From contig CAWDCT010000009.1 in NCBI GenBank assembly GCA_963800905.1, positions 80,681 through 144,680 on the forward strand: a stretch of 64,000 bases of DNA, given 5' to 3'. Below are positions 1 to 64,000 of the stretch, in pieces. The number at the start of each line of letters is the position of its first letter. Position 1 is the first letter of the stretch. The position numbers and the translations under genes are program-made. The notes under the pieces were generated by a model, which worked only from the letters and a program-made list of their open reading frames with translations, was not told the DNA's origin and did not search any database. The stretch comes from an uncultured Solirubrobacteraceae bacterium (GTDB taxonomy: Bacteria; Actinomycetota; Thermoleophilia; Solirubrobacterales; Solirubrobacteraceae).

Positions 1-238
1 GCGGCACGCGGCTCCAGTCGAAGGCCAGCGCCATCCGCTGCGGGTCGCTGGTCACGCTCCCGGCCTGCGAGAGCGGGCGGCCCTTGAGGCGGTTGATGCG
101 CAGCACCGAGGTCCGGTCGGGCAGCGCCGCGAGCGCGCAGAAGTTGCCGAAGCCGTAGAAGAGGGCGGCGCCGCCGGCGGTCGCGCGCGCGGCGGCGCGG
201 CGGTCGGAGGGGACGGAGAGGCTCAGGATCGCGGTCAC
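1..238 (-). CDS. Partial CDS, N-terminal part of a Sua5/YciO/YrdC-like protein (tentative); continues beyond the window start
   Basis: Hand translation from GTG 238 downward: VTAILSLSVPSDRRAAARATAGGAALFYGFGNFCALAALPDRTSVLRINRLKGRPLSQAGSVTSDPQRMALAFDWSRVP. No stop before position 1, so it is absent from the ORF track. The RINxxKGRP motif is YrdC/Sua5-like. Confidence 0.4.
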   Translation of the reverse strand, partial: MTAILSLSVPSDRRAAARATAGGAALFYGFGNFCALAALPDRTSVLRINRLKGRPLSQAGSVTSDPQRMALAFDWSRVP

Positions 239-294
239 GCCGCCACTGTCTCGCCGCCGCCTTGAAGAAACCTTGGCGGCGCCTTGTGGTGGAG

Positions 295-423
295 CTACGC
301 GAGCCGCAGGCGGAGCCGCGGCGTACGGCGGACCCGGCGGCGGGCGGCGGCGCGCTTGCGGCGCCACTCGGCCAGCACCATGTTCTCGGGCACGTCGGAC
401 TCGATGTAGTTCATAGCGGTCAT
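295..423 (-). CDS. Small hypothetical ORF (42 aa) with a basic C-terminus
   Basis: Hand translation: MTAMNYIESDVPENMVLAEWRRKRAAARRRVRRTPRLRLRLA*. ATG at 423, TAG at 295-297. Below the ORF-track length cutoff. No clear RBS. Confidence 0.25.
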   Translation of the reverse strand: MTAMNYIESDVPENMVLAEWRRKRAAARRRVRRTPRLRLRLA

Positions 424-576
424 CGCACTCAGAAGGATGCCGGTGGGGCCGTTCTGGATACATGCGGACAGCAGGCGTCTCGTGCGCGGCTGACCCGCCG
501 TCGCGTTCGGGTTGCCCGCACCCCTGCGCAGGCGCCGCCGGTCGGGCCGTCGGCCGCTGCGGGCGGTCGAGCATGC

Positions 577-814
577 GGGACGAACTTCTCGCTTGTAGGG
601 AGGCGGGTTGGGCGGCTTTCGGCCTCGAGATTCCGCGTAGCGGGATGCGCGCGCGGATTCGGGCTCGAAGCTGACGGCGGTTGGGGTTGTCTATGGGTCG
701 TATAGCGCGCACTGGACAAGCTCACGCGTTCGCAGCGACGCTCCGCCGCGGGCGCCGGCTCCACGATGCGACCGCCCTCCGGCCTTCCCTCAATGCAAGC
801 CGTTGACGTTCGCC
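577..814. repeat. Degenerate copy of the TIR-bounded intergenic palindromic element family (better copies at 8363, 17473, 44165)
   Basis: Right end CCCTCAATGCAAGCCGTTGACGTTCGCC (788-814) matches the CCCCACCCAGCGCAGTTGACGTTCGCC termini of the other copies. Left end GGGACGAACTTCTCGCTTGTAGGG (577-600) weakly matches GAAACGTCAACTGCGGCTGGGTAGGGG. The element ends 5 nt from the stop of the DsbA-like gene (819-821). Confidence 0.4.
683..723. repeat. About 40-nt palindromic mini-element, diverged copy (sibling of 28889..28928), nested in the degenerate element above
   Basis: GGGGTTGTCTATGGGTC-GTATAG-CGCGCACTGGACAAGCTC. The left arm is 15/17 identical to 28889-28905 and both are preceded by TT. The right arm is degenerate. 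Confidence 0.45.
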
Positions 815-818
815 CGCA

Positions 819-1700
819 CTACACCGCGGCAGGCATCCACAGCGCGTCGTTGCCGAACGGGCGCCGCGTGGCACGCGCCGGCGGCCACCGCCGAGATCAG
901 CGAGTCCTCGGCGGCCTCGCGGTCCGGCGGCTGGAGGTGCGGGCGCCATGACCGCGGCGACCTCGGCGGTGGTGAGCCCGTCCGGGAACGCCGGCAGCAC
1001 CTCGGCGGCGTCCTCGGCGGGCTCGCGGCGCTCGAGCGAGCGGTCGAGGTTGGCGATCGCGACGTCGTAGGCCTCGACGGGCTGGAAGCCGCCGACCTCG
1101 AGGCTGCGCCCGTCCTCGGCCTCCAGGATCAGGCTCGGCGCGGTGAAGCGGATCTCGCCCTCGGGCGTGGTCGCCGAGCGGCCCTGGAACTCGGTCGGCC
1201 CGCCGGCGGCGGAGCGGGCGAGCGCCCGGTCGGCGGCGAACAGCTCCTCGGTCTCGGGTTCGGCGGCGGCGGCGAGCAGCGCCGGCGGCGTCGATGTCCG
1301 GCAGCCACGCCAGCGCCTGCTCGATCCCGGCCGGCTCGTCGAGCGTGAGCGTGCTCGTGAACTGGGCGAGCTGGAGCGCACGGAACACCGCCCACTCGCG
1401 CTCGGGCGCGAGCCGGCGGGTCGCCACGACGACGCGGCACATCGGCCAGGTGGCGTGCGGGCGCTCGCGCGGCGCGGTCGCGAACGGCATGCCGCGGTGG
1501 CGGAACTTGCGGTAGTTGCGGGCCTGCGACTCGCCGGTCGTGCCGCGCCGGCGGTAGTGCTCGGCCGTCTCGCCGAGGCCGATCATCACGTGGCGCCAGG
1601 CGAGCTGGTCGCCGTAGCGCCACTGGAGGACGGCGAACGCCGGGCCGTTGGACCACGCCCACGGGCAGCCGGGATCGGAGAAGTGGGTGACCTTGATCAC
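819..1700 (-). pseudogene. DsbA-family thioredoxin-fold protein; frame broken by about 3 small indels as given (possibly sequencing error)
   Basis: GTG 1700 gives VIKVTHFSDPGCPWAWSNGPAFAVLQWRYGDQLAWRHVMIGL... (frame of ORF 897..2012). It continues as ...AAAAEPETEELFAADRALARS...EGEIRFTAPSLILEAEDGRSLEVGGFQPVEAYDVAIANLD...GLTTAEVAAVMAP (frame of ORF 722..1381). The C-terminus ...PFGNDALWMPAAV* was read by hand in a third frame (TAG 819-821). Confidence 0.7.
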
Positions 1701-1993
1701 GGCAGGTCGCGCCGGATCTTCACGTCGCCGATCAGCGAGCCGGGCGGGCCCAGCGTCACCACGACGATGGCAGGGAACCACCAGCCCCACAGGCGCTCGG
1801 CGGCGCCGCGGGCACACAGGAACAGCAGGATCAGATACCCGACGCCGTGGAGCGGGCCGAGCCAGTCGACCACGCTCTCGTTCTCGTTGAGCGCGGCGAT
1901 CACCAGCGCGACGAGCAGCAGCGCGTCGACGATGGCGATGGGGCGGATGAGGTTCAGGCGGCGGCGGACGATGGATTCGTTCACCGGGGACAC
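1697..1993 (-). CDS. Small integral membrane protein, DUF3817-like
   Basis: ORF 1697..1993 (98 aa) with hydrophobic helices IAIVDALLLVALVIAAL, GVGYLILLFLCA and WWFPAIVVVTL. Its stop overlaps the GTG start of the downstream DsbA-like gene (GTGA at 1697-1700). Confidence 0.65.
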   Translation of the reverse strand: MSPVNESIVRRRLNLIRPIAIVDALLLVALVIAALNENESVVDWLGPLHGVGYLILLFLCARGAAERLWGWWFPAIVVVTLGPPGSLIGDVKIRRDLP

Positions 1994-2031
1994 GATATTC
2001 CGTCCACTTCATTTCCTAGGGTGCGGCGCCC

Positions 2032-3663
2032 TTGACGTCTGCGGTCACCCCCTCCGCCTCCCGGCGCGGCCGGACCCTGCCCGCCTGGCCCGCCTCGCGG
2101 CCCCTGCGCGCCTGGCAGGAGGCCGCCGTCGACGCCGTCTTCGGTCATGACGGCGACAGCTTCCTCGCCTCCGCCACGCCGGCCGCCGGCAAGACCACCT
2201 TCGGCCTGCACGTCGCGTACCGGATGCTCGTCGAGGGCCGGGTGGCACGCGTGGTGGTGGTCGCGCCGACCACGCACATCTGCCGCCAGTGGGCGCTGGA
2301 CGCCGCCCGCTACGGGATCGACCTCGAGCCCAACCGGCCGAACGCCGCCGGGCCGGAGCCGCGCGACCGCCACGGGATCGCCGTGACCTACGCGACGCTG
2401 GCCGCCGGCCCGGGCGTGCACCGGCGCCGCTGCGGCGAGGCGCCGACGCTGCTGATCGCCGACGAGCCGCACCACATGGGCGAGCTGGCCGCCTGGGGCC
2501 GCAGCACCCTCGCGGCCTTCGAGCGGGCGCGCTTCCGGCTGCTGCTCTCGGGCACGCCGTTCCGCTCCGACAACACGCCGATCCCGTGGGTGCCCTACGA
2601 CGACGAGGGCGTCTCCCGGGCGGACTTCTCCTACGGCTACACCGACGCCCTGATCGACGGCGTGTGCCGGCCGGTGACCTTCCACACCTACGGCGGCGAG
2701 ATGGAGTGGATGAGCGACGGCCGCCGCCGCCGCGCCGACTTCTCGGCCGTGCTGCCCGCCGCCGAGGCGGCGCGCCGGCTGCGCACCGCTCTGGATCCGG
2801 ACGGCGACTGGGTGACGCACGTGCTGCGCGACGCGCACGCCTCGCTCGTGGAGCTGCGGGCGGGCGCGCATCCGGACGCCGGCGGGCTGGTGGTGGCGAT
2901 CGACAAGGAGCACGCCGAGCGGCTGGCGGCGCGGCTCGGCGCGATCACCGGCGAGCGGCCCGCGATCGTGACCTCCGACGCCGCCGACGCCTCGCAGCGC
3001 ATCCAGCGCTTCGCGACCGGCTCGGGTGCCTGGCTCGTCTCGGTGCTGATGGTCTCCGAGGGCGTCGACATCCCGCGCCTGCGGGTCGGCGTCTACGCCA
3101 CGAGCGCGCGCACCGAGCTGTTCTTCCGCCAGGTCGTCGGCCGCTTCATCCGCCGCACCCCGGCGCCGCGGTCGCAGATGAGCCATCTCTTCCTGCCCTC
3201 GGATCCGGCCCTGAAGCGGCTGGCCGCGCAGATCGAGGAGGAGCGCAACCACGCGCTCGCGCTCGAGCCGGAGGGGGAGGCGGTGGAGCGCGGGGAGCGC
3301 GGCGAGCCGGAGGAGGCGTTCCGCGCGCTGTGGTCGAGCGCGCGGCGCGACGACGACGTGCTCCAGACGACGCAGCCGGGCGACGCGCTCCAGCTCTTCG
3401 CCGAGGCGGCCCCGGCGCCGTCGCCGGCGCTGGCCGCCTTCACGACCACCGAGCCCGAGCCGGAGTCCGCCCACGAGCGCCGCGAGCGGCTGCGCGACAC
3501 GCGCCGCGCACTGGTGTCGACGGTGGCGCGCGCCACCGGCGAGGCGCACTCCGCGATCAATGCACGCATCAATCGCGAGGTGGGCGCCCCGTCGGTGGCG
3601 AAGTCGACCGTCGACCAGCTCGAGCGGGCCAACGCCCTGCTCGAGCGGGCGGTCAGCGGCTGA
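2032..3663 (+). CDS. SF2 DEAD/DEAH-box helicase (type III restriction Res-subunit-like)
   Basis: ORF 2032..3663 (543 aa). Walker A-like ATPAAGKTTFG, DExH box LLIADEPHHMG, motif III LLLSGTPFRSD, C-terminal helicase motif VSVLMVSEGVDIPRLRV. The exact (non-ATG) start is uncertain. Confidence 0.85.
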   Translation: MTSAVTPSASRRGRTLPAWPASRPLRAWQEAAVDAVFGHDGDSFLASATPAAGKTTFGLHVAYRMLVEGRVARVVVVAPTTHICRQWALDAARYGIDLEPNRPNAAGPEPRDRHGIAVTYATLAAGPGVHRRRCGEAPTLLIADEPHHMGELAAWGRSTLAAFERARFRLLLSGTPFRSDNTPIPWVPYDDEGVSRADFSYGYTDALIDGVCRPVTFHTYGGEMEWMSDGRRRRADFSAVLPAAEAARRLRTALDPDGDWVTHVLRDAHASLVELRAGAHPDAGGLVVAIDKEHAERLAARLGAITGERPAIVTSDAADASQRIQRFATGSGAWLVSVLMVSEGVDIPRLRVGVYATSARTELFFRQVVGRFIRRTPAPRSQMSHLFLPSDPALKRLAAQIEEERNHALALEPEGEAVERGERGEPEEAFRALWSSARRDDDVLQTTQPGDALQLFAEAAPAPSPALAAFTTTEPEPESAHERRERLRDTRRALVSTVARATGEAHSAINARINREVGAPSVAKSTVDQLERANALLERAVSG

Positions 3664-4111
3664 GCTCGAAGGTGAACTCGGCGGGCTTGTCGCCTGCCTC
3701 GTCGACCGTGAGCTGGCCGCGCACGCCCTTGTAGGCGCCGGTGCCGCCGGTGACGGCCTGCTTGAACGGCACCTTCTCGAGCTCATCCGAAGTGACGATG
3801 CCCTGCGCCGTGATCTGGCCACCGGGCAGCGTCGTCGTGTTGAAGCACTGCGCCGAGAACTTCGGCAGCTGGAGGCGCACGACCGTGCACTGGATGTCGC
3901 TGGTGCCGACGCGCTTGCCGTTCTTGTAGACGTCCTCGGTGATCACGTTCATGTCGCCGAGGCTGGGGCCCGGCTTGCCGACGTCGACCTGCTCCGCGGC
4001 GAGCTGCTTGCCGGTGAGCGTGAGGTCGTGGTCCTTGTGGGACGCCAGGCTGGGGGTGACGATGAGGGCCGCGGCGACGACCGCGGCGGGGAGGATGCGT
4101 GAGATGTACAT
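3653..4111 (-). CDS. Secreted hypothetical protein, dirigent/allene-oxide-cyclase-barrel-like (tentative)
   Basis: ORF 3653..4111 (152 aa). N-terminal signal-like MYISRILPAAVVAAALIVTPSLAS. C-terminal TGGTGAYKGVRGQLTV motif typical of dirigent-like beta-barrels. Convergent 11-nt overlap with the helicase 3' end. Confidence 0.65.
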   Translation of the reverse strand: MYISRILPAAVVAAALIVTPSLASHKDHDLTLTGKQLAAEQVDVGKPGPSLGDMNVITEDVYKNGKRVGTSDIQCTVVRLQLPKFSAQCFNTTTLPGGQITAQGIVTSDELEKVPFKQAVTGGTGAYKGVRGQLTVDEAGDKPAEFTFELSR

Positions 4112-4154
4112 GGCGCCAGCATGCGGGCGCCGCGGCCGCCTGCCATCGAGGAAA

Positions 4155-6882
4155 TCACCTAACCCGCCGCGCCAGCTCGACCCGCGAGCGGACGCCGAGC
4201 TTGGCGTAGATGTTGCGCAGGTGCGCCTCGATCGTCTTGGCGCTCAGCACGAGCTGCTCGGCGACCTCGCGGTTCGTCCGGCCGCCGGCCACGAGCAGCG
4301 CGATCTCGCGCTCGCGCGCCGTGAGTGAACCGAGCGGGCCGTCCGTCGCGTCGCGCGCGGCGCGCACGACCCGATGCCCGAGCTTGCGCAGCTCGCGGAC
4401 GGCCTCGTCACGCCGTCGCAGCGCACCGAACCCGTCGAGCGCGGCCTCGGCCTCGATCAGCGCCGCGCGCGCCGCCTCGCGGTCGCCGGCCGCGGCGAGC
4501 GCGCGGCCCTCGGCGAGGCGCACGAGCGCCGCGGCCAGCGGAGCTCCGATGTCGTCGGACTGCCGCGCGGCGCCCACCGCCTCGTCGGGCCGCCCCTCGG
4601 CGAGCAGGACGGCCGCGGTGGCCCGCGCGGTCGTCGCCGCCGCCCAGCGCGTGCCGGCCTGAACGGCGGCCAGCGCCTCGCGGGCCGCGGCGAGGTCGCC
4701 GGCGGCGAGCTGGGCCTCGACGAGGTCGGCGGCCGCGGCCGGGCGGTCGGCCGGGACCACGAGCGGCATCGTCGCGCCGCCGAAGGCCTCCAGCAGCGTG
4801 GACGCCGCCCGCTCCGGGTTGCCGGCGGCGGTCAGCGCGGCGCCGAGGGACCAGCCCGGCTGCGCGGCCCGGTGGAACCCGGGCGGCGCCTCGGTCGTCT
4901 GCGCCTCCTCGGCCTCGCGCAGGGCGCCGGTGACGTCGCCGGCGGCGAGCCTCGCGCCGGCCAGCGCCGCCTGCGCGCCGACCAGCTGCTGGGCGTTGCC
5001 GGTCAGCCGCGCGCGGTCGAGCGCCTCCTCGCCGGCGGCCACCGCCTCGCTCAGCCGGCCCAGCTCGACCAGCGGGCGCACCAGCCCGTGGCTCACCACG
5101 ACCAGCACCAGCTCGCGCCCGGTGGCGCCCGCCATCCGGCCCGCGCGCTCCAGCAGCTCCAGCGCCGGCTCGAAGCGGCCGAGCGAGATCTCGGCCCGCG
5201 CGAGCATCCAGAGGCCGGGGAGCCGCCGCATCAGGTCGGTCTCGTCGAGCCGGCCGAACGCGTCCGTCGCCCGCTCGAGCGCGGCCACGGCGTCCGGTCC
5301 CGGAGCCGCGGCGCAAAGGGCGAAGGCGTCCAGGCCGAGCGCCGCCGCCTCGAGCACCGGGTCGCCGAGCACGCGCGCGTCGGCCAGCGCGTCGCTGCCC
5401 TGCGCGCGCGCCTCGTCGTAGTCGCAGGCGAGCATCACGGTGAGGCCGAGCGACAGGTGGAGCCGGATGCGATGCTCGGAGGGCTCCGCCGGCAGGTCGC
5501 GCAGCGCGACGTGCAGCCGCTCCAGCGCCTCCTGGCTGCGCCCGAGCCAGAACTCGGCGTTCGCGACCCGCACGGTCAGCGACTGTCGCTCCACCGGGTC
5601 GCGCTCGCGCGACAGCGCGTCGAGCAGCGTCGATCGCGCGGCGTCGGGGTCGCCCGCCGCGCTCTGCGCCTCGGCCAGGGCGATCTGCATCGCGCGCCGG
5701 TCCGGTGCGTCCGGCACGAGGCGCAGCGCGGCAGCGTGGAAGCGCGCCGCCGTCGCCGGGCGGGCGCCTGGAGCTCGCGCGCGGCGTCGACCAGCAGGGC
5801 GGCCGCTGTCTCGTCGCCGGGCTCGGCCGCGTGCTCGATGTGATGCGCGCGGGCGACGACTCCGGCGCCGCGGCGCTCGAGCCCCGCGGCGGCGCGGCCG
5901 TGGGCGGCGAGCCGCCACCCGCCGGGGGCGCCCTCGTAGACCACGTGGCGGACCACCGGATGCCGGAAGGCGAACCGGCGCGTCCCGCTCGCCGGGCGCA
6001 CGAGCGTGCGCGCGAGCAGGTCGTCGAGCCCGGCCAGCGCGGTCGCCTGGGGCAGCTCGGCGACCTCGGCGGCGAGCGCGGGATCGAACGGGTCGCCGAC
6101 GACGGCCGCCGCGTCGAGCACGCGCCGCGCGTCGGGCGCCAGCTCCGCGAGCTCGGCGGCGAGCGCGAGCGCGACGGTGGCGGGCGCGACGTTCCCGCGG
6201 GAACGCGCGAGCTGCTCGAGGTAGAACGGGTTGCCGCCGCTGGCGGGGTAGATCGCGGCGACGTCGCCGCCGACCAGCTCGACGGCCTCCGTCTCGCTCA
6301 GCGGCTCCAGCACCAGCCGCGTCAGGCGCTCCTGCCGCGCCGCGGCCGCGAGCGCGGTCGCCACCGGCTGCGGGCAGCAGACCCTCGCGCCCCGCCACCG
6401 CCAGCAGCACCGGGCCGTCGGGCGGGCGGCGGACGAGCGCGGCGACGGCGTCGAGCGAGCCGGGATCCGCCCAGTGCAGGTCGTCGAGCCACAGCACGAG
6501 CGGCCGCGGCGTGGCGAGGCGCGCGAGCAGGTCGCGCAGCGCGCGGTGCAGCCGGTGGCGGTCCGCCGCCGCGTCGCCGCCGCCGAGGAACGGGCAGCGC
6601 CGCCGCGTCCTCGATCCCCAGCCGCGCGACGCGCCGCTCTCCCAGCTCGCGCAGATGCGGCTCGAGCGCCTCGGCCCAGATCGCGTACGGCAGGTCCGCC
6701 TCGAACTCGGACGCCGCGGCGCCCAGGACCAGGCAGTCCGGCGCGGCGCGCTCGGCCAGCTCGCCGAGCAGGCGCGTCTTGCCGATCCCCGGCTCGCCCT
6801 CGACGGCGACGACCGGAGCGGCGGCGATCCGCCCGAGCGCGCGGTCGAGCGCATCGCGCTCTCGTTGGCGGCCGACCAGCAT
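4155..6882 (-). pseudogene. Large ATP-binding LuxR-family (LAL/MalT-like) regulator; about 3 frameshifts as given
   Basis: ATG 6882 gives MLVGRQRERDALDRAL...AVEGEPGIGKTRLLGEL (Walker A; frame of ORF 6322..6990). Then ...LVLWLDDLHWADPGSLDAV (Walker B; ORF 4155..6854 frame). Then ...LVLEPLSETEAVELV...GGNPFYLEQLARS...FAFRHPVVRHVVYEG (ORF 5576..7423 frame). Then TPR-like repeats and the C-terminal LuxR HTH LTAREREIALLVAGGRTNREVAEQLVLSAKTIEAHLRNIYAKLGV. Frame switches near 6600, 6385 and 5765. Confidence 0.8.
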
Positions 6883-6937
6883 CGCGGCGATTCTCGCGGA
6901 TAGGTGATACCCCCGATGACCGCGGGCCCGCGGCGGG

Positions 6938-7420
6938 TTGGAGACTTCCGGCATGACCTCGATCCATCCCGCCGTCCGCGTCGGCCACATCCACCTGCGC
7001 GTCGCCGACCTCGACCGCTCGCTCGCCTTCTACCGCGACGGGCTCGGCTTCAACGTGATCGCCGACGGTCGTCCGCTCGGGCTCGACGCCGCGTTCCTCG
7101 CGGCCGGCGACTACCACCATCACATCGGCCTCAACACCTGGGAGAGCGCAGGCGGCGAGCCGCCGCCGCCCGGCCACACCGGGCTCTACCACGTGGCGTT
7201 CGTCTATCCCGACCGCCAGGAGCTCTCGCGCGCGATCCGGCGGCTGCTCGAGCACGGCTACGAGATCGACCACGGCACCGACCACGCCGCGACGGTCTCG
7301 GTCTACCTCGAGGACCCCGACGGCAACGGCGTCGAGCTGTACTACGACCGCCCGCGCGAGGCGTGGTTCGACGGCGACGGCCGGCCGATCCTGAAGGCCG
7401 AGCGGATCCCGGTCGAGTAG
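6938..7420 (+). CDS. VOC/glyoxalase-family (extradiol dioxygenase-like) protein
   Basis: ORF 6938..7420 (160 aa): VGHIHLRVADLDRSLAFYRDGLGF...HHHIGLNTW...LYHVAF...SVYLEDPDGNGVELYYD. The start may be the internal ATG at 6953. Confidence 0.85.
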   Translation: METSGMTSIHPAVRVGHIHLRVADLDRSLAFYRDGLGFNVIADGRPLGLDAAFLAAGDYHHHIGLNTWESAGGEPPPPGHTGLYHVAFVYPDRQELSRAIRRLLEHGYEIDHGTDHAATVSVYLEDPDGNGVELYYDRPREAWFDGDGRPILKAERIPVE

Positions 7421-7423
7421 CAT

Positions 7424-7888
7424 CTAGCCCAGCGGCTCGAGCACCGGCCGGCGGATGTGCTCGTACACGACCGAGGTCCGCACGTCGGCGACCTCGGGGC
7501 GCTCGGTCAGGCGGTCGATCACGAACGCGTAGAGCGCGTCGGTGTCGGGCACGGCGACGTGCAGCAGGAAGTCGTCGCCGCCCGCCACCACGAACACGCC
7601 GACGATCTCGGGCAGTCCCGCCGCCCAGTCCCGGAACGCCTCGATGTTCTCGCGCGACGGCGGCCGGATCGTCACCGCGGTCAGCGCCTGCACGCGGCGG
7701 CCGAGCGCCGGCAGGTCGACCTCGGCGTGGTAGCCGCGGATGGTCCCCGACGCGCGCAGCGCCCGCACGCGCTCGGACGAGGTCGACGGCGAGACGTGGA
7801 CCGCCGCGGCGAGGTCGCGGTTGGTCTGCCGCGCATCGTCCTGGAGCTCGCGCAGAAGCGCGTAGTCGAGCGCATCAAGTTCGGTCAT
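7424..7888 (-). CDS. Lrp/AsnC-family transcriptional regulator
   Basis: ORF 7424..7906; likely start MTELDALDYALLRELQDDARQTNRDLAAAVHVSPSTSSERVRAL (HTH_AsnC) followed by a RAM/ligand domain. Divergent from the DUF2000 gene. Confidence 0.9.
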   Translation of the reverse strand: MTELDALDYALLRELQDDARQTNRDLAAAVHVSPSTSSERVRALRASGTIRGYHAEVDLPALGRRVQALTAVTIRPPSRENIEAFRDWAAGLPEIVGVFVVAGGDDFLLHVAVPDTDALYAFVIDRLTERPEVADVRTSVVYEHIRRPVLEPLG

Positions 7889-7958
7889 GTGGCGATTCTG
7901 GCGCACTTCGTACGGAGTTGTGTGCGGTGTTCCGAAGATTCGCTACGTTCTCGCGCCC

Positions 7959-8363
7959 ATGAGCGAACGCTGCGTGATCGTCGTCGACGAGGGTCTGCCG
8001 CCCGGTCTGGCCGCCAACGCGGCCGCCGTGCTCGCGCTGACGCTCGGCGCCCGCGAGCCCGGGCTGGTCGGCGCCGACTTCGTCGACGCGGACGCGCGAG
8101 CCGCATCCCGGCCTGATCCCGATCGGCCTGCCCGTGCTGCGCGCGCCGCGGCCGAGCTCGTCGAGATCCGGCGCCGGGCTGCCGCGGACGGCGTGGGCGT
8201 CGTCGACTTCCCGGTGTTCGGGCAGCAGACGAACGACTACGACGAGTTCCGGGGGATGGTCGCGGCGACGCCGGCGGCCGAGCTGTCGTACCTGGGCGTC
8301 GCGCTGGCGGGTTCGGCGCGGGCGGTGCGGCGGTTGACCGGGCGGCTGGCGCTGCTCCGATGA
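7959..8363 (+). pseudogene. DUF2000-family protein; two compensating frameshifts as given
   Basis: MSERCVIVVDEGLPPGLAANAAAVLALTLGA...FVDAD, then HPGLIPIGLPVLRA only in a second frame (about 8108-8148), then AAELVEIRRRAAADGVGVVDFPVFGQQTNDYDEFRGMVAATPAAELSYLGVALAGSARAVRRLTGRLALLR*. Confidence 0.7.
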
Positions 8364-8539
8364 ACGTCAACTGCGCTGGGTGGGGAGTGGCGAGCACGGC
8401 TAACGTGCAATCGGGCGCGGTCGCGGTGCGCCCGATTGCACGTTAGGTGACCCCCGCCGGATCCGACTCCGTGCATCTGCACGCGCCCAGCGCGACGGAT
8501 TGCACGCCACCTGCCGCCCCACCCAGCGCAGTTGACGTT
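8363..8539. repeat. TIR-bounded palindromic intergenic element, copy with a distinct core (MITE/REP-like)
   Basis: Termini AACGTCAACTGCGCTGGGTGGGG (8363-8385) and CCCCACCCAGCGCAGTTGACGTT (8517-8539) are perfect reverse complements. The core has a perfect 18-bp stem, TAACGTGCAATCGGGCGC / GCGCCCGATTGCACGTTA, at 8401-8445. It fills the gap between convergent genes (stops at 8363 and 8546). Confidence 0.8.
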
Positions 8540-8545
8540 CGCCGC

Positions 8546-9595
8546 TCAAGCCGAGGTCTGGGTGACCTTCCGCAGCCCCCGCGGCACGTCCGGATCGATC
8601 CCCTTCGCGCGCGCCAGCGCCTCGACCAGCAGCTGCCCCGGCACGACGAGCGTCAACGGCGACAACCACGGCGGGCAGCGCGGCTTCGGGCAGCGCGGCA
8701 ATGGCACGCCGCGGCGAACTCGGCGTCGCCGCCGATCCCGTAGACGTGCCCGCCGTCCTCGGCGCAGCGTCGCGCCAGCGCGGTCATCGCGGCCGAGCAT
8801 CGCCTCGTCGCGCTCGGCGGCGATCAGCAGCGCCGGCGTGTCGGCGTCGACGACGGCGATCGGCCCGTGCTCGAGGTCCGCGTACGACAGTCCGAGCGCG
8901 GTGACGTAGCACGCCTCCTCGAGCTTCAGGGCCAGCTCGCGGGCCACCGCGTACGCGTAGCCGCGCGCCGAGACGACGAGCGTGCTGCACGTAGGTGAGC
9001 CGCTCGGCGAGCGCCTCGGCCGCGCCGGCGACCGTCGAGCGCGCGCGCGCAGCGCGTCGGGCGCGCCGCGCAGCGCGTCGAGCGCCGCCCGGTCGCCGCC
9101 CAGCGCCAGCCCCAGCACGGCCAGCGCCGCGAGCTGGGTCGTGAACGTCTTGGTGGCGGGCACCGCCAGCTCCTCGCCCGCCCGCGTGACCAGCGCGAGA
9201 TCCGCGCGCGAGGCCAGCGGCGAGTCGCCGTCGTTCGTGATCGCCACGCAGCGAGCGCCGCACGACCGCGCCCAGTCCTGCGTCGCCACGATCTCCTCCG
9301 TGCGGCCCGGACTGCGAGACCGCCACGGCCAGCACGCCGGACAGATCCACTGAGCGCGTCGGTAGGCCGTGGCCACCGACGGCGACGCCAGCACGCCGAG
9401 CCGGCCGGCACGCACGCTGCACAGGTACTGCCCGTAGACGGCCGCGTTGTCCGACGACCCGCGCGCGATGAACAGCACCTGCCGCATCCCCGCGCCGAGC
9501 CGCTCGATCTCGCCGGCCAGCGGCAGCAGGTCGTCGAGCGTCGCGGCCACCGCCGCCGGCTGCTCGAAGATCTCCGCCCGCATCCGCGTGCTCAT
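8546..9595 (-). pseudogene. SIS-domain sugar-phosphate isomerase/deaminase (AgaS / GlcN6P deaminase type II-like); several frameshifts as given
   Basis: ATG 9595 gives MSTRMRAEIFEQPAAVAATLDDL...VLFIARGSSDNAAVYGQYL...GRTEEIVAT...CVAITNDGDSPLA...ELAVPATKTFTTQLAALAVL...ARELALKLEEACYVTALGLSYADLEHGPIAVVD...LVVPGQLLVEALARAKGIDPDVPRGLRKVTQTSA*. Intervening pieces (for example SVDLSGVLAVAVSQSG) lie in other frames. ATGA overlap with the nagA stop. Confidence 0.8.
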
Positions 9596-10677
9596 GCGGC
9601 CACGCCCAGCTCGTCGTGGACCAGCTCGCCGCCCACCCACGTGGCCCGCGCGCGGTACCCGTCGTCGAGCCAGACGAGGTCGGCCGCCGCGCCCGGCTCG
9701 ATCCGGCCGAGGTCGCGGCGGCGGAGCAGGTCGGCGGGAACGCGGCTCGCCGCCTCGATCGCCAGCGCCGGCGGCACGCCGATCGCCACCGCCCGCGCCA
9801 CCGCCTCGTCGAGCCGCAGGACGGCCCCGGCGAGCGTGCCGTCCGGCCGCCGCGGCGGCTCGCCCTCGCGCGTGATCACCGGCTCTCCGCCCAGCTCGTA
9901 GAGGCCGGGCGGCATCCCGGCGGCGGCGATCGCGTCGGTGACCAGCGCGATCCGCCCGCCCGCGGCGGCGAACGCGACAGAAGCGACCGCCTCGACCACG
10001 TGGTGGCCGTCGAGGATCAGCCCGCAGGCCAGCCGCTGGATCGGCCAGCGCCTGCCCCGCGACGCCCGGGCTCGCGGTGGTGGATCCCGCGCATCGCGTT
10101 GAAGAGGTGCGTGACCATCCGCGCGCCCGCACCGGCGGCCGCCGCCACCATCATCGGCGCGCGCGTCGCTGTGGCCGACGCTGACCAGCACGCCCGCCGC
10201 GGCCAGCCGCGAGATCGCCTCCAGCGCGCCCGCCCGCTCCGGCGCCAGCGTGATCAGCGCCATCGTCCGCGGCTCGAGCAGCGCGTCGATCAGCTCCGGC
10301 TCGGGGTCGCGGAACAGCGACGCGTCATGGGCGCCCTTGCGCTCCGCGGCCAGGAACGGTCCCTCGACGTGCACGCCGAGGATCCGCGCGCCCGGCAACG
10401 AGCGCGGCACGCGCCGCAGGCCGTCCACCAGATCGTCGAGCGGCGCGGTGATGAAGGTCGGCAGGAAAGCCGTCACGCCCGTCTCCGGCAGCCGCGCGGC
10501 GGCGGCCGACCAGTCCTCGTCGTGCGCGAAGTCGACCCCGAAGCAGCCGTTGACCTGGAGGTCGATCAGGCCCGGCGCGAGCACCCCCGAGGGCAGCACG
10601 ACGTCGGGCGGCCCGGCGGCCTCCACGATCCGCCCGTCCTCGACGCCCACGGTCACGTTCGGCGCGGCGATGACCAC
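9592..10677 (-). pseudogene. nagA: N-acetylglucosamine-6-phosphate deacetylase; internal double frameshift as given
   Basis: ORF 9592..10677: GLIDLQVNGCFGVDF...ILGVHVEGPFL...VLVSVGHSD...ACGLILDGHHV...IALVTDAIAAAG. The expected VTHLFNAMRGIHHREPGVAGQALADP segment is present only in another frame (seen in ORF 8546..10132). Confidence 0.85.
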
Positions 10678-10699
10678 GCCGCCACTCTATGAGCCGCGG

Positions 10700-12189
10700 T
10701 CAGTCGGCGGGGATCGTCACGTTGCGGCCCGCCTCCTTGGCGGCCGCCAGCGCGTCCTGGCAGCGGGCGAGCAGCAGCTCGGCCGGCTCCTCGCCGTCCC
10801 AGCGCGCGACGCCCGCCGACGCGGTCTGCCCGCGCGGCGTCGCCGCCCGCACGCGGTCGAGCACCTCGACCGCCTCGCCGAGCCCGCAGCTCGGCAGCAG
10901 CACGCCGAACTCGGTGCCCTCGAGCCGGGCCAGCATGTCGACCTCGCGCAGCTCGCCGCGCCAGCGCGACGCGGTCTCCTTGATCAGCCGGTCGCCCTCG
11001 CGCTCGCCGCGCAGCATGTTGAAGGCGCTCATGTGATCGATGTCGACGATCGCCACGACGAGCGGCGACTCGCCGCGGCGGGCGCGCGCCAGCTCGCGCG
11101 GCAGCTCCTCGTCCCACACCCGGCGCGTCACCAGGCCGGTGAGCTGGTCGGTCAGCGCCAGCGCGCCCATCCGGCTGCGCAGCGCCGCGTGCTCGATCGC
11201 CACCGCCGCCTGCGCGGCCAGCAGCCGCAGCACGCCGGCCGGCGCGTCCTGCAGCGCCTCGAGCGGCTTCTGCCAGATCACGATCAGCACGCCGGCCACC
11301 TGGCCGTCGCGCAGCACCGGCTCGAACACGGCCGAGCGGGCGCCGGTGGCCTCCACGAGCGGCGCGGCCAGCGCGGGGTGCGTGCGCGCGTCGGCGACGA
11401 AGTAGGTCTCCTTGGAGGTGAACGCGCGGCCGGGGCCGGACGGCGTGTCGCCGCGCGGCTGGATCGTCACCGGCGCGATCTCCACGCCGGCCATGGCGGT
11501 CGAGACGAAGTCGCGGCCGGCGGGCTCGAGCAGGAAGGCGACCGGCGCCCCGGCGACCTCGCAGGCCGCCTCGCAGACCGCGGTGCGCGCGTCGTCGGCG
11601 GCGGCCAGCGCCTTGGCCACGCGGCCGACCGCGCCCATCCCGCGCGCCTGGTCGCGCAGCATGTCGTTGAAGCGCCGCAGGTCGCGCTCGTTGCTCTCGC
11701 GCTCGAGCTCGGAGGCGAGCACGCGCGCGAGCATCAGGAACAGCTGCTCGTCGGCGTCCGTGAACGGCTGCGACCGAGTGGCGCAGCGCGGCGAGCGAGC
11801 CGACGCGCGTGCCGTCGGACAGCTCGAGCGGCACGCCGAGGTAGGCGCGGGCGCCGACGCGCTCCTGCATCGGCAGCGCCGAGTAGATCGGGTGGCGGCC
11901 GACCTCGTTGCACATCCGCGGCGCGCGGTCCTCGGCCATGTGCGAGTCGAAGGCGTCGCCGAGCGGGATCGCGAGGTTCGAGCGCAGGCCGACGCCGGAG
12001 CCGTTGCGGGCGTCGACGATGCGGTGGATGAACTGCGCGCGGTCGAGGTGCGCGAGGTAGAGCACGGACTCCGGGAGGTGGCGCTCGAGCAGGTCGAGCA
12101 CCGAGCGGGTGGCGTCGGCGAACGACCGGTAGGTCGTCGTGCGTGGCGGCCGCCGCCGCCTGGATCGCGCTCGTGTCCACGACGGCCAT
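10700..12189 (-). pseudogene. GAF-GAF-GGDEF diguanylate cyclase; 2 frameshifts as given
   Basis: ATG 12189 gives MAVVDTSAIQAAAAATHDD. A frame change near 12133 gives YRSFADATRSVLDLLERHLPESVLYLAHLDRAQF...AYLGVPLELSDGTRVGSLAAL (GAF). A frame change near 11745 leads into ORF 10700..11734, with a second GAF and the GGDEF domain (ALTDQLTGLVTRRVWDEEL...VVAIVDIDHMSAFNMLRGEREGDRLI...LARLEGTEFGVLLP). Confidence 0.8.
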
Positions 12190-12249
12190 TGTCGACGCTC
12201 CCCGCGCAGACCTCAAATCAGCAATCCGTCTAGGGTCTCGCACCTGTCG

Positions 12250-13050
12250 ATGCGGCTGGCCACCTTCATCCCACCCGGCGCGCGACGGAGCCGCGCGCCG
12301 GCGAGGTGCGCGGCGAGGAGGTCGTGAGCTTCGACGCCGGCACGGTCGTGCGACCGCCTGGCGTCGGGCGACCGCTCGCCCGCCGCCGGCGCCGGCCTAC
12401 CCGCTCGCCGACGTGACGCTGCTGGCTCCCGTCCCGCGCCCGCGCGCGATCTTCGGCATCGGCCGCAACTACGCGGCGCACGCCGCCGAGCTCGGCAACG
12501 AGCTGCCCGAGAAGCCGATGGTGTTCATGAAGCTGCCGACCTCGAGCGTGCCGCCCTCCGGCCCGGTCCGCTGCCCGGCGGTCGTCGCAGGAGCTCGACT
12601 ACGAGGCCGAGCTGGTCGTGGTGATCGGCGCAGGACGGCAGGATCGGCGGCTGGGCGGTCGGCGACGACGTCAGCGCCCGCGACCTCCAGCGCAGCGAGG
12701 AGCAGTGGACGCGCGCCAAGGGCTTCGACACCGCGTGCCCGTGGGGGCCGTGGATCACGACCGCCGACGAGCTGCCCGACGCGGTCGGCCTGCGGATCGG
12801 CTCATGGGTCAACGGCGAGCAGCGCCAGGACGCGAACACCGACCAGCTGATCTTCGGGCCGCAGCAGCTCGTCGACTTCATCGCCGAGACGATCACGCTC
12901 GAGCCGGGCGACATCATCCTCACCGGCACGCCCGACGGCGTCGGCATGGCCTTCGACCCGCCGCGCTACCTCGAGCCCGGCGACGTCGTGCGGATCGAGA
13001 TCGAGCGCCTCGGCTCGATCGAGCACGAAGTGCTCAGTGCTCGTGGATGA
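12250..13050 (+). pseudogene. Fumarylacetoacetate hydrolase (FAH)-family protein; about 3 frameshifts as given
   Basis: ATG 12250 gives MRLATFIPPG. Family-typical pieces lie in three frames: LLAPVPRPRAIFGIGRNYAAHAAELGNELPEKPMVFMKLPTS, ELDYEAELVVVIG, and WTRAKGFDTACPWGPWITT...GEQRQDANTDQLIFGPQQLVDFIAETITLEPGDIILTGTPDGVG...[21 protein letters not shown]. Stop TGA 13048-13050. Confidence 0.8.
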
Positions 13051-13616
13051 CGCGGTCGATCAGCCCGTACTCGGCGCGCCTGATCGGCCGTGAAGAAGCG
13101 GTCGCGCTCCATGGCGGTGTGGACCTCTTCCTCGGGCTGCCCCGTGTGCTTCGCGTAGATCTCGTCGACGCGCTTGCGCGTCTTGAGGATCTCCCGGGCG
13201 TGGATCTCGATGTCCGTCGACTGGCCCTCGAAGCCGGCTGACGGCTGGTGGATGAGGATGCGCGAGTTCGGCAGCGACATCCGCTTGCCCTTCGCCCCGC
13301 CGGCCAGCAGCAGCGAGCCCATCGACATCGCGATCCCGACGCACATCGTCGCCACGTCGGGCTTGATGAACTGCATCGTGTCGTAGATCGCCAGGCCGGC
13401 GTAGATCGAGCCGCCCGGCGAGTTGATGTAGATCGAGATGTCCTTGTCGGGGTCCTGCGACTCGAGGTGCAGGAGCTGGGCGACGATCAGGTTGGCCACC
13501 TGGTCGTCGACCGCGCTGCCGAGGAAGATGATGCGCTCGTTGAGGAGGCGCGAGAAGATGTCGAACTCGCGCTCGCCGCGGGCCGTGCGCTCGATGACCA
13601 TCGGGACCAGAGGCAT
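13034..13616 (-). pseudogene. clpP: ATP-dependent Clp protease proteolytic subunit; C-terminal frameshift as given
   Basis: ORF 12966..13616: [81 protein letters not shown]...ILIHQPS. After ...[10 protein letters not shown] the expected ...[11 protein letters not shown] is in another frame (stop at 13034-13036). Convergent 17-nt overlap with the FAH gene. Confidence 0.9.
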
Positions 13617-13698
13617 GGCGGCTGATACTAGACGGAGATCGCACGGGGGCCCGCCCTAGCGGCGGAGAACGTGCGGAGCGTCCCCCGCTAGGGCACCC

Positions 13699-14262
13699 CT
13701 AGGCGGCGGCCGGTGTGCGGCGCCGCAGGCGCCCGAGCAGGCGCTCGATGCGGCGGCCGACCCGGCGGCGGTCCAGGTGCAGCGTGTCGGCGACGTCGCC
13801 GGCCGACGTGCCGTCGACCAGCATGGCCAGCAGCGCCAGGTCCTCGGGCTCGATCAGGTGGGCGGCGGCGTCCAGCTCCTCGCGGTCGAGCGGCGGGAGC
13901 GCGAGCCCGCCGCGCGCGACGACGCGGATCGCCTCGAACAGCTCGGCCGGCTCGGCCGCCTTGTCGACCAGCCCGTCGGCCCCGGCCACGCGCGCCATCA
14001 GCGCGTCCATCTCGGACGTGTAGATGATCACCCGCGGCGCGTGCGGCAGCGCCTTCAGCCGCCGGCACAGCGCCAGCCCGTCGCCGTCGAGCAGGTGGTG
14101 CTCGAGCAGGACGACGTTCGGGCGCAGGCGGTCGACGAGCTCGAACCCGTCGTCGGCGCCGGTGGCGGCGCCGACCGGGACGAGGCCGGGCTCGGTGCGG
14201 AGCAGCATCGTGAGCCCCGCGCGGACCGCCGGCTGGGGGTCGACGATGGCTACGCGGGTCAC
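13699..14262 (-). CDS. Response regulator (REC domain plus C-terminal sigma-70 region-4/LuxR-like HTH)
   Basis: ORF 13699..14328. Likely GTG start at 14262 (VTRVAIVDPQPAVRAGLTMLL...NVVLLEHHLLDGDGLALCRRLK...PRVIIYTS). C-terminal LALLAMLVDGTSAGDVADTLHLDRRRVGRRIERLLGRL. No cognate kinase is adjacent. Confidence 0.8.
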   Translation of the reverse strand: MTRVAIVDPQPAVRAGLTMLLRTEPGLVPVGAATGADDGFELVDRLRPNVVLLEHHLLDGDGLALCRRLKALPHAPRVIIYTSEMDALMARVAGADGLVDKAAEPAELFEAIRVVARGGLALPPLDREELDAAAHLIEPEDLALLAMLVDGTSAGDVADTLHLDRRRVGRRIERLLGRLRRRTPAAA

Positions 14263-14372
14263 GCGCTGGACCCTTCCAACCAGGGCTGAACCGTGCGTAA
14301 AGGATTCGTGAGCCACGTCTTCATCCAAGCATGCGTCCTGGTCGGATCTTGTGAACGCATAGGGTTCGCGAA

Positions 14373-16679
14373 ATGCGGAGGAGAATCCTCGCGGCCGTCA
14401 CGGTCATGACCGTGCTCGCCGCCCCCGCGGCCGCCCAGGCCGCCAAGAAGAGCTACCGCGCCGAGGTGCGGCGGACGACGGGCGGCTGGGCCCACGTGAA
14501 GGCGGCGAACTACGGGTCGCTGGGCTTCGGCTACGGCTACGCGTACGCGCAGGACCAGCTGTGCGAGCTGGCCGACATCGTGGTCACCGTCAACGCGCAG
14601 CGCTCGCGCTACTTCGGGCCTGAGGACGGCAACCTCGAGTCGGACTTCTTCTTCCAGCGGATCAAGGACATGCGCACGGTGCAGAAGCTCGTGCGCCGCA
14701 AGCCGCCGCACGGCCCGTCCAAGGCGGCGCGCGACACGATCAAGGGCTTCGCCGCCGGCTACAACGCGTACCTGAAGCGCACGGGCCGCGACAAGCTGCC
14801 CGATCCCACCTGCCGCGGCAAGCGCTGGGTGCGCCCGATCACCGCGCTCGACATGTACCGGCGCATCTACCAGCTGGGGCTGCGCGCCAGCTCGGCGAAC
14901 TTCCGCAACGAGATCGTGGCCGCCGAGCCGCCGCGCGGCAACGCGAGCGCCGCCCGCGCGGTCGACCCGCAGGCGTTCAACCGCCGCCTCGGCGCCGAGT
15001 CGCTGGGCTCCAACGGCCTCGGCATCGGCCGCGACGGCGCCAACGGCGAGCGCGCGCTGCTGCTCAGCAACACGCACTTCCCGTGGAGCGGCTCGGAGCG
15101 CTGGTACGAGGTGCACCTGACGATCCCCGGCAAGCTGAACGTGATCGGCGCCGCGCTCCAGGGCGTGCCGGTGGTCAACCTCGGCTTCACGCGCGGGGTC
15201 GCGTGGACCCACACCGTCTCCACGGCCCGGCGCTTCACCCCGTACGAGCTGGACCTCCGCCGCGGGCGCCCGACCGAGTACGTGGTCGACGGCCGCAACG
15301 TGAAGATGCGCAAGCGGACGGTGCGGGTCCGCGTGGGCGGCGGCGTGCGCCGGCACACCTTCTACGAGACGCGCTGGGGGCCGGTGTTCTCGTTCGACCT
15401 GGCGGGCCTGACTTGGGGGACCGAGCACGCCTACGCGCTCGCCGACGTCAACGCCGACAACTTCCGGCTCGTCAACCAGTGGGAGCAGTACGACCGCGCG
15501 CAGTCGGTCGCGCGACCTACGGCGCGCCAACCGGCGCGTGCAGGGCAACCCGTGGACGAACACGATCGCCGCCGACTCGGCCGGCAACGCGTACTACTCG
15601 GACGAGTCGGTGGTGCCGAACGTCGACGCCGACCTCCAGTCGCGCTGCTCCTCCGACAACCCGATCACGCCGCTGCTGCTCTCGCAGGGCGTGGTCCTGC
15701 TCGACGGCTCGCGCGTCGCGGTGCCGCTGGAAGAACGACCGCGACGCGGTGGCGAAGGGCATCATCGGCCCGGGCGGGCTGCCGCGCGCGACGCGCACGG
15801 ACTACGTGGAGAACTCCAACGACTCCTACTGGCTGCCGAGCGCGCGCTTCCGGCTCGACGGCTTCCCGCGCATCATCGGCGGCGAGGGGACGCAGCGGCT
15901 GCTGCGCACGCGGCTCGCGATGACGCTGGCCGAGCAGCGGCTGGCGGGCACCGACGGCCTCGGGCCGCCCGGCTTCACGCTCCCGACGCTCCAGGCCGTG
16001 ATGTTCGGCAACCGCAACCTGAGCGCCGAGCTGGCGCGCGACTCGACGGTCTCGGCCTGCCAGGCGAGCGGGCGGGCGGACCTCGCCGAGGCGTGCACGG
16101 TGCTGGCCGCGTGGGACACGCGGTCGGACATCGGCTCGCGCGGCGCCGTGCTGTGGCGCGAGTACTGGTCTGCGGCTGTCGGGAGCCGGCGTGCCGTGGA
16201 CGACCGCGTACGACCCGGCCGATCCGGTCAACACGCCGCGCGGGCTCGATCCCGCGAGCCCGGCGATCATCACGGCGCTGACCGGGGCGGTCGAGGACCT
16301 GCGCGCGAAGGGCATCGCGCTCGACGTGCCGCTCGGCGATCTCCAGGCCGAGCCGCGCGGGAGCGAGCGGATCCCGATCCACGGCTGCAGCGAGAGCGAG
16401 GGCTGCTTCAACATCGTCACCACCGACCGCGACGCCCAGGGCCGCTACGACCCGCGCACCGGCGCCTCGTTCATCATGACCGCGGCGTTCGACCCGAACG
16501 GCGTGCCGCGCGGTGAGGCGGTCCTCTCGTACTCGCAGTCGGAGAACCCGGAGTCGCCGCACTACGCGGACCAGACGCGGCTGTTCTCGCAGAAGCAGTG
16601 GCTGCCGATGCGCTTCACCGAGGCGCAGATCCGCAGCGACCCGGAGTACGAGCGGACGGTGGTGACCGGGCGCAGATGA
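14373..16679 (+). pseudogene. Penicillin/acyl-homoserine-lactone acylase (Ntn-hydrolase, peptidase S45; PvdQ-like); 3 frameshifts as given
   Basis: Signal peptide MRRRILAAVTVMTVLAAPAAAQA. Alpha chain ...GFGYGYAYAQDQLCELADIV.... Beta-chain nucleophile context GAESLGSNGLGIGRDG...LLLSNTHFPWSGSERWYEVHL. Then QGNPWTNTIAADSAGNAYYSD (ORF 15538 frame), YVENSNDSYWLP (ORF 15083 frame) and ...SYSQSENPESPHYADQTRLFSQKQWLPMRF...* (ORF 16191..16679). Frame switches near 15515, 15722 and 16185. Confidence 0.85.
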
Positions 16680-17496
16680 GCGAGAAGGCGCGCGGCGTCG
16701 CGCTTGTCGTCGCCGCCGTCAGCTCGCTCCAGTTCGGGGCCGGGTTCGCCGTCACGCTGTTCGACGAGCTCGGCCCCGCGGGGGCGGCCTTCCTGCGCCT
16801 CTCGATCGCCGCCGTCGTGCTGGTGGCGATCTGGCGGCCGCGGCCGCACGGCGAGCTCGGGCTCGCCGCGGCCTTCGGGGTCACGCTCGGCCTGATGAAC
16901 CTCTGCATCTACGAGGCGATGGACCGCATCCCGTTGGGCATCGCGGTCACGATCGAGTTCTGGGGGCCGCTCGCCGTCGCGGTGGTCGGCTCGCGGCGGC
17001 CGCTCGACCTGCTGTGGGTGGCGCTCGCCGCCGCCGGCATCGTCCTGCTCGCCGATCCGGGCGGCTCGCTCGACACCGTGGGCGTCGCCTTCGCGATCGC
17101 CGCCGGCGGCCTGTGGATCGGCTACATCCTCCTGTCGGCGCGGGTCGGCGCGGTGTACCCGGGCGGGACCGGGCTGGCGATCGCGATGGTCTTCGGGGCG
17201 CTGGTCACGCTGCCCTTCGGCGTCGGAACCGACCTGCTCGCCCCGGAGATGCTGGCCGCCGGCGCCGTGGTCGCGCTCGCGTCGTCGGTGATCCCGTACT
17301 CGTTCGAGCTCGAGGCGCTGCGGCGCCTGCCGGCGCGCGTGTTCGGCGTGCTGATGTCGTTGGAGCCCGCGGTCGCCGCGCTCGCCGGGCTCGTCGTGCT
17401 CGGGCAGGCGCTGGCGCTGACGAGTGGGTGGCGATCGGGCTGGTGGTGGTGGCGAGCGCCGGCATCACCGCGGAAACGTCAACTGCGGCTGGGTAG
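16676..17496 (+). pseudogene. EamA/DMT-family transporter (RhtA-like exporter); 1 frameshift near 17420
   Basis: ATG 16676 overlaps the acylase stop (ATGA). MSEKARGVALVVAAVSSLQFGAGFAVTLF...GLMNLCIYEAMDRIPLGIAVTIEFWGPLAVAVV...SSVIPYSFELEALRRLPARVFGVLMSLEPAVAALAGLVVLGQAL, then WVAIGLVVVASAGITAETSTAAG* in the frame of ORF 17014..17496. The last 8 codons and the stop lie inside the repeat at 17473. Confidence 0.8.
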
Positions 17497-17640
17497 GGGG
17501 AGCGGGGAGGCCGGCGGAGCCGGTTTCCTTCGTCGAATCCTGCCTGGGGGTCGGATAGCGACCCCTATCCAGGACTCGACGTCGAACTCCACCGCCCGGC
17601 TGGCTCCCTCACTCCCCCACCCAGCGCAGTTGACGTTTCC
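17473..17640. repeat. TIR-bounded palindromic intergenic element (MITE/REP-like), reference copy
   Basis: Ends GAAACGTCAACTGCGGCTGGGTAGGGG (17473-17499) and CCCCACCCAGCGCAGTTGACGTTTCC (17615-17640). Central hairpin CCTGGGGGTCGGATAGCGACCCCTATCCAGG. About 88% identical by eye to the reverse complement of 44165..44298. Confidence 0.8.
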
Positions 17641-17826
17641 CCTCATCCGCGGGATGGAGTCACAGCCGGGCCGCACCTACCGTCGCGGCCATGACCTACG
17701 TCCTCGAACGCAACCAAGACGAGTACGAGCGCATGCGCCGGCAGGCGCTGATGTGGGCGCGGCGGTCGACGATCGCGATCGCCGAGCGCGCCGCCGACCT
17801 CATCCGCGCCTGAGGACTAACGTCCC

Positions 17827-18392
17827 ATGCCTGTTCGAGCTCAACGTCCCGAACGTCCTGACGGTCGTCCGGATCCTGCTGATCCCGGTGCTCATCGCCC
17901 TGCTCCTGTCGGAGTTCGCGAGCGACACGCTGGCCGCCGGCGTGTTCATCCTCGCGAGCGTCACCGACGCGCTCGACGGCTGGCTGGCCCGCCGCCACAA
18001 GAAGCGAGTCGAACTTCGGCAAGCTGATGGACCCGCTGGCCGACAAGCTGCTGGTCACCAGCGCGCTCGTCTCGCTCGTCGCGCTCGACCGGCTACAGGC
18101 CTGGGTGGCGATGGTGATCATCGCGCGCGAGTTCGCCGTCACCGGCCTGCGCCAGCTGGCGGTCGAGCAGGGGCACGTGCTCGCCGCGAACACGTGGGGG
18201 AAGGTCAAGACCGTCCTCCAGATCGCGATGGTGCTCGCGCTCATCACGGTCGACGGGTCGCCGGCGTGGGTCGACGCGCTCGTCTACGTGACCGTCGCCG
18301 TCACCGTCTACTCGGGCGCCGACTACTTCTTCGGCTTCCGCGCGCTGATCAACGCAAGACAAGCGAGTGCTCGGGCAGCCAGCCGACAGTGA
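17827..18392 (+). pseudogene. pgsA: CDP-diacylglycerol--glycerol-3-phosphate 3-phosphatidyltransferase; about 2 frameshifts as given
   Basis: LFELNVPNVLTVVRILLIPVLIALLL...ILASVTDALDGWLARRHK (frame of ORF 16598..18511), then FGKLMDPLADKLLVTSALVSLV...MVIIAREFAVTGLRQLA... (ORF 18027..18392). CDP-alcohol phosphatidyltransferase motif DGxxARx8GxxxDxxxD. The ATG at 17827 is one nt out of frame with the first segment. Confidence 0.8.
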
Positions 18393-19413
18393 CGGCGTGC
18401 CCGATCTCCCAGCGGTCGTCGGACCGCGCGCGCTCGGTGTTCTGCTCGAGCGCGACGATCCTCGCCCCACCCTGGAGCTCGATGATCACCTGCGTCGCCG
18501 TCCCGACGTAGACGCGCTCGGCGACGGTGCCGGGGATCCTGACCATGGCGTCGGTGAGCTCGTCGAGCACGATCTTCTCCGGCCGCACGGAGAGCTGCAC
18601 GGTGGTGCCGTTCGCCGCATCGCCGGGCACCTTCGCCACGCAGTGCGCGCCGTTCGCGAGCCGCACGCCGCCGTCGTCGACCGTCCCCTCCATCAGGTTG
18701 GAGATGCCGATGAAGCCGGCCACGAACGGCTTCGCCGGCCGCTCGTAGACCTCCTCGGGCGACCCGCACTGCTCGACGACGCCGCCGTCCATGACCGCGA
18801 TCCGGTCGGACATCGCGAGCGCCTCCTCCTGGTCGTGCGTGACGTACAGGAAGGTGATGCCGACCTCGCGCTGGATCTCCTTGAGCTCGACCTGCATCTG
18901 GCGCCGCAGCTTGAGGTCGAGCGCGCCGAGCGGCTCGTCGAGCAGCAGCACCGCCGGGCGGTTCACCAGAGCACGGGCCAGGGCCACGCGCTGGCGCTGG
19001 CCACCTGAGAGCTGCCACGGCTTCGACTTCTCGCGCCCGGTGAGCTGCACCAGCTCGAGCGACTCCTTCACCCGCTCGGCGATCTCCTCCTTCGCCACCT
19101 TGCGGCGCTTGAGCCCGAAGGCGACGTTGCCCACGACGTCGAGGTGGTCGAACAGCGCGTAGCTCTGGAAGACCGTGTTGACGTTGCGCTTGTACGGCGC
19201 CACGCCGGCGACCGGCTCGCCGTCGAGGAAGATCTGCCCCTCGCTCGGCTGCTCGAAGCCGGCGACCATCCGCAGCGTCGTCGTCTTGCCGCAGCCGGAC
19301 GGCCCGAGCAGCGAGAAGAACTCGCCCTGGCGGATCGTCAGCTCGAGCCCGTCGACGGCGGTCGTGTCGCCGAACCGCTTGCTCACGCCCTCGAAGCGCA
19401 CCGCGTCGGTCAT
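18349..19413 (-). CDS. potA: Polyamine-type ABC importer, ATP-binding subunit
   Basis: Start MTDAVRFEGVSKRF at 19413. Walker A GPSGCGKTT, signature [15 protein letters not shown], Walker B LLLDEPLGALD, C-terminal TOBE-like domain. Single intact frame. ATGA overlap with potC. Confidence 0.9.
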   Translation of the reverse strand: MTDAVRFEGVSKRFGDTTAVDGLELTIRQGEFFSLLGPSGCGKTTTLRMVAGFEQPSEGQIFLDGEPVAGVAPYKRNVNTVFQSYALFDHLDVVGNVAFGLKRRKVAKEEIAERVKESLELVQLTGREKSKPWQLSGGQRQRVALARALVNRPAVLLLDEPLGALDLKLRRQMQVELKEIQREVGITFLYVTHDQEEALAMSDRIAVMDGGVVEQCGSPEEVYERPAKPFVAGFIGISNLMEGTVDDGGVRLANGAHCVAKVPGDAANGTTVQLSVRPEKIVLDELTDAMVRIPGTVAERVYVGTATQVIIELQGGARIVALEQNTERARSDDRWEIGHAVTVGWLPEHSLVLR

Positions 19414-20177
19414 GTCGTCTTCCGCTCCCTCTGAAGCACCAGCGCCGCCGCCACGGCGGCCAGCGAGATCACCAGCATCAAGGTCCCGATCGCGTTGATC
19501 GTCGGCGTGACGCCGAACCGGATCGCCGACCAGATCCGCACCGGCAGCGGCTGGGGCGACTCGCCGGTGGTGAAGTAGCTGAGCACGAAGTCGTCGAAGC
19601 TCAGCGCGAAGATGAGCAGGCCGGCGGCGAGGATGGCCGGCCACAGCGCCGGCAGCACGACGAGCCGCAGCGTCTGGATGCGACTGGCGCCGAGGTCCAT
19701 CGCCGCCTGCTCGACCTCCGGGTTCAGCGAGGACAGCCGCGCCCGCACCACCACGGTCACGTACGAGATCGAGAACGTGATGTGGGCGATGATGATCGTC
19801 AGCAGCGACAGCCGCAGGCCGACCTGCGTGAACAGCAGGAACGCGGACACGCCGGCCACGATCTCCGGCGTCACGAGCGGGATCAGCATCAGCACGTTCG
19901 CGCTACCGGAAAACCGCGTGCGCGCGCGCACGAGGCCGAAGGCCAGCAGCGTGCCGAGCACGGTGGCCACGATCATCGTCGCGAGCGCGATCTCGAGGCT
20001 GGCGATCAGCGACCCGCGCAGCGACTCGCTGTCCCAGAACGCCCGGTACCACTCGAGGCTGAAGCCGTTGAAGTTCTGGACCGAGCGCACGTTGTTGAAC
20101 GAGAACAGCACCACCACCACGAGCGGCGTGAACATGAACGCGTAGAACGCGGCGGTGTAGAGCCTGAGCGCCCTCAT
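19410..20177 (-). CDS. potC: Polyamine-type ABC importer, permease subunit
   Basis: MRALRLYTAAFYAFMFTPLVVVVLFSF...; EAA-loop region EQAAMDLGASRIQTLRLVVLPALWPAI. Intact. ATGA overlaps at both ends. Confidence 0.9.
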   Translation of the reverse strand: MRALRLYTAAFYAFMFTPLVVVVLFSFNNVRSVQNFNGFSLEWYRAFWDSESLRGSLIASLEIALATMIVATVLGTLLAFGLVRARTRFSGSANVLMLIPLVTPEIVAGVSAFLLFTQVGLRLSLLTIIIAHITFSISYVTVVVRARLSSLNPEVEQAAMDLGASRIQTLRLVVLPALWPAILAAGLLIFALSFDDFVLSYFTTGESPQPLPVRIWSAIRFGVTPTINAIGTLMLVISLAAVAAALVLQRERKTT

Positions 20178-21016
20178 GACCGCACGTCGCGTGCCGCCGC
20201 GCGCAGGTAGAAGACCATGAAGACGAGCAGGAACAGCATCATCACGACGGTCAGCGCGCCGCCGAACGGCCAGTCCTCGGCGCCGAAGAACTGCTGCTGG
20301 ATCAGGTTGCCGATCATGTAGGTCTCCGGCCCGCCGAGCAGCTGCGCGGCGACGAAGTCGCCGACCGCGGGCAGGAACACGAGCACCGAGCCGGCCAGCA
20401 CGCCCTGGAAGGTCGTCGGCCAGGTCACGTGGACGAACGTGCGCCACTCGCTGCCGTAGAGGTCCTTGCCCGCCTCGATCAGCGCCGGGTCCATCCGATC
20501 GAGCGCCGCGTAGACGGGCAGGATCATGAACGCCAGGTAGCCGTAGACGAGCCCGAGGATCACCGCCCACGGCGTGTTGAGGAAGCGGATCGACTCGCCC
20601 AGCAGGCCGTTGATGACGCCCTCGTCGGACAGCAGCGCGACCCAGGCGTACGTGCGGATCAGGTAGTTGACGAAGAACGGCAGCACCACCAAGGCGATCA
20701 GCACCTGCTTGCGCCGCCCCCCGAACCGCGCGATGTAGTACGCGACCGGGTAGCCGAGCAGCAGGCAGAGCGCCACCGTCGCCAGCGCGTACCCGACCGA
20801 GCGCAGGAGCACCGGCAGGAACAGCGTGTCGAAGACGCGCGAGTAGTTCTCCGGGTACCAGCCGTAGAGCGCTCCGCCCAGCTCGGCCGGCGTGCCGAAC
20901 GACACGAGGATGACGAGCGTGAACGGCGCCAGGAAGAAGACCAGCAGCCAGAAGCCGCCGGGGATCAGGGCGCGGGCCGCGAAGCGGCCGCTCAGCCCGC
21001 CTTGATCTCCGTCCAC
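20174..21016 (-). CDS. potB: Polyamine-type ABC importer, permease subunit
   Basis: ...RFAARALIPGGFWLLVFFLAPFTLVILVSF...IEAGKDLYGSEWRTFVHVTWPTT.... Intact frame (part of ORF 20174..21595). The GTG 21016 start is my guess; it overlaps the potD 3' end. Confidence 0.85.
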   Translation of the reverse strand: MDGDQGGLSGRFAARALIPGGFWLLVFFLAPFTLVILVSFGTPAELGGALYGWYPENYSRVFDTLFLPVLLRSVGYALATVALCLLLGYPVAYYIARFGGRRKQVLIALVVLPFFVNYLIRTYAWVALLSDEGVINGLLGESIRFLNTPWAVILGLVYGYLAFMILPVYAALDRMDPALIEAGKDLYGSEWRTFVHVTWPTTFQGVLAGSVLVFLPAVGDFVAAQLLGGPETYMIGNLIQQQFFGAEDWPFGGALTVVMMLFLLVFMVFYLRAAARDVRS

Positions 21017-22100
21017 GTCTGATCCCAGAGTCGCCGTCCCTGCACGCCGAGGTCGCCGAACTGCTGACCGGTCTGAAGGTCCTCGACGGTCACGTTGATC
21101 GCCGGGTCGTCCTTCACGAGGGCGGCGAACGCCTCGTCGGGGCCGGTGTAGGGCATCGGATAGCCCATGTACTGGATGTTCTTCGCCGCGTTCTCGGCCT
21201 CGAGGATGAAGTTGATGAACGTGAGCGCCGTGCCGGGATGCTCGGCGTTGGCGGGGATGGCGAAGCAGTCGCTGCCGAGCGGGATGCCCTCGGCGCACTT
21301 CTGGAACGTGAAGTTCTCCGGCGTGTCGGCCTGGTTGCGGACGTTCACCACGTCGCCGTTCCAGCCGTGGTGGATCCACGCGTTGCCGGAGATCATGTTC
21401 TGGATGTCGTCGGTCGAGAAGCCGCGCATCTTCGGCTTCAGGCCGAGCGCCCACTCCTTGGCGGCCTCCACGTCGGCCTCGTCGACCGAGTTCAGCTCGG
21501 CGCCGTTGACGAGGTTGCCGGCGCCGATCACCTCCTGGAAGTCGTCGAGCAGGTAGGCGCGGCCATCGGCCGACGGGTTGCCCATGTCGTTCCACGAGCC
21601 CGTCATGTCGCTGATCTTGTCGGCGCGATAGATGATCCCGGTGGCGTACATCGTGTACGGGATCGTGTGGTCGCCCTCCGGGTCGTACCAGGGCGCGGCG
21701 AAGGAGTCATAGACCGCGCGGCGTTGGGGAGCTGCTCGACGTCGAAGCGCATGAGCTGGTTGGCCTTGCGCAGGCGGTCGACCCACTCCGCGGTGGGGAA
21801 GATCACGTCGTAGCGGTTGCCCGAGCGGAGCTTGGCCATCATGCCCTGCATCGAGTCGAAGTTCGACTCGCGGACCTTGACGCCGTACTCCTTCTCGAAC
21901 GCCTTGATCAGCTTCGGCTCCATGTACTCCGACCAGTTGAAGTAGACGAGGTCGCCGTCGGGCACGGCCTTGACGACCTGCTCGGCCGGGGCCGGAGCCG
22001 CCTCCTCCTGGAGGCCGACGCCGCAGCCGGCGAACGTCGCGCCGAGCGCGAGCCCGCCACCCGCTCGGAGCAGCTCACGCCGGCTCCACTGTTCCTTCAT
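20992..22100 (-). pseudogene. potD: Polyamine-type ABC importer, periplasmic substrate-binding lipoprotein; 1 frameshift near 21725
   Basis: MKEQWSRRELLRAGGGLALGATFAGCG (Tat/lipobox-like) ...DLVYFNWSEYMEPKLIKAFEKEYGVKV... (ORF 21603..22100), then ...YDSFAAPWYDPEGDHTIPYTMYATGIIYRADK...AWIHHGWNGDVV...GSDCFAIPANAEHPGTALTFINFIL... (ORF 20992..21786). Confidence 0.85.
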
Positions 22101-22684
22101 TCTCCACTCCCCTCATCGCCAGTCCGCAGGCAGTGCCGCCGCACCAGATCCGTCGTCACGGCGGGATCGCCCAGCGCGAGCTGGATCGCGTACCCGTCCA
22201 TCAGCGCCCCCAGCAGGAGCGCCAGGTCGTCGGCGTCGTCCCCTCCGAACTCGCCGCTCGCCTGGCCCTCGCGGATCACCTCCGCGAGCGCCTCGCGCCA
22301 GCGGCGGTCCAGCCGCTCGCGCGTCTCCGCCAGCTTCGGGTCGCGCAGCGAGCGCACCCACAGCTCCATCCACAGCACGGTCTCCGCGTCGCCGTCCGAC
22401 GGCCACTGCTCGACCATCCGGGCGAGCCGCTCCGTCGCGGTCCCCAGTCCTTCGAGCTCGTCGGTCAGCGTGTCGTAGAAGCGGTCGTCGGAGAAGGTCA
22501 GCGCCTCGGCCAGCAGCGCGTCCTTGGTCGGGAACCAGTAGAGGACCCCCGGGGCGCTGGTGCCCGCGCGCTCCGCGACGTCGCTGATGCGCGTGTTCTG
22601 GACGCCGCGCTCGGAGATGACCTCCGCGGCGGCGGTCAGGATGGCCGGCCGGCGCACGTGCGCGGTCGACGGCCGTGGGCTCAA
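22097..22684 (-). CDS. TetR/AcrR-family transcriptional regulator
   Basis: TTG 22684 is preceded by GGAGAA. HTH region ILTAAAEVISERGVQNTRISDVAERAGTSAPGVLYWFPTKDALLAEAL. Its stop overlaps the potD ATG (ATGA at 22097-22100). Confidence 0.85.
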   Translation of the reverse strand: MSPRPSTAHVRRPAILTAAAEVISERGVQNTRISDVAERAGTSAPGVLYWFPTKDALLAEALTFSDDRFYDTLTDELEGLGTATERLARMVEQWPSDGDAETVLWMELWVRSLRDPKLAETRERLDRRWREALAEVIREGQASGEFGGDDADDLALLLGALMDGYAIQLALGDPAVTTDLVRRHCLRTGDEGSGE

Positions 22685-22713
22685 GGGGTTCTCCGAACGG
22701 CGATTCAGGAAAC

Positions 22714-23250
22714 CTACTGTGGGGTCGGGACGGGCGCAAGCGCCGCCCAGACCTCCTCGCGCGCTCGTTGCAGCGGCATGGCCGGGTCGCCGAGCAGCGC
22801 ACGCACGCCGTAGCCGTCGATCAGGGCGAGGATGCGATCGGCGGTCGCGGCGGCGTCGGCGGTCGGGAGCTCCTCCTCGATCGCCTCCCTGAACCACTCG
22901 TGCATGCGCGCGTAGAGCTGCGCGGCGGTCGGCCTGAGCTCGGGGTGGCGGACGGCCCGCAGCCACAGCTCGACCCACAGCACCCAGTCCTGCTCCTGCT
23001 CGCCGGGGAGCGGCAGGCACTGGTCGATCATGTCCCGCAGGCGCTGGGGACCTTCGGTGCGGGTGTCGCCGGCGCGGTAGAAAGAGTGCTCGAGCGCCTC
23101 GGCGAGCAGGGCCTCGCGCGTCTCGAAGTGGTAGTGGATCAGGGCGGTCGAGACGCCGGCGTCCATCGCGATGCGCGCGATCCGCACCGCGTCGATCCCG
23201 TCGGCGGCGATCCGCTGGATCGCCGCGTCGAGGATCCGCTCGCGGCTCAT
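22714..23250 (-). CDS. TetR/AcrR-family transcriptional regulator (second, tandem)
   Basis: MSRERILDAAIQRIAADGIDAVRIARIAMDAGVSTALIHYHFETREALLAEAL.... The ATG at 23250 overlaps the Rieske gene stop (ATGA). Confidence 0.85.
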   Translation of the reverse strand: MSRERILDAAIQRIAADGIDAVRIARIAMDAGVSTALIHYHFETREALLAEALEHSFYRAGDTRTEGPQRLRDMIDQCLPLPGEQEQDWVLWVELWLRAVRHPELRPTAAQLYARMHEWFREAIEEELPTADAAATADRILALIDGYGVRALLGDPAMPLQRAREEVWAALAPVPTPQ

Positions 23251-24368
23251 CTGAGATAGCCCTCCGCGACCATGCGGTCGAAGTCGTGCACCGTGCCCTC
23301 GACCTGCGTGAAGCGGCCGGGCGTGTAGCCGGCCGAGCCGAGGCCGAGCTGCGCGAGCTCGCAGACGCCCCAGTCCTGGCGGTTGACGAGATCCCAGAAG
23401 TCGACCGCGTCCTTGGAGTCGAACCCCTCGCGCTCCATCGTCTCGGGCTCGAAGAACCACTCGCACACGACCTCGGTGCGGCCGGCCCCGCGCGGCCACA
23501 GCGTGTGCAGCATCACGTAGTCCGGGTGCAGCGAGACGAGGCAGTTCGGGAAGATCGCGAAGTACAGGACCTTGCGCGGGTCGACCCCCTCGATCACCGG
23601 CCGGGTGAGGCCGCCGTTGTTGGTCGTCATCGTCTCGGCGCCGGCGTTGAGGCTCATCGAGCCGCCGCACCAGGCGCCCGCGCCCTCGTAGTCGTGCCCG
23701 GTCATGTAGTTGCTGAGGCGGTTGAGCTCCGGGTGCACGCCCGGGCAGTGCAGGCACTCGGAGTAGTTCTCGACGACCGCCTTCCAGTTCGCCTTGACGT
23801 CGTAGTCGATCCGGGCGGCGCGCTTGAGGCCGGCGTTGCGGTATGCCTCCAGGTGCTCCGCGAGCGCGCCGATGTGGTCGGCGAGCGGCGGCGCCTGGCC
23901 CGAGGCGTCCGCGAACACGAGGCCGCCGAGCGTCTCCGTGCGGATCTCCCGAAGGCCGTTGCAGGCCGGGTCGAAGTCCGTCAGCTCGTCGGTGTGCGGG
24001 GCGTTCTTGAGCGAGCCGTCGAAGCCGTAGGTCCAGGCGTGGTACGGGCACTGGAGGCGGCGCTTGGTTCCCTCGCGCTCGGTGACCAGCCGCGAGCCGC
24101 GGTGGCGGCAGACGTTGTAGAAGCCCTTGTCGCCCACGAACAGCAGGCTCTCGCCCGCGATCTCGGCCGTCAGGAAGTCGCCGCGGCCCGCGAAGGCCGA
24201 CGCGTGGCCGACGCACATCCAGCCGCCGAGGAAGAAGTTGCGGGCCTCCCACTCGGCGACGGCCTCGTCGGTGTAGGCGCGCGCGGGGAGCAGGGACGCC
24301 TCGTGCAGCGGGCGCAGGGTGGGCTCGAGCTCTTCGGCCGTGAACGGCGCGTCGGTCGCAACGGTCAT
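23247..24368 (-). CDS. Rieske [2Fe-2S] non-haem-iron oxygenase, alpha-subunit type (GbcA/CntA/choline-monooxygenase-like group)
   Basis: ORF 23247..24368 (373 aa), intact. Rieske motif CRHRGSRL...CPYHAWTY. Catalytic-domain motif NYSECLHCPGVHPEL. No beta subunit or reductase is adjacent. Confidence 0.9.
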   Translation of the reverse strand: MTVATDAPFTAEELEPTLRPLHEASLLPARAYTDEAVAEWEARNFFLGGWMCVGHASAFAGRGDFLTAEIAGESLLFVGDKGFYNVCRHRGSRLVTEREGTKRRLQCPYHAWTYGFDGSLKNAPHTDELTDFDPACNGLREIRTETLGGLVFADASGQAPPLADHIGALAEHLEAYRNAGLKRAARIDYDVKANWKAVVENYSECLHCPGVHPELNRLSNYMTGHDYEGAGAWCGGSMSLNAGAETMTTNNGGLTRPVIEGVDPRKVLYFAIFPNCLVSLHPDYVMLHTLWPRGAGRTEVVCEWFFEPETMEREGFDSKDAVDFWDLVNRQDWGVCELAQLGLGSAGYTPGRFTQVEGTVHDFDRMVAEGYLR

Positions 24369-24376
24369 GGGCGGCA

Positions 24377-24404
24377 GACTACAACTTCGTGCAATTGACT
24401 ACAA
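24377..24404. promoter_or_regulatory. Candidate operator in the divergent Rieske / FAD-oxidoreductase promoter region
   Basis: Direct repeat GACTACAA at 24377-24384 and 24397-24404 (20-nt spacing), in the most AT-rich part of the 63-nt intergenic region between ATG 24368 (-) and ATG 24432 (+). Two TetR genes lie in the operon. Confidence 0.3.
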
Positions 24405-24431
24405 GGTCAGGATTGCGTAGGGTGCCGGGGC

Positions 24432-26079
24432 ATGAGCAGCAATGGACATCACCCGACCTTCGACGCGATCGTCGTCGGCGGCGGCCACAACGGCCTCACC
24501 GCCGCTGCCTACCTCGCCCGCGCGGGCCTGCGCGTGTGCGTGCTGGAACGCCGCGACATCCTCGGCGGCGCGTGCGTGACCGAGGAGGTGTGGCCCGGCC
24601 ACCGCGTCTCGCGCGCCTCCTACGTGGTCTCGCTGCTGCATCCCAAGGTGGTCGACGAGCTCGAGCTCAAGCGGTTCGGGTACGAGGTCCACCCGCTCGA
24701 CCCCGCCTACTCGACGTTCCCCGCGGACGGGCCGCCGCTGTTCTTCTTCAACGACGAGGCGGCGACCATCGAATCGCTGCGCCGGCACTCGCCGCGCGAC
24801 GCCGAGGCTTACCCGAAGTTCCAGCGCGATGATCGAGCGGATCGCCGAGTTCCTGCGCCCGATGATGCTGCGGCCGCCGCCCGCGCTGCGGCTCGCGCCA
24901 CCCGGGCGATCTCCTCGAGCCTGCTGCGCGAGGCCGGCCGCGCCGCCGGCCTGAGCCGGCGCGACCTGCAGGACTTCTACCGCGTGATGACGATGTCGGT
25001 CGGCGACCTGCTCGACGACTGGTTCGAGCACGACGCCTTCAAGGGCGCGTTCGCGTCGACCGGCGTGGTCGGCGTCTGGGCCGGCCCGCGCACGCCCGGT
25101 ACGGCCTACAACCTGCTCCACCACGAGCTCGGGGAGATCGACGGCGTGCCGGGGCTGTGGGGGCACGTGAAGGGCGGCATGGGCGCGATCTCGATGGCGA
25201 TCGCGCGCAGCGCCGAGGCCGCCGGCGCGACGATCCGCACCGGCGCCTCGGTGGTCTCGATCGACGTCGACGGCGGCCACACCGTCGGCGTCACGCTGGA
25301 CACGCGGCGAGCAGCTGCGGGCGCCGGTCGTCATGTCCGGCGCGCACCCGAAGACCACGGTGCTCGACATGGTCGGCGCCGAGCACTTCCCCGACGAGGT
25401 GGTCGAGGACATGCGCCGCTACAAGACGCGCGGCGGCTCGGTCAAGGTCAACTGGGTGCTCTCGGAGCCGCCGCGCTACGAGGGCGTGAGCGACGAGGAC
25501 CAGGCGCGGCTGATCCGCTCGGGCGTGGCGTTCTGCCCGTCGATCGACTACCTCGAGCGCGCGTGGCAGGACGCGTGCCGCGGCGTGCCGTCGGAGGCGC
25601 CGTACCTCGAGGTCGAGTGCCCGTCGTCGATCGACTCGACGCTGACCGACGACGGCACCTTCGTGATGACGATGTTCACGCAGTACGGGCCGTACGACGA
25701 GGCCGGCTGGCCCGAGGGCTCGCGCGAGGCGTACGCCGACCGCTGCCTGGAGATCCTCGCCGAGCGCGCGCCGAACGTGCGCGACGCGGTCATCCACCGC
25801 GAGGTGCTGGCGCCGCCGGACCTCGAGCGCATCTTCGGCCTCGTCGGCGGCTCGATCTTCCAGGGCGAGCAGGGCCTGGACCAGATGGCGTTCATGCGGC
25901 CGACGCCGGCCCTGGCGCAGTACGCGACCCCGGTCGACGGGCTGTACCTGTGCGGCGCCGGGACGCACCCGGGCGGCGGCGTGATGGCGCTCGGCGGGCA
26001 CAACGCCGCGCAGCGGGTCCTGCACGACCAGCGCTGGCACCGCGCGCGGCGCCGCGTGCGGGAGGCTCTGCCGGTATGA
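24432..26079 (+). pseudogene. CrtI/phytoene-desaturase-family NAD(P)/FAD-dependent oxidoreductase (COG1233-like), paralog 1; about 4 frameshifts as given
   Basis: FDAIVVGGGHNGLTAAAYLARAGLRVCVLERRDILGGA (GxGxxG). MIERIAEFLRPMMLRPPPAL is present only in a second frame (about 24826-24905). ...GLWGHVKGGMGAISMAIA.... After about 25307 it continues in ORF 25333..26079 (...GGSIFQGEQGLDQMAFMRP...LYLCGAGTHPGGGVMALGGHNAA...). Confidence 0.8.
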
Positions 26080-27231
26080 CCGCGATCGCCCCCGACCTCG
26101 ACGTCGTCAGCCGCGCGCGCACGTTCGTCGAGGACGTGCTGATGCCGCTGGAGGAGAAGGCCGAGCGAGCCGGGGGCCGACTGCCGGAATCGGACGTCGA
26201 GCGGATCCGCTCGGCAGCCATCGGCCGCGGGTCTGGCGGGCGGGTCGCACGCACGCGAGCACGGAGGCCAAGGGCTGGTCGAAGCTCGAGTGGGTGCTGG
26301 TCGAGGAGCAGTACGGGCGCTCGACGAACGCACTCTCGTGGCACGTGCCGAGCGCCTACAACGTGCTGGCGTCCGGCACTGCCGAGCAGATCGACCGCTA
26401 CCTCCAGCCCGCCCTGCGCGGCGAGCTCCAGGACGCCTACGCGGTGACCGAGGCGAACGCGGGGTCCGACCCCTCGCAGATCTCGACCACCGCCGTGCGG
26501 CGCGACGGCGGCTGGGTCATCAACGGCGAGAAGTGGTTCGTCACCTACGGGCGACATCGCCGCGGTCTACATCGTGGTGGCGATCGCCGACGGGGGCGCC
26601 GACGCTGTTCCTCGTCGATCGCGCATGCGACGGCATCGAGGTGGTCGACGACCCGCCGTTCACGCACTCGTATCCGCACGGGCATCCGACGATCCGGTTC
26701 ACCGACGTGTTCGTGGGCGACGACGCGGTGATCGGCGGCGTCGGCGAGGGCGACGCGCTGCAGCGCGCCTGGTTCACCGAGGAGCGGATCGGGATCGCGG
26801 CGCGCGGCGTGGGCGCGATGTGGCGGCTGCTCGACGAGGCGACCGCCTGGGCGCTGTCGCGCGAGCAGGGCGGCTCGCGGATCATGGACTACCAGGGCGT
26901 GTCCTTCCCGCTGGCGGACTCGGCGGCCGACGCGGCCGCCGGGCGCGCGCTGACGCTGGAGGTCGCGCGGCTGGCCGACGAGGGCGCCGATCCGAAGGTC
27001 GTGCACGCCAAGGCGTCGATGGCGAAGCTGTTCGTGAGCGAGGCGGCGTACCGCTGCGCCGACCGCGCCGTGCAGGTGTTCGGCGGCCGCGGCTACATGC
27101 GGACCAACGTGGCCGAGCGGTTCCTGCGCGAGCTGCGGGTGGACCGCATCTGGGAGGGCACGAGCGAGATCCAGCGGCTGATCGTCGCGCGCGCGCTGGA
27201 GCGCCGCGGGGTGGAGCGGACGCTTCACTAG
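26076..27231 (+). pseudogene. Acyl-CoA dehydrogenase-family protein; about 3 frameshifts as given
   Basis: ATG 26076 overlaps the upstream stop (ATGA). MTAIAPDLDVVSRARTFVEDVLMPLE...; EWVLVEEQYGRSTNALSWH...AYAVTEANAGSDPSQISTTAVRRDGGWVINGEKWFVT (ORF 26294 frame); ...ERIGIAARGVGAMWRLLDEA...ASMAKLFVSEAAYRCADRAVQVFGGRGYM...RVDRIWEGTSEIQRLIVAR (ORF 26290..27231). Confidence 0.85.
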
Positions 27232-29193
27232 TGGACCGGCTGCTTCATCCGCGATCGGTCGCCATCGTGGGCGCGAGCGAGCGGCCGTCGACGTACTCGT
27301 CGGAGACGCTCCTGAACCTGCGCCGGCTGGGCTTCGAGGGGGACGTCTGGGGCGTCAACCCGCGGCGCTCGTCGGTCTACGGGCTGCCGTGCTTCTCGTC
27401 CCTGAGCGACCTGCCGTCGGCGCCCGACGCGGTGGTGGTCGCGATCCCGGCGCCGGGCGTGCCGGCTGTGATCGAGGAGGCGGGCGCGATCGGGTCGGGC
27501 GGCGCCGTCGTGTACGCGGCCGGGCTTCGGTGAGTCGGAGGCGGGCGCCGCGCTCGAGCAGGCATTGAGGGAGGCCGCTGGGCGGTACTCGCTGCCGGTC
27601 TGCGGGCCGAACTGCGACGGGCTGGTGTCGCTGTGGTCGCGCGCCGCGCTGTGGGGCGACGCGCTGGCGGCGCCCGAGCCGGGCCACGTCGCGCTGGTGT
27701 CGCAGAGCGGCAACCTCGTCGTGAACGCGCTGGCGACGCGGCGCGGGCTGCGGCTGCACACCGCGGTGTCGAGCGGCAACGAGACCGTGGTCACGACGCC
27801 CGACTGGGTCGAGCACCTCGCGCGCGAGCCGGGCGTGCACTCGATCGCGCTGCTGGTCGAGGCCGAGGGCGACGGCGCGCGGCTGTGCGAGGCGCTCGCG
27901 GTGTGCGCCGACGTGGGCGTGGGCGTGGCGGTGCTGAAGGTCGGCGCCTCGGCCGCGCGGCGCGGCCGCGGCGGCCGCGCACACCGGCGCGGTGGCCGGC
28001 GACCACCGCGTCTTCCGCGCGCTGATGGAGGAGGCGGGCGCGGCGTGGGCGGCCGACGTGCACGAGCTGCTCGAGCTGGCGAAGGCGCTGGCGGTGCGGG
28101 ACGCGCGGCCGCGCGGCGGCGGGCTGGCGATCCTCACGTGCTCGGGCGGCGACTCGGGGCTCGGCGCCGACGAGGCGGACCGGCTCGGGCTCGACCTGCC
28201 CGCGTTGTCTGCCGTCGACGGTCGCGTCGTTGCGCGCGCGGCTGCCGGCCGCCGCGACGGTCGCCAACCCGCTCGACTACACGGCGATGATCTGGGGCGA
28301 GGTCGAGACGCTGCGCGACCTCGTGCGCGACGGTCGGCGAGGACCCGGCGATCGGCCACGTGCTGGTCTTCTACGACCGGCCGCCGGGGATCGCCGGCCA
28401 TTCGGCCGAGAGCTGGGACGCCGTCGAGGAGGGGATCCTGGCCGGCGCCGCCGTCAGCCCGGTGCCGGTGATGGTGGCGGCGACGCTGCCGGAGCTGCTG
28501 GACGACGAGGCCGCCTGGCGCTTCGCGGAGGCCGGCGTGCCGGCGATCGCGGGGCTGCGGACCGGCGTGGCGGTCGCGGCCGCGCTGGCGGCGCCGCCCG
28601 GTCAGCGCCGGCGTCTGCGAGAGATCGCGCGCGTTCGCGGATCGCCGCGTGGCGGGGCGCTGGCTCGCCGAGCACGAGGCGAAGGCTCTGCTTCGTTCGC
28701 GCGGCGTGCCCGTCGTTCGTGGACGGCTTGCATTGAATGAGGACGACGCCGTTGCGGCGTTCCATGAGCTGGGGGGGCGCGTGGCGTTGAAGGTGTCGAG
28801 CGCCGCCGTGCAGCACAAGACCGCGATCGGAGGCATCGCCCTCGACGTCCGCGACGAAGCCGGCGTCCGCGAGGCATTTCGGCGGCTTGGGGTTGTTTGT
28901 GGGTCCATATCGACCCACAGACAACCCCAGCCGAGTTCTCGTCGAGGCCATGGTCGACGCCCGGCGACGAGGTCTTCGTCGCGGTCCGCTACGACGCCGT
29001 CGTTCCCGTCCTCGTCATCGGCCGCGGCGGCACCGACGTCGAGCGCTCACGACGACGTCGACGATCATCCCGCTGCCGACGCCCCGCCAAGCGGACATCG
29101 TGAAGGCGCGCCGAAGGCCTCGCCCTACTCGAATGCAACCCAGTGATCGGCGGCGTCGTCGTCGATGCCACCGCCCAGGAGGCCGCCCCGTGA
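27231..29193 (+). pseudogene. ADP-forming acyl-CoA synthetase (acetate--CoA ligase family: CoA-binding, succinyl-CoA-synthetase-like and ATP-grasp domains); about 6 small frameshifts plus a 40-nt insertion
   Basis: GTG 27231 (TAGTG overlap) gives VDRLLHPRSVAIVGASERPS...GVNPRR...DAVVVAIPAPGVPAVIEEAG. Then PVCGPNCDGLVS...VALVSQSGNLV (ORF 27565). GLAILTCSGGDSGLGADEADRLGL. ATP-grasp WLAEHEAKALLRSRGVPVVRG...GGRVALKVSSAAVQHKTAIGG. ...VLVEAMVDA...DEVFVAVRYDAVVPVLVIGRGGTDVE. The end ...LLECNPVIGGVVVDATAQEAAP* was read by hand. Confidence 0.75.
28889..28928. repeat. 40-nt palindromic mini-insertion inside the acyl-CoA synthetase coding region
   Basis: GGGGTTGTTTGTGGGTC CATATC GACCCACAGACAACCCC (17-bp arms, 1 mismatch). 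23/40 GC versus a much higher local GC. Deleting exactly these 40 nt joins ...CGG CGG CTT|AGC CGA GTT CTC GTC GAG... = RRL|SRVLVEAM, linking the two coding frames. Confidence 0.75.
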
Positions 29194-30775
29194 ACGCCAT
29201 CGCCCAGCAGCTCGGCGAGGTCGGGCTGCCCGCGCCCGTCGCCGAGCTCGCCTCCCGCCGCTGGGACGCGGTGATCGTCGGCGGCGGCCACAACGGCCTC
29301 ACCGCGGCCGCCTACCTCGCCCGCGCCGGCAAGTCGGTGCTCGTGCTCGAGCGGCGCGAGCGCCTCGGCGGCGCGTGCACGCTCGAGCGGCCGTTCGCCG
29401 ACCCGCAGTACGTGGTCAGCCCGTGCGCGTACGTCGTCGGCCTGCTCGACGAGCTGGTCATCGAGGAGCTCGGACTCCGGCAGCGCGGCCTCCAGTTCCA
29501 CGTCGCCGACCCCAACCTCTGGGTCCCGTTCGACGACGGCACGAGCTTCGGCCAGTGGCTCGACGACGACCGCACGAACGCCGACCTCACCGCGCTCGGC
29601 GTGAGCGGCAAGGACCGCGAGGGCTACTGGGCCTACGAGCACCTCTTCGACGAGATCCGCCGCCGCCTGCGCACCGGCGAGCGCGACACCTGGGTCGGCG
29701 AGTCGCCCACTCGCGCCGAGATCGAGGAGCTGCTCCGAGGCGACCAGACGATGATCGACGTCGTCTTCGAGGCCAGCATGGCCGAGGTGCTCGACGACCA
29801 CATGGACGACCAGCGGCTCAAGGACGCGCTGTTCGGCCAGGGGATCATCGGCGCCTGGGCCGGCCCGAAGGACAAGGGCACCGCGTCGATCAAGCTGATG
29901 CACTTCCAGGGCGACCTCGAGGGCCAGGGTCCCGTGTGGGGCTACGTGCGCGGCGGGATGGGCATGGTCAGCTTCGCGATCGCCGACGCCGCCCAGGAGG
30001 CCGGCGCCACGCTGGCCACCGGCGTCCCGGTCGGCGAGATCCTGCCCGGCGAGGGCGTCGTGCTCGAGGACGGCACGCGGATCCACGCCGACACGGTCAT
30101 CTGCAACGCCGACCCCAAGCGCCTGCTGAGCATGGTCAGCGACCTGCCGAGCGAGTTCGAGCAGCGCCTGCGAGGACTGGAAGATCCGCAGCCCCGTCGT
30201 CAAGTTCAACGCCTCCCTCACCCGCCTTCCCAACTGGACCGCCGCGCCCGGCCAGGACTTCCCCGCGCGCGCGACCGTCGACGTCACCACCGGCCTCGAC
30301 GACGCCCAGCGCGACTTCGAGCGCTGCACGCGCGGCGAGGCGGCGGTCGGCTTCGGCGAGATCTACGTCCAGACCGGCTACGACCCCACGCCGGCCCCGC
30401 CGGCAAGCACCTGATGAGCGTCTTCGGCCAGTACGCGCCGTACGACTTCGACTGGGCCAACCGCCGCGACGAGGTCGCGCAGCCAGTTCATCGACCTGAT
30501 CGCCCGCTTCGCGCCCGACTTCCCCGACGCGCTCGAGCACTACGAGGTGCTCGGCCCGCCCGACATCGAGCAGCGGATCGGCCTCACCGCGGGCAACATC
30601 TTCCAGGGCGAGACGATGCCCGACCAGATGTGGGAGCACCGCCTCTGCGTCTCGCACGCCGGTGCCCGGGTTGTACATGTGCGGCGCCGCAACCCACCCG
30701 GCGGGCAGCGTGATCGCCCTCAACGGCCGCAACGCTGCGATGGCCGTCCTCGAAGACGCCCAAGTTCTCACCTGA
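29190..30775 (+). pseudogene. CrtI/phytoene-desaturase-family NAD(P)/FAD-dependent oxidoreductase, paralog 2; about 3 frameshifts as given
   Basis: GTG 29190 (GTGA overlap) gives VNAIAQQLGEVGLPAPVAELASRRWDAVIVGGGHNGLTAAAYLARAGKSVLVLERRERLGGA...WGYVRGGMGMVSFAIADAA... (ORF 28887..30713 frame). ...LTAGNIFQGETMPDQMWEHR.... The end ...GLYMCGAATHPAGSVIALNGRNAAMAVLEDAQVLT* was read by hand (TGA 30773-30775). Confidence 0.8.
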
Positions 30776-30804
30776 CGGTTCGCAGTTGTCGATGGCGTCG
30801 ACAT

Positions 30805-32576
30805 ATGGCACATTCCCCGTCCATGGGTCGGCGCCCGCATGCGCCAAGGGGGCTGAGGGTCAAACGCGCCGGGCCGGCGCGGCGTGACGTTGACGTGGAA
30901 GAAGCCGCGCGGCGGGACCGAGCCTGAGGCCTACCTCGTCTTCCGCGACGGGCGCCGCATCGCCCGCACGAAGCGGCGTACCTACGTCGACCGCCGCGCC
31001 AAGCCCGGCCGCCACCGCTACGTGGTCGTGGCGGTCGACGCCAAGGGTCGCCGCGGCCGCCCGTCCCAGATCGTGCGCGCCCGCGTCCCGGCGCGGGCGC
31101 CGGCCCTGCCCGCACCGCCGGCCGGCCCGGACCCGCCGCCGCTCCCGGCGCCCAACCTCGGCAGCACGCTCACGGCGGCGATGGTCGACCGCCTGTTCTG
31201 GCGCGCCGGCTTCGGCGCGACGCAGGCGCAGCGCGACGCGTGGACCGGCCGCGGCCACCTCAACCTCGTCGACTGGCTGCTCGACACGCCGGCCTCGCTC
31301 GGGCCCGACGGCGACGCCGCCGCTGACGCGGCATCCAACGGCGGATCGACCCGCTGGCGTCCGAGGACGAGCTCGTCATGGAGTGGCTGGACCGCATGCA
31401 GCGCGCGGTCAATCCGCTGCGCGAGCGCATCGCGTTCTTCTGGCACCGCCACTGGGCCGTCAGCCGCGACGACGGCATCCCGGTCGACATGGCTGCTCGC
31501 CTACCGCGACCGGCTGCTGCGCGTCGCCGATCCGGCGCAGAGCTTCCGCCAGCTCGCGTGGGAGATGACGACGACCGACGCCGCGATGTCGATGTACCTC
31601 AACGGCAACCAGAACGTGCGCGGCCGGCCGAACGAGAACTACGCGCGCGAGCTGATGGAGCTCTTCTGCCTCGGGCCGACCGCGCCGAACGGGGACCCGA
31701 ACTACACGCAGGACGACGTCGCGGGGCTCGCGCGGGCGCTCACCGGCTGGCGGCTGAACTCGGACGACACGAGCCCGAACTACGGCAGGGTCACGTTCAG
31801 CACGAACCACTTCGAGAGTGGCCGCCAAGAACGTTCCTCGGCGTGTCGCTCCCCGCGCTCGCGCCGTCCGCCGTGACGCCGGCTCACGGCCCTGCCGCCG
31901 TCAATGTCGCGCTCGACGCCGTGCTCGGCCACCCGAGCCACAGCGCAGTACCTGATCCGCAAGCTGTGGAGCGAGTTCATCGCCACGCCGATCCCCGACG
32001 CCACGCTCGCCGAGTTGATGGCCGCTCTACGACCCGTCCGGCCCGCTGCGGCCGCTCCTGCGCGGAATCCTCGGCCATCCGCTGATCTTCGAGTCGCTCG
32101 ACGAGCCGAACCTGATCAAGCCGCCGATCGTCTACCTGGTCGGCGTCCTGCGCCAGCTCGGCGCCCCGATGAAGGGCAACTACATGACCGGAGCCCTGAC
32201 CAACATGCAGCAGCGGCCGTACCGGCCGCCGAACGTCGCGGGCTGGGAGGGCGGCATGTCGTGGCTCAACACGAACACGGTCCAGGGCCGGTTCGACGCA
32301 GTCCTGCGCACGCAGTTCCTGCTCTACAGCAACAACGCGAACAGCTACCCGCGGCCCGCGCTGGTGGAGGTCGACGGCGGAGCGGCCGAGACGCCCGCCG
32401 CGCTGGTGGAGCGCGCGCACGCGTCGGCCGGGCGGCCATGGCTGGCGCCGGCGACCCGCGACGCGCTGCTGGCCTACGCCACCACGGCGCCGACCGGCAG
32501 CGTGCAGCAGCGGCGTCAGCGCTTCTACACGGTGCAGGCCCTCATGCTCGGCGGCCCCGACGGACAGGTGATGTGA
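30805..32576 (+). pseudogene. DUF1800-family protein with an N-terminal FN3-like module; about 5 frameshifts as given
   Basis: PRGLRVKRAGPA|VTLTWKKPRGGTEPEAYLVFRDGRRIARTKRRTYVDRRAKPGRHRYVVVAVD (FN3-like). DUF1800 core pieces across frames: ELVMEWLDRMQRAVNPLRERIAFFWHRHWAVS, MSMYLNGNQNVRGRPNENYARELMELFCLG, LIRKLWSEFI, and PMKGNYMTGALTNMQQRPYRPPNVAGWEGG...RFYTVQALMLGGPDGQVM* (ORF 32169..32576). Confidence 0.75.
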
Positions 32577-32577
32577 G

Positions 32578-34060
32578 ATGCGCTGCATCGAATGCGAGGA
32601 GATCGAGCTCGCCCGCGTCAGCGACCAGCGGCCGACGCAGACGCTGCCGATCCCGCACGCGGCGCTCGACGGCTTCCCGGCCGGCCGCTCGGCCCGGCGA
32701 CCTGACGCGCCGGCGGCTGCTCCAGTTCGGCGTCGCCGGGCTGGCGTCGGTCTACGGGCCGAAGGCGCTCGGATGGGAGTCGGTCTGGGAGTCGGTCGCC
32801 GCGGAGGCGGCGCTCGACCAGAACTGCCTCGTGCTGCTCTACCTGGCCGGCGGCAACGACGGGCTCAACACGCTCGTCCCGGCGGGCGCTGACGACTACT
32901 CCGCCTACGTCGCCGCCCGGGCGCGCTCCACCGCGGCCAGGGCGCGACCGCGAACGGGCGCGTCGGCTCGCACTCGCCGGTTCGCCGGCCTGCACGCTCG
33001 CGATTGCGAACGTGATGGTCTCCACGGCCGGCGGCGGCGACAACGGCGACGTGCGCGGGCTCGACACGCTGTTCGCCGACGACGCGCTGGCGGTCATGCC
33101 CGCCGTCGACGCGCTCAGGTACAGCCTGAGCCACTTCGACAACTCGGACATCTGGTTCAAGGCCAGCTACGACCTCAACGTCAAGACCGGCTGGCTCGGC
33201 CGCTGGATCGATCGCAACGGCTCGCCGACCAACCCGCTCCAGGCGATCTCGATCGACACCGCGCTGTCGAAGTCGATCCGCACCGCGGTCAACCCGGTCT
33301 GCGCGATCCCGTCGCTGACGTCGCTCGGGTTCAACATGAACTCGCCGGGCGGCACCGGCAACCTCAACGTCAACGCCCAGATGCAGGCGCTAGCCGGCGT
33401 TCCGGCGGCGGCGCACAACGCCTATCTCTCGCGCGCCCGCGGGACCTACGGCGTAGCGGTCGAAACGGACCAACGCGCGGACGGCGGGCCGGCCTACGCG
33501 CCCGGCGCCGGCTACCCGAACAACGGGACGCTGTCGACGCGGCTGCGGCTCGCCGCCCACCTGCTGGCCGCGAACCTCGGCACGCGCATCATCACGATCC
33601 ACTGGGGCAGCTTCGACACCCACAGCGGACAGCTCGCGAGCCAGGACGCCCAGCTGATGGAGCTCTCGCGCGCGCTCGGCGCCTTCCGGGCCGACCTTCA
33701 GGCGCGCGGGATCGAGAACCGCGTGTCGCACGCTGGTGTTCTCCGAGTTCGGCCGGCGCGTCGCCGAGAACGGCTCGGCGGGGACCGACCACGGCGCCGG
33801 CGGGCTGATGCTGGCGATGGGCAGCAAGCGTGCGCGGCGGCCTGGCCTCCGAATGGCCCGGCTGCCGGCCGCAGGACCTCGTGCCCGTCAACAACCCGGC
33901 CCAGGGCAACCTGAAGGTGCCGACCGACTACCGCTCCGTCTACCGCGCGGTGATCGAGGAATGGCTCGGCGACGACCCGGACGCCATCATCGGCGGCGGC
34001 GCGATCGCCCCACTCGTGCGCGGTGACGGCGCCCCGGGTCGCGCGCTGTTCGAAGCATGA
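32578..34060 (+). pseudogene. DUF1501-family (sulfatase/alkaline-phosphatase-fold) protein with Tat-type signal; about 4 frameshifts as given
   Basis: Tat motif LTRRRLLQFGVAGLASV. NCLVLLYLAGGNDGLNTLVP. ...LRYSLSHFDNSDIWF...TGWLGRWID...IITIHWGSFDTHSGQ... (ORF 33012 frame). VFSEFGRRVAENGSAGTDHGAGGLMLAMG (ORF 33736 frame). ...TDYRSVYRAVIEEWLG...ALFEA* (ORF 33830..34060). Confidence 0.8.
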
Positions 34061-34603
34061 TCGCGGTGCTGGTAGCGCGTCGCCATTGCCGCCACGCCGC
34101 TGGCCTACGGCAACGCGGAGCGCTACGACGTCGTCAAGGTCGTCCGTTACGGCCCACACCACCACAAGACCAAGCAGGCGTGTCGGCGCCACGGCGACCG
34201 CCACTGCCGGCGGCACGTGGTGCGGCGTCGCGCGCGCCGCCCGGCGCCGTCGCCCGCCCCGACCCCGCAGCCGACGCCGACTCCCACGCCGACGCCGACG
34301 CCCACGCCGGCCCCGGGGTCGCTGCCGTCACGCACCGCCGTCGATCTCACCGAGTGGCGGGTGACGCCGTCCTACCGCGAGCTGCGAGCGGGCGAGATCG
34401 AGTTCAACGCCGCCAACCTCGGCGAGGACGACCACGACTTCTCGGTCCGCGACGGCGGCGGGAACGTGCTCGCCAACGAGGTCGTCCTGACCGGGGACAG
34501 CGTCACCGTCCGGCTGTCACTGTCGCCCGCCGTCTACACGCTGTACTGCTCGCTGCCCGACCACGAGGCCTACGGCATGCGAACCGAAATCACGATTCGC
34601 TAG
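34057..34603 (+). pseudogene. Cupredoxin-like (type-1 copper site) protein with a Pro/Thr linker; 1 frameshift near 34078
   Basis: ATG 34057 overlaps the DUF1501 stop (ATGA). MIAVLVA, then (frame of ORF 34217..34603) ...APSPAPTPQPTPTPTPTPTPTPAPGS...EIEFNAANLGEDDHDFSV...VYTLYCSLPDHEAYGMRTEITIR* with an H...C-x4-H-x4-M copper-ligand pattern. Confidence 0.6.
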
Positions 34604-35586
34604 GCCCGCCCGTCGAGCCACTCGCGCATCGACACGTGATGCGCGGAGTGCTCGCCGGTCTGGAGCTCGCGCCGGATCTCGCCCAGCAGCCCGAACCGCT
34701 CGGCGGTCACGTTGTGCTGGTGGATCGTCTCCAGGTTCTCCTGCCGGGCCGAGATGAAGTGGCGCTCGGTGAGGATCGGGAAGCCGTCGACCACGCCGCG
34801 GACCATCTCGCGCACGCAGTCCTCGACGAACCGCGGCCGGCGGTGGGCCTTCTCGACCACCGCGCCCTCGTCGGAGCGCTTCATCAGCTCGTAGATCTCC
34901 GACGACATCGAGTTCTCGACGATCGACAGCAGGGCCTCGGCGTCGATGTCGGTGTCGCAGTCCTCGGGGCAGCCGATGTGCAGCGTGCCGAGCCCGCGCT
35001 GGTTGTGGGTGGCGACGGGGACGGCCTCGAAGATGCGCCCGATCTCGTCCTCGGAGAAGCCGTCCTCGAGCAGCCGCTCGCGCGAGCGGCCCTCGACCAG
35101 CTTCTGCGCGCACGGGCACGCCGTGATGCCCTGGGCGCGCACGCCGACCAGCCGGCGGGTGCCGGCCTCGCTCGCCACGGCGGTGCCGAGCAGCGAGTAG
35201 ATCTCCTGCGTGACGATGCCGGACTCCGGGGCGGGCTTGTGCTCCGGGTAGCGCGCCTCGATGTGGACCTCGGCGCGCCGGGCGCCCTGCCGGTCGCGGA
35301 CCTTCTCGGCGATGTGCTGGGCGAGCGTCTCGGCCCGCAGGGCGGACTCGCCGAGCACCACCTCCCCGATCGCGTCGTTGACGACCTCCTCGAAGCGCGA
35401 CATGTGCGCGCCCTTCTGCTGCGGCCCCAGATCGACGAAGCAGTCGAGCCGAGCGGAGTAGAGCTGCTCGATCCCGTTGGCCTGGATCCGGATGACCTTC
35501 TCGACGTTGGTCACGCCCACGCGCGAGAGCGAAACCTGGAGCGTGGGGACCTGTGCTTGGACGTCTTCGAGCGTGATTTCGGACAT
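34600..35586 (-). CDS. folE2: GTP cyclohydrolase FolE2/MptA family
   Basis: Likely start MSEITLEDVQAQVPTLQVSLSRVGVTNVEKVIRI... at 35586. KGAHMSRF motif and ...GITACPCAQ... are typical of FolE2. Intact frame (ORF 34600..35616). Confidence 0.85.
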   Translation of the reverse strand: MSEITLEDVQAQVPTLQVSLSRVGVTNVEKVIRIQANGIEQLYSARLDCFVDLGPQQKGAHMSRFEEVVNDAIGEVVLGESALRAETLAQHIAEKVRDRQGARRAEVHIEARYPEHKPAPESGIVTQEIYSLLGTAVASEAGTRRLVGVRAQGITACPCAQKLVEGRSRERLLEDGFSEDEIGRIFEAVPVATHNQRGLGTLHIGCPEDCDTDIDAEALLSIVENSMSSEIYELMKRSDEGAVVEKAHRRPRFVEDCVREMVRGVVDGFPILTERHFISARQENLETIHQHNVTAERFGLLGEIRRELQTGEHSAHHVSMREWLDGRA

Positions 35587-35774
35587 CTTGGCCCCAAGGC
35601 TAGTGGACGAAATCACCCATTCGGACAGGACAGATGCCGTAACGCGTGCTACAAAGCCCGGTTAGAGAGGCGACGGAGAGCCTAGTGCCCCGCCCCATTT
35701 CGCGGCTTGTGTCGCGGCGAGCAGCACGGCTGCACAAGACATAGACGGAAGGAGCGACCCGACGGAGGCCGGGT

Positions 35775-36953
35775 GTGCTCGACGTTGACGTCCCGAAGGA
35801 TTTGAGGGATTTGGGCACCAAGACCGAAGCACTGCTCGCGAGTGACGTGTCGATCGTCGAGATCGACGAGCTTCGCCCGCTGATTGCTGAAGGCCAGGAG
35901 CGGGGGTTCCTGACCTTCGAGCAGATCACCTCTTGTCTTGAAGAGGTGGAGGTCACGAAGGAGCAGGTCGTCGAGCTGCACGCATACCTGGAGGACCAGG
36001 GAATCGACGTCGTGAACGCCGAGGACGGGCGTCCCGCGATTGCAGAAGGCGGCCGCTTCGAGCCCGCCGCGGCGCAGGGCAAGCTGCCCGATGCACCGCG
36101 CAAGCCGGAGATCGACCTGACGGTCGAGCCCAGCCTGGATTCGCTGCGGCTCTACCTGAGATCGATCGGCCGCGTTCAGCTGCTGACCGCCGAGCGCGAG
36201 GTTGCGCTGGCCCAGCGGATCGAGCGCGGCGACCTGGTGGCCAAGCAGGAGATGGTCGAGGCGAACCTTCGCCTCGTCGTGTCGATCGCCAAGGGCTACC
36301 TCGGCCGCGGCCTGTCGTTCCTGGATCTGATCCAGGAAGGCTCGCTCGGGCTCATCCGCGCGGTGGAGAAGTTCGACTACCGGCGCGGATACAAGTTCTC
36401 GACATATGCGACCTGGTGGATCCGCCAGGCGGTGACGCGGGCGATCGCGGACAAGGGCCGCACGATCCGCATCCCCGTCCACATGGTGGAGAAGCTGAAC
36501 AAGGTCGTGCACGTGGAGCGCCAGCTCGTCCAGCAGCTCGGCCGTGAGCCGCTGCCGGAGGAGATCGCGCGCGAGCTCGAATGCTCTGCGCGCGAGGTGC
36601 GCGACATCCTGCGGATGGCCCAGCAGCCGGTATCGCTGGAGAAGCCGATCGGCGAGGAGGAGGAGTCCGAGCTCGGCGACTTCGTGGAGGACGACTCCGC
36701 GATCTCCCCGTTCGAGATGGCCTCCGAGAACCTCCGCAAGGAGAACGTCCGCCGCGCCCTCGACGCCCTCCCGCAGCGCGAGCGGGAAGTGATCGAGATG
36801 CGGTTCGGACTCACGGGCGCTCGCCCGTACACGCTCGAGGAGGTGGGCCGCGCGTTCAACGTGACGCGAGAGCGGATCCGCCAGATCGAGAACCACACGC
36901 TGAAGAAGCTCGAGTCGCTTCCCGAGGCCCAGCGCCTGCGCGACTCGGCGTGA
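35775..36953 (+). CDS. rpoD: Principal-type (group 1/2) RNA polymerase sigma-70 factor
   Basis: ORF 35775..36953 (392 aa). Region 1.2/2: [29 protein letters not shown]...[57 protein letters not shown]. Region 3: [13 protein letters not shown]. Region 4: [28 protein letters not shown]. Confidence 0.9.
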
Positions 36954-36966
36954 GTCTTGTGCCGGT

Positions 36967-36990
36967 GCGGCGGGCAATCTGGCCCGCCGC
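36967..36990 (+). terminator. GC-rich hairpin downstream of rpoD (candidate terminator, no T-tract)
   Basis: GCGGCGGG-CAATCTGG-CCCGCCGC, 14 nt after the rpoD stop. Confidence 0.35.
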
Positions 36991-37024
36991 GCCGCGCTAG
37001 ACCGTTCCGTCCGGCCTCGAACGT

Positions 37025-37450
37025 ATGTTCGGGTGTGTGGACACCCTGACGCAGGGCGATCTGGGCGAGGCCTCGGCGATCGAGTGGCTCGTATCGCGCG
37101 GCTATCCCGTCTGGATTCCTGTCGGCCGCTCGCCGGACAGCGACCTTGTCACCCGGATCGACGGCCGGCTTGCGGGCGTGCAGGTCAAGACGTGCCGCAG
37201 GCTGTTCAACGGCCGCTTCCAGGTGATGGTGTGCACCAAGGGCGGCAACCAGAGCTGGAACGGGGTGGTCAAGCGGTTCTCCGCCACGCGGTGCGACTGG
37301 CTGTTCGTACTCGTCGCTGATGGGCGTCGCTGGTTCATCCCCGGCGAGCGAGGTCGGCGGCGGCTCCGCGATAATGCTCGGGGGCCCAAAATACGCCGCG
37401 TTCGAGGTCGAACCCGGTCGTCCGTTGAGTGCCCCTTCACCCGCCTCGCC
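37025..37450 (+). pseudogene. Stand-alone PD-(D/E)XK endonuclease (group I intron-associated endonuclease-like family); 1 frameshift near 37335, 3' end uncertain
   Basis: ORF 37025..37564: TLTQGDLGEASAIEWLVSRGYPVWIPVGRSPDSDLVTRIDGRLAGVQVKTC...DWLFVLVADGRRWFIP, then ASEVGGGSAIMLGGPKYAAFEVEPGRPL in the frame of ORF 37320..37508. Both frames otherwise run into tRNA-Tyr. Confidence 0.6.
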
Positions 37451-37470
37451 GCTAGACTCGATGGCCGCGC

Positions 37471-37552
37471 GGTGGGGTTCCCGAGCGGTCAAAGGGGACG
37501 GACTGTAAATCCGTTGGCTCAGCCTTCGCAGGTTCGAATCCTGCCCCCACCA
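37471..37552 (+). tRNA. tRNA-Tyr: tRNA-Tyr (anticodon GTA), long variable arm, no encoded CCA
   Basis: GGTGGGGTTCCCGAGCGGTCAAAGGGGACGGACTGTAAATCCGTTGGCTCAGCCTTCGCAGGTTCGAATCCTGCCCCCACCA. Acceptor GGTGGGG/CCCCACC, anticodon loop CTGTAAA, T-loop GGTTCGAATCC. Closely resembles E. coli tyrT. Confidence 0.95.
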
Positions 37553-37553
37553 T

Positions 37554-38759
37554 TTAGTCGCTGAACTCGTAGGCGCCCGCATCCGGGGCGCCTTCGCGGG
37601 GGTTGCCGTCGCGGTCGGTCTTGGGGGCGTACTTCGGGTCGGCGGCGTCGATCGCCGGCGAGTCTGCGGTCAGGTGGAGGTCTGACGTCAACCCGAACGG
37701 CGCGGGCAGGTCGACGGTCGACTCGTACGGGCTGACCTCGGCGTCGGAGTCGCTGCATTTCTCGCCGACGTTGCCGCTGTAGGTCACGCCGGGCAGGCAT
37801 CCCCAGCCGCCCCCGATGTTGTTGGCGACCACGCCTGAGTACGGGCCCGGGCCGACGTGCTCCGGCGCGATGCCGATGCCGCGCTCGAAGGTGTTGTTCA
37901 CGATCCGGGCGCGGTCGAAGGCGCCGACGAACCAGCCGAGGTTCGCGCCCGCGTGCCAGCCGTCATCGTCGGTGTTGTGGCCGACGACGTTGTTCTCGAA
38001 CGTCACGCAGCAGTACGGCTGCATGCCGTAGGAGTCGCCGCGGCCCATCGAGACGCTCATCGTGGCGCAGTTGACGAAGGTGCTGTTGCGGATCGTGATC
38101 GCCTGGGCCTCGACCTTGATGCACTCGTTGTGGCAGCCGGCCGCCGGATCGGTGTTGAGCACGTCGTGGAAGACCACGTTGTCGAACACGAGGCCGAGCG
38201 TCTCGGGCTGCGGCGGCCCCGGATCGCCGCCGACGAGCGCGCCCTTCTGGCAGTCGACGTTGCCGACCCGGCTGTTGCGGACGGTGACGTCGCGGGCCGT
38301 GCCCGCGATCTCGAGCGTCGCGCCGCCTGGCCCGGGGTTCTCGCCCCCGGTGTCGATGTCGAAGCCGTCGATCACCACGCCCTGGCCGCCGAAGTGCAGC
38401 CGCCGGACCTTGACGTCGCTGGGTCGCGACGGGCTGCCGATGAACGTCACGTGGCCGGAGTGCGCCGCCGGCGTGTCGTTGCCGGTGGCGGCATCGCGGA
38501 CGCCGCCGAAGAACTGGTCCGGGTAGCGGCCGGGCCGCACGCGCACCGTTGCCCCACGCGGCGCGGCCTCGTACGCCTCGCGTAGCGAGCCGCACGCGCG
38601 CGCCGGGTCGTACGCTCCAGGAGAGCTCGCGTACCGGCAGTCCCCGCCGGCGGTGTCGACCCACAGGTTCGCCACGGCCTGCTCGTCCGACCGCGTGACG
38701 GCGTACGCGACTCCGGAACCGACAAGGATCAGGGCGACGGCGACAGCGCGACGGAGCAC
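37554..38759 (-). CDS. Right-handed parallel beta-helix repeat protein with N-terminal membrane anchor/signal
   Basis: C-terminal 401 aa of ORF 37554..39152, from GTG 38759: VLRRAVAVALILVGSGVAYAV...VTVRNSRVGNVDC...LVFDNVVFHDV...ITIRNSTFVNC...VTFENNVVGHN...IVNNTFERG...ANNIGGG. Ends ...TDRDGNPREGAPDAGAYEFSD*, typical of pectate-lyase-fold proteins. Confidence 0.7.
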   Translation of the reverse strand: MLRRAVAVALILVGSGVAYAVTRSDEQAVANLWVDTAGGDCRYASSPGAYDPARACGSLREAYEAAPRGATVRVRPGRYPDQFFGGVRDAATGNDTPAAHSGHVTFIGSPSRPSDVKVRRLHFGGQGVVIDGFDIDTGGENPGPGGATLEIAGTARDVTVRNSRVGNVDCQKGALVGGDPGPPQPETLGLVFDNVVFHDVLNTDPAAGCHNECIKVEAQAITIRNSTFVNCATMSVSMGRGDSYGMQPYCCVTFENNVVGHNTDDDGWHAGANLGWFVGAFDRARIVNNTFERGIGIAPEHVGPGPYSGVVANNIGGGWGCLPGVTYSGNVGEKCSDSDAEVSPYESTVDLPAPFGLTSDLHLTADSPAIDAADPKYAPKTDRDGNPREGAPDAGAYEFSD

Positions 38760-38805
38760 ATCGCGAGGATCCCAGGCTCCGGCGAGCGCGCGGCACACCG
38801 GAAGT

Positions 38806-41019
38806 TCAGGCGTTGATGAGCACTCGGGTGAGCTGGGAGCGCGAGCGCACGCCGAGCTTGGCGTAGACGCGCGTGAGGGTGTTCTCGATCGTGCCCTCGC
38901 TGAGGTACAGCTCGGCGGCGACCTGCTTGTTGCTGCGGCCCTCGGCGACCAGCGCCGCGATCGTCCGCTCGCGGTCGGTGAGGTCGCCGCCCGCGGCGTG
39001 GCGGTTCCGCGGCGCCACCCTGGTGCCGAGCGCGCGCAGCTCGCGCGCGGCGGCGTCGCCCAGGCGCAGCGCTCCGCCGCGGGCAGCGTCGGCCGCCAGC
39101 TGCTGCAGCGCCGCCTTGGCCGCCTCGGTCGCGCCGGCGGCCGCGTGGGCACGGCCGGCGAGCAGGCGCGCCTCCGCGGCGTCGAGCGGCATCGCGGTCG
39201 CGATCGCCTCCTCGGCGAGCTCGGCGGCCGCCGCGGCGTCTCCGCCGGCGAGCAGGAGCTCGGCGTGCGCGCACGCGGCGCGCGCGGCGCTCGTGGGGAG
39301 CTCGAGCTCGATCGCGTGGGCGGCCCAGCGGTCGGCCGGGTCTTGGCGGCCGGGCACGGACTCGCTCATGCACGCCTCCGCCTCGGCCGCCTCGCCGCGG
39401 TCGTGGTGCAGCAAGGCGCGCAGGCGCGGGACGAACGGGACGCTCTGACGCGCCGCTACCTCCTCCGCCGCATGCGCCTCGCGCAGCGCGCCGTCGAGGT
39501 CGACCTGGAGCCAGAGCACGACCGCGCGGAGCTCGAGCAGCGGCACGAGGGCGTCCTCCTGATGCGTGCGCCGCGCGATCGCCAGCGCCCGCTCGCACGT
39601 GGCGGCGGCGTCGCCGAGCCGCTCGTCGAGCAGCTGCATGCGCGCGATCCGCACCACCACGGCCAGGTTCGCGCCCAGCACCTCGTCGTCGAGCTCCCGC
39701 ACCCGCGCGTCGCCGAGCGCCGCGCGCAGCAGCGGATCGTCCGTCTCGGCGGCACGCGCCGCCCACTCGGGACCCTCCGGGATCAGCTCGAACGCCACCG
39801 CCGGGTCGGAGGTCGCCTCGTAGGCGGCGAGCAGCCGCCGCCGGGCGGCATCCGGGTCGCCGAGCAGCCGCTCCAGACGCGCGCACGCGATCACGAGCGC
39901 GGGCTCGGTCGCCGCCGCGAGCGCCTCGCGCGCCTCGACCAGCCGCCCGGCGCGCGCCAGCGCCAGCCCGTACGGCCCGAGCAGCGCGGCGCGGCCCTCG
40001 TCCGGGACCAGGCGCAGCGCCGCCTCGTACCAGTGCGCCGCCGCCGCGCCCTCGGCGGCCTCGACCAGCAGCGCGACCGCCGCCGCGTCGCCCGGCAGCG
40101 CGTAGCGCGCGACGTGACGCGCCCGCGCCGCCACACCCGCGCCCCGGCGCTCGAGCGCCGCCGCGGCGCGCTCGTGGGCGGCGAGCCGCCAGGCCGGAGC
40201 GGTGTGGTGGTAGACGGCGCGGCAGACCATCGGATGGCGGAAGGCGAACATCGGCCCGGACTCCGGCCGCACGAGGTCGACGGCCACCAGCTCGTCGAGC
40301 GCGACCGGGTCGAGCTCCCGCCCGGCCGCCGCGGCGGCCAGCTCCGGGTCGAACGGGTCGCCGGCCACGGCCGCGCCGTCCGCCAGCGCCCGCGCGCCCT
40401 CGCTCAGCGCGTCCAGCTCCACTTCCAGCGACGCCAGCAGCGGGCAGCTCAGCGCACCCGGCCGGCGCGCGAACTCGGTCAGGTACAGCGGGTTGCCGCG
40501 CGACTCGCCGAGGATCCACTCGCGCGCCTCTTCCTCCACGCCCGCCAGCAGCGCGAGCGAGGCGTCGTCGTCGAGCGGCTCGAGCACGAGCTCCTCGAAG
40601 CCCGCCACGCGGCGCGCCTCGCCCAGCAGCCGCAGCGCCGGGCCCGAGCCGCGCGGTCGCGACGCCACGACGAGCAGGTACGGCTCGGCCGGCGGGCGGC
40701 CGAGCAGGTCGAGCACGAGATCGGTCGAGGCCTCGTCGGCCCAGTGCGCGTCGTCGACCAGCAGCGCGGCCGAGCCGAGGTCGGCGGTCAGCTCGCGCGA
40801 GACCGCCGCGAACGGCACGTACCGCTCGTGCGCCGCCGCGCGCGCCTGCCGCACCTCCAGCCCGCGCGCCCGGGCCAGCCCGGCGATCGCGGCCAGCAGC
40901 GCGGTCTTGCCGATCCCGGCCTCGCCGATCACGCCCAGGATGCGGGTCGAGCCGCCGCGCACGTCATCCAGCGCGCGCGAGACGACGCTCAGCTCTCGTT
41001 TGCGGCCGACGAGCTCCAC
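38806..41019 (-). CDS. Large ATP-binding LuxR-family (LAL) regulator, intact paralog of 4155..6882
   Basis: GTG 41019 gives VELVGRKRELSVVSRALDDVRGGSTRILGVIGEAGIGKTALLAAI (Walker A) ...LLVDDAHWADEAS...GNPLYLTEFAR...FAFRHPMVCRAVYH... C-terminal LTDRERTIAALVAEGRSNKQVAAELYLSEGTIENTLTRVYAKLGV. One frame throughout. The upstream part of ORF 38806..42072 is a spurious extension. Confidence 0.85.
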   Translation of the reverse strand: MELVGRKRELSVVSRALDDVRGGSTRILGVIGEAGIGKTALLAAIAGLARARGLEVRQARAAAHERYVPFAAVSRELTADLGSAALLVDDAHWADEASTDLVLDLLGRPPAEPYLLVVASRPRGSGPALRLLGEARRVAGFEELVLEPLDDDASLALLAGVEEEAREWILGESRGNPLYLTEFARRPGALSCPLLASLEVELDALSEGARALADGAAVAGDPFDPELAAAAAGRELDPVALDELVAVDLVRPESGPMFAFRHPMVCRAVYHHTAPAWRLAAHERAAAALERRGAGVAARARHVARYALPGDAAAVALLVEAAEGAAAAHWYEAALRLVPDEGRAALLGPYGLALARAGRLVEAREALAAATEPALVIACARLERLLGDPDAARRRLLAAYEATSDPAVAFELIPEGPEWAARAAETDDPLLRAALGDARVRELDDEVLGANLAVVVRIARMQLLDERLGDAAATCERALAIARRTHQEDALVPLLELRAVVLWLQVDLDGALREAHAAEEVAARQSVPFVPRLRALLHHDRGEAAEAEACMSESVPGRQDPADRWAAHAIELELPTSAARAACAHAELLLAGGDAAAAAELAEEAIATAMPLDAAEARLLAGRAHAAAGATEAAKAALQQLAADAARGGALRLGDAAARELRALGTRVAPRNRHAAGGDLTDRERTIAALVAEGRSNKQVAAELYLSEGTIENTLTRVYAKLGVRSRSQLTRVLINA

Positions 41020-41139
41020 GAGAAGGCCAGACGTGCGAAGGCCGCCGCCTATTCCGTTCCGGGACGGGAACGGCGTGGGAGCAGACGGACCTGAAGCCGT
41101 CGGTGCGCCCGCGCACGCTCGGGTAGTCACCATGGGGAC

Positions 41140-41889
41140 ATGGGAGAACGACTCGACGGAACCGTCGCGCTGGTCACCGGCGCGAGCAGTGGAATCGGCG
41201 AGGCGACGGCGCGGACGCTCGCCCGCGCCGGCGCCAAGGTCGCGATAGCGGCGCGCCGCAAGGACCGGCTCGACGCCCTGGCGGCGGAGATCGACGCGCT
41301 CGTGATCGAGGCCGACGTCACCGACCGCGAGCAGGCGACGGCGGCCGTCGAGCGCACGGTCGGCGAGCTCGGCCGGCTCGACACGGTCATCAACAACGCC
41401 GGCGTGATGCTGCTCAGCCAGGCCGCCGACCAGCCGCTCGACGACTGGCAGCGGATGGTCGACGTCAACGTCAACGGCTTCCTCTACGTCGCCCACGCCG
41501 CGATCGAGCCGCTGCTGGCCGCCGCCGAGGACAGCCCGCGCAAGGTCTCGGACCTCGTCAACATCAGCTCGATCGCCGGCCGCCGCGCCAACCGCGGATC
41601 GGCCGTCTACAACCTGACCAAGCACGGCGTCGGCGCGTTCAGTGAGGCGCTGCGGCAGGAGTTCGCCACCCGCCACCTGCGGGTCTCGCTCGTCGAGCCC
41701 GGCGCGGTGGCCACCGAGCTGGTGCAGCAGATGGGGCCGGAGGGAGTCGAGGCGGCGCGCAAGCGCTTCGAGGGCGTCGAGCGGCTGACTGCCGACGACA
41801 TCGCCAACGCGATCGAGTACATCGTCACCCGCCCGTGGCGGGTCGCCGTCAACGAGATCATGATCCGGCCTACCGAGCAGGAGTGGTGA
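41140..41889 (+). CDS. SDR-family oxidoreductase
   Basis: ORF 41140..41889 (249 aa): TGASSGIGEATA (TGxxxGxG), NNAG, catalytic S...YNLTK (YxxxK). Confidence 0.9.
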   Translation: MGERLDGTVALVTGASSGIGEATARTLARAGAKVAIAARRKDRLDALAAEIDALVIEADVTDREQATAAVERTVGELGRLDTVINNAGVMLLSQAADQPLDDWQRMVDVNVNGFLYVAHAAIEPLLAAAEDSPRKVSDLVNISSIAGRRANRGSAVYNLTKHGVGAFSEALRQEFATRHLRVSLVEPGAVATELVQQMGPEGVEAARKRFEGVERLTADDIANAIEYIVTRPWRVAVNEIMIRPTEQEW

Positions 41890-42958
41890 ACGCGCGAAGC
41901 GCCGGCACGGGCTCGCCGATGCCGCGCAGCTCGTAGGCGCCGGCGTCCTCCCAGCCGAGCGCGTCGCCGCATGCCGTCCGGACCTCGGCCGTTGCCAGCA
42001 CGGTCCACGGCGGCGCGACCGTGCACAGCCGCGCGGCGAGGTTGACGGTTCGCCCGAGCCAGTCGCCGGCACTGTGCAGCGCCGGCCCGTGGGCGACGCC
42101 GGCGTGCACGGGCGGCAGGTCCTCGTCGGCCGCCGCCGCGACCAGCTCGAGCTGCGCGGTCACCAGGGCGGCGGCGTCGTCCGCCGCGAACATCGCGCCG
42201 TCGCCGAGCACCTTCACAAGCCGCACGGGCGCTTCTGCGACCCCGGTGGCCAGCTCCTCGAATCGCGCCGCGATCCGCCCGAGGTCCTCGATCGCGAGCC
42301 GGTCGCTGAGCGCGGTGAAGCCCGCCAGATCGGCGAAGGCGACGGTCACGTCGCGCGTGCCGGCCAGGTCGCCCTCCAGCCGTACGACGGCCTCGCGCTG
42401 GATCACGTCGAGCAGGTGCAGCCGCAGCGCGGACCCGGTCACCCGGTCGAGCATCGGCAGCACCGCCTCGGCGAGGTTGGCGAGCCGCCGCGCCAGGTCG
42501 GCCTCGGTGTCGCCCGGCCGCAGCAGCGCGCGCGAGACGACGTCGACGATCGCCTGGGCGGTCCGGCGCGAGGACTGCCCGAGGATGCGGCCCATGACCT
42601 GGATGTCCTGCTCCGGCACGCCCAGCTCGCGCATCCCGCGCAGGACCTTGAGGACCTCGATCTGGTCGTCGTCGTAGATCGGCTCGTCGTTGCCCGGCAG
42701 CGGCAGGCCGAGCGCGCGGTGGTTGTCGGCCGCGAACTCCTCGCTGACCTCGGCCGCGCGGGCTCCCTCGCGCAGGCTGTGCCTGCGGCGCCGCGCCAGC
42801 AGCCGCTCGACCGGCAGCAGCGGCAGCCGCCCGGCCGCGGTCGCCGCCTCCAGCTCCTCCAGCGTGGCGCCGTCGGCATGCAGCCTTTCCAGGAACTCCA
42901 GCCGCGCCTGGCGCTCGTCCCCCTCCAGGCCCTCGAGCAGCGCACTGAAATCCGACAT
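41870..42958 (-). CDS. Class III adenylate/guanylate cyclase with an about 190-aa N-terminal regulatory region
   Basis: ORF 41870..42958 (362 aa). Cyclase core VTVAFADLAGFTALSDRL...RLVKVLGDGAMFAA...GDWLGRTVNLAARL...AYELRGIGEPV. Convergent 20-nt overlap with the SDR gene. Confidence 0.85.
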   Translation of the reverse strand: MSDFSALLEGLEGDERQARLEFLERLHADGATLEELEAATAAGRLPLLPVERLLARRRRHSLREGARAAEVSEEFAADNHRALGLPLPGNDEPIYDDDQIEVLKVLRGMRELGVPEQDIQVMGRILGQSSRRTAQAIVDVVSRALLRPGDTEADLARRLANLAEAVLPMLDRVTGSALRLHLLDVIQREAVVRLEGDLAGTRDVTVAFADLAGFTALSDRLAIEDLGRIAARFEELATGVAEAPVRLVKVLGDGAMFAADDAAALVTAQLELVAAAADEDLPPVHAGVAHGPALHSAGDWLGRTVNLAARLCTVAPPWTVLATAEVRTACGDALGWEDAGAYELRGIGEPVPALRAFTTPAR

Positions 42959-42991
42959 GCGCCGGACGCTATCCGGTGCTACCTTCGAGAC

Positions 42992-43513
42992 GTGTCACCT
43001 GGCAGGGGACACGTCGTTCAGGTGGCGCCTGACTCGAGCGGGGCCGCACGCCTACCGGCTCACGCGCCGCGGCTGTTCCGCGCGGCTTACGCCCTGGCGG
43101 GGACGCGGCCGGACGCCGAGGACCTGGTCCAGGAGACATTCGCGCGGGTCCTGGCGAGCCGCAAGGGGTCGCGGCATGCAGACGAGCTTCCGTACCTGAT
43201 GAGGGCATTGCGCAACACCTGGATCGACTGGCAGCGGGCGCGCGCCGCGCGTCCGCGGGCGAGCGGGGGCGAGACCGTCGACTGGGTCGTCGACGACTCC
43301 GCCGACCCGCAGGCCGCGGTCGAGGTGCAGACCGCCTACGAGGCGATGCGCGAGCTGTCGCCGCCGCTGCGCGAGGCGATCGCGGCGGTCGACGTGCTCG
43401 GCCTCTCCTACAAGGAGGCCGCTCGCTCGCTGAAGATCCGGCCGGGCACGCTGATGAGCCGGCTGTCGCGGGCGCGCGATCGCGTCGCCGATGCGCTGGA
43501 GGGGGCGTCATGA
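42992..43513 (+). CDS. ECF-type sigma-70 family sigma factor (start uncertain)
   Basis: In-frame part of ORF 42074..43513: ...RLFRAAYALAGTRPDAEDLVQETFARVL (region 2) ...LSPPLREAIAAVDVLGLSYKEAARSLKIRPGTLMSRLSRARDRV (region 4). GTG 42992 lies only 33 nt from the divergent cyclase start, so a later start is possible. Confidence 0.8.
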   Translation: MSPGRGHVVQVAPDSSGAARLPAHAPRLFRAAYALAGTRPDAEDLVQETFARVLASRKGSRHADELPYLMRALRNTWIDWQRARAARPRASGGETVDWVVDDSADPQAAVEVQTAYEAMRELSPPLREAIAAVDVLGLSYKEAARSLKIRPGTLMSRLSRARDRVADALEGAS

Positions 43514-44139
43514 GCATTGACGAACGTCACGAGCGGGTCAGCCGCGTGCTGGGGTCCGGCGGTCCGGCCGTGCCCGACACGCTGTACGTGCCGGTGGTCA
43601 AGGAGCGGCCGGCGCGCCGCCCGCGCCTGTGGGTGCCCACCGTGGCCGCGGCGGCGGCCGGCGTGGCGCTCGCGATCCTCGTCGTCGTGCTCACCTCCGC
43701 CGGCGAGTCCGGGCTGCGCGCCTACGCGAGCATCTCCGCGCGCCCCGAGACCCAGCCGACCCCGCGGAGCGACGGCGCGCTGCTCGATCGCTCCTTCCAG
43801 GGCGTCAGCTATCCCGACTGGTCGCGCAAGTTCGGCTGGATGGCCGAGGGTGCCCGGGCGGACGTCATCGAGGGCCGCCGCGCGGAGTCAGTCTTCTACA
43901 TGCACCACGGGCACCGGATCGCCTACACGGTGATCGAGGGCGCGCCGATCGCGCCGCCCGAGGACGCCACGACGCGGCGCGTCGGCGGCGTCACGCTGCG
44001 GCAGTTCCGCGACGGGCCGCGCGACGTCGTGACGTTCGTGCGCAACGGCCGCACCTGCGTGCTCGAGGGCGAGGTCCTCAGTCCCGAAACGCTGGTCGAG
44101 CTCGCCGCGTGGCGCGGCGACGGCGCCGTGAGCTTCTAG
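43510..44139 (+). CDS. Putative membrane anti-sigma factor
   Basis: ORF 43510..44139 (209 aa). ATGA overlap with the sigma gene stop. A single TM (LWVPTVAAAAAGVALAILVVVLT) and an extracytoplasmic domain. Assignment is by position only. Confidence 0.55.
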   Translation: MSIDERHERVSRVLGSGGPAVPDTLYVPVVKERPARRPRLWVPTVAAAAAGVALAILVVVLTSAGESGLRAYASISARPETQPTPRSDGALLDRSFQGVSYPDWSRKFGWMAEGARADVIEGRRAESVFYMHHGHRIAYTVIEGAPIAPPEDATTRRVGGVTLRQFRDGPRDVVTFVRNGRTCVLEGEVLSPETLVELAAWRGDGAVSF

Positions 44140-44164
44140 CTGCAAGTACCGAGCAGGTTGTTCA

Positions 44165-44298
44165 GTCGGCGAACTGCGGCTGATTTCCGCGTCGAATCCT
44201 GGATAGGGGTCGCTATACGACCCCAGGGCAGGATTCGTCGAAGGAAACCCGCCCCGCCGGCGTCCCCGCTGCCCCACCCAGCCGCGGTTGACGTTCGC
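44165..44298. repeat. TIR-bounded palindromic intergenic element, shortened copy in inverse orientation to 17473..17640
   Basis: Its reverse complement aligns with copy 17473: AACGTCAACCGCGGCTGGGTGGGGCAGCGGGGACGCCGGCGGGGCGGGTTTCCTTCGACGAATCCTGCCCTGGGGTCGTATAGCGACCCCTATCCAGGATTCGACG. The far end is truncated to CAGCCGCAGTTCGCCGAC. It lies between convergent genes (stops at 44139 and 44345). Confidence 0.8.
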
Positions 44299-44344
44299 CC
44301 GTCACGCACGCCGGCCGGAGGAACAACGTGCTCAGGAAGTAGGT

Positions 44345-44746
44345 CTAGCCGAGCGTCTCAGCCAGCACGGCGCGGTGCGTGGGGCGCGCGGCCTCGTAGC
44401 GCTCGCGCCCTGAATCGGTCAGGCAGGCCATGATGCCCCGCCGGTCCTCGGGGCACATGCCCCGCTTGACCAGGCCGTCCGTCTCCAGCCGCGCGACGAC
44501 GCGTGAGAGCGCGCTCTGGCTCAGGTGGACGGCGTCGGCGAGCTCCTGCATCCGGCGCTCGTCCTTGCCCGAGGTGGCCAGGCGCTCCAGCACCTCGAAC
44601 TCGCTGACGCCGAGGCCGTGCTCGTGCTGGAGCCGGCGCTCGAGCGCCGACGTAGTGCGGGCGTGGCGTTCCAGCAGCCAGCGCCAGCTGTCAACCAGCT
44701 CCGTGTCCACACCCATCGCGGTGGCCATTATATCAGTCCTGAGCAT
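44345..44746 (-). CDS. MarR-family transcriptional regulator
   Basis: ORF 44345..44746 (133 aa): LGVSEFEVLERLATSGKDERRMQELADAVHLSQSALSRVVARLETDGLVKR. The start may be ATG 44728. Confidence 0.85.
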   Translation of the reverse strand: MLRTDIMATAMGVDTELVDSWRWLLERHARTTSALERRLQHEHGLGVSEFEVLERLATSGKDERRMQELADAVHLSQSALSRVVARLETDGLVKRGMCPEDRRGIMACLTDSGRERYEAARPTHRAVLAETLG

Positions 44747-44770
44747 ATTATGCGTTCACAAAATATCCTT

Positions 44771-44798
44771 AGACAATAGTTGCAGATGCATATAGTCT
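44771..44798. promoter_or_regulatory. Candidate MarR operator in an AT-rich divergent promoter region
   Basis: Inverted repeat AGACAATA-n12-TATAGTCT (7/8), immediately upstream of the MFS start, within an unusually AT-rich island of about 75 nt (44727-44800). Confidence 0.35.
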
Positions 44799-46214
44799 GT
44801 GCGGATGGCTTCCTCCCCAAGCTCCGCCGCTCTGCACTGGGACGCCCGCACCTGGGCACTCCTGGCCGTGCTCTGCGGCGTCCTCTTCCTCGACGGGCTC
44901 GACGTCTCCATGGTCGGCATGGCGCTCCCGTCGATCCGCACCGAACTCGGACTCACCACCTCGCAGCTCCAGTGGGTCGTGTCCGGCTACGTGCTCGGCT
45001 ACGGCGGCCTGCTGTTGCTGGGCGGCCGTGCCGCCGACCTGCTGGGCCGCAAACGCGTCCTGATCGCCGGTCTCTCGGTCTTCGTCGTCGCTTCGGCGGT
45101 CGGCGGCCTCGTCAACGACGGCACGCTGCTCGTCATCACGCGCGTCCTGAAGGGCATGAGCGCCGCGTTCACGGCGCCCGCCGGCCTCTCGATCATCACG
45201 ACGACGTTCGCGGAGGGCCCCAACCGCAACCGCGCGCTCGCCTACTACACCGCCACCGGGGCGAGCGGCTTCTCGCTCGGCCTCGTGTTCGGCGGCCTGC
45301 TCACCGAGCTTGGCTGGCGCTGGACGTTCCTGCTCCCCGTCCCGTTCGCGCTGGCGATCCTGTTCCTCGCGCGACGCGTGGTCCCGCGCGACCGGCTCAT
45401 TCCGGGGACGCGGCGGCGCTACGACATCGCCGGCGCGGTGACGATCACGGCGGCGATGCTGCTGCTCGTGCGCACGGTCGTCGAGGCGCCCGAGGTCGGC
45501 TGGACCGATCCGTTGATCGTCGGCTCGTTCGCCGTCGTCCTGGCCCTGCTGGCCTCATTCGTGGCGATCGAGCAGCGCAGCGCTCACCCGCTCGTGCGGC
45601 TCGGGATCCTGCGCTCGGGCCCGCTGGTGCGGGCAAACCTCGGCATGGCGGCGATGTTCGGCGCCTACGTCGGCTTCCAGTTCGTCGGCACTCTCTATCT
45701 GCAGGTGATGCACGGCTGGTCGCCGGTCGAGACCGCGCTCGCATTCCTCCCCGGCGGCCTGCTGGTCGCGTTCGGGTCATCCAGGATCGGGCCGCTCATC
45801 GATCGGTTCGGCACGGCGCGGGTCATTGCCGTCGGCATGGCGGCGTTCGTGGCGGGCTACGCGCTGTTCCTGCGCTTCGACGGCTCGCCGTCGTTCGTCG
45901 ATCTGATGCTGCCGACGATGCTGTTGATCGGATTCGGCTTCGCGCTCGCCTTCCCGAGTCAGAACATCCAGGCGGTGGCCGGCATTCCGGACCACGAGCA
46001 GGGCCTGGCCTCCGGCCTGGTCAACACGTCGTTCCAGCTCGGTGGCGCCATCGGCCTCGCGATCGTGACCGCGGTGGTGAGCGGCGAGATGTCGCTCGAC
46101 GCGTTCCGGCCCGCGATCGCCGTGGTCACCGGGCTGGCGGCGATCGGGCTGGTGGTGTCGCTGTTCGGCCTGATCCCCACCGCGCGAGACCGGTTCGCGC
46201 GCGCGGAGGGCTAG
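44799..46214 (+). CDS. MFS transporter, 14-TMS DHA2/EmrB-like drug:H+ antiporter type
   Basis: ORF 44799..46214 (471 aa), intact. LDGLDVSMVGMALPSI...GGRAADLLGRKRVLI (MFS motif A-like) and many hydrophobic segments. Divergent from marR. Confidence 0.9.
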   Translation: MRMASSPSSAALHWDARTWALLAVLCGVLFLDGLDVSMVGMALPSIRTELGLTTSQLQWVVSGYVLGYGGLLLLGGRAADLLGRKRVLIAGLSVFVVASAVGGLVNDGTLLVITRVLKGMSAAFTAPAGLSIITTTFAEGPNRNRALAYYTATGASGFSLGLVFGGLLTELGWRWTFLLPVPFALAILFLARRVVPRDRLIPGTRRRYDIAGAVTITAAMLLLVRTVVEAPEVGWTDPLIVGSFAVVLALLASFVAIEQRSAHPLVRLGILRSGPLVRANLGMAAMFGAYVGFQFVGTLYLQVMHGWSPVETALAFLPGGLLVAFGSSRIGPLIDRFGTARVIAVGMAAFVAGYALFLRFDGSPSFVDLMLPTMLLIGFGFALAFPSQNIQAVAGIPDHEQGLASGLVNTSFQLGGAIGLAIVTAVVSGEMSLDAFRPAIAVVTGLAAIGLVVSLFGLIPTARDRFARAEG

Positions 46215-47236
46215 CCCCAGGCGGCGGCAAGCACCCGGCGCCAGTTGCCGGACGCGATCTGATCGACCTCGGGGGCGCCGAACCCGGCGCCCCCGAGCGC
46301 CTGCAGCACGCGCGGTAGGCCGGAGGCGTCCGGCACCTCGGCGGGCATCGTCGCGCCGTCGAAGTCGGAGCCCAGCGCCACGTGGTCGACCCCACAGCGG
46401 TCGGCCACGTAGCGCGCGTGCTCGGCGATCCGCTCGACCGGCGTGTCGGCGTCGTCGCCGCCGTCCGCGCGCAGCGAGCCGGTGTCGAAGTTGATGCCGA
46501 CCAGGCCGCCGCTGGCCGCGATCGCGTCGAGCTGGTCGTCGGTCAGGTTGCGGGTCGACGGGCACAGCGCGTGGACGCCCGAGTGCGAGGCGATCAGCGG
46601 CCCTTCGAGCTCGCGCGCGACGTCCCAGAACCCGGCCGCGTTGAGATGGCTGAGGTCGACCGCGATTCCGAGCTCGGCGCAACGCCGCACCAGTCGCACG
46701 CCGGCGTCGGTGAGGCCCGGGCCGGTGTCGGGCGAGGCCGGGAAGCGGAACGGGACGCCGTGCCCGAAGTCGTTGGCGCGGCTCCAGACCGGCCCCAGCG
46801 AGCGCAGGCCGGCCGCGTACCAGACCTCGAGCGCGTCGAGGTCGGTGTCGATCGGCTCGGCGCCCTCCATGTGGAAGATGACGCCGAGCGCGTCGCCGGC
46901 CAGGCAGGCGTCGAGGTCGTTCACGTCGCGCACGAGCCGGAGCGCGCCGTCGCAGGCGCGCAGCAGCCGCTGGAGCCGGGCGCCGAGCGCGCCGATCGTG
47001 CGCGCCGCCTCCTCCCACTCGACCGTCGGGTGGTACGGGACCTCCCAGCCGCCCGCCCGGCGCGGCTCCCACTCGCCGCCGGTCGGCGGCAGCACCGCGA
47101 ACAGGCCGGCGGCGAGCCCGCCCGCGCGAGCGGACGGCACGGTGATGGTCGCCGCGCCGTCGGTCAGCAGCGCGTCGTCGGGCGCGCCGTTCTCGTGCAG
47201 GTGCGTGAGCACGTCGTTGTGGCCGTCGATCACCAC
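46211..47236 (-). CDS. Membrane (renal-type) dipeptidase, peptidase family M19
   Basis: ORF 46211..47236 (341 aa): MVIDGHNDVL...IFHMEGAEPI...VDLSHLN...IASHSGVHALCPSTRNLTDDQLDAI...GSDFDG. Its stop overlaps the MFS stop region (convergent). Confidence 0.9.
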   Translation of the reverse strand: MVIDGHNDVLTHLHENGAPDDALLTDGAATITVPSARAGGLAAGLFAVLPPTGGEWEPRRAGGWEVPYHPTVEWEEAARTIGALGARLQRLLRACDGALRLVRDVNDLDACLAGDALGVIFHMEGAEPIDTDLDALEVWYAAGLRSLGPVWSRANDFGHGVPFRFPASPDTGPGLTDAGVRLVRRCAELGIAVDLSHLNAAGFWDVARELEGPLIASHSGVHALCPSTRNLTDDQLDAIAASGGLVGINFDTGSLRADGGDDADTPVERIAEHARYVADRCGVDHVALGSDFDGATMPAEVPDASGLPRVLQALGGAGFGAPEVDQIASGNWRRVLAAAWG

Positions 47237-47266
47237 TCGGCGCCAGGATGACGCATCGCCCGACGG

Positions 47267-47695
47267 TTACAGCAGCGCCGCGAGCTTGGCGAACGCGGAC
47301 TGCCAGCCCGCCTCGGCGTGCGTCGCCTCGGTGTACGGGCCGTCGCTCAAGGTCATGCGCGTCTTGCCGCCGTGGTCGTGCAGCTCCACGCGGGTGAACG
47401 TCGCCTCGTGGATGCCCACCTCGGGGATCGGGTCGCACCTGAGCACCAGCAGCCGCGGCGCGTCGAGCTCGACGATCTCGTAGGTGAGTGGGTGCCGTCC
47501 GTGGTCCCCGACCATCGTCAGCTCATACGCGCCGCCCACGCGCAGGTCGATCGCCACCGACTCGCGCGGCACCTCCATCCCCTCGGGCCCGAACCAGCGA
47601 GCCACCTGGTCGGGATCGGTCCACGCCGCCCACACCGTCTCGCGCGGCGCGTCGAAGACGTGCGTGATCAGGACCTGTTGCATGGTCTCGCTCAT
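47267..47695 (-). CDS. SRPBCC/AHSA1-domain protein
   Basis: ORF 47267..47695 (142 aa): ITHVFDAPRETVWAAWTDPDQVARWFGPEG.... ATGA overlap with the upstream arsR-family gene, a common pairing. Confidence 0.85.
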   Translation of the reverse strand: MSETMQQVLITHVFDAPRETVWAAWTDPDQVARWFGPEGMEVPRESVAIDLRVGGAYELTMVGDHGRHPLTYEIVELDAPRLLVLRCDPIPEVGIHEATFTRVELHDHGGKTRMTLSDGPYTEATHAEAGWQSAFAKLAALL

Positions 47696-48003
47696 TGGAT
47701 CTCCTTCAGGTGCCGGTCGAGCCGGGCGATCCGGCCCTCCCAGATGTCACGGCGGGCGTCGACCCACCGAACCGCCTCGTCCAGTGCGTCCACCCGCAGC
47801 CGGCTCGGCCGCGATTGCCCGGAGCGCCCGCGCTCGATCAGGCCCGCGTTCTCGAGCACCTTCAGGTGCCGCGAGATCGCCGGCATGCTCATCGCGAACG
47901 GCTCGGCCAGCTCGGTCACCGTGGCCTCGCCCTCGGCGAGTCGCTCGAGGATCGCGAGCCGCGTCGGGTCGCCCAGTGCGGCAAAGGTATTGCTTAACGA
48001 CAT
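47692..48003 (-). CDS. ArsR/SmtB-family transcriptional regulator
   Basis: ORF 47692..48003 (103 aa): FAALGDPTRLAILERLAEGEATVTELAEPFAMSMPAISRHLKVLENAGLIERGRSGQ. Confidence 0.9.
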   Translation of the reverse strand: MSLSNTFAALGDPTRLAILERLAEGEATVTELAEPFAMSMPAISRHLKVLENAGLIERGRSGQSRPSRLRVDALDEAVRWVDARRDIWEGRIARLDRHLKEIQ

Positions 48004-48025
48004 CGTTACGTAACGAATACGTTAA
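47994..48025. promoter_or_regulatory. 32-bp palindrome spanning the arsR-family start codon (candidate ArsR/SmtB operator)
   Basis: TTAACG-ACAT-CGTTAC|GTAACG-AATA-CGTTAA. Both 6-nt arm pairs are perfect reverse complements and the core CGTTACGTAACG is a perfect 12-mer palindrome. Confidence 0.5.
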
Positions 48026-48037
48026 ATAAATCCAGAA

Positions 48038-48069
48038 GTCAAGGCCTTGACAACTCACACCCGGGTGTG
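48038..48069. promoter_or_regulatory. Two perfect 14-bp palindromes in the arsR/lacI divergent intergenic region
   Basis: GTCAAGGCCTTGAC (48038-48051) and CACACCCGGGTGTG (48056-48069). Function unknown (operator or hairpin). Confidence 0.3.
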
Positions 48070-48089
48070 CGTAGATTCCGCCCGTGAAG

Positions 48090-48109
48090 TTCCAAAACCG
48101 TTTTCGGAA
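48090..48109. promoter_or_regulatory. LacI-type operator overlapping the lacI-family start codon (autoregulation candidate)
   Basis: TTCCAAAACCGTTTTCGGAA (8/10 palindromic pairs). Shares the core CCAAAAnCGTTTT with the site at 49201. Confidence 0.5.
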
Positions 48110-49155
48110 TGTCTGACGAGCGAGTCACGATCCGTCGTCTGGCCGAGGCGAGCGGCGTTTCCATCGGCACCGTGTCGCGTGCGCTGAACGGCTACGCGGA
48201 CGTCCGGCCGGAGACGCGCGAGCGGATCATGCGGCTCGCCCGCGAGCTCGACTACACGCCGGCGGCCGCCGCCCGCAGCCTCAAGACGCAGCGCAGCCAC
48301 GTCATCGGCGTCTTCCTCGAGACCGGCGAGGGCCACCCCGACCTCCAGCACCCGTTCTTCCACGAGGTGCTCGTCGGGCTCAAGAACGCGATCGGCTCCG
48401 GCGGCTACGACCTGCTGCTGTTCGCCGCTGAGAACCCCGGCAACGGCTACGGAACGCACTCCTACCTCAAGCGCAGCCGGCACCACAACACCGAGGGCGT
48501 GGTCCTCATGGGCACCGACCCCGAGGACGACGAGGTGCGCCGCCTGGTGCGCTCCGAGATGCCCACGGTGGGCGTCGACGTCGCGCTCGAGGGCCCGTCC
48601 ACGACCTACGTGATCAGCGACAACGTGGACGGCGCATCCCGCGCTGTGCGGCACTTCCACAGCATCGGCCACCGCCGCATCGCCACGATCACGGGCATGC
48701 TCGACACCCGCACGGGGTCCGACCGCCTGCGCGGCTACCGCCAGGCGCTCCAGGCCTGCGGGCTCGCCTATCGCGACGAGTACGTCGCCTACGGAGACTT
48801 CTACGTGGAGAGCGGCCGGCGAGCCATGGCCGATCTCCTCTCGCTCGACGAGCCGCCCACAGCGGTGTTCGCCGCGTCGGACATGATGGCCCTCGGCGCG
48901 ATCCGCGCCGTCAGCGATGCCGGCCTCAACGTGCCGGCCGACGTCTCGGTCATCGGCTTCGACGACATCCAGCTCGCCGATCACATGAACCCCCCACTGA
49001 CCACGGTTCGCCAGGACAAGGCGGGCCTCGGCGTGGCGGCGGGCTCGGCGCTCGTGCGCCTGATCGACGGTGAGCCGGACGACGTGACGGAATCCACGGT
49101 GCTTCCCGTGGAGCTCGTCCGGCGCGGTTCCACGCGACCCCGGGCAACGGACTAG
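48109..49155 (+). CDS. LacI-family transcriptional regulator (CebR-like by context)
   Basis: ORF 48109..49155 (348 aa). HTH VTIRRLAEASGVSIGTVSRALNGYADVRPETRERIMRLARELDYTP plus a periplasmic-binding-fold effector domain. Confidence 0.9.
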   Translation: MSDERVTIRRLAEASGVSIGTVSRALNGYADVRPETRERIMRLARELDYTPAAAARSLKTQRSHVIGVFLETGEGHPDLQHPFFHEVLVGLKNAIGSGGYDLLLFAAENPGNGYGTHSYLKRSRHHNTEGVVLMGTDPEDDEVRRLVRSEMPTVGVDVALEGPSTTYVISDNVDGASRAVRHFHSIGHRRIATITGMLDTRTGSDRLRGYRQALQACGLAYRDEYVAYGDFYVESGRRAMADLLSLDEPPTAVFAASDMMALGAIRAVSDAGLNVPADVSVIGFDDIQLADHMNPPLTTVRQDKAGLGVAAGSALVRLIDGEPDDVTESTVLPVELVRRGSTRPRATD

Positions 49156-49200
49156 GGGGTGACGCGGCAAGAGGTTCCCGGCGCAGTCCTAGGCGGAATA

Positions 49201-49216
49201 CCAAAATCGTTTTTGG
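49201..49216. promoter_or_regulatory. LacI-type operator upstream of the sugar ABC operon
   Basis: CCAAAATCGTTTTTGG (7/8 palindromic pairs), 4 nt before the RBS AAGGAGGAG and 19 nt before GTG 49235. Confidence 0.5.
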
Positions 49217-49234
49217 ACCAAGGAGGAGAGGATC

Positions 49235-50613
49235 GTGAGTAGAAGGTTCGCGGTCGTCGCGCTGGCGATCGCATCACTGTTCGCCGGGGCCCTGGTGTAC
49301 TCGGGTTGCGGCGACGACAACGACGAAGGCAGCAGCTCCAACACCCAGGGGCAGGCCGCCAAGTCAGACATCAAGCCCGGCACCACGGTGAAGCTGTGGA
49401 TCATGCCGAACGGCCCGCAGCCCCAGGAGGACATGGAGGCCGCGCTCGTCCCGTTCACGGAGGAGACCGGCATCAAGGTCGACGTCGAGGTCGTGGACTG
49501 GGGCGTCCAGCTCGACCGCATCCGCAACGCGGCGACCTCGGGCGAGGCCCCGGACATCACGCAGGCCGGCACGACGCAGGTGCCGTTCTTCGCCGCGCTC
49601 GGCGGGTTCGAGGATCTCTCGGGCCGGGTCGAGGACATCGGCGGCTCGGGCGCGTACCCGGACGGCGTCTGGCAGACGACCCAGGTCGCGGGCCAGGAGG
49701 GCGTCTGGTCTGCCCCGTGGTTCACCGAGGCGCGCTCGATCTACTACCGCAAGGACATCCTCGAGAAGGCCGGCGTCGACGAGGCGACCGCGTTCCAGGA
49801 CTGGGACTCGTTCCGCGCGACGCTCCAGGCGATCAAGGACAACGTCCCGGGCATCCAGCCGTTCGGCACGCCGGGCAAGAAGGCGTTCGACCTCGTCCAC
49901 CACGTGATGCCGTTCGTGTGGGACGCCGGAGGCACGGAGCTGTCCGAGGACAACACGCAGTCGACGATCAACTCGCCCGAGGCGGCCGAGGGCGTCGAGC
50001 TTCTTCGCCGACCTCGTGGCGGACGGGCTCGCCGACAAGGCTCAGCTCGAGCGTGACGGCACGCAGGTCGAGAACCAGTTCAAGGGCGGCAAGATCGCCG
50101 TCTGGATGGGCGGTCCGTGGGTGCTCGGCTCGATCGAGCGCGAGGACGACACCAACTGGGTCCCGGCCGCGCGCAACAACGTCGGCGTGGCACCGATGCC
50201 GGCCGGCCCGAACGGCGACGCGTTCACGTTCGTCGGCGGCTCGAACCTGATGATGTTCGAGCAGCTCGGAGAACAAGAACGAGGCCTGGGAGGTCATGAA
50301 GTTCCTCTCGCAGGATCAGGTGCAGACCGACTACGCGTCGCTGCTGGGCATGTTCCCGGCGCGGACGGAGCCGCAGCAGAGCTACGGCGAGTCCAACGGC
50401 GCGAACTTCGAGTCGGTGTTCCAGGCCATCCAGCAGGGCCGGACCTACGCGCCGATCCCGCAGTGGGGAGCGGTCGAGGGCGCCTACAAGGAGCACTTCG
50501 GGACGATCCTCGACAACGCCGCCCAGGGCGACGCCAGCGACGAGGCGATCCAGAAGCAGCTCGACGAAGCGGCCAAGGAGGCCGACGGCCTGCTCGCCCA
50601 GACGACGGGCTAG
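49235..50613 (+). pseudogene. Sugar ABC transporter substrate-binding lipoprotein (family 1; CebE-like by context); 2 frameshifts near 50000 and 50265
   Basis: MSRRFAVVALAIASLFAGALVYSGCG (lipobox) ...VKLWIMPNG...APDITQAGTTQVPFFAALGG... (ORF 49235). ...ADGLADKAQLERDGTQVENQFKGGKIAVWMGGPWVLG... (ORF 50016). ...MKFLSQDQVQTDYASLLGMFPAR...LLAQTTG* (ORF 50296..50613). Confidence 0.85.
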
Positions 50614-50671
50614 CAGGATCCTCCTCTGGACGGGCGGGGCGAGCCGCCGCCCCGCCCGTCCTTTCTCTTCT

Positions 50672-51652
50672 ATGACCACCCAGATCTCACCGACCGAGCC
50701 GACGGCTCACGTGATCGTCGAACCGCCTCGACGCCGTGGCAGCTCGCTGCGCAGCTCGCAGCGACGCTTCATCGCGTACCTGGTGGCGCCCGCGATCGCG
50801 TTCATGCTGATCGTGCACCTGCTGCCGACGGTCGGCGGGTTCTACCTCTCGTTCAAGAACCTCAACCTCTTCACGTTCCGGCAGCTCTTCAACGCGCCGT
50901 GGGTCGGTCTCGACAACTACAAGGCGATCCTGTTCGAGGACAACCCGCTGCGCACCGGCTTCCTGGGCGCCGCACAGAACACGGCCGTCTACACGTTCTG
51001 GGTCGTGGCCGGCACGCTCGTCGGCGGGATGCTGGTGGCGCTGCTGTGCAACCGCGAGATGCGCGGGATCAAGGTCATCCGCGCGCTGATGCTGACCCCG
51101 TGGATCGTCCCGAGCTTCGTCGTCGCGGTGCTGTGGCAGTACATGTGGCAGAGCGACATCGGGATCATCAACAAGGTCCTCGTCGACTACACCGGCATCC
51201 TCGGCGAGCGGCCGGTGTGGCTGATCGGCCCGAACTCGCTGTGGGCGATCATCATCCCCAGCATCTGGCGCGGACTGCCGTTCGCGTTTCTGATCTTCCT
51301 CGCCGGCCTCCAGGCGATGCCGAAGGAGCTGCACGAGGCGGCGGCGATCGACGGCGCCGGCCCGTTCAAGCGCTTCCGCTACATCACGCTGCCGCTGCTG
51401 CGGCCGCTGATCGCCATCCAGCTGCTGTTCGGCGTCATCTACGCCACGTACCAGTTCGCGATCCCGTTCGTGATGTTCGGGTCCAACCCCGGGCCGGACG
51501 CGGACCTGATGATGACCCTGATCGTCCGCCAGTCGTTCTCGAACAGCCTGTTCGGCTTCGGCAGCGCGGTCTCGGTGCTGCTGATGATGGCCATGTTCGT
51601 CTGGGTGGCGATCTGGTACCGCGCGTTCAAGCGCGACCTGGAGGTGGCATGA
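50672..51652 (+). CDS. Sugar ABC transporter permease (CebF-like)
   Basis: ORF 50672..51652 (326 aa), intact. EAA loop [26 protein letters not shown]. Confidence 0.9.
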
Positions 51653-52488
51653 GCCGTCGTCGTGCAGTGAACCTGGGCCTCGACGCCCTGACCTGGCTCG
51701 TGCTGCTGGTGATGCTCGCGCCCGTCCTGTGGCTGCTGCTCTCGGCCTTCCAGGACGACCTCGAGCTCTCCACCGGCGCCTACGACCTGCTGAATCCCAC
51801 GTTCGACGCGTTCACCGGGATGTGGCAGACGATCGACTTCGAGCGCTTCCTCGTGAACAGCTTCGTGATCTGCACGGTGGCCGCGCTGCTGGCCACGGCG
51901 TTCGCGAGCACGGCCGGTTACGCGCTCGCGCGCTTCAAGTTCCGCGGCTCGCGCGCGTTCGGGCTGACGGTGATCGGCACGCAGCTGATCCCCGGCTCGA
52001 TGTTCCTGCTGCCGCTGTTCATCGGCTTCGTCTGGATCAACCAGAACGTCGGCATCCCGCTGTACGACACGCACCTCGGGATGATCATCGTCTACACGGC
52101 GTTCTTCACGCCGGTGGCGATCTTCTTCATGCGCTCGTTCTTCCTCGCGATCCCGCGCGATCTCGAGGAGGCGGCGATGGTCGACGGCTGCACGCCGTTC
52201 AAGGCGTTCGTGAAGATCGTCCTCCCGAACGCCGCTCCGGGGCTGGTGGCGACGTTCGTCTACGCGTTCCTGTTCGCGTGGGACGAGCTGCTGTTCGTCG
52301 CGAACCTGACGCAGGACACCGCCGAGACGATCCCGATCGGCATCCGCACCTTCATCGGCAACTACCAGCAAAGGACTGCACAGCTCATGGCCGCAGGGGT
52401 CGTCTCCACCCTCCCGGTACTGATCGCCTTCTTCCTGACCCAGCGCTGGCTGGTCAAGGGGCTGACCGCGGGCGCGGTGAAGGGATGA
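51649..52488 (+). CDS. Sugar ABC transporter permease (CebG-like)
   Basis: ATG 51649 (ATGA overlap): [34 protein letters not shown]...[27 protein letters not shown].... Intact (within ORF 50899..52488). Confidence 0.9.
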
Positions 52489-53832
52489 CGACCACCGCGG
52501 TCCAGCCCGCGCCGGCGCGCGCGTTCCCGGAGCACTTCCGCTTCGGCGTGGCGATGGCGTCGTACCAGATCGAGGGCGCGGTCAGCGAGGACGGGCGCGG
52601 CCCGTCGATCTGGGACACGTTCTGCCGCCGGCCCGGCGCGGTGGCGGGCGGCGACACCGGCGACGTGGCGTGCGACCACTACCACCGCTGGCGCGAGGAC
52701 CTGGACCTGATGGCGTCGCTGGGCGTCGAGTCCTACCGCTTCTCGATCGCCTGGCCGCGCGTGCAGCCCGACGGGCGCGGCGCGCTGAACCGCGCCGGGC
52801 GTGGACTTCTACCGGCGGCTGTGCGAGGGGTTGCGCGAGCGCGGCATCGAGCCGATCGCGACGCTCTACCACTGGGACCTGCCGCAGGCGCGCCAGGCGG
52901 CCGGCGGCTGGGCGGTGCGCGACACCGCCGAGCGCTTCGCCGAGTACGCGGCGCTGATGGCGGACGAGCTGGGCGACGTGGTCGACGGCTGGATCACCCA
53001 CAACGAGCCGTGGGTGGTCGCGTTCCTGGGGCATGCCGAGGGCGTCAAGGCGCCGGGGATCCGCGACTGGCCGACGGCGCTGCGCGCCTCCCACCACCTG
53101 CTGCTCTCGCACGGGCTGGCGGTCGCGGCGCTGCGCGAGACGGCGCCGGTGGGGATCACCTTGAACCTCGCGCCGGTGCGCTCGGACGACCCGCTGCGCC
53201 GCCGCGCGGATGGACGGCTACCTGAACCGCTGGTTCCTCGACCCGGTGCTGCGCGGGCCGCTACCCGGAGGACATGGTCGAGCACTACGAGCGCCGCTAC
53301 GGGCCGTTCGACGCCGTCCGCGACGGCGACCTGCGCGCGATCGGCGCGCCGATCGACTTCCTCGGCGTCAACTACTACATGCCGCAGCGCGTGCGGTTCG
53401 ATCCGGCGCGCCAGCCGCTCGAGATCGCGCGCGTGAATCCGCGTGCCGCCGACGACGGCGATGGGCTGGGAGATCGACGCCGACGGCCTGCACGAGCTGC
53501 TCGTGCGCGTGCGGCGCGACTACGGCGACGTGCCGATCTACATCACCGAGAACGGGGCGGCGTTCGAGGACGGGCCGGTCGTCAACGGGACGGTCGAGGA
53601 TCCGCGGCGCGTCGAGTACCTGCGTCTGCACCTGGAGGCGCTGAGCCGCGCGGTCGCCGACGGCGTCGACGTGCGGCGCTACTTCGCCTGGTCGATGCTC
53701 GACAACTTCGAGTGGGAGCACGGCTACGCGAAGCGCTTCGGGCTCGTCTACGTCGACTTCTCGACCCAGCGGCGGGTGCCCAAGCGCAGCGGCCTCTGGT
53801 ACCGCGACTTCATAGGGAGCGCACGTGGCTAG
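52485..53832 (+). pseudogene. GH1 beta-glucosidase; about 4 frameshifts as given
   Basis: ATG 52485 (ATGA overlap): [33 protein letters not shown]...[29 protein letters not shown]. ...TLYHWDLPQ...WITHNEPW (acid/base NEP; ORF 52801 frame). ...GVNYY.... ...[11 protein letters not shown] (nucleophile ITENG) ...[26 protein letters not shown] (ORF 53443..53832). Confidence 0.85.
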
Positions 53833-54966
53833 CATCGCCTTCTCCGACGTCTCGAAGGTCTTCCCGGACGGCACGCGCGCCGTCGACGGGTTGGAGCTGG
53901 AGGTCGCCGACGGCGGGCTTCACCGTGCTGGTGGGGCCGTCCGGGTCGGGCAAGTCGACCGCGCTGCGGATGGTCGCCGGGCTGGAGGAGGCCTCGTCGG
54001 GGACGATCCGGATCGCCGACCGGGTGGTCAACGACGTCGCTCCGAAGGACCGCGACATCGCGATGGTGTTCCAGAGCTACGCGCTCTATCCGCACATGAG
54101 CGTCGACGAGAACCTCGGCTTCGCGCTGAAGATGCAGGGCACGCCGGCCGAGTCGCGGCGCGCGTCGGACCTCGGCGGTGTCGCGCCGGCTGGGGATCGG
54201 CGAGCTGCTCGAGCGGCGCCCGCGGGCGTTGAGCGGCGGCCAGCGCCAGCGGGTGGCGCTGGGGCGGGCGATCGTGCGCCAGCCGCAGGCGTTCCTGATG
54301 GACGAGCCTTTGTCGAACCTGGACGCCAAGCTGCGGGTCGAGATGCGGGCCTACATCGCGCGCCTGCACCAGGAGCTCGGCACCACCACGCTGTACGTCA
54401 CGCACGACCAGACCGAGGCGATGACGATGGGCGATCGCGTCGCCGTCATGCGCGACGGCCGGCTGGAGCAGGTCGACGCGCCGCGCGAGCTCTACGACCG
54501 CCCGGCGAACCTGTTCGTGGCGGCCTTCATCGGCTCGCCGGCGATGAACCTGTTGCGGGGGCACCTGGAGTTGGCCGATGGCCAGGTGCAGGTAGTGCTG
54601 GGCAGCCAGCGCCTCGTCCTCCCCGACGAGGCGCTGGACGCCCGGCCCGTGCTGCGCGGCTGGGTCGACGACGAGGTGGTGGTCGGCATCCGGCCGGAGT
54701 CGGTGTATGTCGGCGGGTCGATGTCGTTCGAGGTCGTCCTGGTGGAGGCGCTCGGCTCCGACCTGCTCGTGCACTTCAAGACCGACGCCCCGCGGGTGAC
54801 GATCTCGGACGCGTTCGACGGCGAGGACGACGCGGGGCTCGAGGCGCGCTTCACGGCGCGGCTGCCGGCGGACCTGCAGGTCGAGGTCGGCGACCGGCTG
54901 CGGCTCGGGGTCGATCCCGAGCGCGTGCACTTCTTCGATCCCGACACCGGGGTGGCGTTGCGCTGA
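53825..54966 (+). pseudogene. Sugar ABC transporter ATP-binding subunit (MsiK/UgpC/MalK-like); about 2-3 frameshifts as given
   Basis: GTG 53825 gives [30 protein letters not shown]. Then [24 protein letters not shown]...[19 protein letters not shown] (ORF 53274 frame). Then [16 protein letters not shown]...[15 protein letters not shown]...[22 protein letters not shown]...* (ORF 54178..54966). Confidence 0.85.
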
Positions 54967-56282
54967 TGATCTCGACCGTGACGCTGCTGCGCGCGCTGGC
55001 CGACGGGCCGATGCGCTCCGACAGCCTGCTCCGGCGGTTCGACGGGATCGACCTCGGGCTGCTCGTCCTGACATTGCGCTCGCTCGAGGGCCGCGGGCTG
55101 GTGGAGCGGCGCATGGAGCGCGTCTACGGGCTCGACCGCGGCCGGACGCGGGCTGCTCTAGCGGCGCAACTCACGCTCAGCTCAGTGCGGGTCGAGGTGC
55201 GGGGCGTCCCGGACATCCATTCGCTGCACGTCGACGCCGGCCCCGGTGAGACGAACACCGCGACGATCACCCATGTCGAGGACGGCTGGACGGTCACCGA
55301 CGTGGGCGCGCCGCTGAGCGCGGGCGACCGCTGCACGAGCGTGGACGAGCACACGGTGCGTTGCGAGATCACCAGCGAGGTCTGGGTACGCGGCGGCGAC
55401 GGCGACGACGCTCTGACCATCGTCGAGGCCGAGCAGATCGCTTCGCATCTCGACGGCGGCCCGGGTGACGACGCGCTGACCGGCGGCGACGGACGCGACC
55501 TCCTCGAGGGCGGCGGCGGTACCGACATGCTGCGCGGCGGCGGCGGATCCGATCTGCTCGACGACTCCGACGGCGTTGCGCCCGACGCTGACCGCTTCGA
55601 CGGCGGCCCCGGCTTCGACGAGGTGAATTACAGAGACCGCAGGACGGCGATCCGCGCCGACCTGCGTCACGCCTTCGGGCACGGCGCCCTCGGCGAGAAC
55701 GACGCCTTCGCCTCGATCGAGGGGGTCGCCGGCGGGCGGGGCGATGACCGGTGGTCGGCACGGCGCGCCGCAACGACCTCGAAGGAGGTCGCGGGCACGA
55801 CGTGCTGATCGGCGGCCGCGCTGCCGACGAGCTCGAAGGGGAGGGCGGCCGCGACCGGATCCGCGGCGGACGAGGCGACGACGAGTTGTTCGGAGGATCG
55901 GGCCGCGACCGCGTGAGCGCGGGAGCCGGCGACGACACCATCGGCTCACACGACGGGATCGCCGAGCGCGTGCGGTGCGGCGCCGGCCGCGACAGGGTCG
56001 GCGAGTACCTGGAGGTCGAGGACGAGCCCGACTACGAGACGGTCGGTCCCGACCCGAGCGACTCGCTCGTGGAGTGCGAGCTCGCGAACATCGACCAGGA
56101 CCCCACCGAGCGGACCGTGCGCGTGCAACCCATCGCGCGGACCGCGACCAATCTGCTGATGCCAACCCGTGCCGCTTCGGCTGCGAACGAGGCACGCTCC
56201 GCATCCGTGCCGGCGGCCGCTCGATTGCGCTGGTGGTGTTCGCCGACCGCCGCCGGTTGCACGTCAGCGGCGTTCTCTATGA
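54966..56282 (+). pseudogene. Hypothetical protein: N-terminal winged-helix-like segment plus RTX/haemolysin-type Ca-binding nonapeptide repeats; at least 1 frameshift (near 55750), 3' end unresolved
   Basis: ATG 54966 overlaps the msiK-like stop. [50 protein letters not shown].... Repeats [45 protein letters not shown], then (ORF 55751 frame) [45 protein letters not shown]. No signal peptide. The stop is 56280-56282 or 56407-56409 depending on frame. Confidence 0.55.
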
Positions 56283-56296
56283 GGGCGTCGCGTTCT

Positions 56297-57165
56297 CTAC
56301 GGCAGCGGCGGGTTGGCGCGCTTGGCGAGCCCGAGTGCATATCGCGGCCACCATGCGCCGGCCGTCGGCGCGTGCCGGCACTCGCCGTCGGACTCGCCAG
56401 GGGTCTTGATCCAGAGGAAGGCGTCGATCAGCGGGTTGCCGGTCTCGGTGGTGGGCGGCGCGCCGAGGCCGCGGCCGGGCGGGTTGCACCAGCGCGTGCC
56501 CTTCGGGCCCTGGCCGTTGCGGCTGGTGTCGATCACGAAGTGGGCTCCGTTGAGGCGGTTCGAGACGTCGGTGCCGAAGGCGACGATCTCGTCGGTGGCG
56601 CGGAAGTTGGAGACGTTGAGGGCGAACGCTCGGGCGCCGACCTTTCTAAGGCGGCGCGTCATCGTCTTGGCGGGCTGCCAGCGCGAGTGCCCGGCGTCGA
56701 CGTACACCGCCGCGCGCTTCAACTTCGTCAATCGCGCGACAGCGTTGCGCACGTGCGCGAGCTTCACGCAGCCCGCCGCGAGCGCATCCGGCTCGACGAT
56801 CACGACCGCCGGCGGCCCCTGATGCCGTCGGCGAAGCCGTCGATCCAGCGCTTGTAGTGGCGGGAGCCGCCGGCCGAGTAGCCGCCGCAGTCGCGGCCGG
56901 GGACGTTGTAGGCGACGAGCACGGCGACCGCGCTTGCTTTGGTGGCTGCGTCCACGGTCCGGTCGACCTGCTTGCGCACCTGCCTGGGCGTGCCGCCCGT
57001 GAACCAGAACGCCTGCGGCACGGCGGCGAGCGAGCGCATCAGCCGTGCGTCGTTCGTCCGGCCCTTGTTCTCGTACTTGCGTGCCTGGCGCTCCGCGTTG
57101 GAGTCCGGGTCGGCATAGAACGGCCCGGCGAGGGCCGCCGCGGCTGCCAGGGCGACGAGCTTCAT
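56297..57165 (-). pseudogene. GH6 glycoside hydrolase (endoglucanase/cellobiohydrolase family), catalytic domain only; 1 frameshift near 56815
   Basis: MKLVALAAAAALAGPFYADP...VLVAYNVPGRDCGGYSAGG (ORF 56800..57234 frame). Then ...VVIVEPDALA...AVYVDAGHSRW...FALNVSNF...FVIDTSRNGQGP...WCNPPGRGLGAPPT...DAFLWIKTPGESDG... (ORF 56297..57184). Confidence 0.8.
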
Positions 57166-57187
57166 GCTCTGGATAATTCCCCAACGG

Positions 57188-57781
57188 ATGAGTTCTTCAC
57201 GTCGACGTGGCCGGCGCCCCGGCGGGAGCGACACGCGCGAGGGGATTCTCGCCGCCGCCCGCGAGCGCTTCGCCGCGCACGGCTACGACCGCACGCGCAT
57301 ACGCGACGTGGCGGCCGACGCGGGCGTCGACGCCGCCCTGGTCCACTACTTCTTCAAGTCGAAGGACGGGCTGTTCGTGGCCGCGATGGAGCTGCCGTTC
57401 CGGCCCGCCGAGGTGATCGCCCCGGTGCTGGCCGAGGGCGTGGACGGGCTGGGGGAGCGGATGGTCCGGCGGATGCTCACGGTCTGGGACGAGAACCGCC
57501 CGGCGCTGCTCGCGCTGGTGCGCAGCGCGAGCAGCCATCCCGGCGCGGCGCTCGCTCTGCGCGAGTTCGTGCTCAGCGAGATCATCGGGCGGCTTGCCGC
57601 GGCGCTGGACGGCGACCAGCTGCGGGCCACGCTCGTCGCCTCGCAGCTCGTGGGCCTGATCGCGGCCCGCTACATCGCGCAGGTGGAACCGCTGGCGAGC
57701 ATGGACCGCGAGGAGATCGTGCCGCTCGTGGCGCCGACGCTCCAGCGCTACATGGACCTGCGCGCGAGCCCGAGCGCGTAG
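57188..57781 (+). CDS. TetR/AcrR-family transcriptional regulator
   Basis: Within ORF 57164..57781. MSSSRRRGRRPGGSDTREGILAAARERFAAHGYDRTRIRDVAADAGVDAALVHYFFKSKDGLFVAAM. Divergent from GH6 copy 1; its 3' end overlaps the GH6 copy 2 3' end by 34 nt. Confidence 0.85.
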   Translation: MSSSRRRGRRPGGSDTREGILAAARERFAAHGYDRTRIRDVAADAGVDAALVHYFFKSKDGLFVAAMELPFRPAEVIAPVLAEGVDGLGERMVRRMLTVWDENRPALLALVRSASSHPGAALALREFVLSEIIGRLAAALDGDQLRATLVASQLVGLIAARYIAQVEPLASMDREEIVPLVAPTLQRYMDLRASPSA

Positions 57782-58638
57782 TCGGCCCACCACGCGCCGG
57801 CGGCCGGGCCGCCGTTGCACGGGCCGTCGCTGAAGCCGGGCTGCTTGATCCAGAGGAAGGCGTCGACCAGGCCGTCGCCGGTCGCGGTGGTGGGCCGCGG
57901 GCCGAGCGCGCGGCCGGGCGGGTTGCACCACTCGTCGCCGTTCGGGCCGAGCCCGTTGCGGCCGGTGTCGATCACGAAGTGCTTGCCGACCTGTGCGGCG
58001 ATGGCGCGGCCGTAGGCGAGCTCGTCGGCCGTGGTCCGGAAGTTCGAGACGTTGAGGCTGAAGCCGGTGGCCTGGGCGATGCCGGCCTGCTGGAGGCGGG
58101 CGGCCATCGTGGCGGCCGAGTGCCAGGCGGAGTGCCCGGCGTCGAGGTAGACGGCCTTGCCGCGCAGCACGGTCACGGCGTCTCTGAGCAGCGCCAGGCG
58201 GGTCTGCTGGTCGGCGGCGCTGAGGCAGTCGAGCCCGGCGAGCGCGTCCGGCTCGAGGATCACGGCGGCGGGCCGGTCGCCGATCCCGCGGGCGAACTCG
58301 CGGATCCAGGCCTGGTACTGCGTCGTGCCGCCGCCCGAGTGGCCGCCGCAGTCGCGGGCGGGGAGGTTGTAGGCGACGAGCAGCGTCCAGCGGCCTTGTG
58401 CCGCGGCGTGCGACACGTGCTGGTTCACGGCTTGCGCGACGTCGGGGTTCCAGTCGCCGAACCACTGCGCCTGCGGCGCCGACGCGATCTCGTCCATCTC
58501 GGCGGCGTCCTGCGGGCGCGTCTCCCGCCAGGCGGCCGCCTGCTGGGCGGCCGGCGAGCTCGGGTCGACGTAGAGCCTGCGGCCCTCGAACGGGTTCGCC
58601 GCCAGCACCGCAACCACCGCCATGACCACGCCCACCAT
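57748..58638 (-). CDS. GH6 glycoside hydrolase, catalytic domain only (intact paralog)
   Basis: ORF 57748..58638 (296 aa): LLVAYNLPARDCGGHSGGG...VILEPDALAG...AVYLDAGHSAW...FSLNVSNF...FVIDTGRNGLGP...WCNPPGRALGPRPT...DAFLWIKQPGFSDG. Confidence 0.85.
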   Translation of the reverse strand: MVGVVMAVVAVLAANPFEGRRLYVDPSSPAAQQAAAWRETRPQDAAEMDEIASAPQAQWFGDWNPDVAQAVNQHVSHAAAQGRWTLLVAYNLPARDCGGHSGGGTTQYQAWIREFARGIGDRPAAVILEPDALAGLDCLSAADQQTRLALLRDAVTVLRGKAVYLDAGHSAWHSAATMAARLQQAGIAQATGFSLNVSNFRTTADELAYGRAIAAQVGKHFVIDTGRNGLGPNGDEWCNPPGRALGPRPTTATGDGLVDAFLWIKQPGFSDGPCNGGPAAGAWWADYALGLARRSM

Positions 58639-58676
58639 GTAGGTTCCCGCCTCGCCTCCGAGACCAAGGATCCTTC

Positions 58677-59275
58677 ATGACCTCACCCAGCGCCAGCGCG
58701 CTGCCCAGATACGGCGTTCTTGCTGACACACTCCCCGGTGCGCGGGTCCGCGACGTCGTGCTCGTCGTGAGCGGCGCGCTGCTCACCGCGCTGTTCGCGC
58801 AGATCTCGATCGACGTGCCGCCGTCGCCGGTGCCGATCACCGGCCAGACGCTGGCGGTCGGGCTCGTGGGCGCGTCGCTGGGCGCCCGCCGCGGCGCGGC
58901 TTCTCTGGCGCTGTACGCGGTTTTGGGCCTGTTCCTGCCGTTCTACGCCGACGGCGAGTCGGGCTGGGACGTGGTGTGGGGCGCCAGCGGCGGCTACATC
59001 ATCGGCTTCATCTTCGCCGCCGGGCTGATCGGCTGGATGGCGGAGCACGGCGCCGACCGCAAGCCGGTGCTGGCCTTCCTGGCCTTCGTGGCCGGGCAGC
59101 TCGTGATCTTCGCCTTCGGCCTCGCCGGACTGAAGATCTCCGTCGGCGAGACGTGGGGCTGGACGATCCACAACGGCTTCTCGATCTTCATCGTCGGCGG
59201 CCTGGTCAAGGCGCTGGTCGGCGCCTGGTGCTTCCGTCGACGTGGCGTCTCGTGCGAGGATTCGAGCAGCGATGA
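58677..59275 (+). pseudogene. bioY: Biotin ECF-transporter S component; 1 frameshift near 59222
   Basis: ORF 58677..: ...LVVSGALLTALFAQISIDVPPSPVPITGQTLAVGLVGASLGARRGAASLALYAVLGLFLPFYA...GGYIIGFIFAAGLIGWM...FVAGQLVIFAFGLAGL.... The C-terminal approx 18 codons are in the frame of ORF 58976..59275. Confidence 0.8.
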
Positions 59276-59667
59276 TCCCCGAGCTCCTGATCCGCTTCGT
59301 CGGCAACCTCGCCGCCCTCTGGCTGGCGAGCGAGATCTTCGACGAGATGACCTACGGCGACGAGTTCTGGGTGCTCGCGCTGGCCGCGATCGTCTTCACG
59401 CTCGTCAACAGGTTCGTCAAGCCCGTGATCGCGATCCTCTCGATCCCGTTCATCATCGTCACGCTCGGCATCGCGTACTTCTTCGTCAACGTGCTGATGC
59501 TGCTGATCACGAGCTTGGTCGTCGGGGACTTCGCGGTCGGTGGCTTCTGGACGTACGTCGGCGCCACGATCGTCATCTGGCTCGTCAACCTGGTCATCGG
59601 CGCGGCCTGGCGCGACATCGCTAGCTCTCGGGCTCGTTCTCGAGGCGCTGACGACTTGCGGTACTAG
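59272..59667 (+). CDS. Phage-holin-4_2 / DUF360-family small membrane protein
   Basis: ATG 59272 (ATGA overlap with the bioY stop): MIPELLIRFVGNLAALWLASEIF...FVKPVIAILSIPFIIVTLGIAYFFVNVLMLLITS...; 4 hydrophobic helices (within ORF 59242..59667). Confidence 0.75.
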   Translation: MIPELLIRFVGNLAALWLASEIFDEMTYGDEFWVLALAAIVFTLVNRFVKPVIAILSIPFIIVTLGIAYFFVNVLMLLITSLVVGDFAVGGFWTYVGATIVIWLVNLVIGAAWRDIASSRARSRGADDLRY

Positions 59668-61107
59668 ACCCGTCGCCGGGGTCGATGGTGATGAGGTCGG
59701 CGGCCAGCGGCTGGAAGGCCGGCTCGGTCGTGTAGATCAGTCGCGCGAGGCCGTAGTCGGTCGTCTCGGTCAGGTTGCCGGTGCCGCCGGCGCCGACCGA
59801 GCCGCCGTTGATCACCGTCACGCCCGCCTGGCGCTCGAGCTCCGCCTTGTGGGTGTGGCCGGTGATGATCACGAGCGGGCGCACGGGCGGGCTGTCCTCG
59901 AGGATCGCCAGCGCGGGCTCGATCAGCGCCGGCTCGTGGACCATCACGATGTCGACGTCGCCGATCAGCTGCATCAGCCAGCCGGTGAAGGCGTCCTGCT
60001 GGTCGGGCGTGGGGGAGGGCTGGAAGCGGTCCCTGAAGTTCTCGCTCGAGCGGCGCTCGAACGGGTCGCGGTAGCCGGCGACCTTCAGGCCCTTGACGTC
60101 GACGATCACGTCGCCGTAGCTGCCGTCGGGCTTGAGCTGGCCGCGTTCGGTGAGCACGGTGGCGCCGCGGCGGGCGAGGTCGATCTGGAGGCTGTCCGAG
60201 TCGTGGTTGCCGGACACGAAGACGAACGGGTCGCCGAGGCTGCTCACGCGGCTCACCAGCCTGCGACTCGATCGGCGAGCCGCGGTCGGTGAGGTCGCCG
60301 GCGAAGAACAGCGGGACGTCGCCCGTCGCCCGCTCGAGGATCGGCGCCGCGAGGAAGTTGTTGTGCAGGTCGGACGCGATCGTGATCGACGGCCGGTCGG
60401 AGAGCGGCGTCAGGCCGGCGGGGTCGGTGACCAGGCGGGCGAGGCCGACGAGCTGCGCGTCGAGCTCCTGGTCGAGCGCGCGGGTGGAGTTCTGGGCGGC
60501 CTCGACGGCGTCCAGCGCACGCGGGATGTCGCCACCGAAGGCGTAGTACTTCGGCTCGTCGATGTTGCCGCGCGGCGGGAAGAGGACCACGAGCGCGACG
60601 CCGATGCCCAGCGTCGTGATCAGGCACGCCGCGACCGTGTATCGCAGCCTCGGTCCGGCCCGGTGCCGGATCGCGAACGCCACGAGCAGCCCGATCGTCA
60701 GCGAGCCGAGGAGCGCGAGGCCGATCAGCTTCTTCAGGTAGCCGGCGATCGCGTCCCGCGCCTCGGTGCGTGTCTCCGCGAGCGACAGGGTCCCGCCGGA
60801 GGCGACACGTGAGACCACGCTGCGGTCGACGGTCCTGAGGTCGACGTTCAGCCGGATCGGCAGCCGGATCGCGTCCTCGAAGCGGACGCCCCAGTCCACC
60901 AGCGGCACGTAGAGATCCAGCGCCCCGTGGCTCCCGGGATCGGCGGAGAGCTCGATCTGCCCGACGTTGAGCTGGCGCTCCTCGTCATAGGTGTCGAGCG
61001 CGGCGTAGGCGCCGAACAGGCGACGCGGCGACCACGGTGAGCACCGCCGCCGCGTGGCGAGCGATCAGGAGCGAGCTTGCGGCGGCGCTCGCCGCCGTGA
61101 GGCTCAA
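59621..61107 (-). pseudogene. Membrane-associated metallophosphoesterase (calcineurin-like); 2 frameshifts near 61010 and 60255, start uncertain
   Basis: By hand: LSLTAASAAASSLLIARHAAAVLTVVAAS, then LFGAYAALDTYDEERQLNVGQIELSADPGSHGALDLYVPLVDWGVRF...ITIASDLHNNFLAAP...LFFAGDLTDRGSP (ORF 59664..60908 frame), then ...DPFVFVSGNHDS...VMVHEP...IITGHTHK...* (ORF 59621..60256). Confidence 0.7.
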
Positions 61108-61599
61108 ATAGTCGCGCAAGGCGCGATCGTCGCTCCAGAACGCCAGCTCGTCCCATGGCAAGGTGGTCGGCCGGAAGGCTTGAACTTCCAGCGCTTCTTC
61201 GGTCCGGGTGGGCGTGCCCTCGGTACGCGCGGCGTACACCACGACCACGATCCGATCGGTACTTCGAGAGTAGACACCCACGAGGCTGGTCAGCTCGATC
61301 TCGAGGTTCGTCTCTTCCTTGGTCTCGCGGATCGCGGCGTCTTCGACGGACTCGCCCAGGTCCACGAAGCCGCCGGGCATCGACCAGCGGCCGCGGTTGG
61401 GCTCGAAGCCGCGTCTGAGCAGGATGAGGTTGCCGTCCGGGTTGGCCGTGATCGCGCAGGCGACGGGCTTGGGGTTGTAGAAGGCGCCGTAGCCGCAGTT
61501 CGGGCACGTGATCGAGCGCGGGTAGTTGACCGTCGCCTCTTTGGCGCACCGCGGGCAGAAGCGGACGTCCTCGAGGGCAGGGTTGAGGCCTTGCGTCAC
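61108..61599 (-). CDS. NUDIX hydrolase with N-terminal zinc-ribbon; no in-frame stop before the phosphoesterase segment (3' boundary unresolved)
   Basis: GTG 61599 (GTGA overlap with the GNAT stop). VTQGLNPALEDVRFCPRCAKEATVNYPRSITCPNCGYGAF (CxxC...CxxC). NUDIX box GGFVDLGESVEDAAIRETKEETNL. The frame (ORF 60985..61629) runs on into the next gene. Confidence 0.75.
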
Positions 61600-62342
61600 G
61601 GCCGTCGCTCCCACAGCTGCATGACGCACAGGCGCGTGTAGCCGAGGTTCAGGTACAGCCGCTCCCCGAGCTCCGTCGCCTGGAGCGTGGTGGTCGTGCA
61701 GCCGTGCTCCTGCGCGTCTTTGAGCGCTTGCAGCATCACCTGCCTCGCGAGGCCCTGGCGGCGCGCTTTGGGCACGGTCGCCACGAAGCTCACGCCGCAG
61801 TCCTCGTCGTGGTGCAGCGCCAGCGCCACGGACACCGGCCGGCCATCCAGGTCGACGCGATAGCCCCTGAGGACGCCGTTCGGCAGCGGCGTCAGCGTCC
61901 GCTCCAGCCGCCCATCGAAGTTGCCGTACGCGAGGTCATTGACGCGGCCGACCGTGGCCAGATCGGCCGGCAGCGGCCGATACCCGTCCGTCTCCAGGCC
62001 GTTGATCGACGCCCCCATCCCAGGGCTGGCAGCCGTCACGACCATCCCGGCCTGGTTGAGCGCCTGGGCCGGGAGGCTCGCACCCCCATCCAGCCAGATC
62101 CCCCAACGCCGCACGCGCGCCTTGCCGTACCGGGTCGCGAGCTCCTCCAGATGCTCCGGCGCCTTGTCGGGATCCAGCGCCACAGCGGCATTGAGCGTGG
62201 GCGAGTCGGGAGCATTCGGCACGACCGACGCCACCAGGCCGTCCCGCTCCAGCGTCCGCCCCGGCCCGGCATGCCCACCGAGCAGCAGCTGAAGCCGGGC
62301 GAACCCCTCCCACAGCCGCAGTTTCAGCGTCCCCTCGTCCAC
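61596..62342 (-). CDS. GNAT-family N-acetyltransferase
   Basis: ORF 61596..62342 (248 aa). Acetyl-CoA binding region VSFVATVPKARRQGLARQVMLQALKDAQEHGCTTTTLQATELGERLYLNLGY. Confidence 0.85.
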   Translation of the reverse strand: MDEGTLKLRLWEGFARLQLLLGGHAGPGRTLERDGLVASVVPNAPDSPTLNAAVALDPDKAPEHLEELATRYGKARVRRWGIWLDGGASLPAQALNQAGMVVTAASPGMGASINGLETDGYRPLPADLATVGRVNDLAYGNFDGRLERTLTPLPNGVLRGYRVDLDGRPVSVALALHHDEDCGVSFVATVPKARRQGLARQVMLQALKDAQEHGCTTTTLQATELGERLYLNLGYTRLCVMQLWERRP

Positions 62343-62408
62343 GCTCCCAGGCTACCCGGAGCGTCGTCTCGCGCCAGCGCCGGTGGCGCTACCCTTCGCA
62401 GGCGTCCC

Positions 62409-62481
<73 letters not shown>

Positions 62482-62484
62482 CTA

Positions 62485-62511
62485 GGAAAGGCCTGGATTG
62501 GCCGCCTTTCC
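62485..62511 (+). terminator. Hairpin directly after tRNA-Thr (candidate terminator/processing signal)
   Basis: GGAAAGGC-n11-GCCTTTCC, starting 4 nt after the tRNA 3' end. Confidence 0.35.
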
Positions 62512-62917
62512 GGGACCCGATGGGACCGCGGCTGCGTGCGCTGTGGCTTCGTGGGCCGCTCTTGGGCCGCGTACGCGGAGTAAGCGAGTTTGCGGAAGGG
62601 GTCAGACAACCCGCAATTGCCGCCGTTCGGCGACTCGTGCGAGGCGGTCGTCGAACGTCAGGACCGCCTCCGCGCGCTCACGGTCGAGTACCTCGCGCCC
62701 CTGCTCGACGAGCCGCAGAAGCAGTTCCCGCCGGGACCGGATCCGTGATCGTCAGCCTGGGGCGCCGCGTCGGCATGACGCCGCTCAGTGTGCAGCACGA
62801 GGTGCGCTTGCGTCACTCAGCACAAGCGAACGGCTAGTACACGTCAAGGGACGGCAAGCACGAGCGGCGAGCCTGGCCGGGCCATCCAACTCGGTCCTGT
62901 GAGGAGAGCCGTCCCCG

Positions 62918-64000
62918 ATGCGTTCCGGTTTGCAATTCCTGGTCGTCCCGCTGGCCGTGCTCGCGACGGCGTTGAGCGCCAGCGACGCCGCACGGGCTCA
63001 GTTCGAGCCCACGATCGCCACCACCTCGCCCTACTGCGTTCCGTGGACGCTGTCGTTCGGCGCTGCTCCGGCGAGCGGGGCGATCTCCGCTGCCGGCGAG
63101 CCCGATTGTTGGCGCTTCAGCGGCGCGGCCGGGGATCGCGTGCGGGTGCGGGCGGTCCGCACCTCCGGCTCGCTGGCGCCGCAGGTCGCGATCGTGTCGT
63201 CGGCATGCTCAGCCGCCCCCGCGGCCGAGGTGACCTGCACGCTCGCCACGGCAGGAAGCGTCACCGTGCTGGTGCGCGATGCCGCAGGCTCGCAGACCGG
63301 CGGCTATGCGATCTCCGTCCAGCGGCTGAACGACCCGGTCGGCTGTTCGGCGCTGGCGTTCGACGCAGCCACGCGCACCGGCGCGATCACAGCCGGCGAG
63401 ACGGAGTGCTGGCGCTTCACAGGTGCGGCGGGCGACCGGGTGAGGCTCCGCCTCGTCACGCCGGCGGCCGCACTCGCTCCGCTCGCCGAGGTCCTGCGGC
63501 CAGACGGGACGACGCGCTGCGCGCCGAGCGGCGCGGAGAACCAGACGTGCGTGCTCGACGCGTCCGGGGCCCACACCATCCTGGCGCGCGACCCGGCGGC
63601 GAACGTCGGCGGCTACTCGCTCGGGATCCAGCGGCTCAACAACCCTGTGGGCTGCACGCCGAAGCCGTTCGCCACGACCTCCTCGCTCGGCGTCGTCACG
63701 ACCACGGGCGAGACCGATTGCTGGCGCTTCCACGCCACGGCCGGAGACCACGTGCGCATCCGCGCGGTCAGGACGTCAGGAGCGCTCGACCCGGTGGTCG
63801 AGGTCCTGCGCCCCAGCGGCACGACGCGCTGCAACCCCACCACCACCGACGACGTCACCTGCCAGCTCGACATCACCGGGACGCACACGATTGTCGTCCA
63901 CGACTCCGGTGGGACGGCGACCGGCAACTACCAGCTCGGCCTCCAGCGCCTCAACGATCCCGTGGGATGCCCGTCGCTGGCCTACGGCACGACCGTCACC
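62918..64000 (+). CDS. Partial CDS: secreted protein built from tandem Cys-containing beta-domain repeats of about 100-104 aa (pre-peptidase C-terminal/PPC-like, tentative); continues beyond the window end
   Basis: Not in the ORF track (no stop in-window). RBS GAGGAG at 62901, ATG 62918. MRSGLQFLVVPLAVLATALSASDAARA (signal peptide), then 3 or more repeats of G.I..GE.DCWRF.G.AGDRVR.R.V.T.G.L.P...VLRP.GTTRC.....C.LD..G.HTI...D..G..TG.Y.L..QRLN.PVGC. 361 codons open to position 64000. Confidence 0.75.
   Translation, partial: MRSGLQFLVVPLAVLATALSASDAARAQFEPTIATTSPYCVPWTLSFGAAPASGAISAAGEPDCWRFSGAAGDRVRVRAVRTSGSLAPQVAIVSSACSAAPAAEVTCTLATAGSVTVLVRDAAGSQTGGYAISVQRLNDPVGCSALAFDAATRTGAITAGETECWRFTGAAGDRVRLRLVTPAAALAPLAEVLRPDGTTRCAPSGAENQTCVLDASGAHTILARDPAANVGGYSLGIQRLNNPVGCTPKPFATTSSLGVVTTTGETDCWRFHATAGDHVRIRAVRTSGALDPVVEVLRPSGTTRCNPTTTDDVTCQLDITGTHTIVVHDSGGTATGNYQLGLQRLNDPVGCPSLAYGTTVT

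Follow-up and report, generated by a model that had tools for sequence, protein, structure and literature searches.

In bacteria, small palindromic repeats shape gene 3' ends, and to our knowledge few families of them, and almost no mobilising enzymes, are known outside the Proteobacteria. Among the closest described systems are REPs, which are extragenic, favour gene 3' ends and convergent gene pairs, leave no target-site duplication and vary between orthologous sites (PMC3733652, PMC3184786). REP doublets, REPINs and BIMEs are high-copy, GC-rich extragenic palindromes that are lineage-specific and lack duplications (PMC2817692, PMC3733652); between convergent ORFs, REPs lie within 20 bp of both 3' ends, and they are mostly downstream of ORFs. 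For CGTC REPs no transposase is known, and in the same survey CGTC/GTAG REPs were not reported from Actinobacteria (PMC3733652). MITEs of the Correia/NEMIS, ERIC/IRU and RUP kinds consist of terminal inverted repeats (TIRs) around a non-coding core, measure 80-440 bp, form long hairpins, can be transcribed together with their neighbouring genes and can supply stop codons (PMC3184786). SPRITE of Streptococcus pneumoniae, as summarised there (Croucher 2011, via PMC3184786), has a Rho-independent terminator motif.

The kind of repeat that we describe here is familiar in bacteria. It shares with REP doublets, REPINs and BIMEs the copy number, composition, lineage specificity, lack of duplication and position just listed, including a make-up that varies at orthologous sites and, like CGTC REPs, the lack of a known transposase, and it shares with the three MITE groups their architecture, size, hairpins and possible contribution to flanking transcripts and stop codons. 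What we add is a lineage-specific family with swappable interiors and no insertion footprint, living in abundant, poorly studied soil Actinomycetota and modular in design, with fixed ends and exchangeable hairpins.

The source genome (G000) is a 72% GC MAG of 4.49 Mb in 16 contigs, and its nearest relatives are uncultured soil Solirubrobacteraceae. The window, meaning the whole stretch of 64,000 nucleotides that was analysed, is C9:80681-144680 of this genome. The completeness estimate is only ~62%, which, together with broken long ORFs, points to many single-base indels in the assembly, so we distrusted ORF frames and took the coding strand from local codon likelihood instead (98.5% correct on known coding pieces). 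Owing to the indels, all distances to stop codons given for this genome are approximate.

The family is defined by a near-invariant, inverted terminus of 24 nt with the consensus AACGTCAAC-NGCGGC-TGGGTRGGG, or the variant ...GGCATTGAGGG; with an optional G, the terminus can be written AACGTCAAC-TGCG(G)C-TGGGT(A/G)GGG. Termini were counted by scanning for a 13-mer core and then classifying the downstream motif. In the source genome this gave 146 termini, 124 of type A (..CTGGGTRGGG) and 22 of type B (..GGCATTGAGGGAGCGGGATC), against 0 for the reversed-pattern control, and the 24-mer with at most two mismatches matched 87 times, again against 0 for the reversed control. A dispersed, TIR-bounded palindromic intergenic family without a transposase of its own, which had been proposed from the letters of the window, is borne out. 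Conservation is near-total from position 0 to +23 of the terminus and drops sharply outside it (G at -1 in 88%, C at -2 in 72%), then dies away over ~8 nt (..CSGGCG). Because of the weak conservation 2-8 nt outside the termini, the exact boundary of the element is not fixed.

Thirty-five clean terminus pairs were found in the source genome, spanning 118-419 nt, and 57 more came from relatives, spanning 79-440 nt; the smallest copies (79-85 nt) are made up of just the termini and short arms. Unpaired termini in the source genome either have a decayed partner end or lie inside another element type. Inward from the termini, G-rich and C-rich arms are followed by one or two core hairpins, whose small loops are AT-containing. 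These cores belong to several unrelated families, whose copies lie at most 300 nt from a terminus in 38/58, 35/46 and 11/13 cases. In high-copy relatives both ends often bear an additional AACGTC hexamer, or there are tandem terminal fragments.

A terminus lacks internal complementarity, and pairing occurs only between the two ends of an element. CGTC and GTAG strings do occur, in a paired context, and the terminus contains a CGTC followed by AA, much as the CGTC tag of a REP is followed by its stem. Unlike in REPs, however, the conserved unit is a non-hairpin terminus of 24 nt whose pairing partner lies 80-400 nt away, and the interior is modular. Unlike Correia/NEMIS, ERIC/IRU and RUP, the family has no duplication and no IS with the same termini, and its interiors are unrelated between copies. 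Compared with SPRITE as presented in the review cited above, the elements are much longer and GC-rich, and they have no U-tract.

The four loci in the window had been grouped as one family by an earlier reading made from the sequence alone, which we refer to as the sequence-only reading. Termini are indeed present at all four (Table 1), but one of the loci turned out to be an IS481-family MITE that carries a partial copy. Likewise, intact termini hold for the 8363 and 17473 copies, whereas the 44165 and 577 copies keep one good terminus each.

Table 1. Repeat elements and associated features in the window (positions are those of the 64,000-nt stretch).
Feature	Position	Strand	Basis or remark
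Decayed element	581..810	.	Type B right terminus CCCTCAATGCAAGCCGTTGACGTT at 787-810, C9:81490(-) in the genome
Complete element, 177 nt, two perfect type A termini	8363..8539	.	Sequence and fold
Complete element, 163 nt, type A termini	17475..17637	.	Sequence and fold
Isolated core-type palindrome GGGGTTGT.TGTGGGTC.ATATCGACCCACAGACAACCCC	28889..28928	.	Core-motif scan
Target-site duplication TCTAGC, left copy	44135..44140	+	Contains TAG stop of anti-sigma gene (44137-44139)
IS481-family MITE	44141..44343	.	TIRs and target-site duplication
TIR-L TGCAAGTACCGAGCAGGTTGTTCAG of the MITE	44141-44165		Inverted partner TIR-R at about 44319-44343
Target-site duplication TCTAGC, right copy	44344..44349	+	Contains MarR stop (CTA on + strand, 44345-47)

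The exact 23-mer consensus occurs at 8363-8385(+), 8517-8539(-) and 17615-17637(-), and 100 shuffles gave 0 matches. The element at 8363 occupies the whole gap between a DUF2000-like gene and a SIS-domain gene that converge: the TGA stop of the former (8361-8363) ends on the first A of the element, and the stop of the SIS gene lies 7 nt beyond the element's right end. In the element at 17475, the left terminus (17475-17498) is the variant with one extra G and the core hairpin is GGGGTCG-ATAG-CGACCCC. The EamA-type frame upstream reads into this element and stops at the terminus's own TAG (17496), although the exact frame is unreliable in this indel-rich assembly. Each of the two complete copies folds, as RNA and as DNA, into a single near-perfect hairpin, at about -120 kcal/mol and a z of about -10 against dinucleotide shuffles; the RNA fold of the 8363 element has -120.7 kcal/mol and z -10.4, and the 17475 element has -119.7 kcal/mol, z -10.1 as RNA and z -9.4 as DNA. 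The likeness of the 17473 and 44165 copies in opposite orientation, put at ~88% by eye, held up at 86% complementarity over 100 nt and 89.7% over 107 nt (BLAST). In the decayed element, the left terminus is degenerate (about 581-608), the core is GGGGTTGTCT..GGGTCG, and a minus-strand gene has its stop, CTA at 819-821, 8 nt outside the element (the '-11' class of stop positions described below).

The 44141-44343 locus is a mobile element separate from the AACGTCAAC family, an IS481-family MITE. TIRs that begin TGT/TGC and a 6-bp NCTAGN duplication characterise the IS481 family and its MITEs, and of the four loci only this one is like them. It differs from them in its interior, which is a captured AACGTCAAC element, internally deleted and with a core hairpin; the left terminus is itself internally deleted (CGAACTGCGGCTG, 44170-44182) and the right terminus (44272-44295) is intact except for 2 mismatches. 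The IS481-type TIR has 33 matches in the source genome, at ~20 loci where it bounds small elements. In a related genome (G011) the same TIRs enclose an IS of 1.06 kb with a gene for an rve-type transposase that has an IS481 leucine-zipper domain (rve/LZ_Tnp_IS481), the TIR being TGCAAGTACCGAGCAGGTTGTTCA in the window MITE and TGTAGGACCCGAGCAGGTTGTTCA in that IS. The CTAG duplication is visible at an IS481-MITE site that is empty in one relative (G015) and filled in another (G007), and at a site that both occupy (site C) the interiors differ between the two. Since the IS481-type MITE carries a AACGTCAAC element, many 'solo' termini share a common outer flank, GACGGGCG.

Termini extend far beyond the loci in the window, as all 25 of the 25 other genomes of the genus that we searched carry them, at 1-184 termini each. 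Within a sample of 200 genomes of the family they were present in 8 of 51 genera, and in the 16 genomes examined from five other families of the order we found no termini. Across 185,579 species genomes, the exact 24-mer occurs only in Solirubrobacteraceae MAGs and on one 2.4-kb contig binned elsewhere, which may be mis-binned. The sequence-only reading did not recognise the family, and neither did our searches. A search at Rfam gathering thresholds returned two tRNAs and no family match, a permissive Rfam search yielded nothing beyond generic plant miRNA models with long hairpins, which scored far below threshold, a plasmid collection gave no match, and the literature that we searched contains no description of the AACGTCAAC family.

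The elements are strongly associated with gene 3' ends. Of the 146 termini of the source genome, 101 point at a gene 3' end and 17 at a 5' end, with 28 unclear; among termini with a callable flank the 3'-facing share is 86%. Where the incoming gene has a stop, 76 of 96 stops fall within -25..+20 of the terminus. The closeness to stop codons first noticed at the loci in the window, where we read the stops directly, is thus a property of the family, and the preference for gaps between convergent genes was also confirmed: both flanks could be called for 21 pairs, of which 14 lie between convergent genes, 6 between tandem genes and 1 between divergent ones. The stop positions form peaks at -5 (13 members; T[AG][AG]CG directly before AACG), -2 (8; TG directly before A) and -11 (7), and a further peak at +19, with 12 members genome-wide, is the TAG of GGGTAGGG. 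Type B termini supply a TGA at +17, within CATTGAGGG. Elements that land in the last codons of a gene supply its stop, as TAG in GGGTAGGG, as TGA in CATTGAGGG or as TG+A at the junction. The family rewrites C-termini and stop codons, and annotation of these genomes should expect element-encoded stop codons and C-terminal tails.

For the AACGTCAAC family, two sites allowed a comparison of filled and empty states between related genomes. The 8363 site is filled in the source genome and in G007 and G015, and it is empty in G004 and G041, where the convergent stops overlap (CGCTAG|GAC) or lie 5 nt apart. The second site, at C9:5455, is filled in the source genome (660 nt) and in G007 (155 nt) and empty in G015, with flanks that are 91-96% identical; the element lies within the last codons of a gene, whose protein now terminates at the TAG of the terminus. 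The source genome is the outgroup to G007 plus G015, so the empty state of G015 at this site is probably a loss, and in either comparison a secondary deletion could have produced the empty state. No direct repeat was found at the filled and empty states of either site, nor flanking any of the 35 pairs of the source genome. A palindromic 2-bp CG duplication may be associated with the elements; the flanking CG is itself palindromic, and it is absent at the informative filled/empty sites. Related species thus differ by gains and losses of elements that leave no target-site duplication.

Interiors turn over even where the ends stay in place. In G007 and G015, whose flanks are 94% identical, the left terminus is shared at all three sites compared (A, B and 8363) and the right terminus at two of the three, and the interiors at these sites, the 8363 site included, are unrelated or strongly diverged. 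At one of the sites the stops beside the termini differ symmetrically between the two genomes (TGACG../..CGTCA versus TAGCG../..CGGCTA).

One explanation that we considered is that the elements are hairpin terminators or insulators selected by the host and spread only by homologous recombination and gene conversion, without dedicated mobility machinery. The swapping of interiors between fixed termini at orthologous sites is consistent with this, as are the bias toward 3' ends and convergent genes and the near absence of canonical U-tract terminators from the region. Each element is a GC-rich hairpin without a T-run or U-tract after it, and the A/T-richer 9-mers AACGTCAAC/GTTGACGTT that flank the GC-rich stem might play the part of the A-/U-tracts of bidirectional terminators. 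Gene conversion, however, is unable to seed new loci, and the range from 1 to 184 termini among species of one genus and the many perfect copies in two of the relatives (G011 and G018) point to bursts of copying, and we consider an origin by recombination and conversion alone quite improbable.

The sequence-only reading also regarded the elements as possible MITEs. They do have TIRs and a small non-coding size, as classical MITEs have, and we found neither a target-site duplication nor an IS with the same TIRs, so the family falls outside the classical definition of a MITE. Between the termini of 92 pairs (35 + 57), from more than 10 genomes including some that are 92-98% complete, there is no transposase, and a full-length IS with the same TIRs, sought among these pairs, was not found. 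The sole long terminus pair among the 35 + 57 paired elements is due to an IS481 insertion. Two terminus pairs of 4.4 and 4.8 kb in the source genome, tried as a parent IS, enclose ordinary genes. The ISs that lie beside termini, of the IS481 and IS30 families, have their own ends and interrupt cores.

It is unlikely, in our estimation, that the elements are classical MITEs of a DDE IS whose full-length copy is absent from the sampled genomes or unassembled and whose duplication has decayed. The 24-nt TIRs and small size are MITE-like, the source genome is only about 62% complete, and the IS481-type MITEs show that derivatives of this sort do arise in the lineage; against this, direct repeats are lacking at all 35 pairs and both filled/empty comparisons, the more complete genomes among those that yielded the 92 pairs revealed no parent, and the ISs near termini are unrelated at their ends. 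In view of the missing duplication, the mover is probably not a DDE transposase.

We also weighed the possibility that a RAYT (Y1 HUH) transposase mobilises the elements and that they are REPINs. Like REPs, they form a doublet-like hairpin, leave no duplication and occur at 3' ends where genes converge (PMC3733652, PMC3184786), and the source genome has one Y1_Tnp gene. That gene, however, is flanked by a different small repeat, GGGGTCWGACCCC, which occurs at ~12 loci and fits the GGGGWSAS motif of TIRYT-type genes (PMC3733652). Y1_Tnp is absent from G011, G018 and G016, the highest-copy genomes tested, and Y1 homologues are common in genera without elements, so that there is no phyletic link. 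The termini are also not self-folding REP units. The position of the elements and their lack of a duplication agree with the REP/RAYT definition, and a self-folding unit of 20-40 nt with a GTAG or CGTC tag and a RAYT flanked by the repeat are both missing. The REP-type part of the sequence-only reading thus failed in this strict sense, and mobilisation by a RAYT is largely refuted and very hard to credit.

Of the other candidate movers, none could be tied to the termini. A search for Y2 (IS91) enzymes gave 0 matches, as did its control search, and therefore carries no weight. IS110 is present as a single copy unrelated to the elements. The best integron-integrase match (TIGR02249) reached ~75 bits against a cut-off of 265 bits and is Xer-like, and a comparison with attC sites showed that the copies are dispersed and not in arrays and that only AAC...GTT of the RYYYAAC...GTTRRRY pattern fits; an integron integrase was rejected. 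IS30 was an attractive candidate, since IS30 elements make 2-3-bp duplications and target their own inverted repeats. We rejected it as well, because it is absent from G011, G018 and G016, the copy in G015 is without termini, and the copy in the source genome lies inside a core.

The core loops also appear to receive other mobile elements. As known from ISfinder and the Bordetella literature, the IS481 family prefers CTAG targets. CTAG is rare in a 72% GC genome except in stops and core loops, which accounts for the interruption of cores by IS481-like and IS30-family ISs, and the elements with such loops thereby attract other mobile elements. The IS481-family IS of G011 is inserted at CTAG within the core loop of a AACGTCAAC element, and a second IS481-like IS and an IS30-family IS interrupt element cores as well.

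Taking these results together, we think it somewhat probable that the family consists of palindromic repeats of the REPIN/MITE kind that are mobile but non-autonomous and are confined to one clade of the Solirubrobacteraceae. Each copy comprises two inverted termini of 24 nt, G-rich and C-rich arms and an exchangeable central core hairpin, folds as one long hairpin and lodges at stop codons or a few bases behind them, preferably between convergent genes. An enzyme acting in trans would recognise the termini or the folded hairpin and move or copy the element. As our searches did not find this enzyme, the case for mobility rests on the presence/absence comparisons. Nested insertion, or gene conversion between copies, would account for the turnover of the interiors. 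The elements may persist at gene ends because they are harmless there, and they may act as terminators without a U-tract or as stabilisers of 3' ends.

As to the identity of the enzyme, one lead comes from genes that fuse AbiEi, a winged-helix DNA-binding domain, to DUF559, a Vsr-like nuclease domain. Each genome has about 3-8 paralogous AbiEi_4 + DUF559/REase_MTES_1575 genes, and their domain architecture was confirmed. In at least 8 of the 19 loci examined the ORF begins with a strong hairpin, which lies 600-730 nt upstream of the DUF559 match; most genes have the hairpin only on this side, and one gene is bracketed by it. These 5' hairpins fall in the core families of the elements. One paralogue of G011 and G018 has the terminus and also the CGAACTATC...GATAGTTCG core in common with the commonest elements of those genomes, and the hairpin of a paralogue on contig C7 of the source genome matches the cores of three elements. 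Terminus, arm and core lie directly upstream of two independent groups of AbiEi-DUF559 paralogues. One such group adjoins sodA; its synteny holds in at least 10 species, and G041 has an allele with an internal deletion.

There is also a likeness to coding DNA. The type B terminus with its outer flank is identical at 27 of 31 positions to DNA that encodes PRPHVNTRIEG in one paralogue group, with Smith-Waterman scores of 42-44, where shuffles reach at most 24-26 and the background of the locus is about 14-20. The other 26 DUF559 genes score at background for similarity to the type B terminus. A derivation of the type A terminus from the sodA-linked paralogue was considered and dropped, as it scores at background, and a right-hand inverted repeat of the sodA-linked gene was likewise set aside, being not significant and inside coding sequence.

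Based on these observations, we tentatively suggest a REPtron-like partnership, in which a paralogue would bind its own core hairpin and the nuclease would nick at or near the shared termini, driving copying or exchange. Such a partnership would explain why variable cores occur alongside invariant termini, and it draws on the fused architecture, the sharing of families between 5' hairpins and element cores, the termini upstream of two paralogue groups and the resemblance of the type B terminus to one coding region. It is a possibility that we hold at less than even chance. Across 201 genomes of the family, DUF559 copy number does not correlate with the presence of elements. The coding likeness is limited to one paralogue group, the hairpin is mostly on the 5' side, and the right-hand repeat of the sodA-linked gene is statistically unconvincing. 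The 5' hairpin could be a mere autoregulatory operator of AbiEi; alternatively, the genes could have landed in elements that were already there, like the IS481 and IS30 copies. If the partnership is real, hairpin cassettes at gene ends would be copied or exchanged by a system that is neither HUH nor DDE. The large DUF559 family would then have a function and orphan palindromic repeats a partner enzyme, and the link would point to a new class of repeat-associated nucleases.

A core-like hairpin can also occur by itself. The palindrome at 28889-28928 lies within an acyl-CoA synthetase gene and is without AACGTCAAC termini, and it resembles in style the core of the decayed copy at 581-810.

Insertion sequences were found within the cores of elements of the AACGTCAAC family, the palindromic repeats with 24-nt inverted termini, arms and a core hairpin. 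In the source genome, G000, an IS30-family transposase gene splits the core hairpin of one element beside a CTAG, and in the related genome G011 a full-length IS481-family insertion sequence lies in the loop of an element's core, with duplication of CTAG. The TIRs of the latter are matched by those of the small IS481-type MITEs of G000.

The IS30-family gene is frameshifted in the G000 assembly. Long genes, such as the SIS-domain gene at 8546-10132 of the window and others elsewhere, also seem to be divided between two frames, as would be expected if the assembly holds many single-base indel errors. Such errors bear on every frame-based reading in the window.

An IS481-type MITE in G007 sits where two convergent stop codons have a CTAG in common, and has a second, IS481-like insertion sequence nested in its own CCTAGG core loop. 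The orthologous site in G015 is empty. Canonical intrinsic terminators are essentially absent from 8000-18000 of the window, with one U-tract terminator-like site in 10 kb vs 1.3 expected by chance. Around the MITE at 44141-44343, which carries a partial AACGTCAAC element, a sigma/anti-sigma region of ~1.87 kb (42314-44183) is present in G000 and missing from G015. Because the breakpoint of this difference coincides with the MITE's left edge (44141), we suggest a rearrangement mediated by, or adjoining, the element.

Termini or terminal fragments also occur in same-strand tandem arrays of two or three with a spacing of 30-60 nt, and many of the element copies in G011 and G018 have an additional AACGTC hexamer at both ends; these features hint that events recurred at a given end or that the 6-nt unit slipped. 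In G041, the AbiEi-DUF559 gene 3' of sodA, a candidate partner of the elements, has suffered an internal loss of ~870 nt, which leaves the last ~35 codons and, upstream, the terminus, arm and core hairpin.

Features discussed in the text (L, extracted locus with local coordinates; G and C, genome and contig)
Feature	Location	Details
IS30-family transposase gene	L331:1180-2742 (G000:C2)	within AACGTCAAC element
Full-length IS481-family IS	L121:997-2396 (G011:C5)	367-aa rve/LZ_Tnp_IS481 transposase
IS481-type MITE with nested IS481-like IS	L187:9830-11270 (G007:C1)	nested IS: 332-aa transposase
Tandem terminus arrays	L351:700-790 (G018:C13); L202 right flank (G011); G009:C160:78799-78940	
Internally deleted AbiEi-DUF559 gene downstream of sodA	L367:280-520 (G041:C8)	
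Y1 HUH transposase-like gene, single copy	L037:1324-1986 (G000:C7, outside window)	188 aa; HVHLL and YIARNP motifs

G000 also has a Y1 HUH transposase-like gene, immediately upstream of which are tandem palindromes of TCAAGGGGTCTGACCCC. This 14-mer occurs 25 times at ~12 loci, for the most part as inverted doublets, and together the gene and its palindromes look like a second, small TIRYT/REP-like system, the TCAAGGGGTCTGACCCC repeat agreeing with the GGGGWSAS motif of such systems (PMC3733652).

Follow-up and report, generated by a model that had tools for sequence, protein, structure and literature searches.

The synthetase locus and its palindromic segment

The DNA analysed here, referred to as the window, is a 64,000-nucleotide stretch from a member of the Solirubrobacteraceae, soil Actinomycetota known mostly from metagenome-assembled genomes (MAGs). 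At the locus under study lies a gene for an acyl-CoA synthetase, within which a palindrome, a short remnant of a tail and one additional base can be delimited:

27231 to 29193, plus strand: ADP/NDP-forming acyl-CoA synthetase gene (acetate--CoA ligase family), with CoA_binding_2, Succ_CoA_lig and ATP-grasp_5 domains (Pfam on its pieces)
28889 to 28928, plus strand: hairpin module of a repeat family, 40 nt here and 39 nt (13 codons) in orthologues
28912, plus strand: extra G, CATATC[G]ACCC, located by alignment and missing from L001, L002, L003 and L063
28929 to 28934, plus strand: tail remnant AGCCGA (Ser-Arg) of a spacer and tail, located by alignment; 27-42 nt in orthologues, ending in CCCTCAATGCGCAGTTC

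Broken by single-base insertions, the synthetase gene is distributed over approximately nine frame pieces, whose stitched translation is 85-93% identical to orthologues of 659-663 aa, and the locus is syntenic with L001, L002 and L063. The palindrome described in an earlier note on this DNA, GGGGTTGTTTGTGGGTC-CATATC-GACCCACAGACAACCCC, is present as claimed, with 17-nt arms and one wobble, and folds strongly as single-stranded DNA, reaching -23.6 kcal/mol versus a shuffle mean of -7.8 (z = -7.5; none of 200 shuffles as good). The same GC content of 23/40 was obtained, and the codons said to be atypical of the genome find expression in a GC3 of 0.54, versus about 0.9 for the synthetase gene. The left arm and loop code for G-V-V-C-G-S-I-S and the right arm for P-T-D-N-P. 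The flanking frames are likewise as reported, the upstream one ending ...REAFRRL and the downstream one reading SRVLVEAM, and removal of 28889-28928 does join them.

The segment in orthologues and distant homologues

In intact orthologues at 85-89% protein identity, the palindrome is likewise present, in frame, as a 39-nt hairpin encoding G-A/V-V-C-G-S-I-S-P-T-D-N-P, followed by the 27-42 nt tail. Read in frame within the intact 659-aa genes of L001, L002 and L003, the insert runs CTT GGG GCT GTT TGT GGG TCC ATA TCA CCC ACA GAC AAC CCC ACC CCC TCC GAG CCG CCC CTC AAT GCG CAG TTT GTC. All eight orthologue DNAs contain the 39-nt hairpin, within inserts of 66-81 nt or, in L061, 144 nt; the lengths found (66, 69, 72, 81 and 144 nt) are multiples of three, contain no stop and leave the ORF continuous, and the window insert departs from this rule solely through one extra G. 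Its tail is 27-33 nt shorter than that of the orthologues, which amounts to an in-frame deletion. The description of a discrete 40-nt insertion foreign to the gene thus does not hold, and removal of 40 nt restores the frame because 40 = 39 + 1.

Among about 106 full-length homologues, one large clade bears an insert of 22-33 aa, with nested losses within it, and the peptide in the clade (22-27 aa) follows G-[AV]-V-x-x-x-I-x-x-x-D-N-P-...-L-N-A-Q-F. Where identity falls to 70% or below, homologues show no more than a linker of 5-9 aa at this point, and the insert was therefore gained by an ancestor. The insert-bearing clade spans about 75-90% protein identity, and the insert is older than its divergence. 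The hairpin has been lost in the nested lineages P0017, P0019 and P0026, in which the gene is apparently intact; the insert-less site in L059 reads RRL-DAPR-ILVEEM. Orthologues with an equivalent in-frame insert at the same point had been named beforehand, in the earlier note, as the observation that would count against it, and such orthologues occur across a large clade of the gene family, which also disposes of the suggestion of a recent inactivating insertion.

Compositionally, the insert stands apart from its host genes throughout the orthologue set (GC3 of 0.63-0.70 versus 0.88-0.94), and its central Ile codon is ATA in six of eight sequences (window, L001, L002, L056, L057 and L060). In the AlphaFold2 model of the insert-bearing protein P0002 (mean pLDDT 90.4), the sole segment with pLDDT below 50 comprises residues 554-572, within the insert (552-575), which is flanked in the model by a helix (541-551) and a strand (575-580). 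The insert probably forms a variable, disordered surface loop in the helix-strand linker of the ATP-grasp domain.

A family of palindromic repeats in Solirubrobacteraceae

The earlier note had proposed searching for copies outside coding sequences, and these exist: a third copy of the palindrome arm lies at 683-699, where 0.04 matches would be expected by chance, and four intergenic members of a repeat family occur in the window, at a density of about one copy per 16 kb:

581 to 812, plus strand: long-variant intergenic copy, in which 581-602 is the 5' terminal motif, 682-699 the left arm TGGGGTTGTCTATGGGTC and 783-812 the 3' terminal repeat CCTTCCCTCAATGCAAGCCGTTGACGTTCG
8362 to 8540, plus strand: full intergenic copy, whose terminal inverted repeats of 24-26 nt (GAACGTCAACTGCGCTGGGTGGGG / CCCCACCCAGCGCAGTTGACGTTC) agree without mismatch over 24 nt and whose inner hairpin, at 8400-8446, has a perfect stem of 19 bp
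17473 to 17639, minus strand: full intergenic copy, with near-perfect terminal inverted repeats of ~27 nt and a type-2 inner hairpin (GGGGTCGCTATCCGACCCC core)
44170 to 44297, minus strand: intergenic copy whose terminal repeats are one long (…GGTTGACGTTCG) and one short (CGAACTGCGGCTG), the inner hairpin occupying 44190-44240

In the full element, a spacer separates the terminal repeat, CGAAC[GTCAAC]TGCG...GGGAG, from one or two 39-nt hairpins, and a second spacer lies between these and the inverted terminal repeat; the terminus occurs in two forms, with and without GTCAAC. Elements measure 110-240 nt, are non-coding and carry terminal inverted repeats of 22-27 nt; all 14 aligned hairpins start with GGGG and finish with CCC[C/G]/CCTC, and GC3 periodicity vanishes at every copy outside the synthetase gene. 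Within the synthetase insert, the hairpin corresponds to the inner hairpin of the family and the tail to its right terminal repeat. In nhmmer comparisons, the copy at 581-812 matches L009 (E = 1.5e-21), the copy at 17473-17639 matches an element in L026 (E = 1.5e-5), and an element in L039 covers the synthetase insert from hairpin through tail (E = 3.8e-6).

The arm pattern gave 26 matches in a genome-collection scan, six in two Solirubrobacteraceae MAGs versus some 20 scattered in unrelated taxa; the latter, in unrelated taxa or Streptomyces coding DNA, show neither right arm nor tail and were taken as chance. A metagenome scan also returned 26 arm matches, of which only L039, L044, L052 and L055 are family members (high-GC, with hairpin and tail common to all four) and the remaining 22 are low-GC marine coincidences. 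A covariance model built on the 39-nt hairpin revealed no additional type-1 hairpins in the window and, outside the loci from which it was built, gave only a weak match in L012. Fuzzy searching for short terminal-repeat forms proved too permissive (1-10 matches in shuffled windows), and near-exact matches alone were used. BLAST of the full element against PLSDB yielded no plasmid match, no distant terminal-repeat pair lies within the window, and neither an autonomous element nor a transposase with terminal repeats that match turned up in the DNA examined. No consistent direct repeat flanks the two full-length copies that have near-perfect terminal repeats, the number of copies being small.

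Two candidate traces near the insert were rejected. The 35 nt upstream of it (GACGAAGCGGGCGTCCGCGAGG...), considered as a degenerate left terminal repeat or target-site mimic, score marginally above shuffles (7-137 of 300 reach the scores), and the insert-less L059 scores equally well; CGAACTGCGGGCACTGAGGAG, which occurs in the L061 gene, belongs to its native coding sequence (GRTAGTEEE) and is coincidental.

The literature search found no paper on Solirubrobacter repeats and no actinobacterial example in PMC10969869 and PMC3733652. Altogether, the family appears to be an abundant, undescribed group of modular, MITE-like palindromic repeats of Solirubrobacteraceae, the dispersed copies of which suggest mobility. 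Of the earlier proposal of a mobile palindromic element inside a coding sequence, the dispersed repeat family and the location within a gene stand; a fresh arrival and a split gene do not.

Stem covariation and upkeep of the hairpin

Across the orthologues, the inner stem alters in sequence while complementarity is kept. In the stem alignment, 87% of cells are paired versus 37-47% in slid registers, double changes occur at seven of the 17 stem pairs, and 26 compensatory cells are counted versus 13.6 in shuffles, none of 500 of which reaches 26. At least six different inner stems are found, each fully complementary, and the encoded peptide varies over the same region (CGSISPT, DCRISTV, YARITCT and HGPIRTT). 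The stem variants TGGGTC and TGCACG recur in intergenic copies of other genomes, the distribution of hairpin variants is incongruent with protein distances, and the intergenic copies contain U.G wobbles that allow pairing only on the GGGG...CCCC strand.

Such a pattern invites the view that the hairpin is a selected functional mRNA or DNA element, for instance an RNA stability or processing site, a translational pause before the ATP-grasp strand or a hairpin-protein site. The covariation of the inner stem under a varying peptide, the conserved rare ATA of the loop, the unameliorated GC3 and the strand-specific wobbles all favour selection; however, repeated gene conversion by dispersed copies could give the same pattern, with variants incongruent with protein distances as observed, as could intrastrand templated repair of palindromes, and the nested lineages that lost the hairpin retain an apparently intact gene. 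Furthermore, no Rfam family matches: at gathering score, the whole-window search returned two tRNAs only, a permissive search of 400-1100 gave nothing credible, and ARAGORN reported only tRNA-Tyr and tRNA-Thr. A selected function is accordingly possible and on balance doubtful.

As to origin, the selected-hairpin reading is compatible with descent of the segment from the repeat family.

More broadly, and more tentatively still, the coding 39-nt hairpin might be actively maintained, either as an RNA/DNA signal under selection or through repeated overwriting, by gene conversion or a cassette-like replacement, by "master" variants of a still-active repeat family. The diverse complementary stems, the variants shared with intergenic copies, their incongruent distribution, the conserved rare ATA and the unameliorated GC3 may be noted as hints in this direction. 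Were overwriting by master variants to operate, a selfish palindrome would continually rewrite a protein loop while the enzyme remained functional.

The extra G and the indel load of the window

Turning to the apparent splitting of the gene, alignments and the repaired translation trace the loss of frame at the palindrome to G28912 alone. Its deletion alone restores the frame to give RRLGVVCGSISPTDNPSRVLVEAM, matching GAVCGSISPTDNP of the orthologues, and the repaired translation reads ...REAFRRLGVVCGSISPTDNPSRVLVEAMVDA. The palindrome had been said to differ in kind from the indels of 1-2 nt elsewhere in the window, but the frame break is one extra base of the same class. Against L001, L002 and L063, four genes spanning 7.5 kb contain about 25 (21-25) single-base insertions versus only 2-3 deletions, and these genes keep high GC3 in every frame piece together with 85-93% protein identity. 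At this density about 0.13 insertions are expected per 40-nt stretch, so that one inside the palindrome is unremarkable. Being one of at least 25 window-specific single-base insertions, G28912 most probably reflects a mistake in sequencing or assembly and not a real mutation.

The position of the extra base nonetheless lends itself to another account. A mechanism of quasi-palindrome mutation is well established (Ripley; Lovett), and G28912 forms the 17th stem pair, a C-G pair at the boundary of loop and right arm. It could accordingly be a genuine +1 for which the opposite arm of the quasi-palindrome served as template, a strand switch having perfected the stem by supplying the missing pair at the loop base, and the synthetase would then be a pseudogene. 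The independent assembly L063 also shows a length change within its hairpin, an anomaly of +2 with an in-frame TAG inside, and the hairpin may for this reason be a genuine indel hot spot. In addition, the window +1 site at 29060 is common to L063, a different species, and not every indel of the window is therefore a private random error. Against a templated origin of G28912 stand the excess of window-specific insertions in the same four genes, the amino-acid identity and GC3 preserved in every frame piece, and the expectation per 40 nt given above, which together render a real +1 improbable.

Origin of the segment

We consider it highly probable that the palindrome is an old, in-frame, translated part of a dispersed repeat, and that the gene looks split through one extra G. 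An ancestor of the synthetase clade would have gained a hairpin, a spacer and a right terminal repeat, 66-81 nt in all, which landed in frame in the helix-strand linker of the ATP-grasp domain and has since been read through as a loop of 22-27 aa, the hairpin remaining a hairpin; the window shows in addition an in-frame deletion of 27-33 nt from the tail and the extra G, most probably an error. The direction of transfer was presumably from the mobile or repeated element into the gene and not the reverse, and the loop is probably both translated and tolerated.

Recent transposition into the coding sequence of a discrete 40-nt palindromic mini-element, which would have split the gene and either inactivated it or been excised or bypassed, is very improbable. 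In its favour are the frame restored by exact removal of 40 nt, the recurrence of the arm at 683-699 and codons atypical of the genome; against it, orthologues from several species and many metagenomes have this palindrome at the corresponding position, in frame and at 39 nt, the insert predates the divergence of its clade, the unit acquired comprises hairpin and tail (66-81 nt), and the hallmarks of bypass are absent. A spurious palindrome created by a hairpin adapter, a chimeric read or a fold-back read can practically be dismissed, error-rich as the window clearly is, since short-read JGI metagenome contigs and several independent assemblies show the palindrome at this very site and its arms are no copy of local gene sequence.

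Implications

On the preferred reading, descent from an in-frame repeat copy, what appeared to be a gene-splitting mobile element would be an ordinary single-base indel within a native, repeat-derived coding segment, and in an error-rich assembly the fact that removal of N nucleotides restores the frame is no evidence of insertion when N = 3k + 1. The locus would add a new case of the kind known from Rickettsia palindromic elements (RPEs), this time in Actinomycetota, with a palindromic element co-opted or tolerated as a protein loop. Because the hairpin is kept by compensatory change across species, it also offers a usable natural system for asking why intragenic palindromes persist, whether through selection on RNA/DNA structure, gene conversion or templated repair.

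Comparison with known systems

Programmed bypass, as in T4 gene 60 and the yeast mitochondrial byps, skips an untranslated gap between a take-off codon, followed at once by a stop, and a landing codon that matches it. The analogy to the yeast mitochondrial GC clusters, raised in the earlier note, fails on these points: the CTT at take-off is followed by GGG and not by a stop, no CTT stands at the landing site, and orthologues translate through. Nor does the gene need bypass to be explained. Quasi-palindrome frameshift hot spots (Ripley model; E. coli thyA/lacZ reporters) offer a likeness in the +1 between loop and stem by which an imperfect inverted repeat becomes perfect, but the window +1 is most likely one of many random assembly insertions.

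REP/BIME sequences and GTAG- or CGTC-tagged palindromic repeats are short, have stems of 8-9 bp and are associated with RAYTs (Di Nocera et al. 2013, PMC3733652). The hairpins studied here resemble them as short (39-nt) imperfect palindromes with stem and loop subfamilies, some intragenic and plausibly active as RNA hairpins. They differ in starting with TGGGG and ending with CCCCA, in a stem of 17 bp, in being embedded between long terminal repeats and in having no RAYT gene in sight. None of the 14 aligned hairpins has a terminal GTAG or CGTC tag, CGTC occurring only within the outer terminal repeat, which speaks against membership of the tagged REP class.

The family is also like bacterial MITEs and modular repeats (Correia/NEMIS, ERIC, BOX, RUP and Nezha), which it resembles in its length of 110-240 nt, non-coding character and 22-27 nt terminal inverted repeats, in intergenic, strongly folding copies that fill whole intergenic gaps, and, like BOX with its boxB, in a variable number and type of inner hairpins. 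Terminal inverted repeats, small size and lack of coding capacity, as expected of MITEs, are all found at 8362-8540 and 17473-17639. The family differs from MITEs in that no target-site duplication could be recognised at the few copies compared, that no parent IS or transposase was found for it and that its terminus takes two alternative forms.

A close parallel is with RPEs, palindromic elements of about 100-150 nt inserted in frame in Rickettsia protein-coding genes (Ogata et al. 2000, via PMC10969869 and PMC3733652). Here the analogy drawn in the earlier note is borne out, in that the segment derives from a dispersed palindromic family with intergenic copies in the window and in related genomes and one copy inside an ORF, where the insert is a multiple of three, lacks a stop, would add a peptide at a predicted surface loop, is kept in orthologues of related species and is absent from more distant homologues. 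RPE-like inserts would be expected where the fold tolerates them, in a surface loop, and judging from the structural model the insert position is such a loop. The differences are that the host gene belongs to Actinomycetota and to DNA of 72% GC, the likeness being one of behaviour; that the synthetase holds only the inner hairpin and one terminal repeat (66-81 nt) whereas RPEs are whole elements; that only one intragenic copy occurs in about 160 kb examined; and that the inner stem covaries among the synthetase orthologues. By analogy, the synthetase insert may thus be said to work like an RPE rather than to be a member of the RPE family.

The palindrome and its host gene

Positions 28889-28928 read GGGGTTGTTTGTGGGTC-CATATC-GACCCACAGACAACCCC, in a window of about 72% GC. 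As single-stranded DNA, this palindrome folds to -23.6 kcal/mol, against -7.8 +/- 2.1 for dinucleotide shuffles (z = -7.5; 0 of 200 fold as well), and it ranks best of its kind among the short-loop inverted repeats of the whole window. It lies in the first of the following genes.

27231-29193, plus strand: NDP-forming acyl-CoA synthetase gene (CoA_binding_2, Succ_CoA_lig and ATP-grasp_5 domains)
37471-37552: tRNA-Tyr (GTA) gene
62409-62482: tRNA-Thr (GGT) gene

The protein reads ...DVRDEAGVREAFRRL on the 5' side and, in another frame, SRVLVEAMVDA on the 3' side; the left arm and loop encode G-V-V-C-G-S-I-S in the upstream frame, and the right arm P-T-D-N-P in the downstream one. The earlier note described palindrome and flanking frames accurately, and removal of 28889-28928 does fuse the two frames as it claimed. 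Its reading of them as a mobile 40-nt mini-insertion splitting the gene is nevertheless wrong.

Intact orthologues of 659-663 aa read ...REAFRRL-GAVCGSISPTDNPTPSEPPLNAQF-VLVEAM..., encoded by CTT GGG GCT GTT TGT GGG TCC ATA TCA CCC ACA GAC AAC CCC ACC CCC TCC GAG CCG CCC CTC AAT GCG CAG TTT GTC. Their hairpin is 39 nt, or 13 codons, in frame. The window departs from them by one extra G at 28912 (CATATC[G]ACCC) and by a tail, the segment 3' of the hairpin, that is 27-33 nt shorter with the frame kept; removing only G28912 yields the translation RRLGVVCGSISPTDNPSRVLVEAMVDA. Since the window's 40 nt are thus 39 plus one extra G, the argument from a length not divisible by three falls, and the equivalent in-frame insert in orthologues, which the earlier note itself had named as refuting, contradicts a discrete insertion in this genome.

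Origin of the extra base

About nine frame switches interrupt the synthetase gene, and the GC3 phase plot places further switches in the adjoining genes. Alignment of 24.3-31.9 kb to the syntenic intact loci L001 (MAG MFD09212.bin.1.130), L002 (JGI) and L063 revealed 21-25 or more private single-base insertions across four genes, and only 2-3 small deletions. G or C accounts for 19 of the first 21 insertions, and most do not extend a homopolymer. Because this excess of insertions coincides with 85-93% amino-acid identity to orthologues and a GC3 of about 0.9 in every frame piece, the pattern at 24300-31900 points to systematic sequence, assembly or read error rather than gene decay. Solirubrobacteraceae MAGs supply the closest proteins; among long-contig database assemblies of the gene, those encoding P0007, P0029, P0056, P0064, P0084 and P0110 are also frameshifted. 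Two segments near the junctions of the acyl-CoA dehydrogenase and amine-oxidase genes, 26084-26104 (21 nt) and 30917-30962 (46 nt), are extra in the window relative to L001 and L002; they could reflect genuine indels or merely the ends of alignments.

G28912 itself is most probably a sequence error. With a private insertion roughly every 300 nt across the four genes, a 40-nt stretch would be expected to hold some 0.13 by our own arithmetic, so that one inside the hairpin is unremarkable. This rate argues against a real, quasi-palindrome-templated +1 mutation, which we regard as unlikely, although G28912 supplies the 17th stem pair, as a templated +1 would, L063 carries a hairpin with +2 and a TAG, and a +1 at window 29060 is common to L063.

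In L063, the MAG contig encoding P0007, the in-gene hairpin (4653-4693) is 41 nt with an in-frame TAG, and its +2 and a later +1 cancel out; the in-gene hairpin may be a hot spot for indels or errors. The +1 at 29060 (GTCGA[C]GATC; about 4860 in L063) is absent in L001 and L002. L063 represents a different species (89.7% nucleotide identity), and the common base is either real or a systematic error tied to its sequence context.

A dispersed repeat family

Another copy of the arm lies between genes, at 683-699. In a scan of 185,579 species genomes, TGGGGTTGTCTRTGGGTS matched 26 times, with six of the matches in two Solirubrobacteraceae MAGs (the synthetase site itself included); four further copies, of high GC, came from a metagenome scan. 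Apart from the one in the synthetase gene, all copies are intergenic, in no fixed orientation to their neighbours. Compared side by side, they have their parts in a common order: the 5' terminal motif CGAAC(GTCAAC)TGCGGGCATTGAGGGAGG, in this or a variant form, then after a spacer the 39-nt hairpin (TGGGGTTGTCTATGGGTC-loop-GACCCATGAGCAGCCCCA; two in locus L026), and after a second spacer a 3' motif, CCTCCCTACAAGCGGGCAGTTCG, that is an inverted copy of the 5' motif. Searching with element queries (nhmmer) added the last three of these window copies:

581-812: repeat-family copy, long variant, intergenic
8362-8540: repeat-family copy; terminal inverted repeats of 24-26 nt, with 24 nt matching perfectly
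17473-17639: repeat-family copy; near-perfect terminal inverted repeats of about 27 nt
44170-44297: repeat-family copy

Each of these three fills an intergenic gap and has a different inner hairpin; a GGGTCG(C)TATAGCGAC-like core occurs in 17473-17639, 44170-44297 and the long variant. The window thus holds four intergenic copies of this modular palindromic family, with terminal inverted repeats (GAACGTCAACTGCGCTGGGTGGGG...), about one per 16 kb. At locus L017, a long-variant element is adjoined by a tandem array (4695-5072) in which the 5' terminal motif (...CCCCGCTTGTAGAGAGAGTCGGGGTGG...) recurs about nine times in units of 43 nt. The family has no match in Rfam or PLSDB and is undescribed in the literature searched.

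The element at locus L039 aligns with the synthetase insert from hairpin start to tail end (nhmmer, E = 3.8e-6 in 176 kb), and the insert tail differs from the terminal repeat at 2-3 positions (L060 and L001). These matches suggest that the synthetase gene took up the inner hairpin and right terminal repeat of a family element.

Age and structural setting of the insert

About 106 full-length homologues were aligned and placed on a neighbour-joining tree with the insert columns left out. Where one large clade has 22-33 aa, the linker of the outgroups (64-74% identity) is 5-9 aa long, RRL-AxNGSxA-VLVERM; nested members of the clade, P0017 (DAPR), P0026 (GASP) and P0019, have mostly lost the insert, and it is expanded in P0025 and P0060 (two tandem LNAQFE tails; gene in L061). 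Judged from these sequences, the segment is an insertion, but an old one. Its GC3 is 0.63-0.70 against 0.88-0.94 for the genes, and the central Ile codon is the rare ATA in six of eight sequences. The AlphaFold2 model of P0002 (mean pLDDT 90.4, pTM 0.89) places the insert, 552-575, between a predicted helix (541-551) and strand (575-580), and nowhere but in 554-572 does pLDDT drop below 50.

In the P0060 gene (L061, 2720-2865) the in-frame insert is expanded to 144 nt; its hairpin, of 49 nt, differs in sequence, and it has two tails in tandem, LKAQFEP and LNAQFE. P0025 has a similar tail duplication. In clade members P0018, P0022, P0027 and P0052, SNGSPGETRGLTP replaces the hairpin peptide; the palindrome that the protein sequence implies at the DNA level, CAGCCCCGG-AGA-CCGGGGCTG, resembles a small second hairpin 3' of the main one in the intergenic copy of L052 (1040-1075).

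Maintenance of the hairpin

Eight synthetase and six intergenic hairpins all have the same length, 39 nt, and their alignment needs no gaps. In the 17-bp stem, 87% of cells are paired, against 37-47% with the 3' partner slid by 1-3 columns; seven pairs have changes on both sides, and compensatory cells number 26, where shuffles average 13.6 and none of 500 gets as high. Inner stems in the gene include TGGGT/ACCCA, CTGTCG/CGACAG, TGCACG/CGTGCA, TGGTCC/GGACCA, CACGA/TCGTG, GTGCGC/GCGCA and, in L063, GTCGCG/CGCGAC, and the encoded peptides vary freely. Two of these variants are also intergenic in another genome (L026a, close to the window/L002 type, and L026b, close to the L060 type). The distribution of variants is incongruent with protein distance: for instance, P0002/3, P0010/11 and P0015 all carry the GSISPT type, and each is nearer to carriers of other variants. 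Such upkeep is compatible with selection for the structure and equally with conversion and templated repair acting repeatedly.

Comparison with known systems

Translational bypass, an analogy offered by the earlier note, is ruled out by the in-frame segment of the orthologues and the absence of bypass signals. Family elements are small, lack coding capacity and have terminal inverted repeats, all hallmarks of MITEs; neither a target-site duplication nor a parent transposase could be shown. The family differs from the REP superfamilies, defined by a GTAG or CGTC tag, in having no such tag. In the literature searched, the phylum apparently has no previously described case of an in-frame intragenic palindromic repeat. 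The comparison with Rickettsia RPEs was right in spirit: in-frame fixation of dispersed palindromic repeats has been described for RPEs, as well as for REPs and MITEs inside genes (PMC10969869; PMC3733652), and the synthetase segment likewise belongs to a dispersed palindromic family and has become fixed, in frame, in a loop that probably tolerates it.
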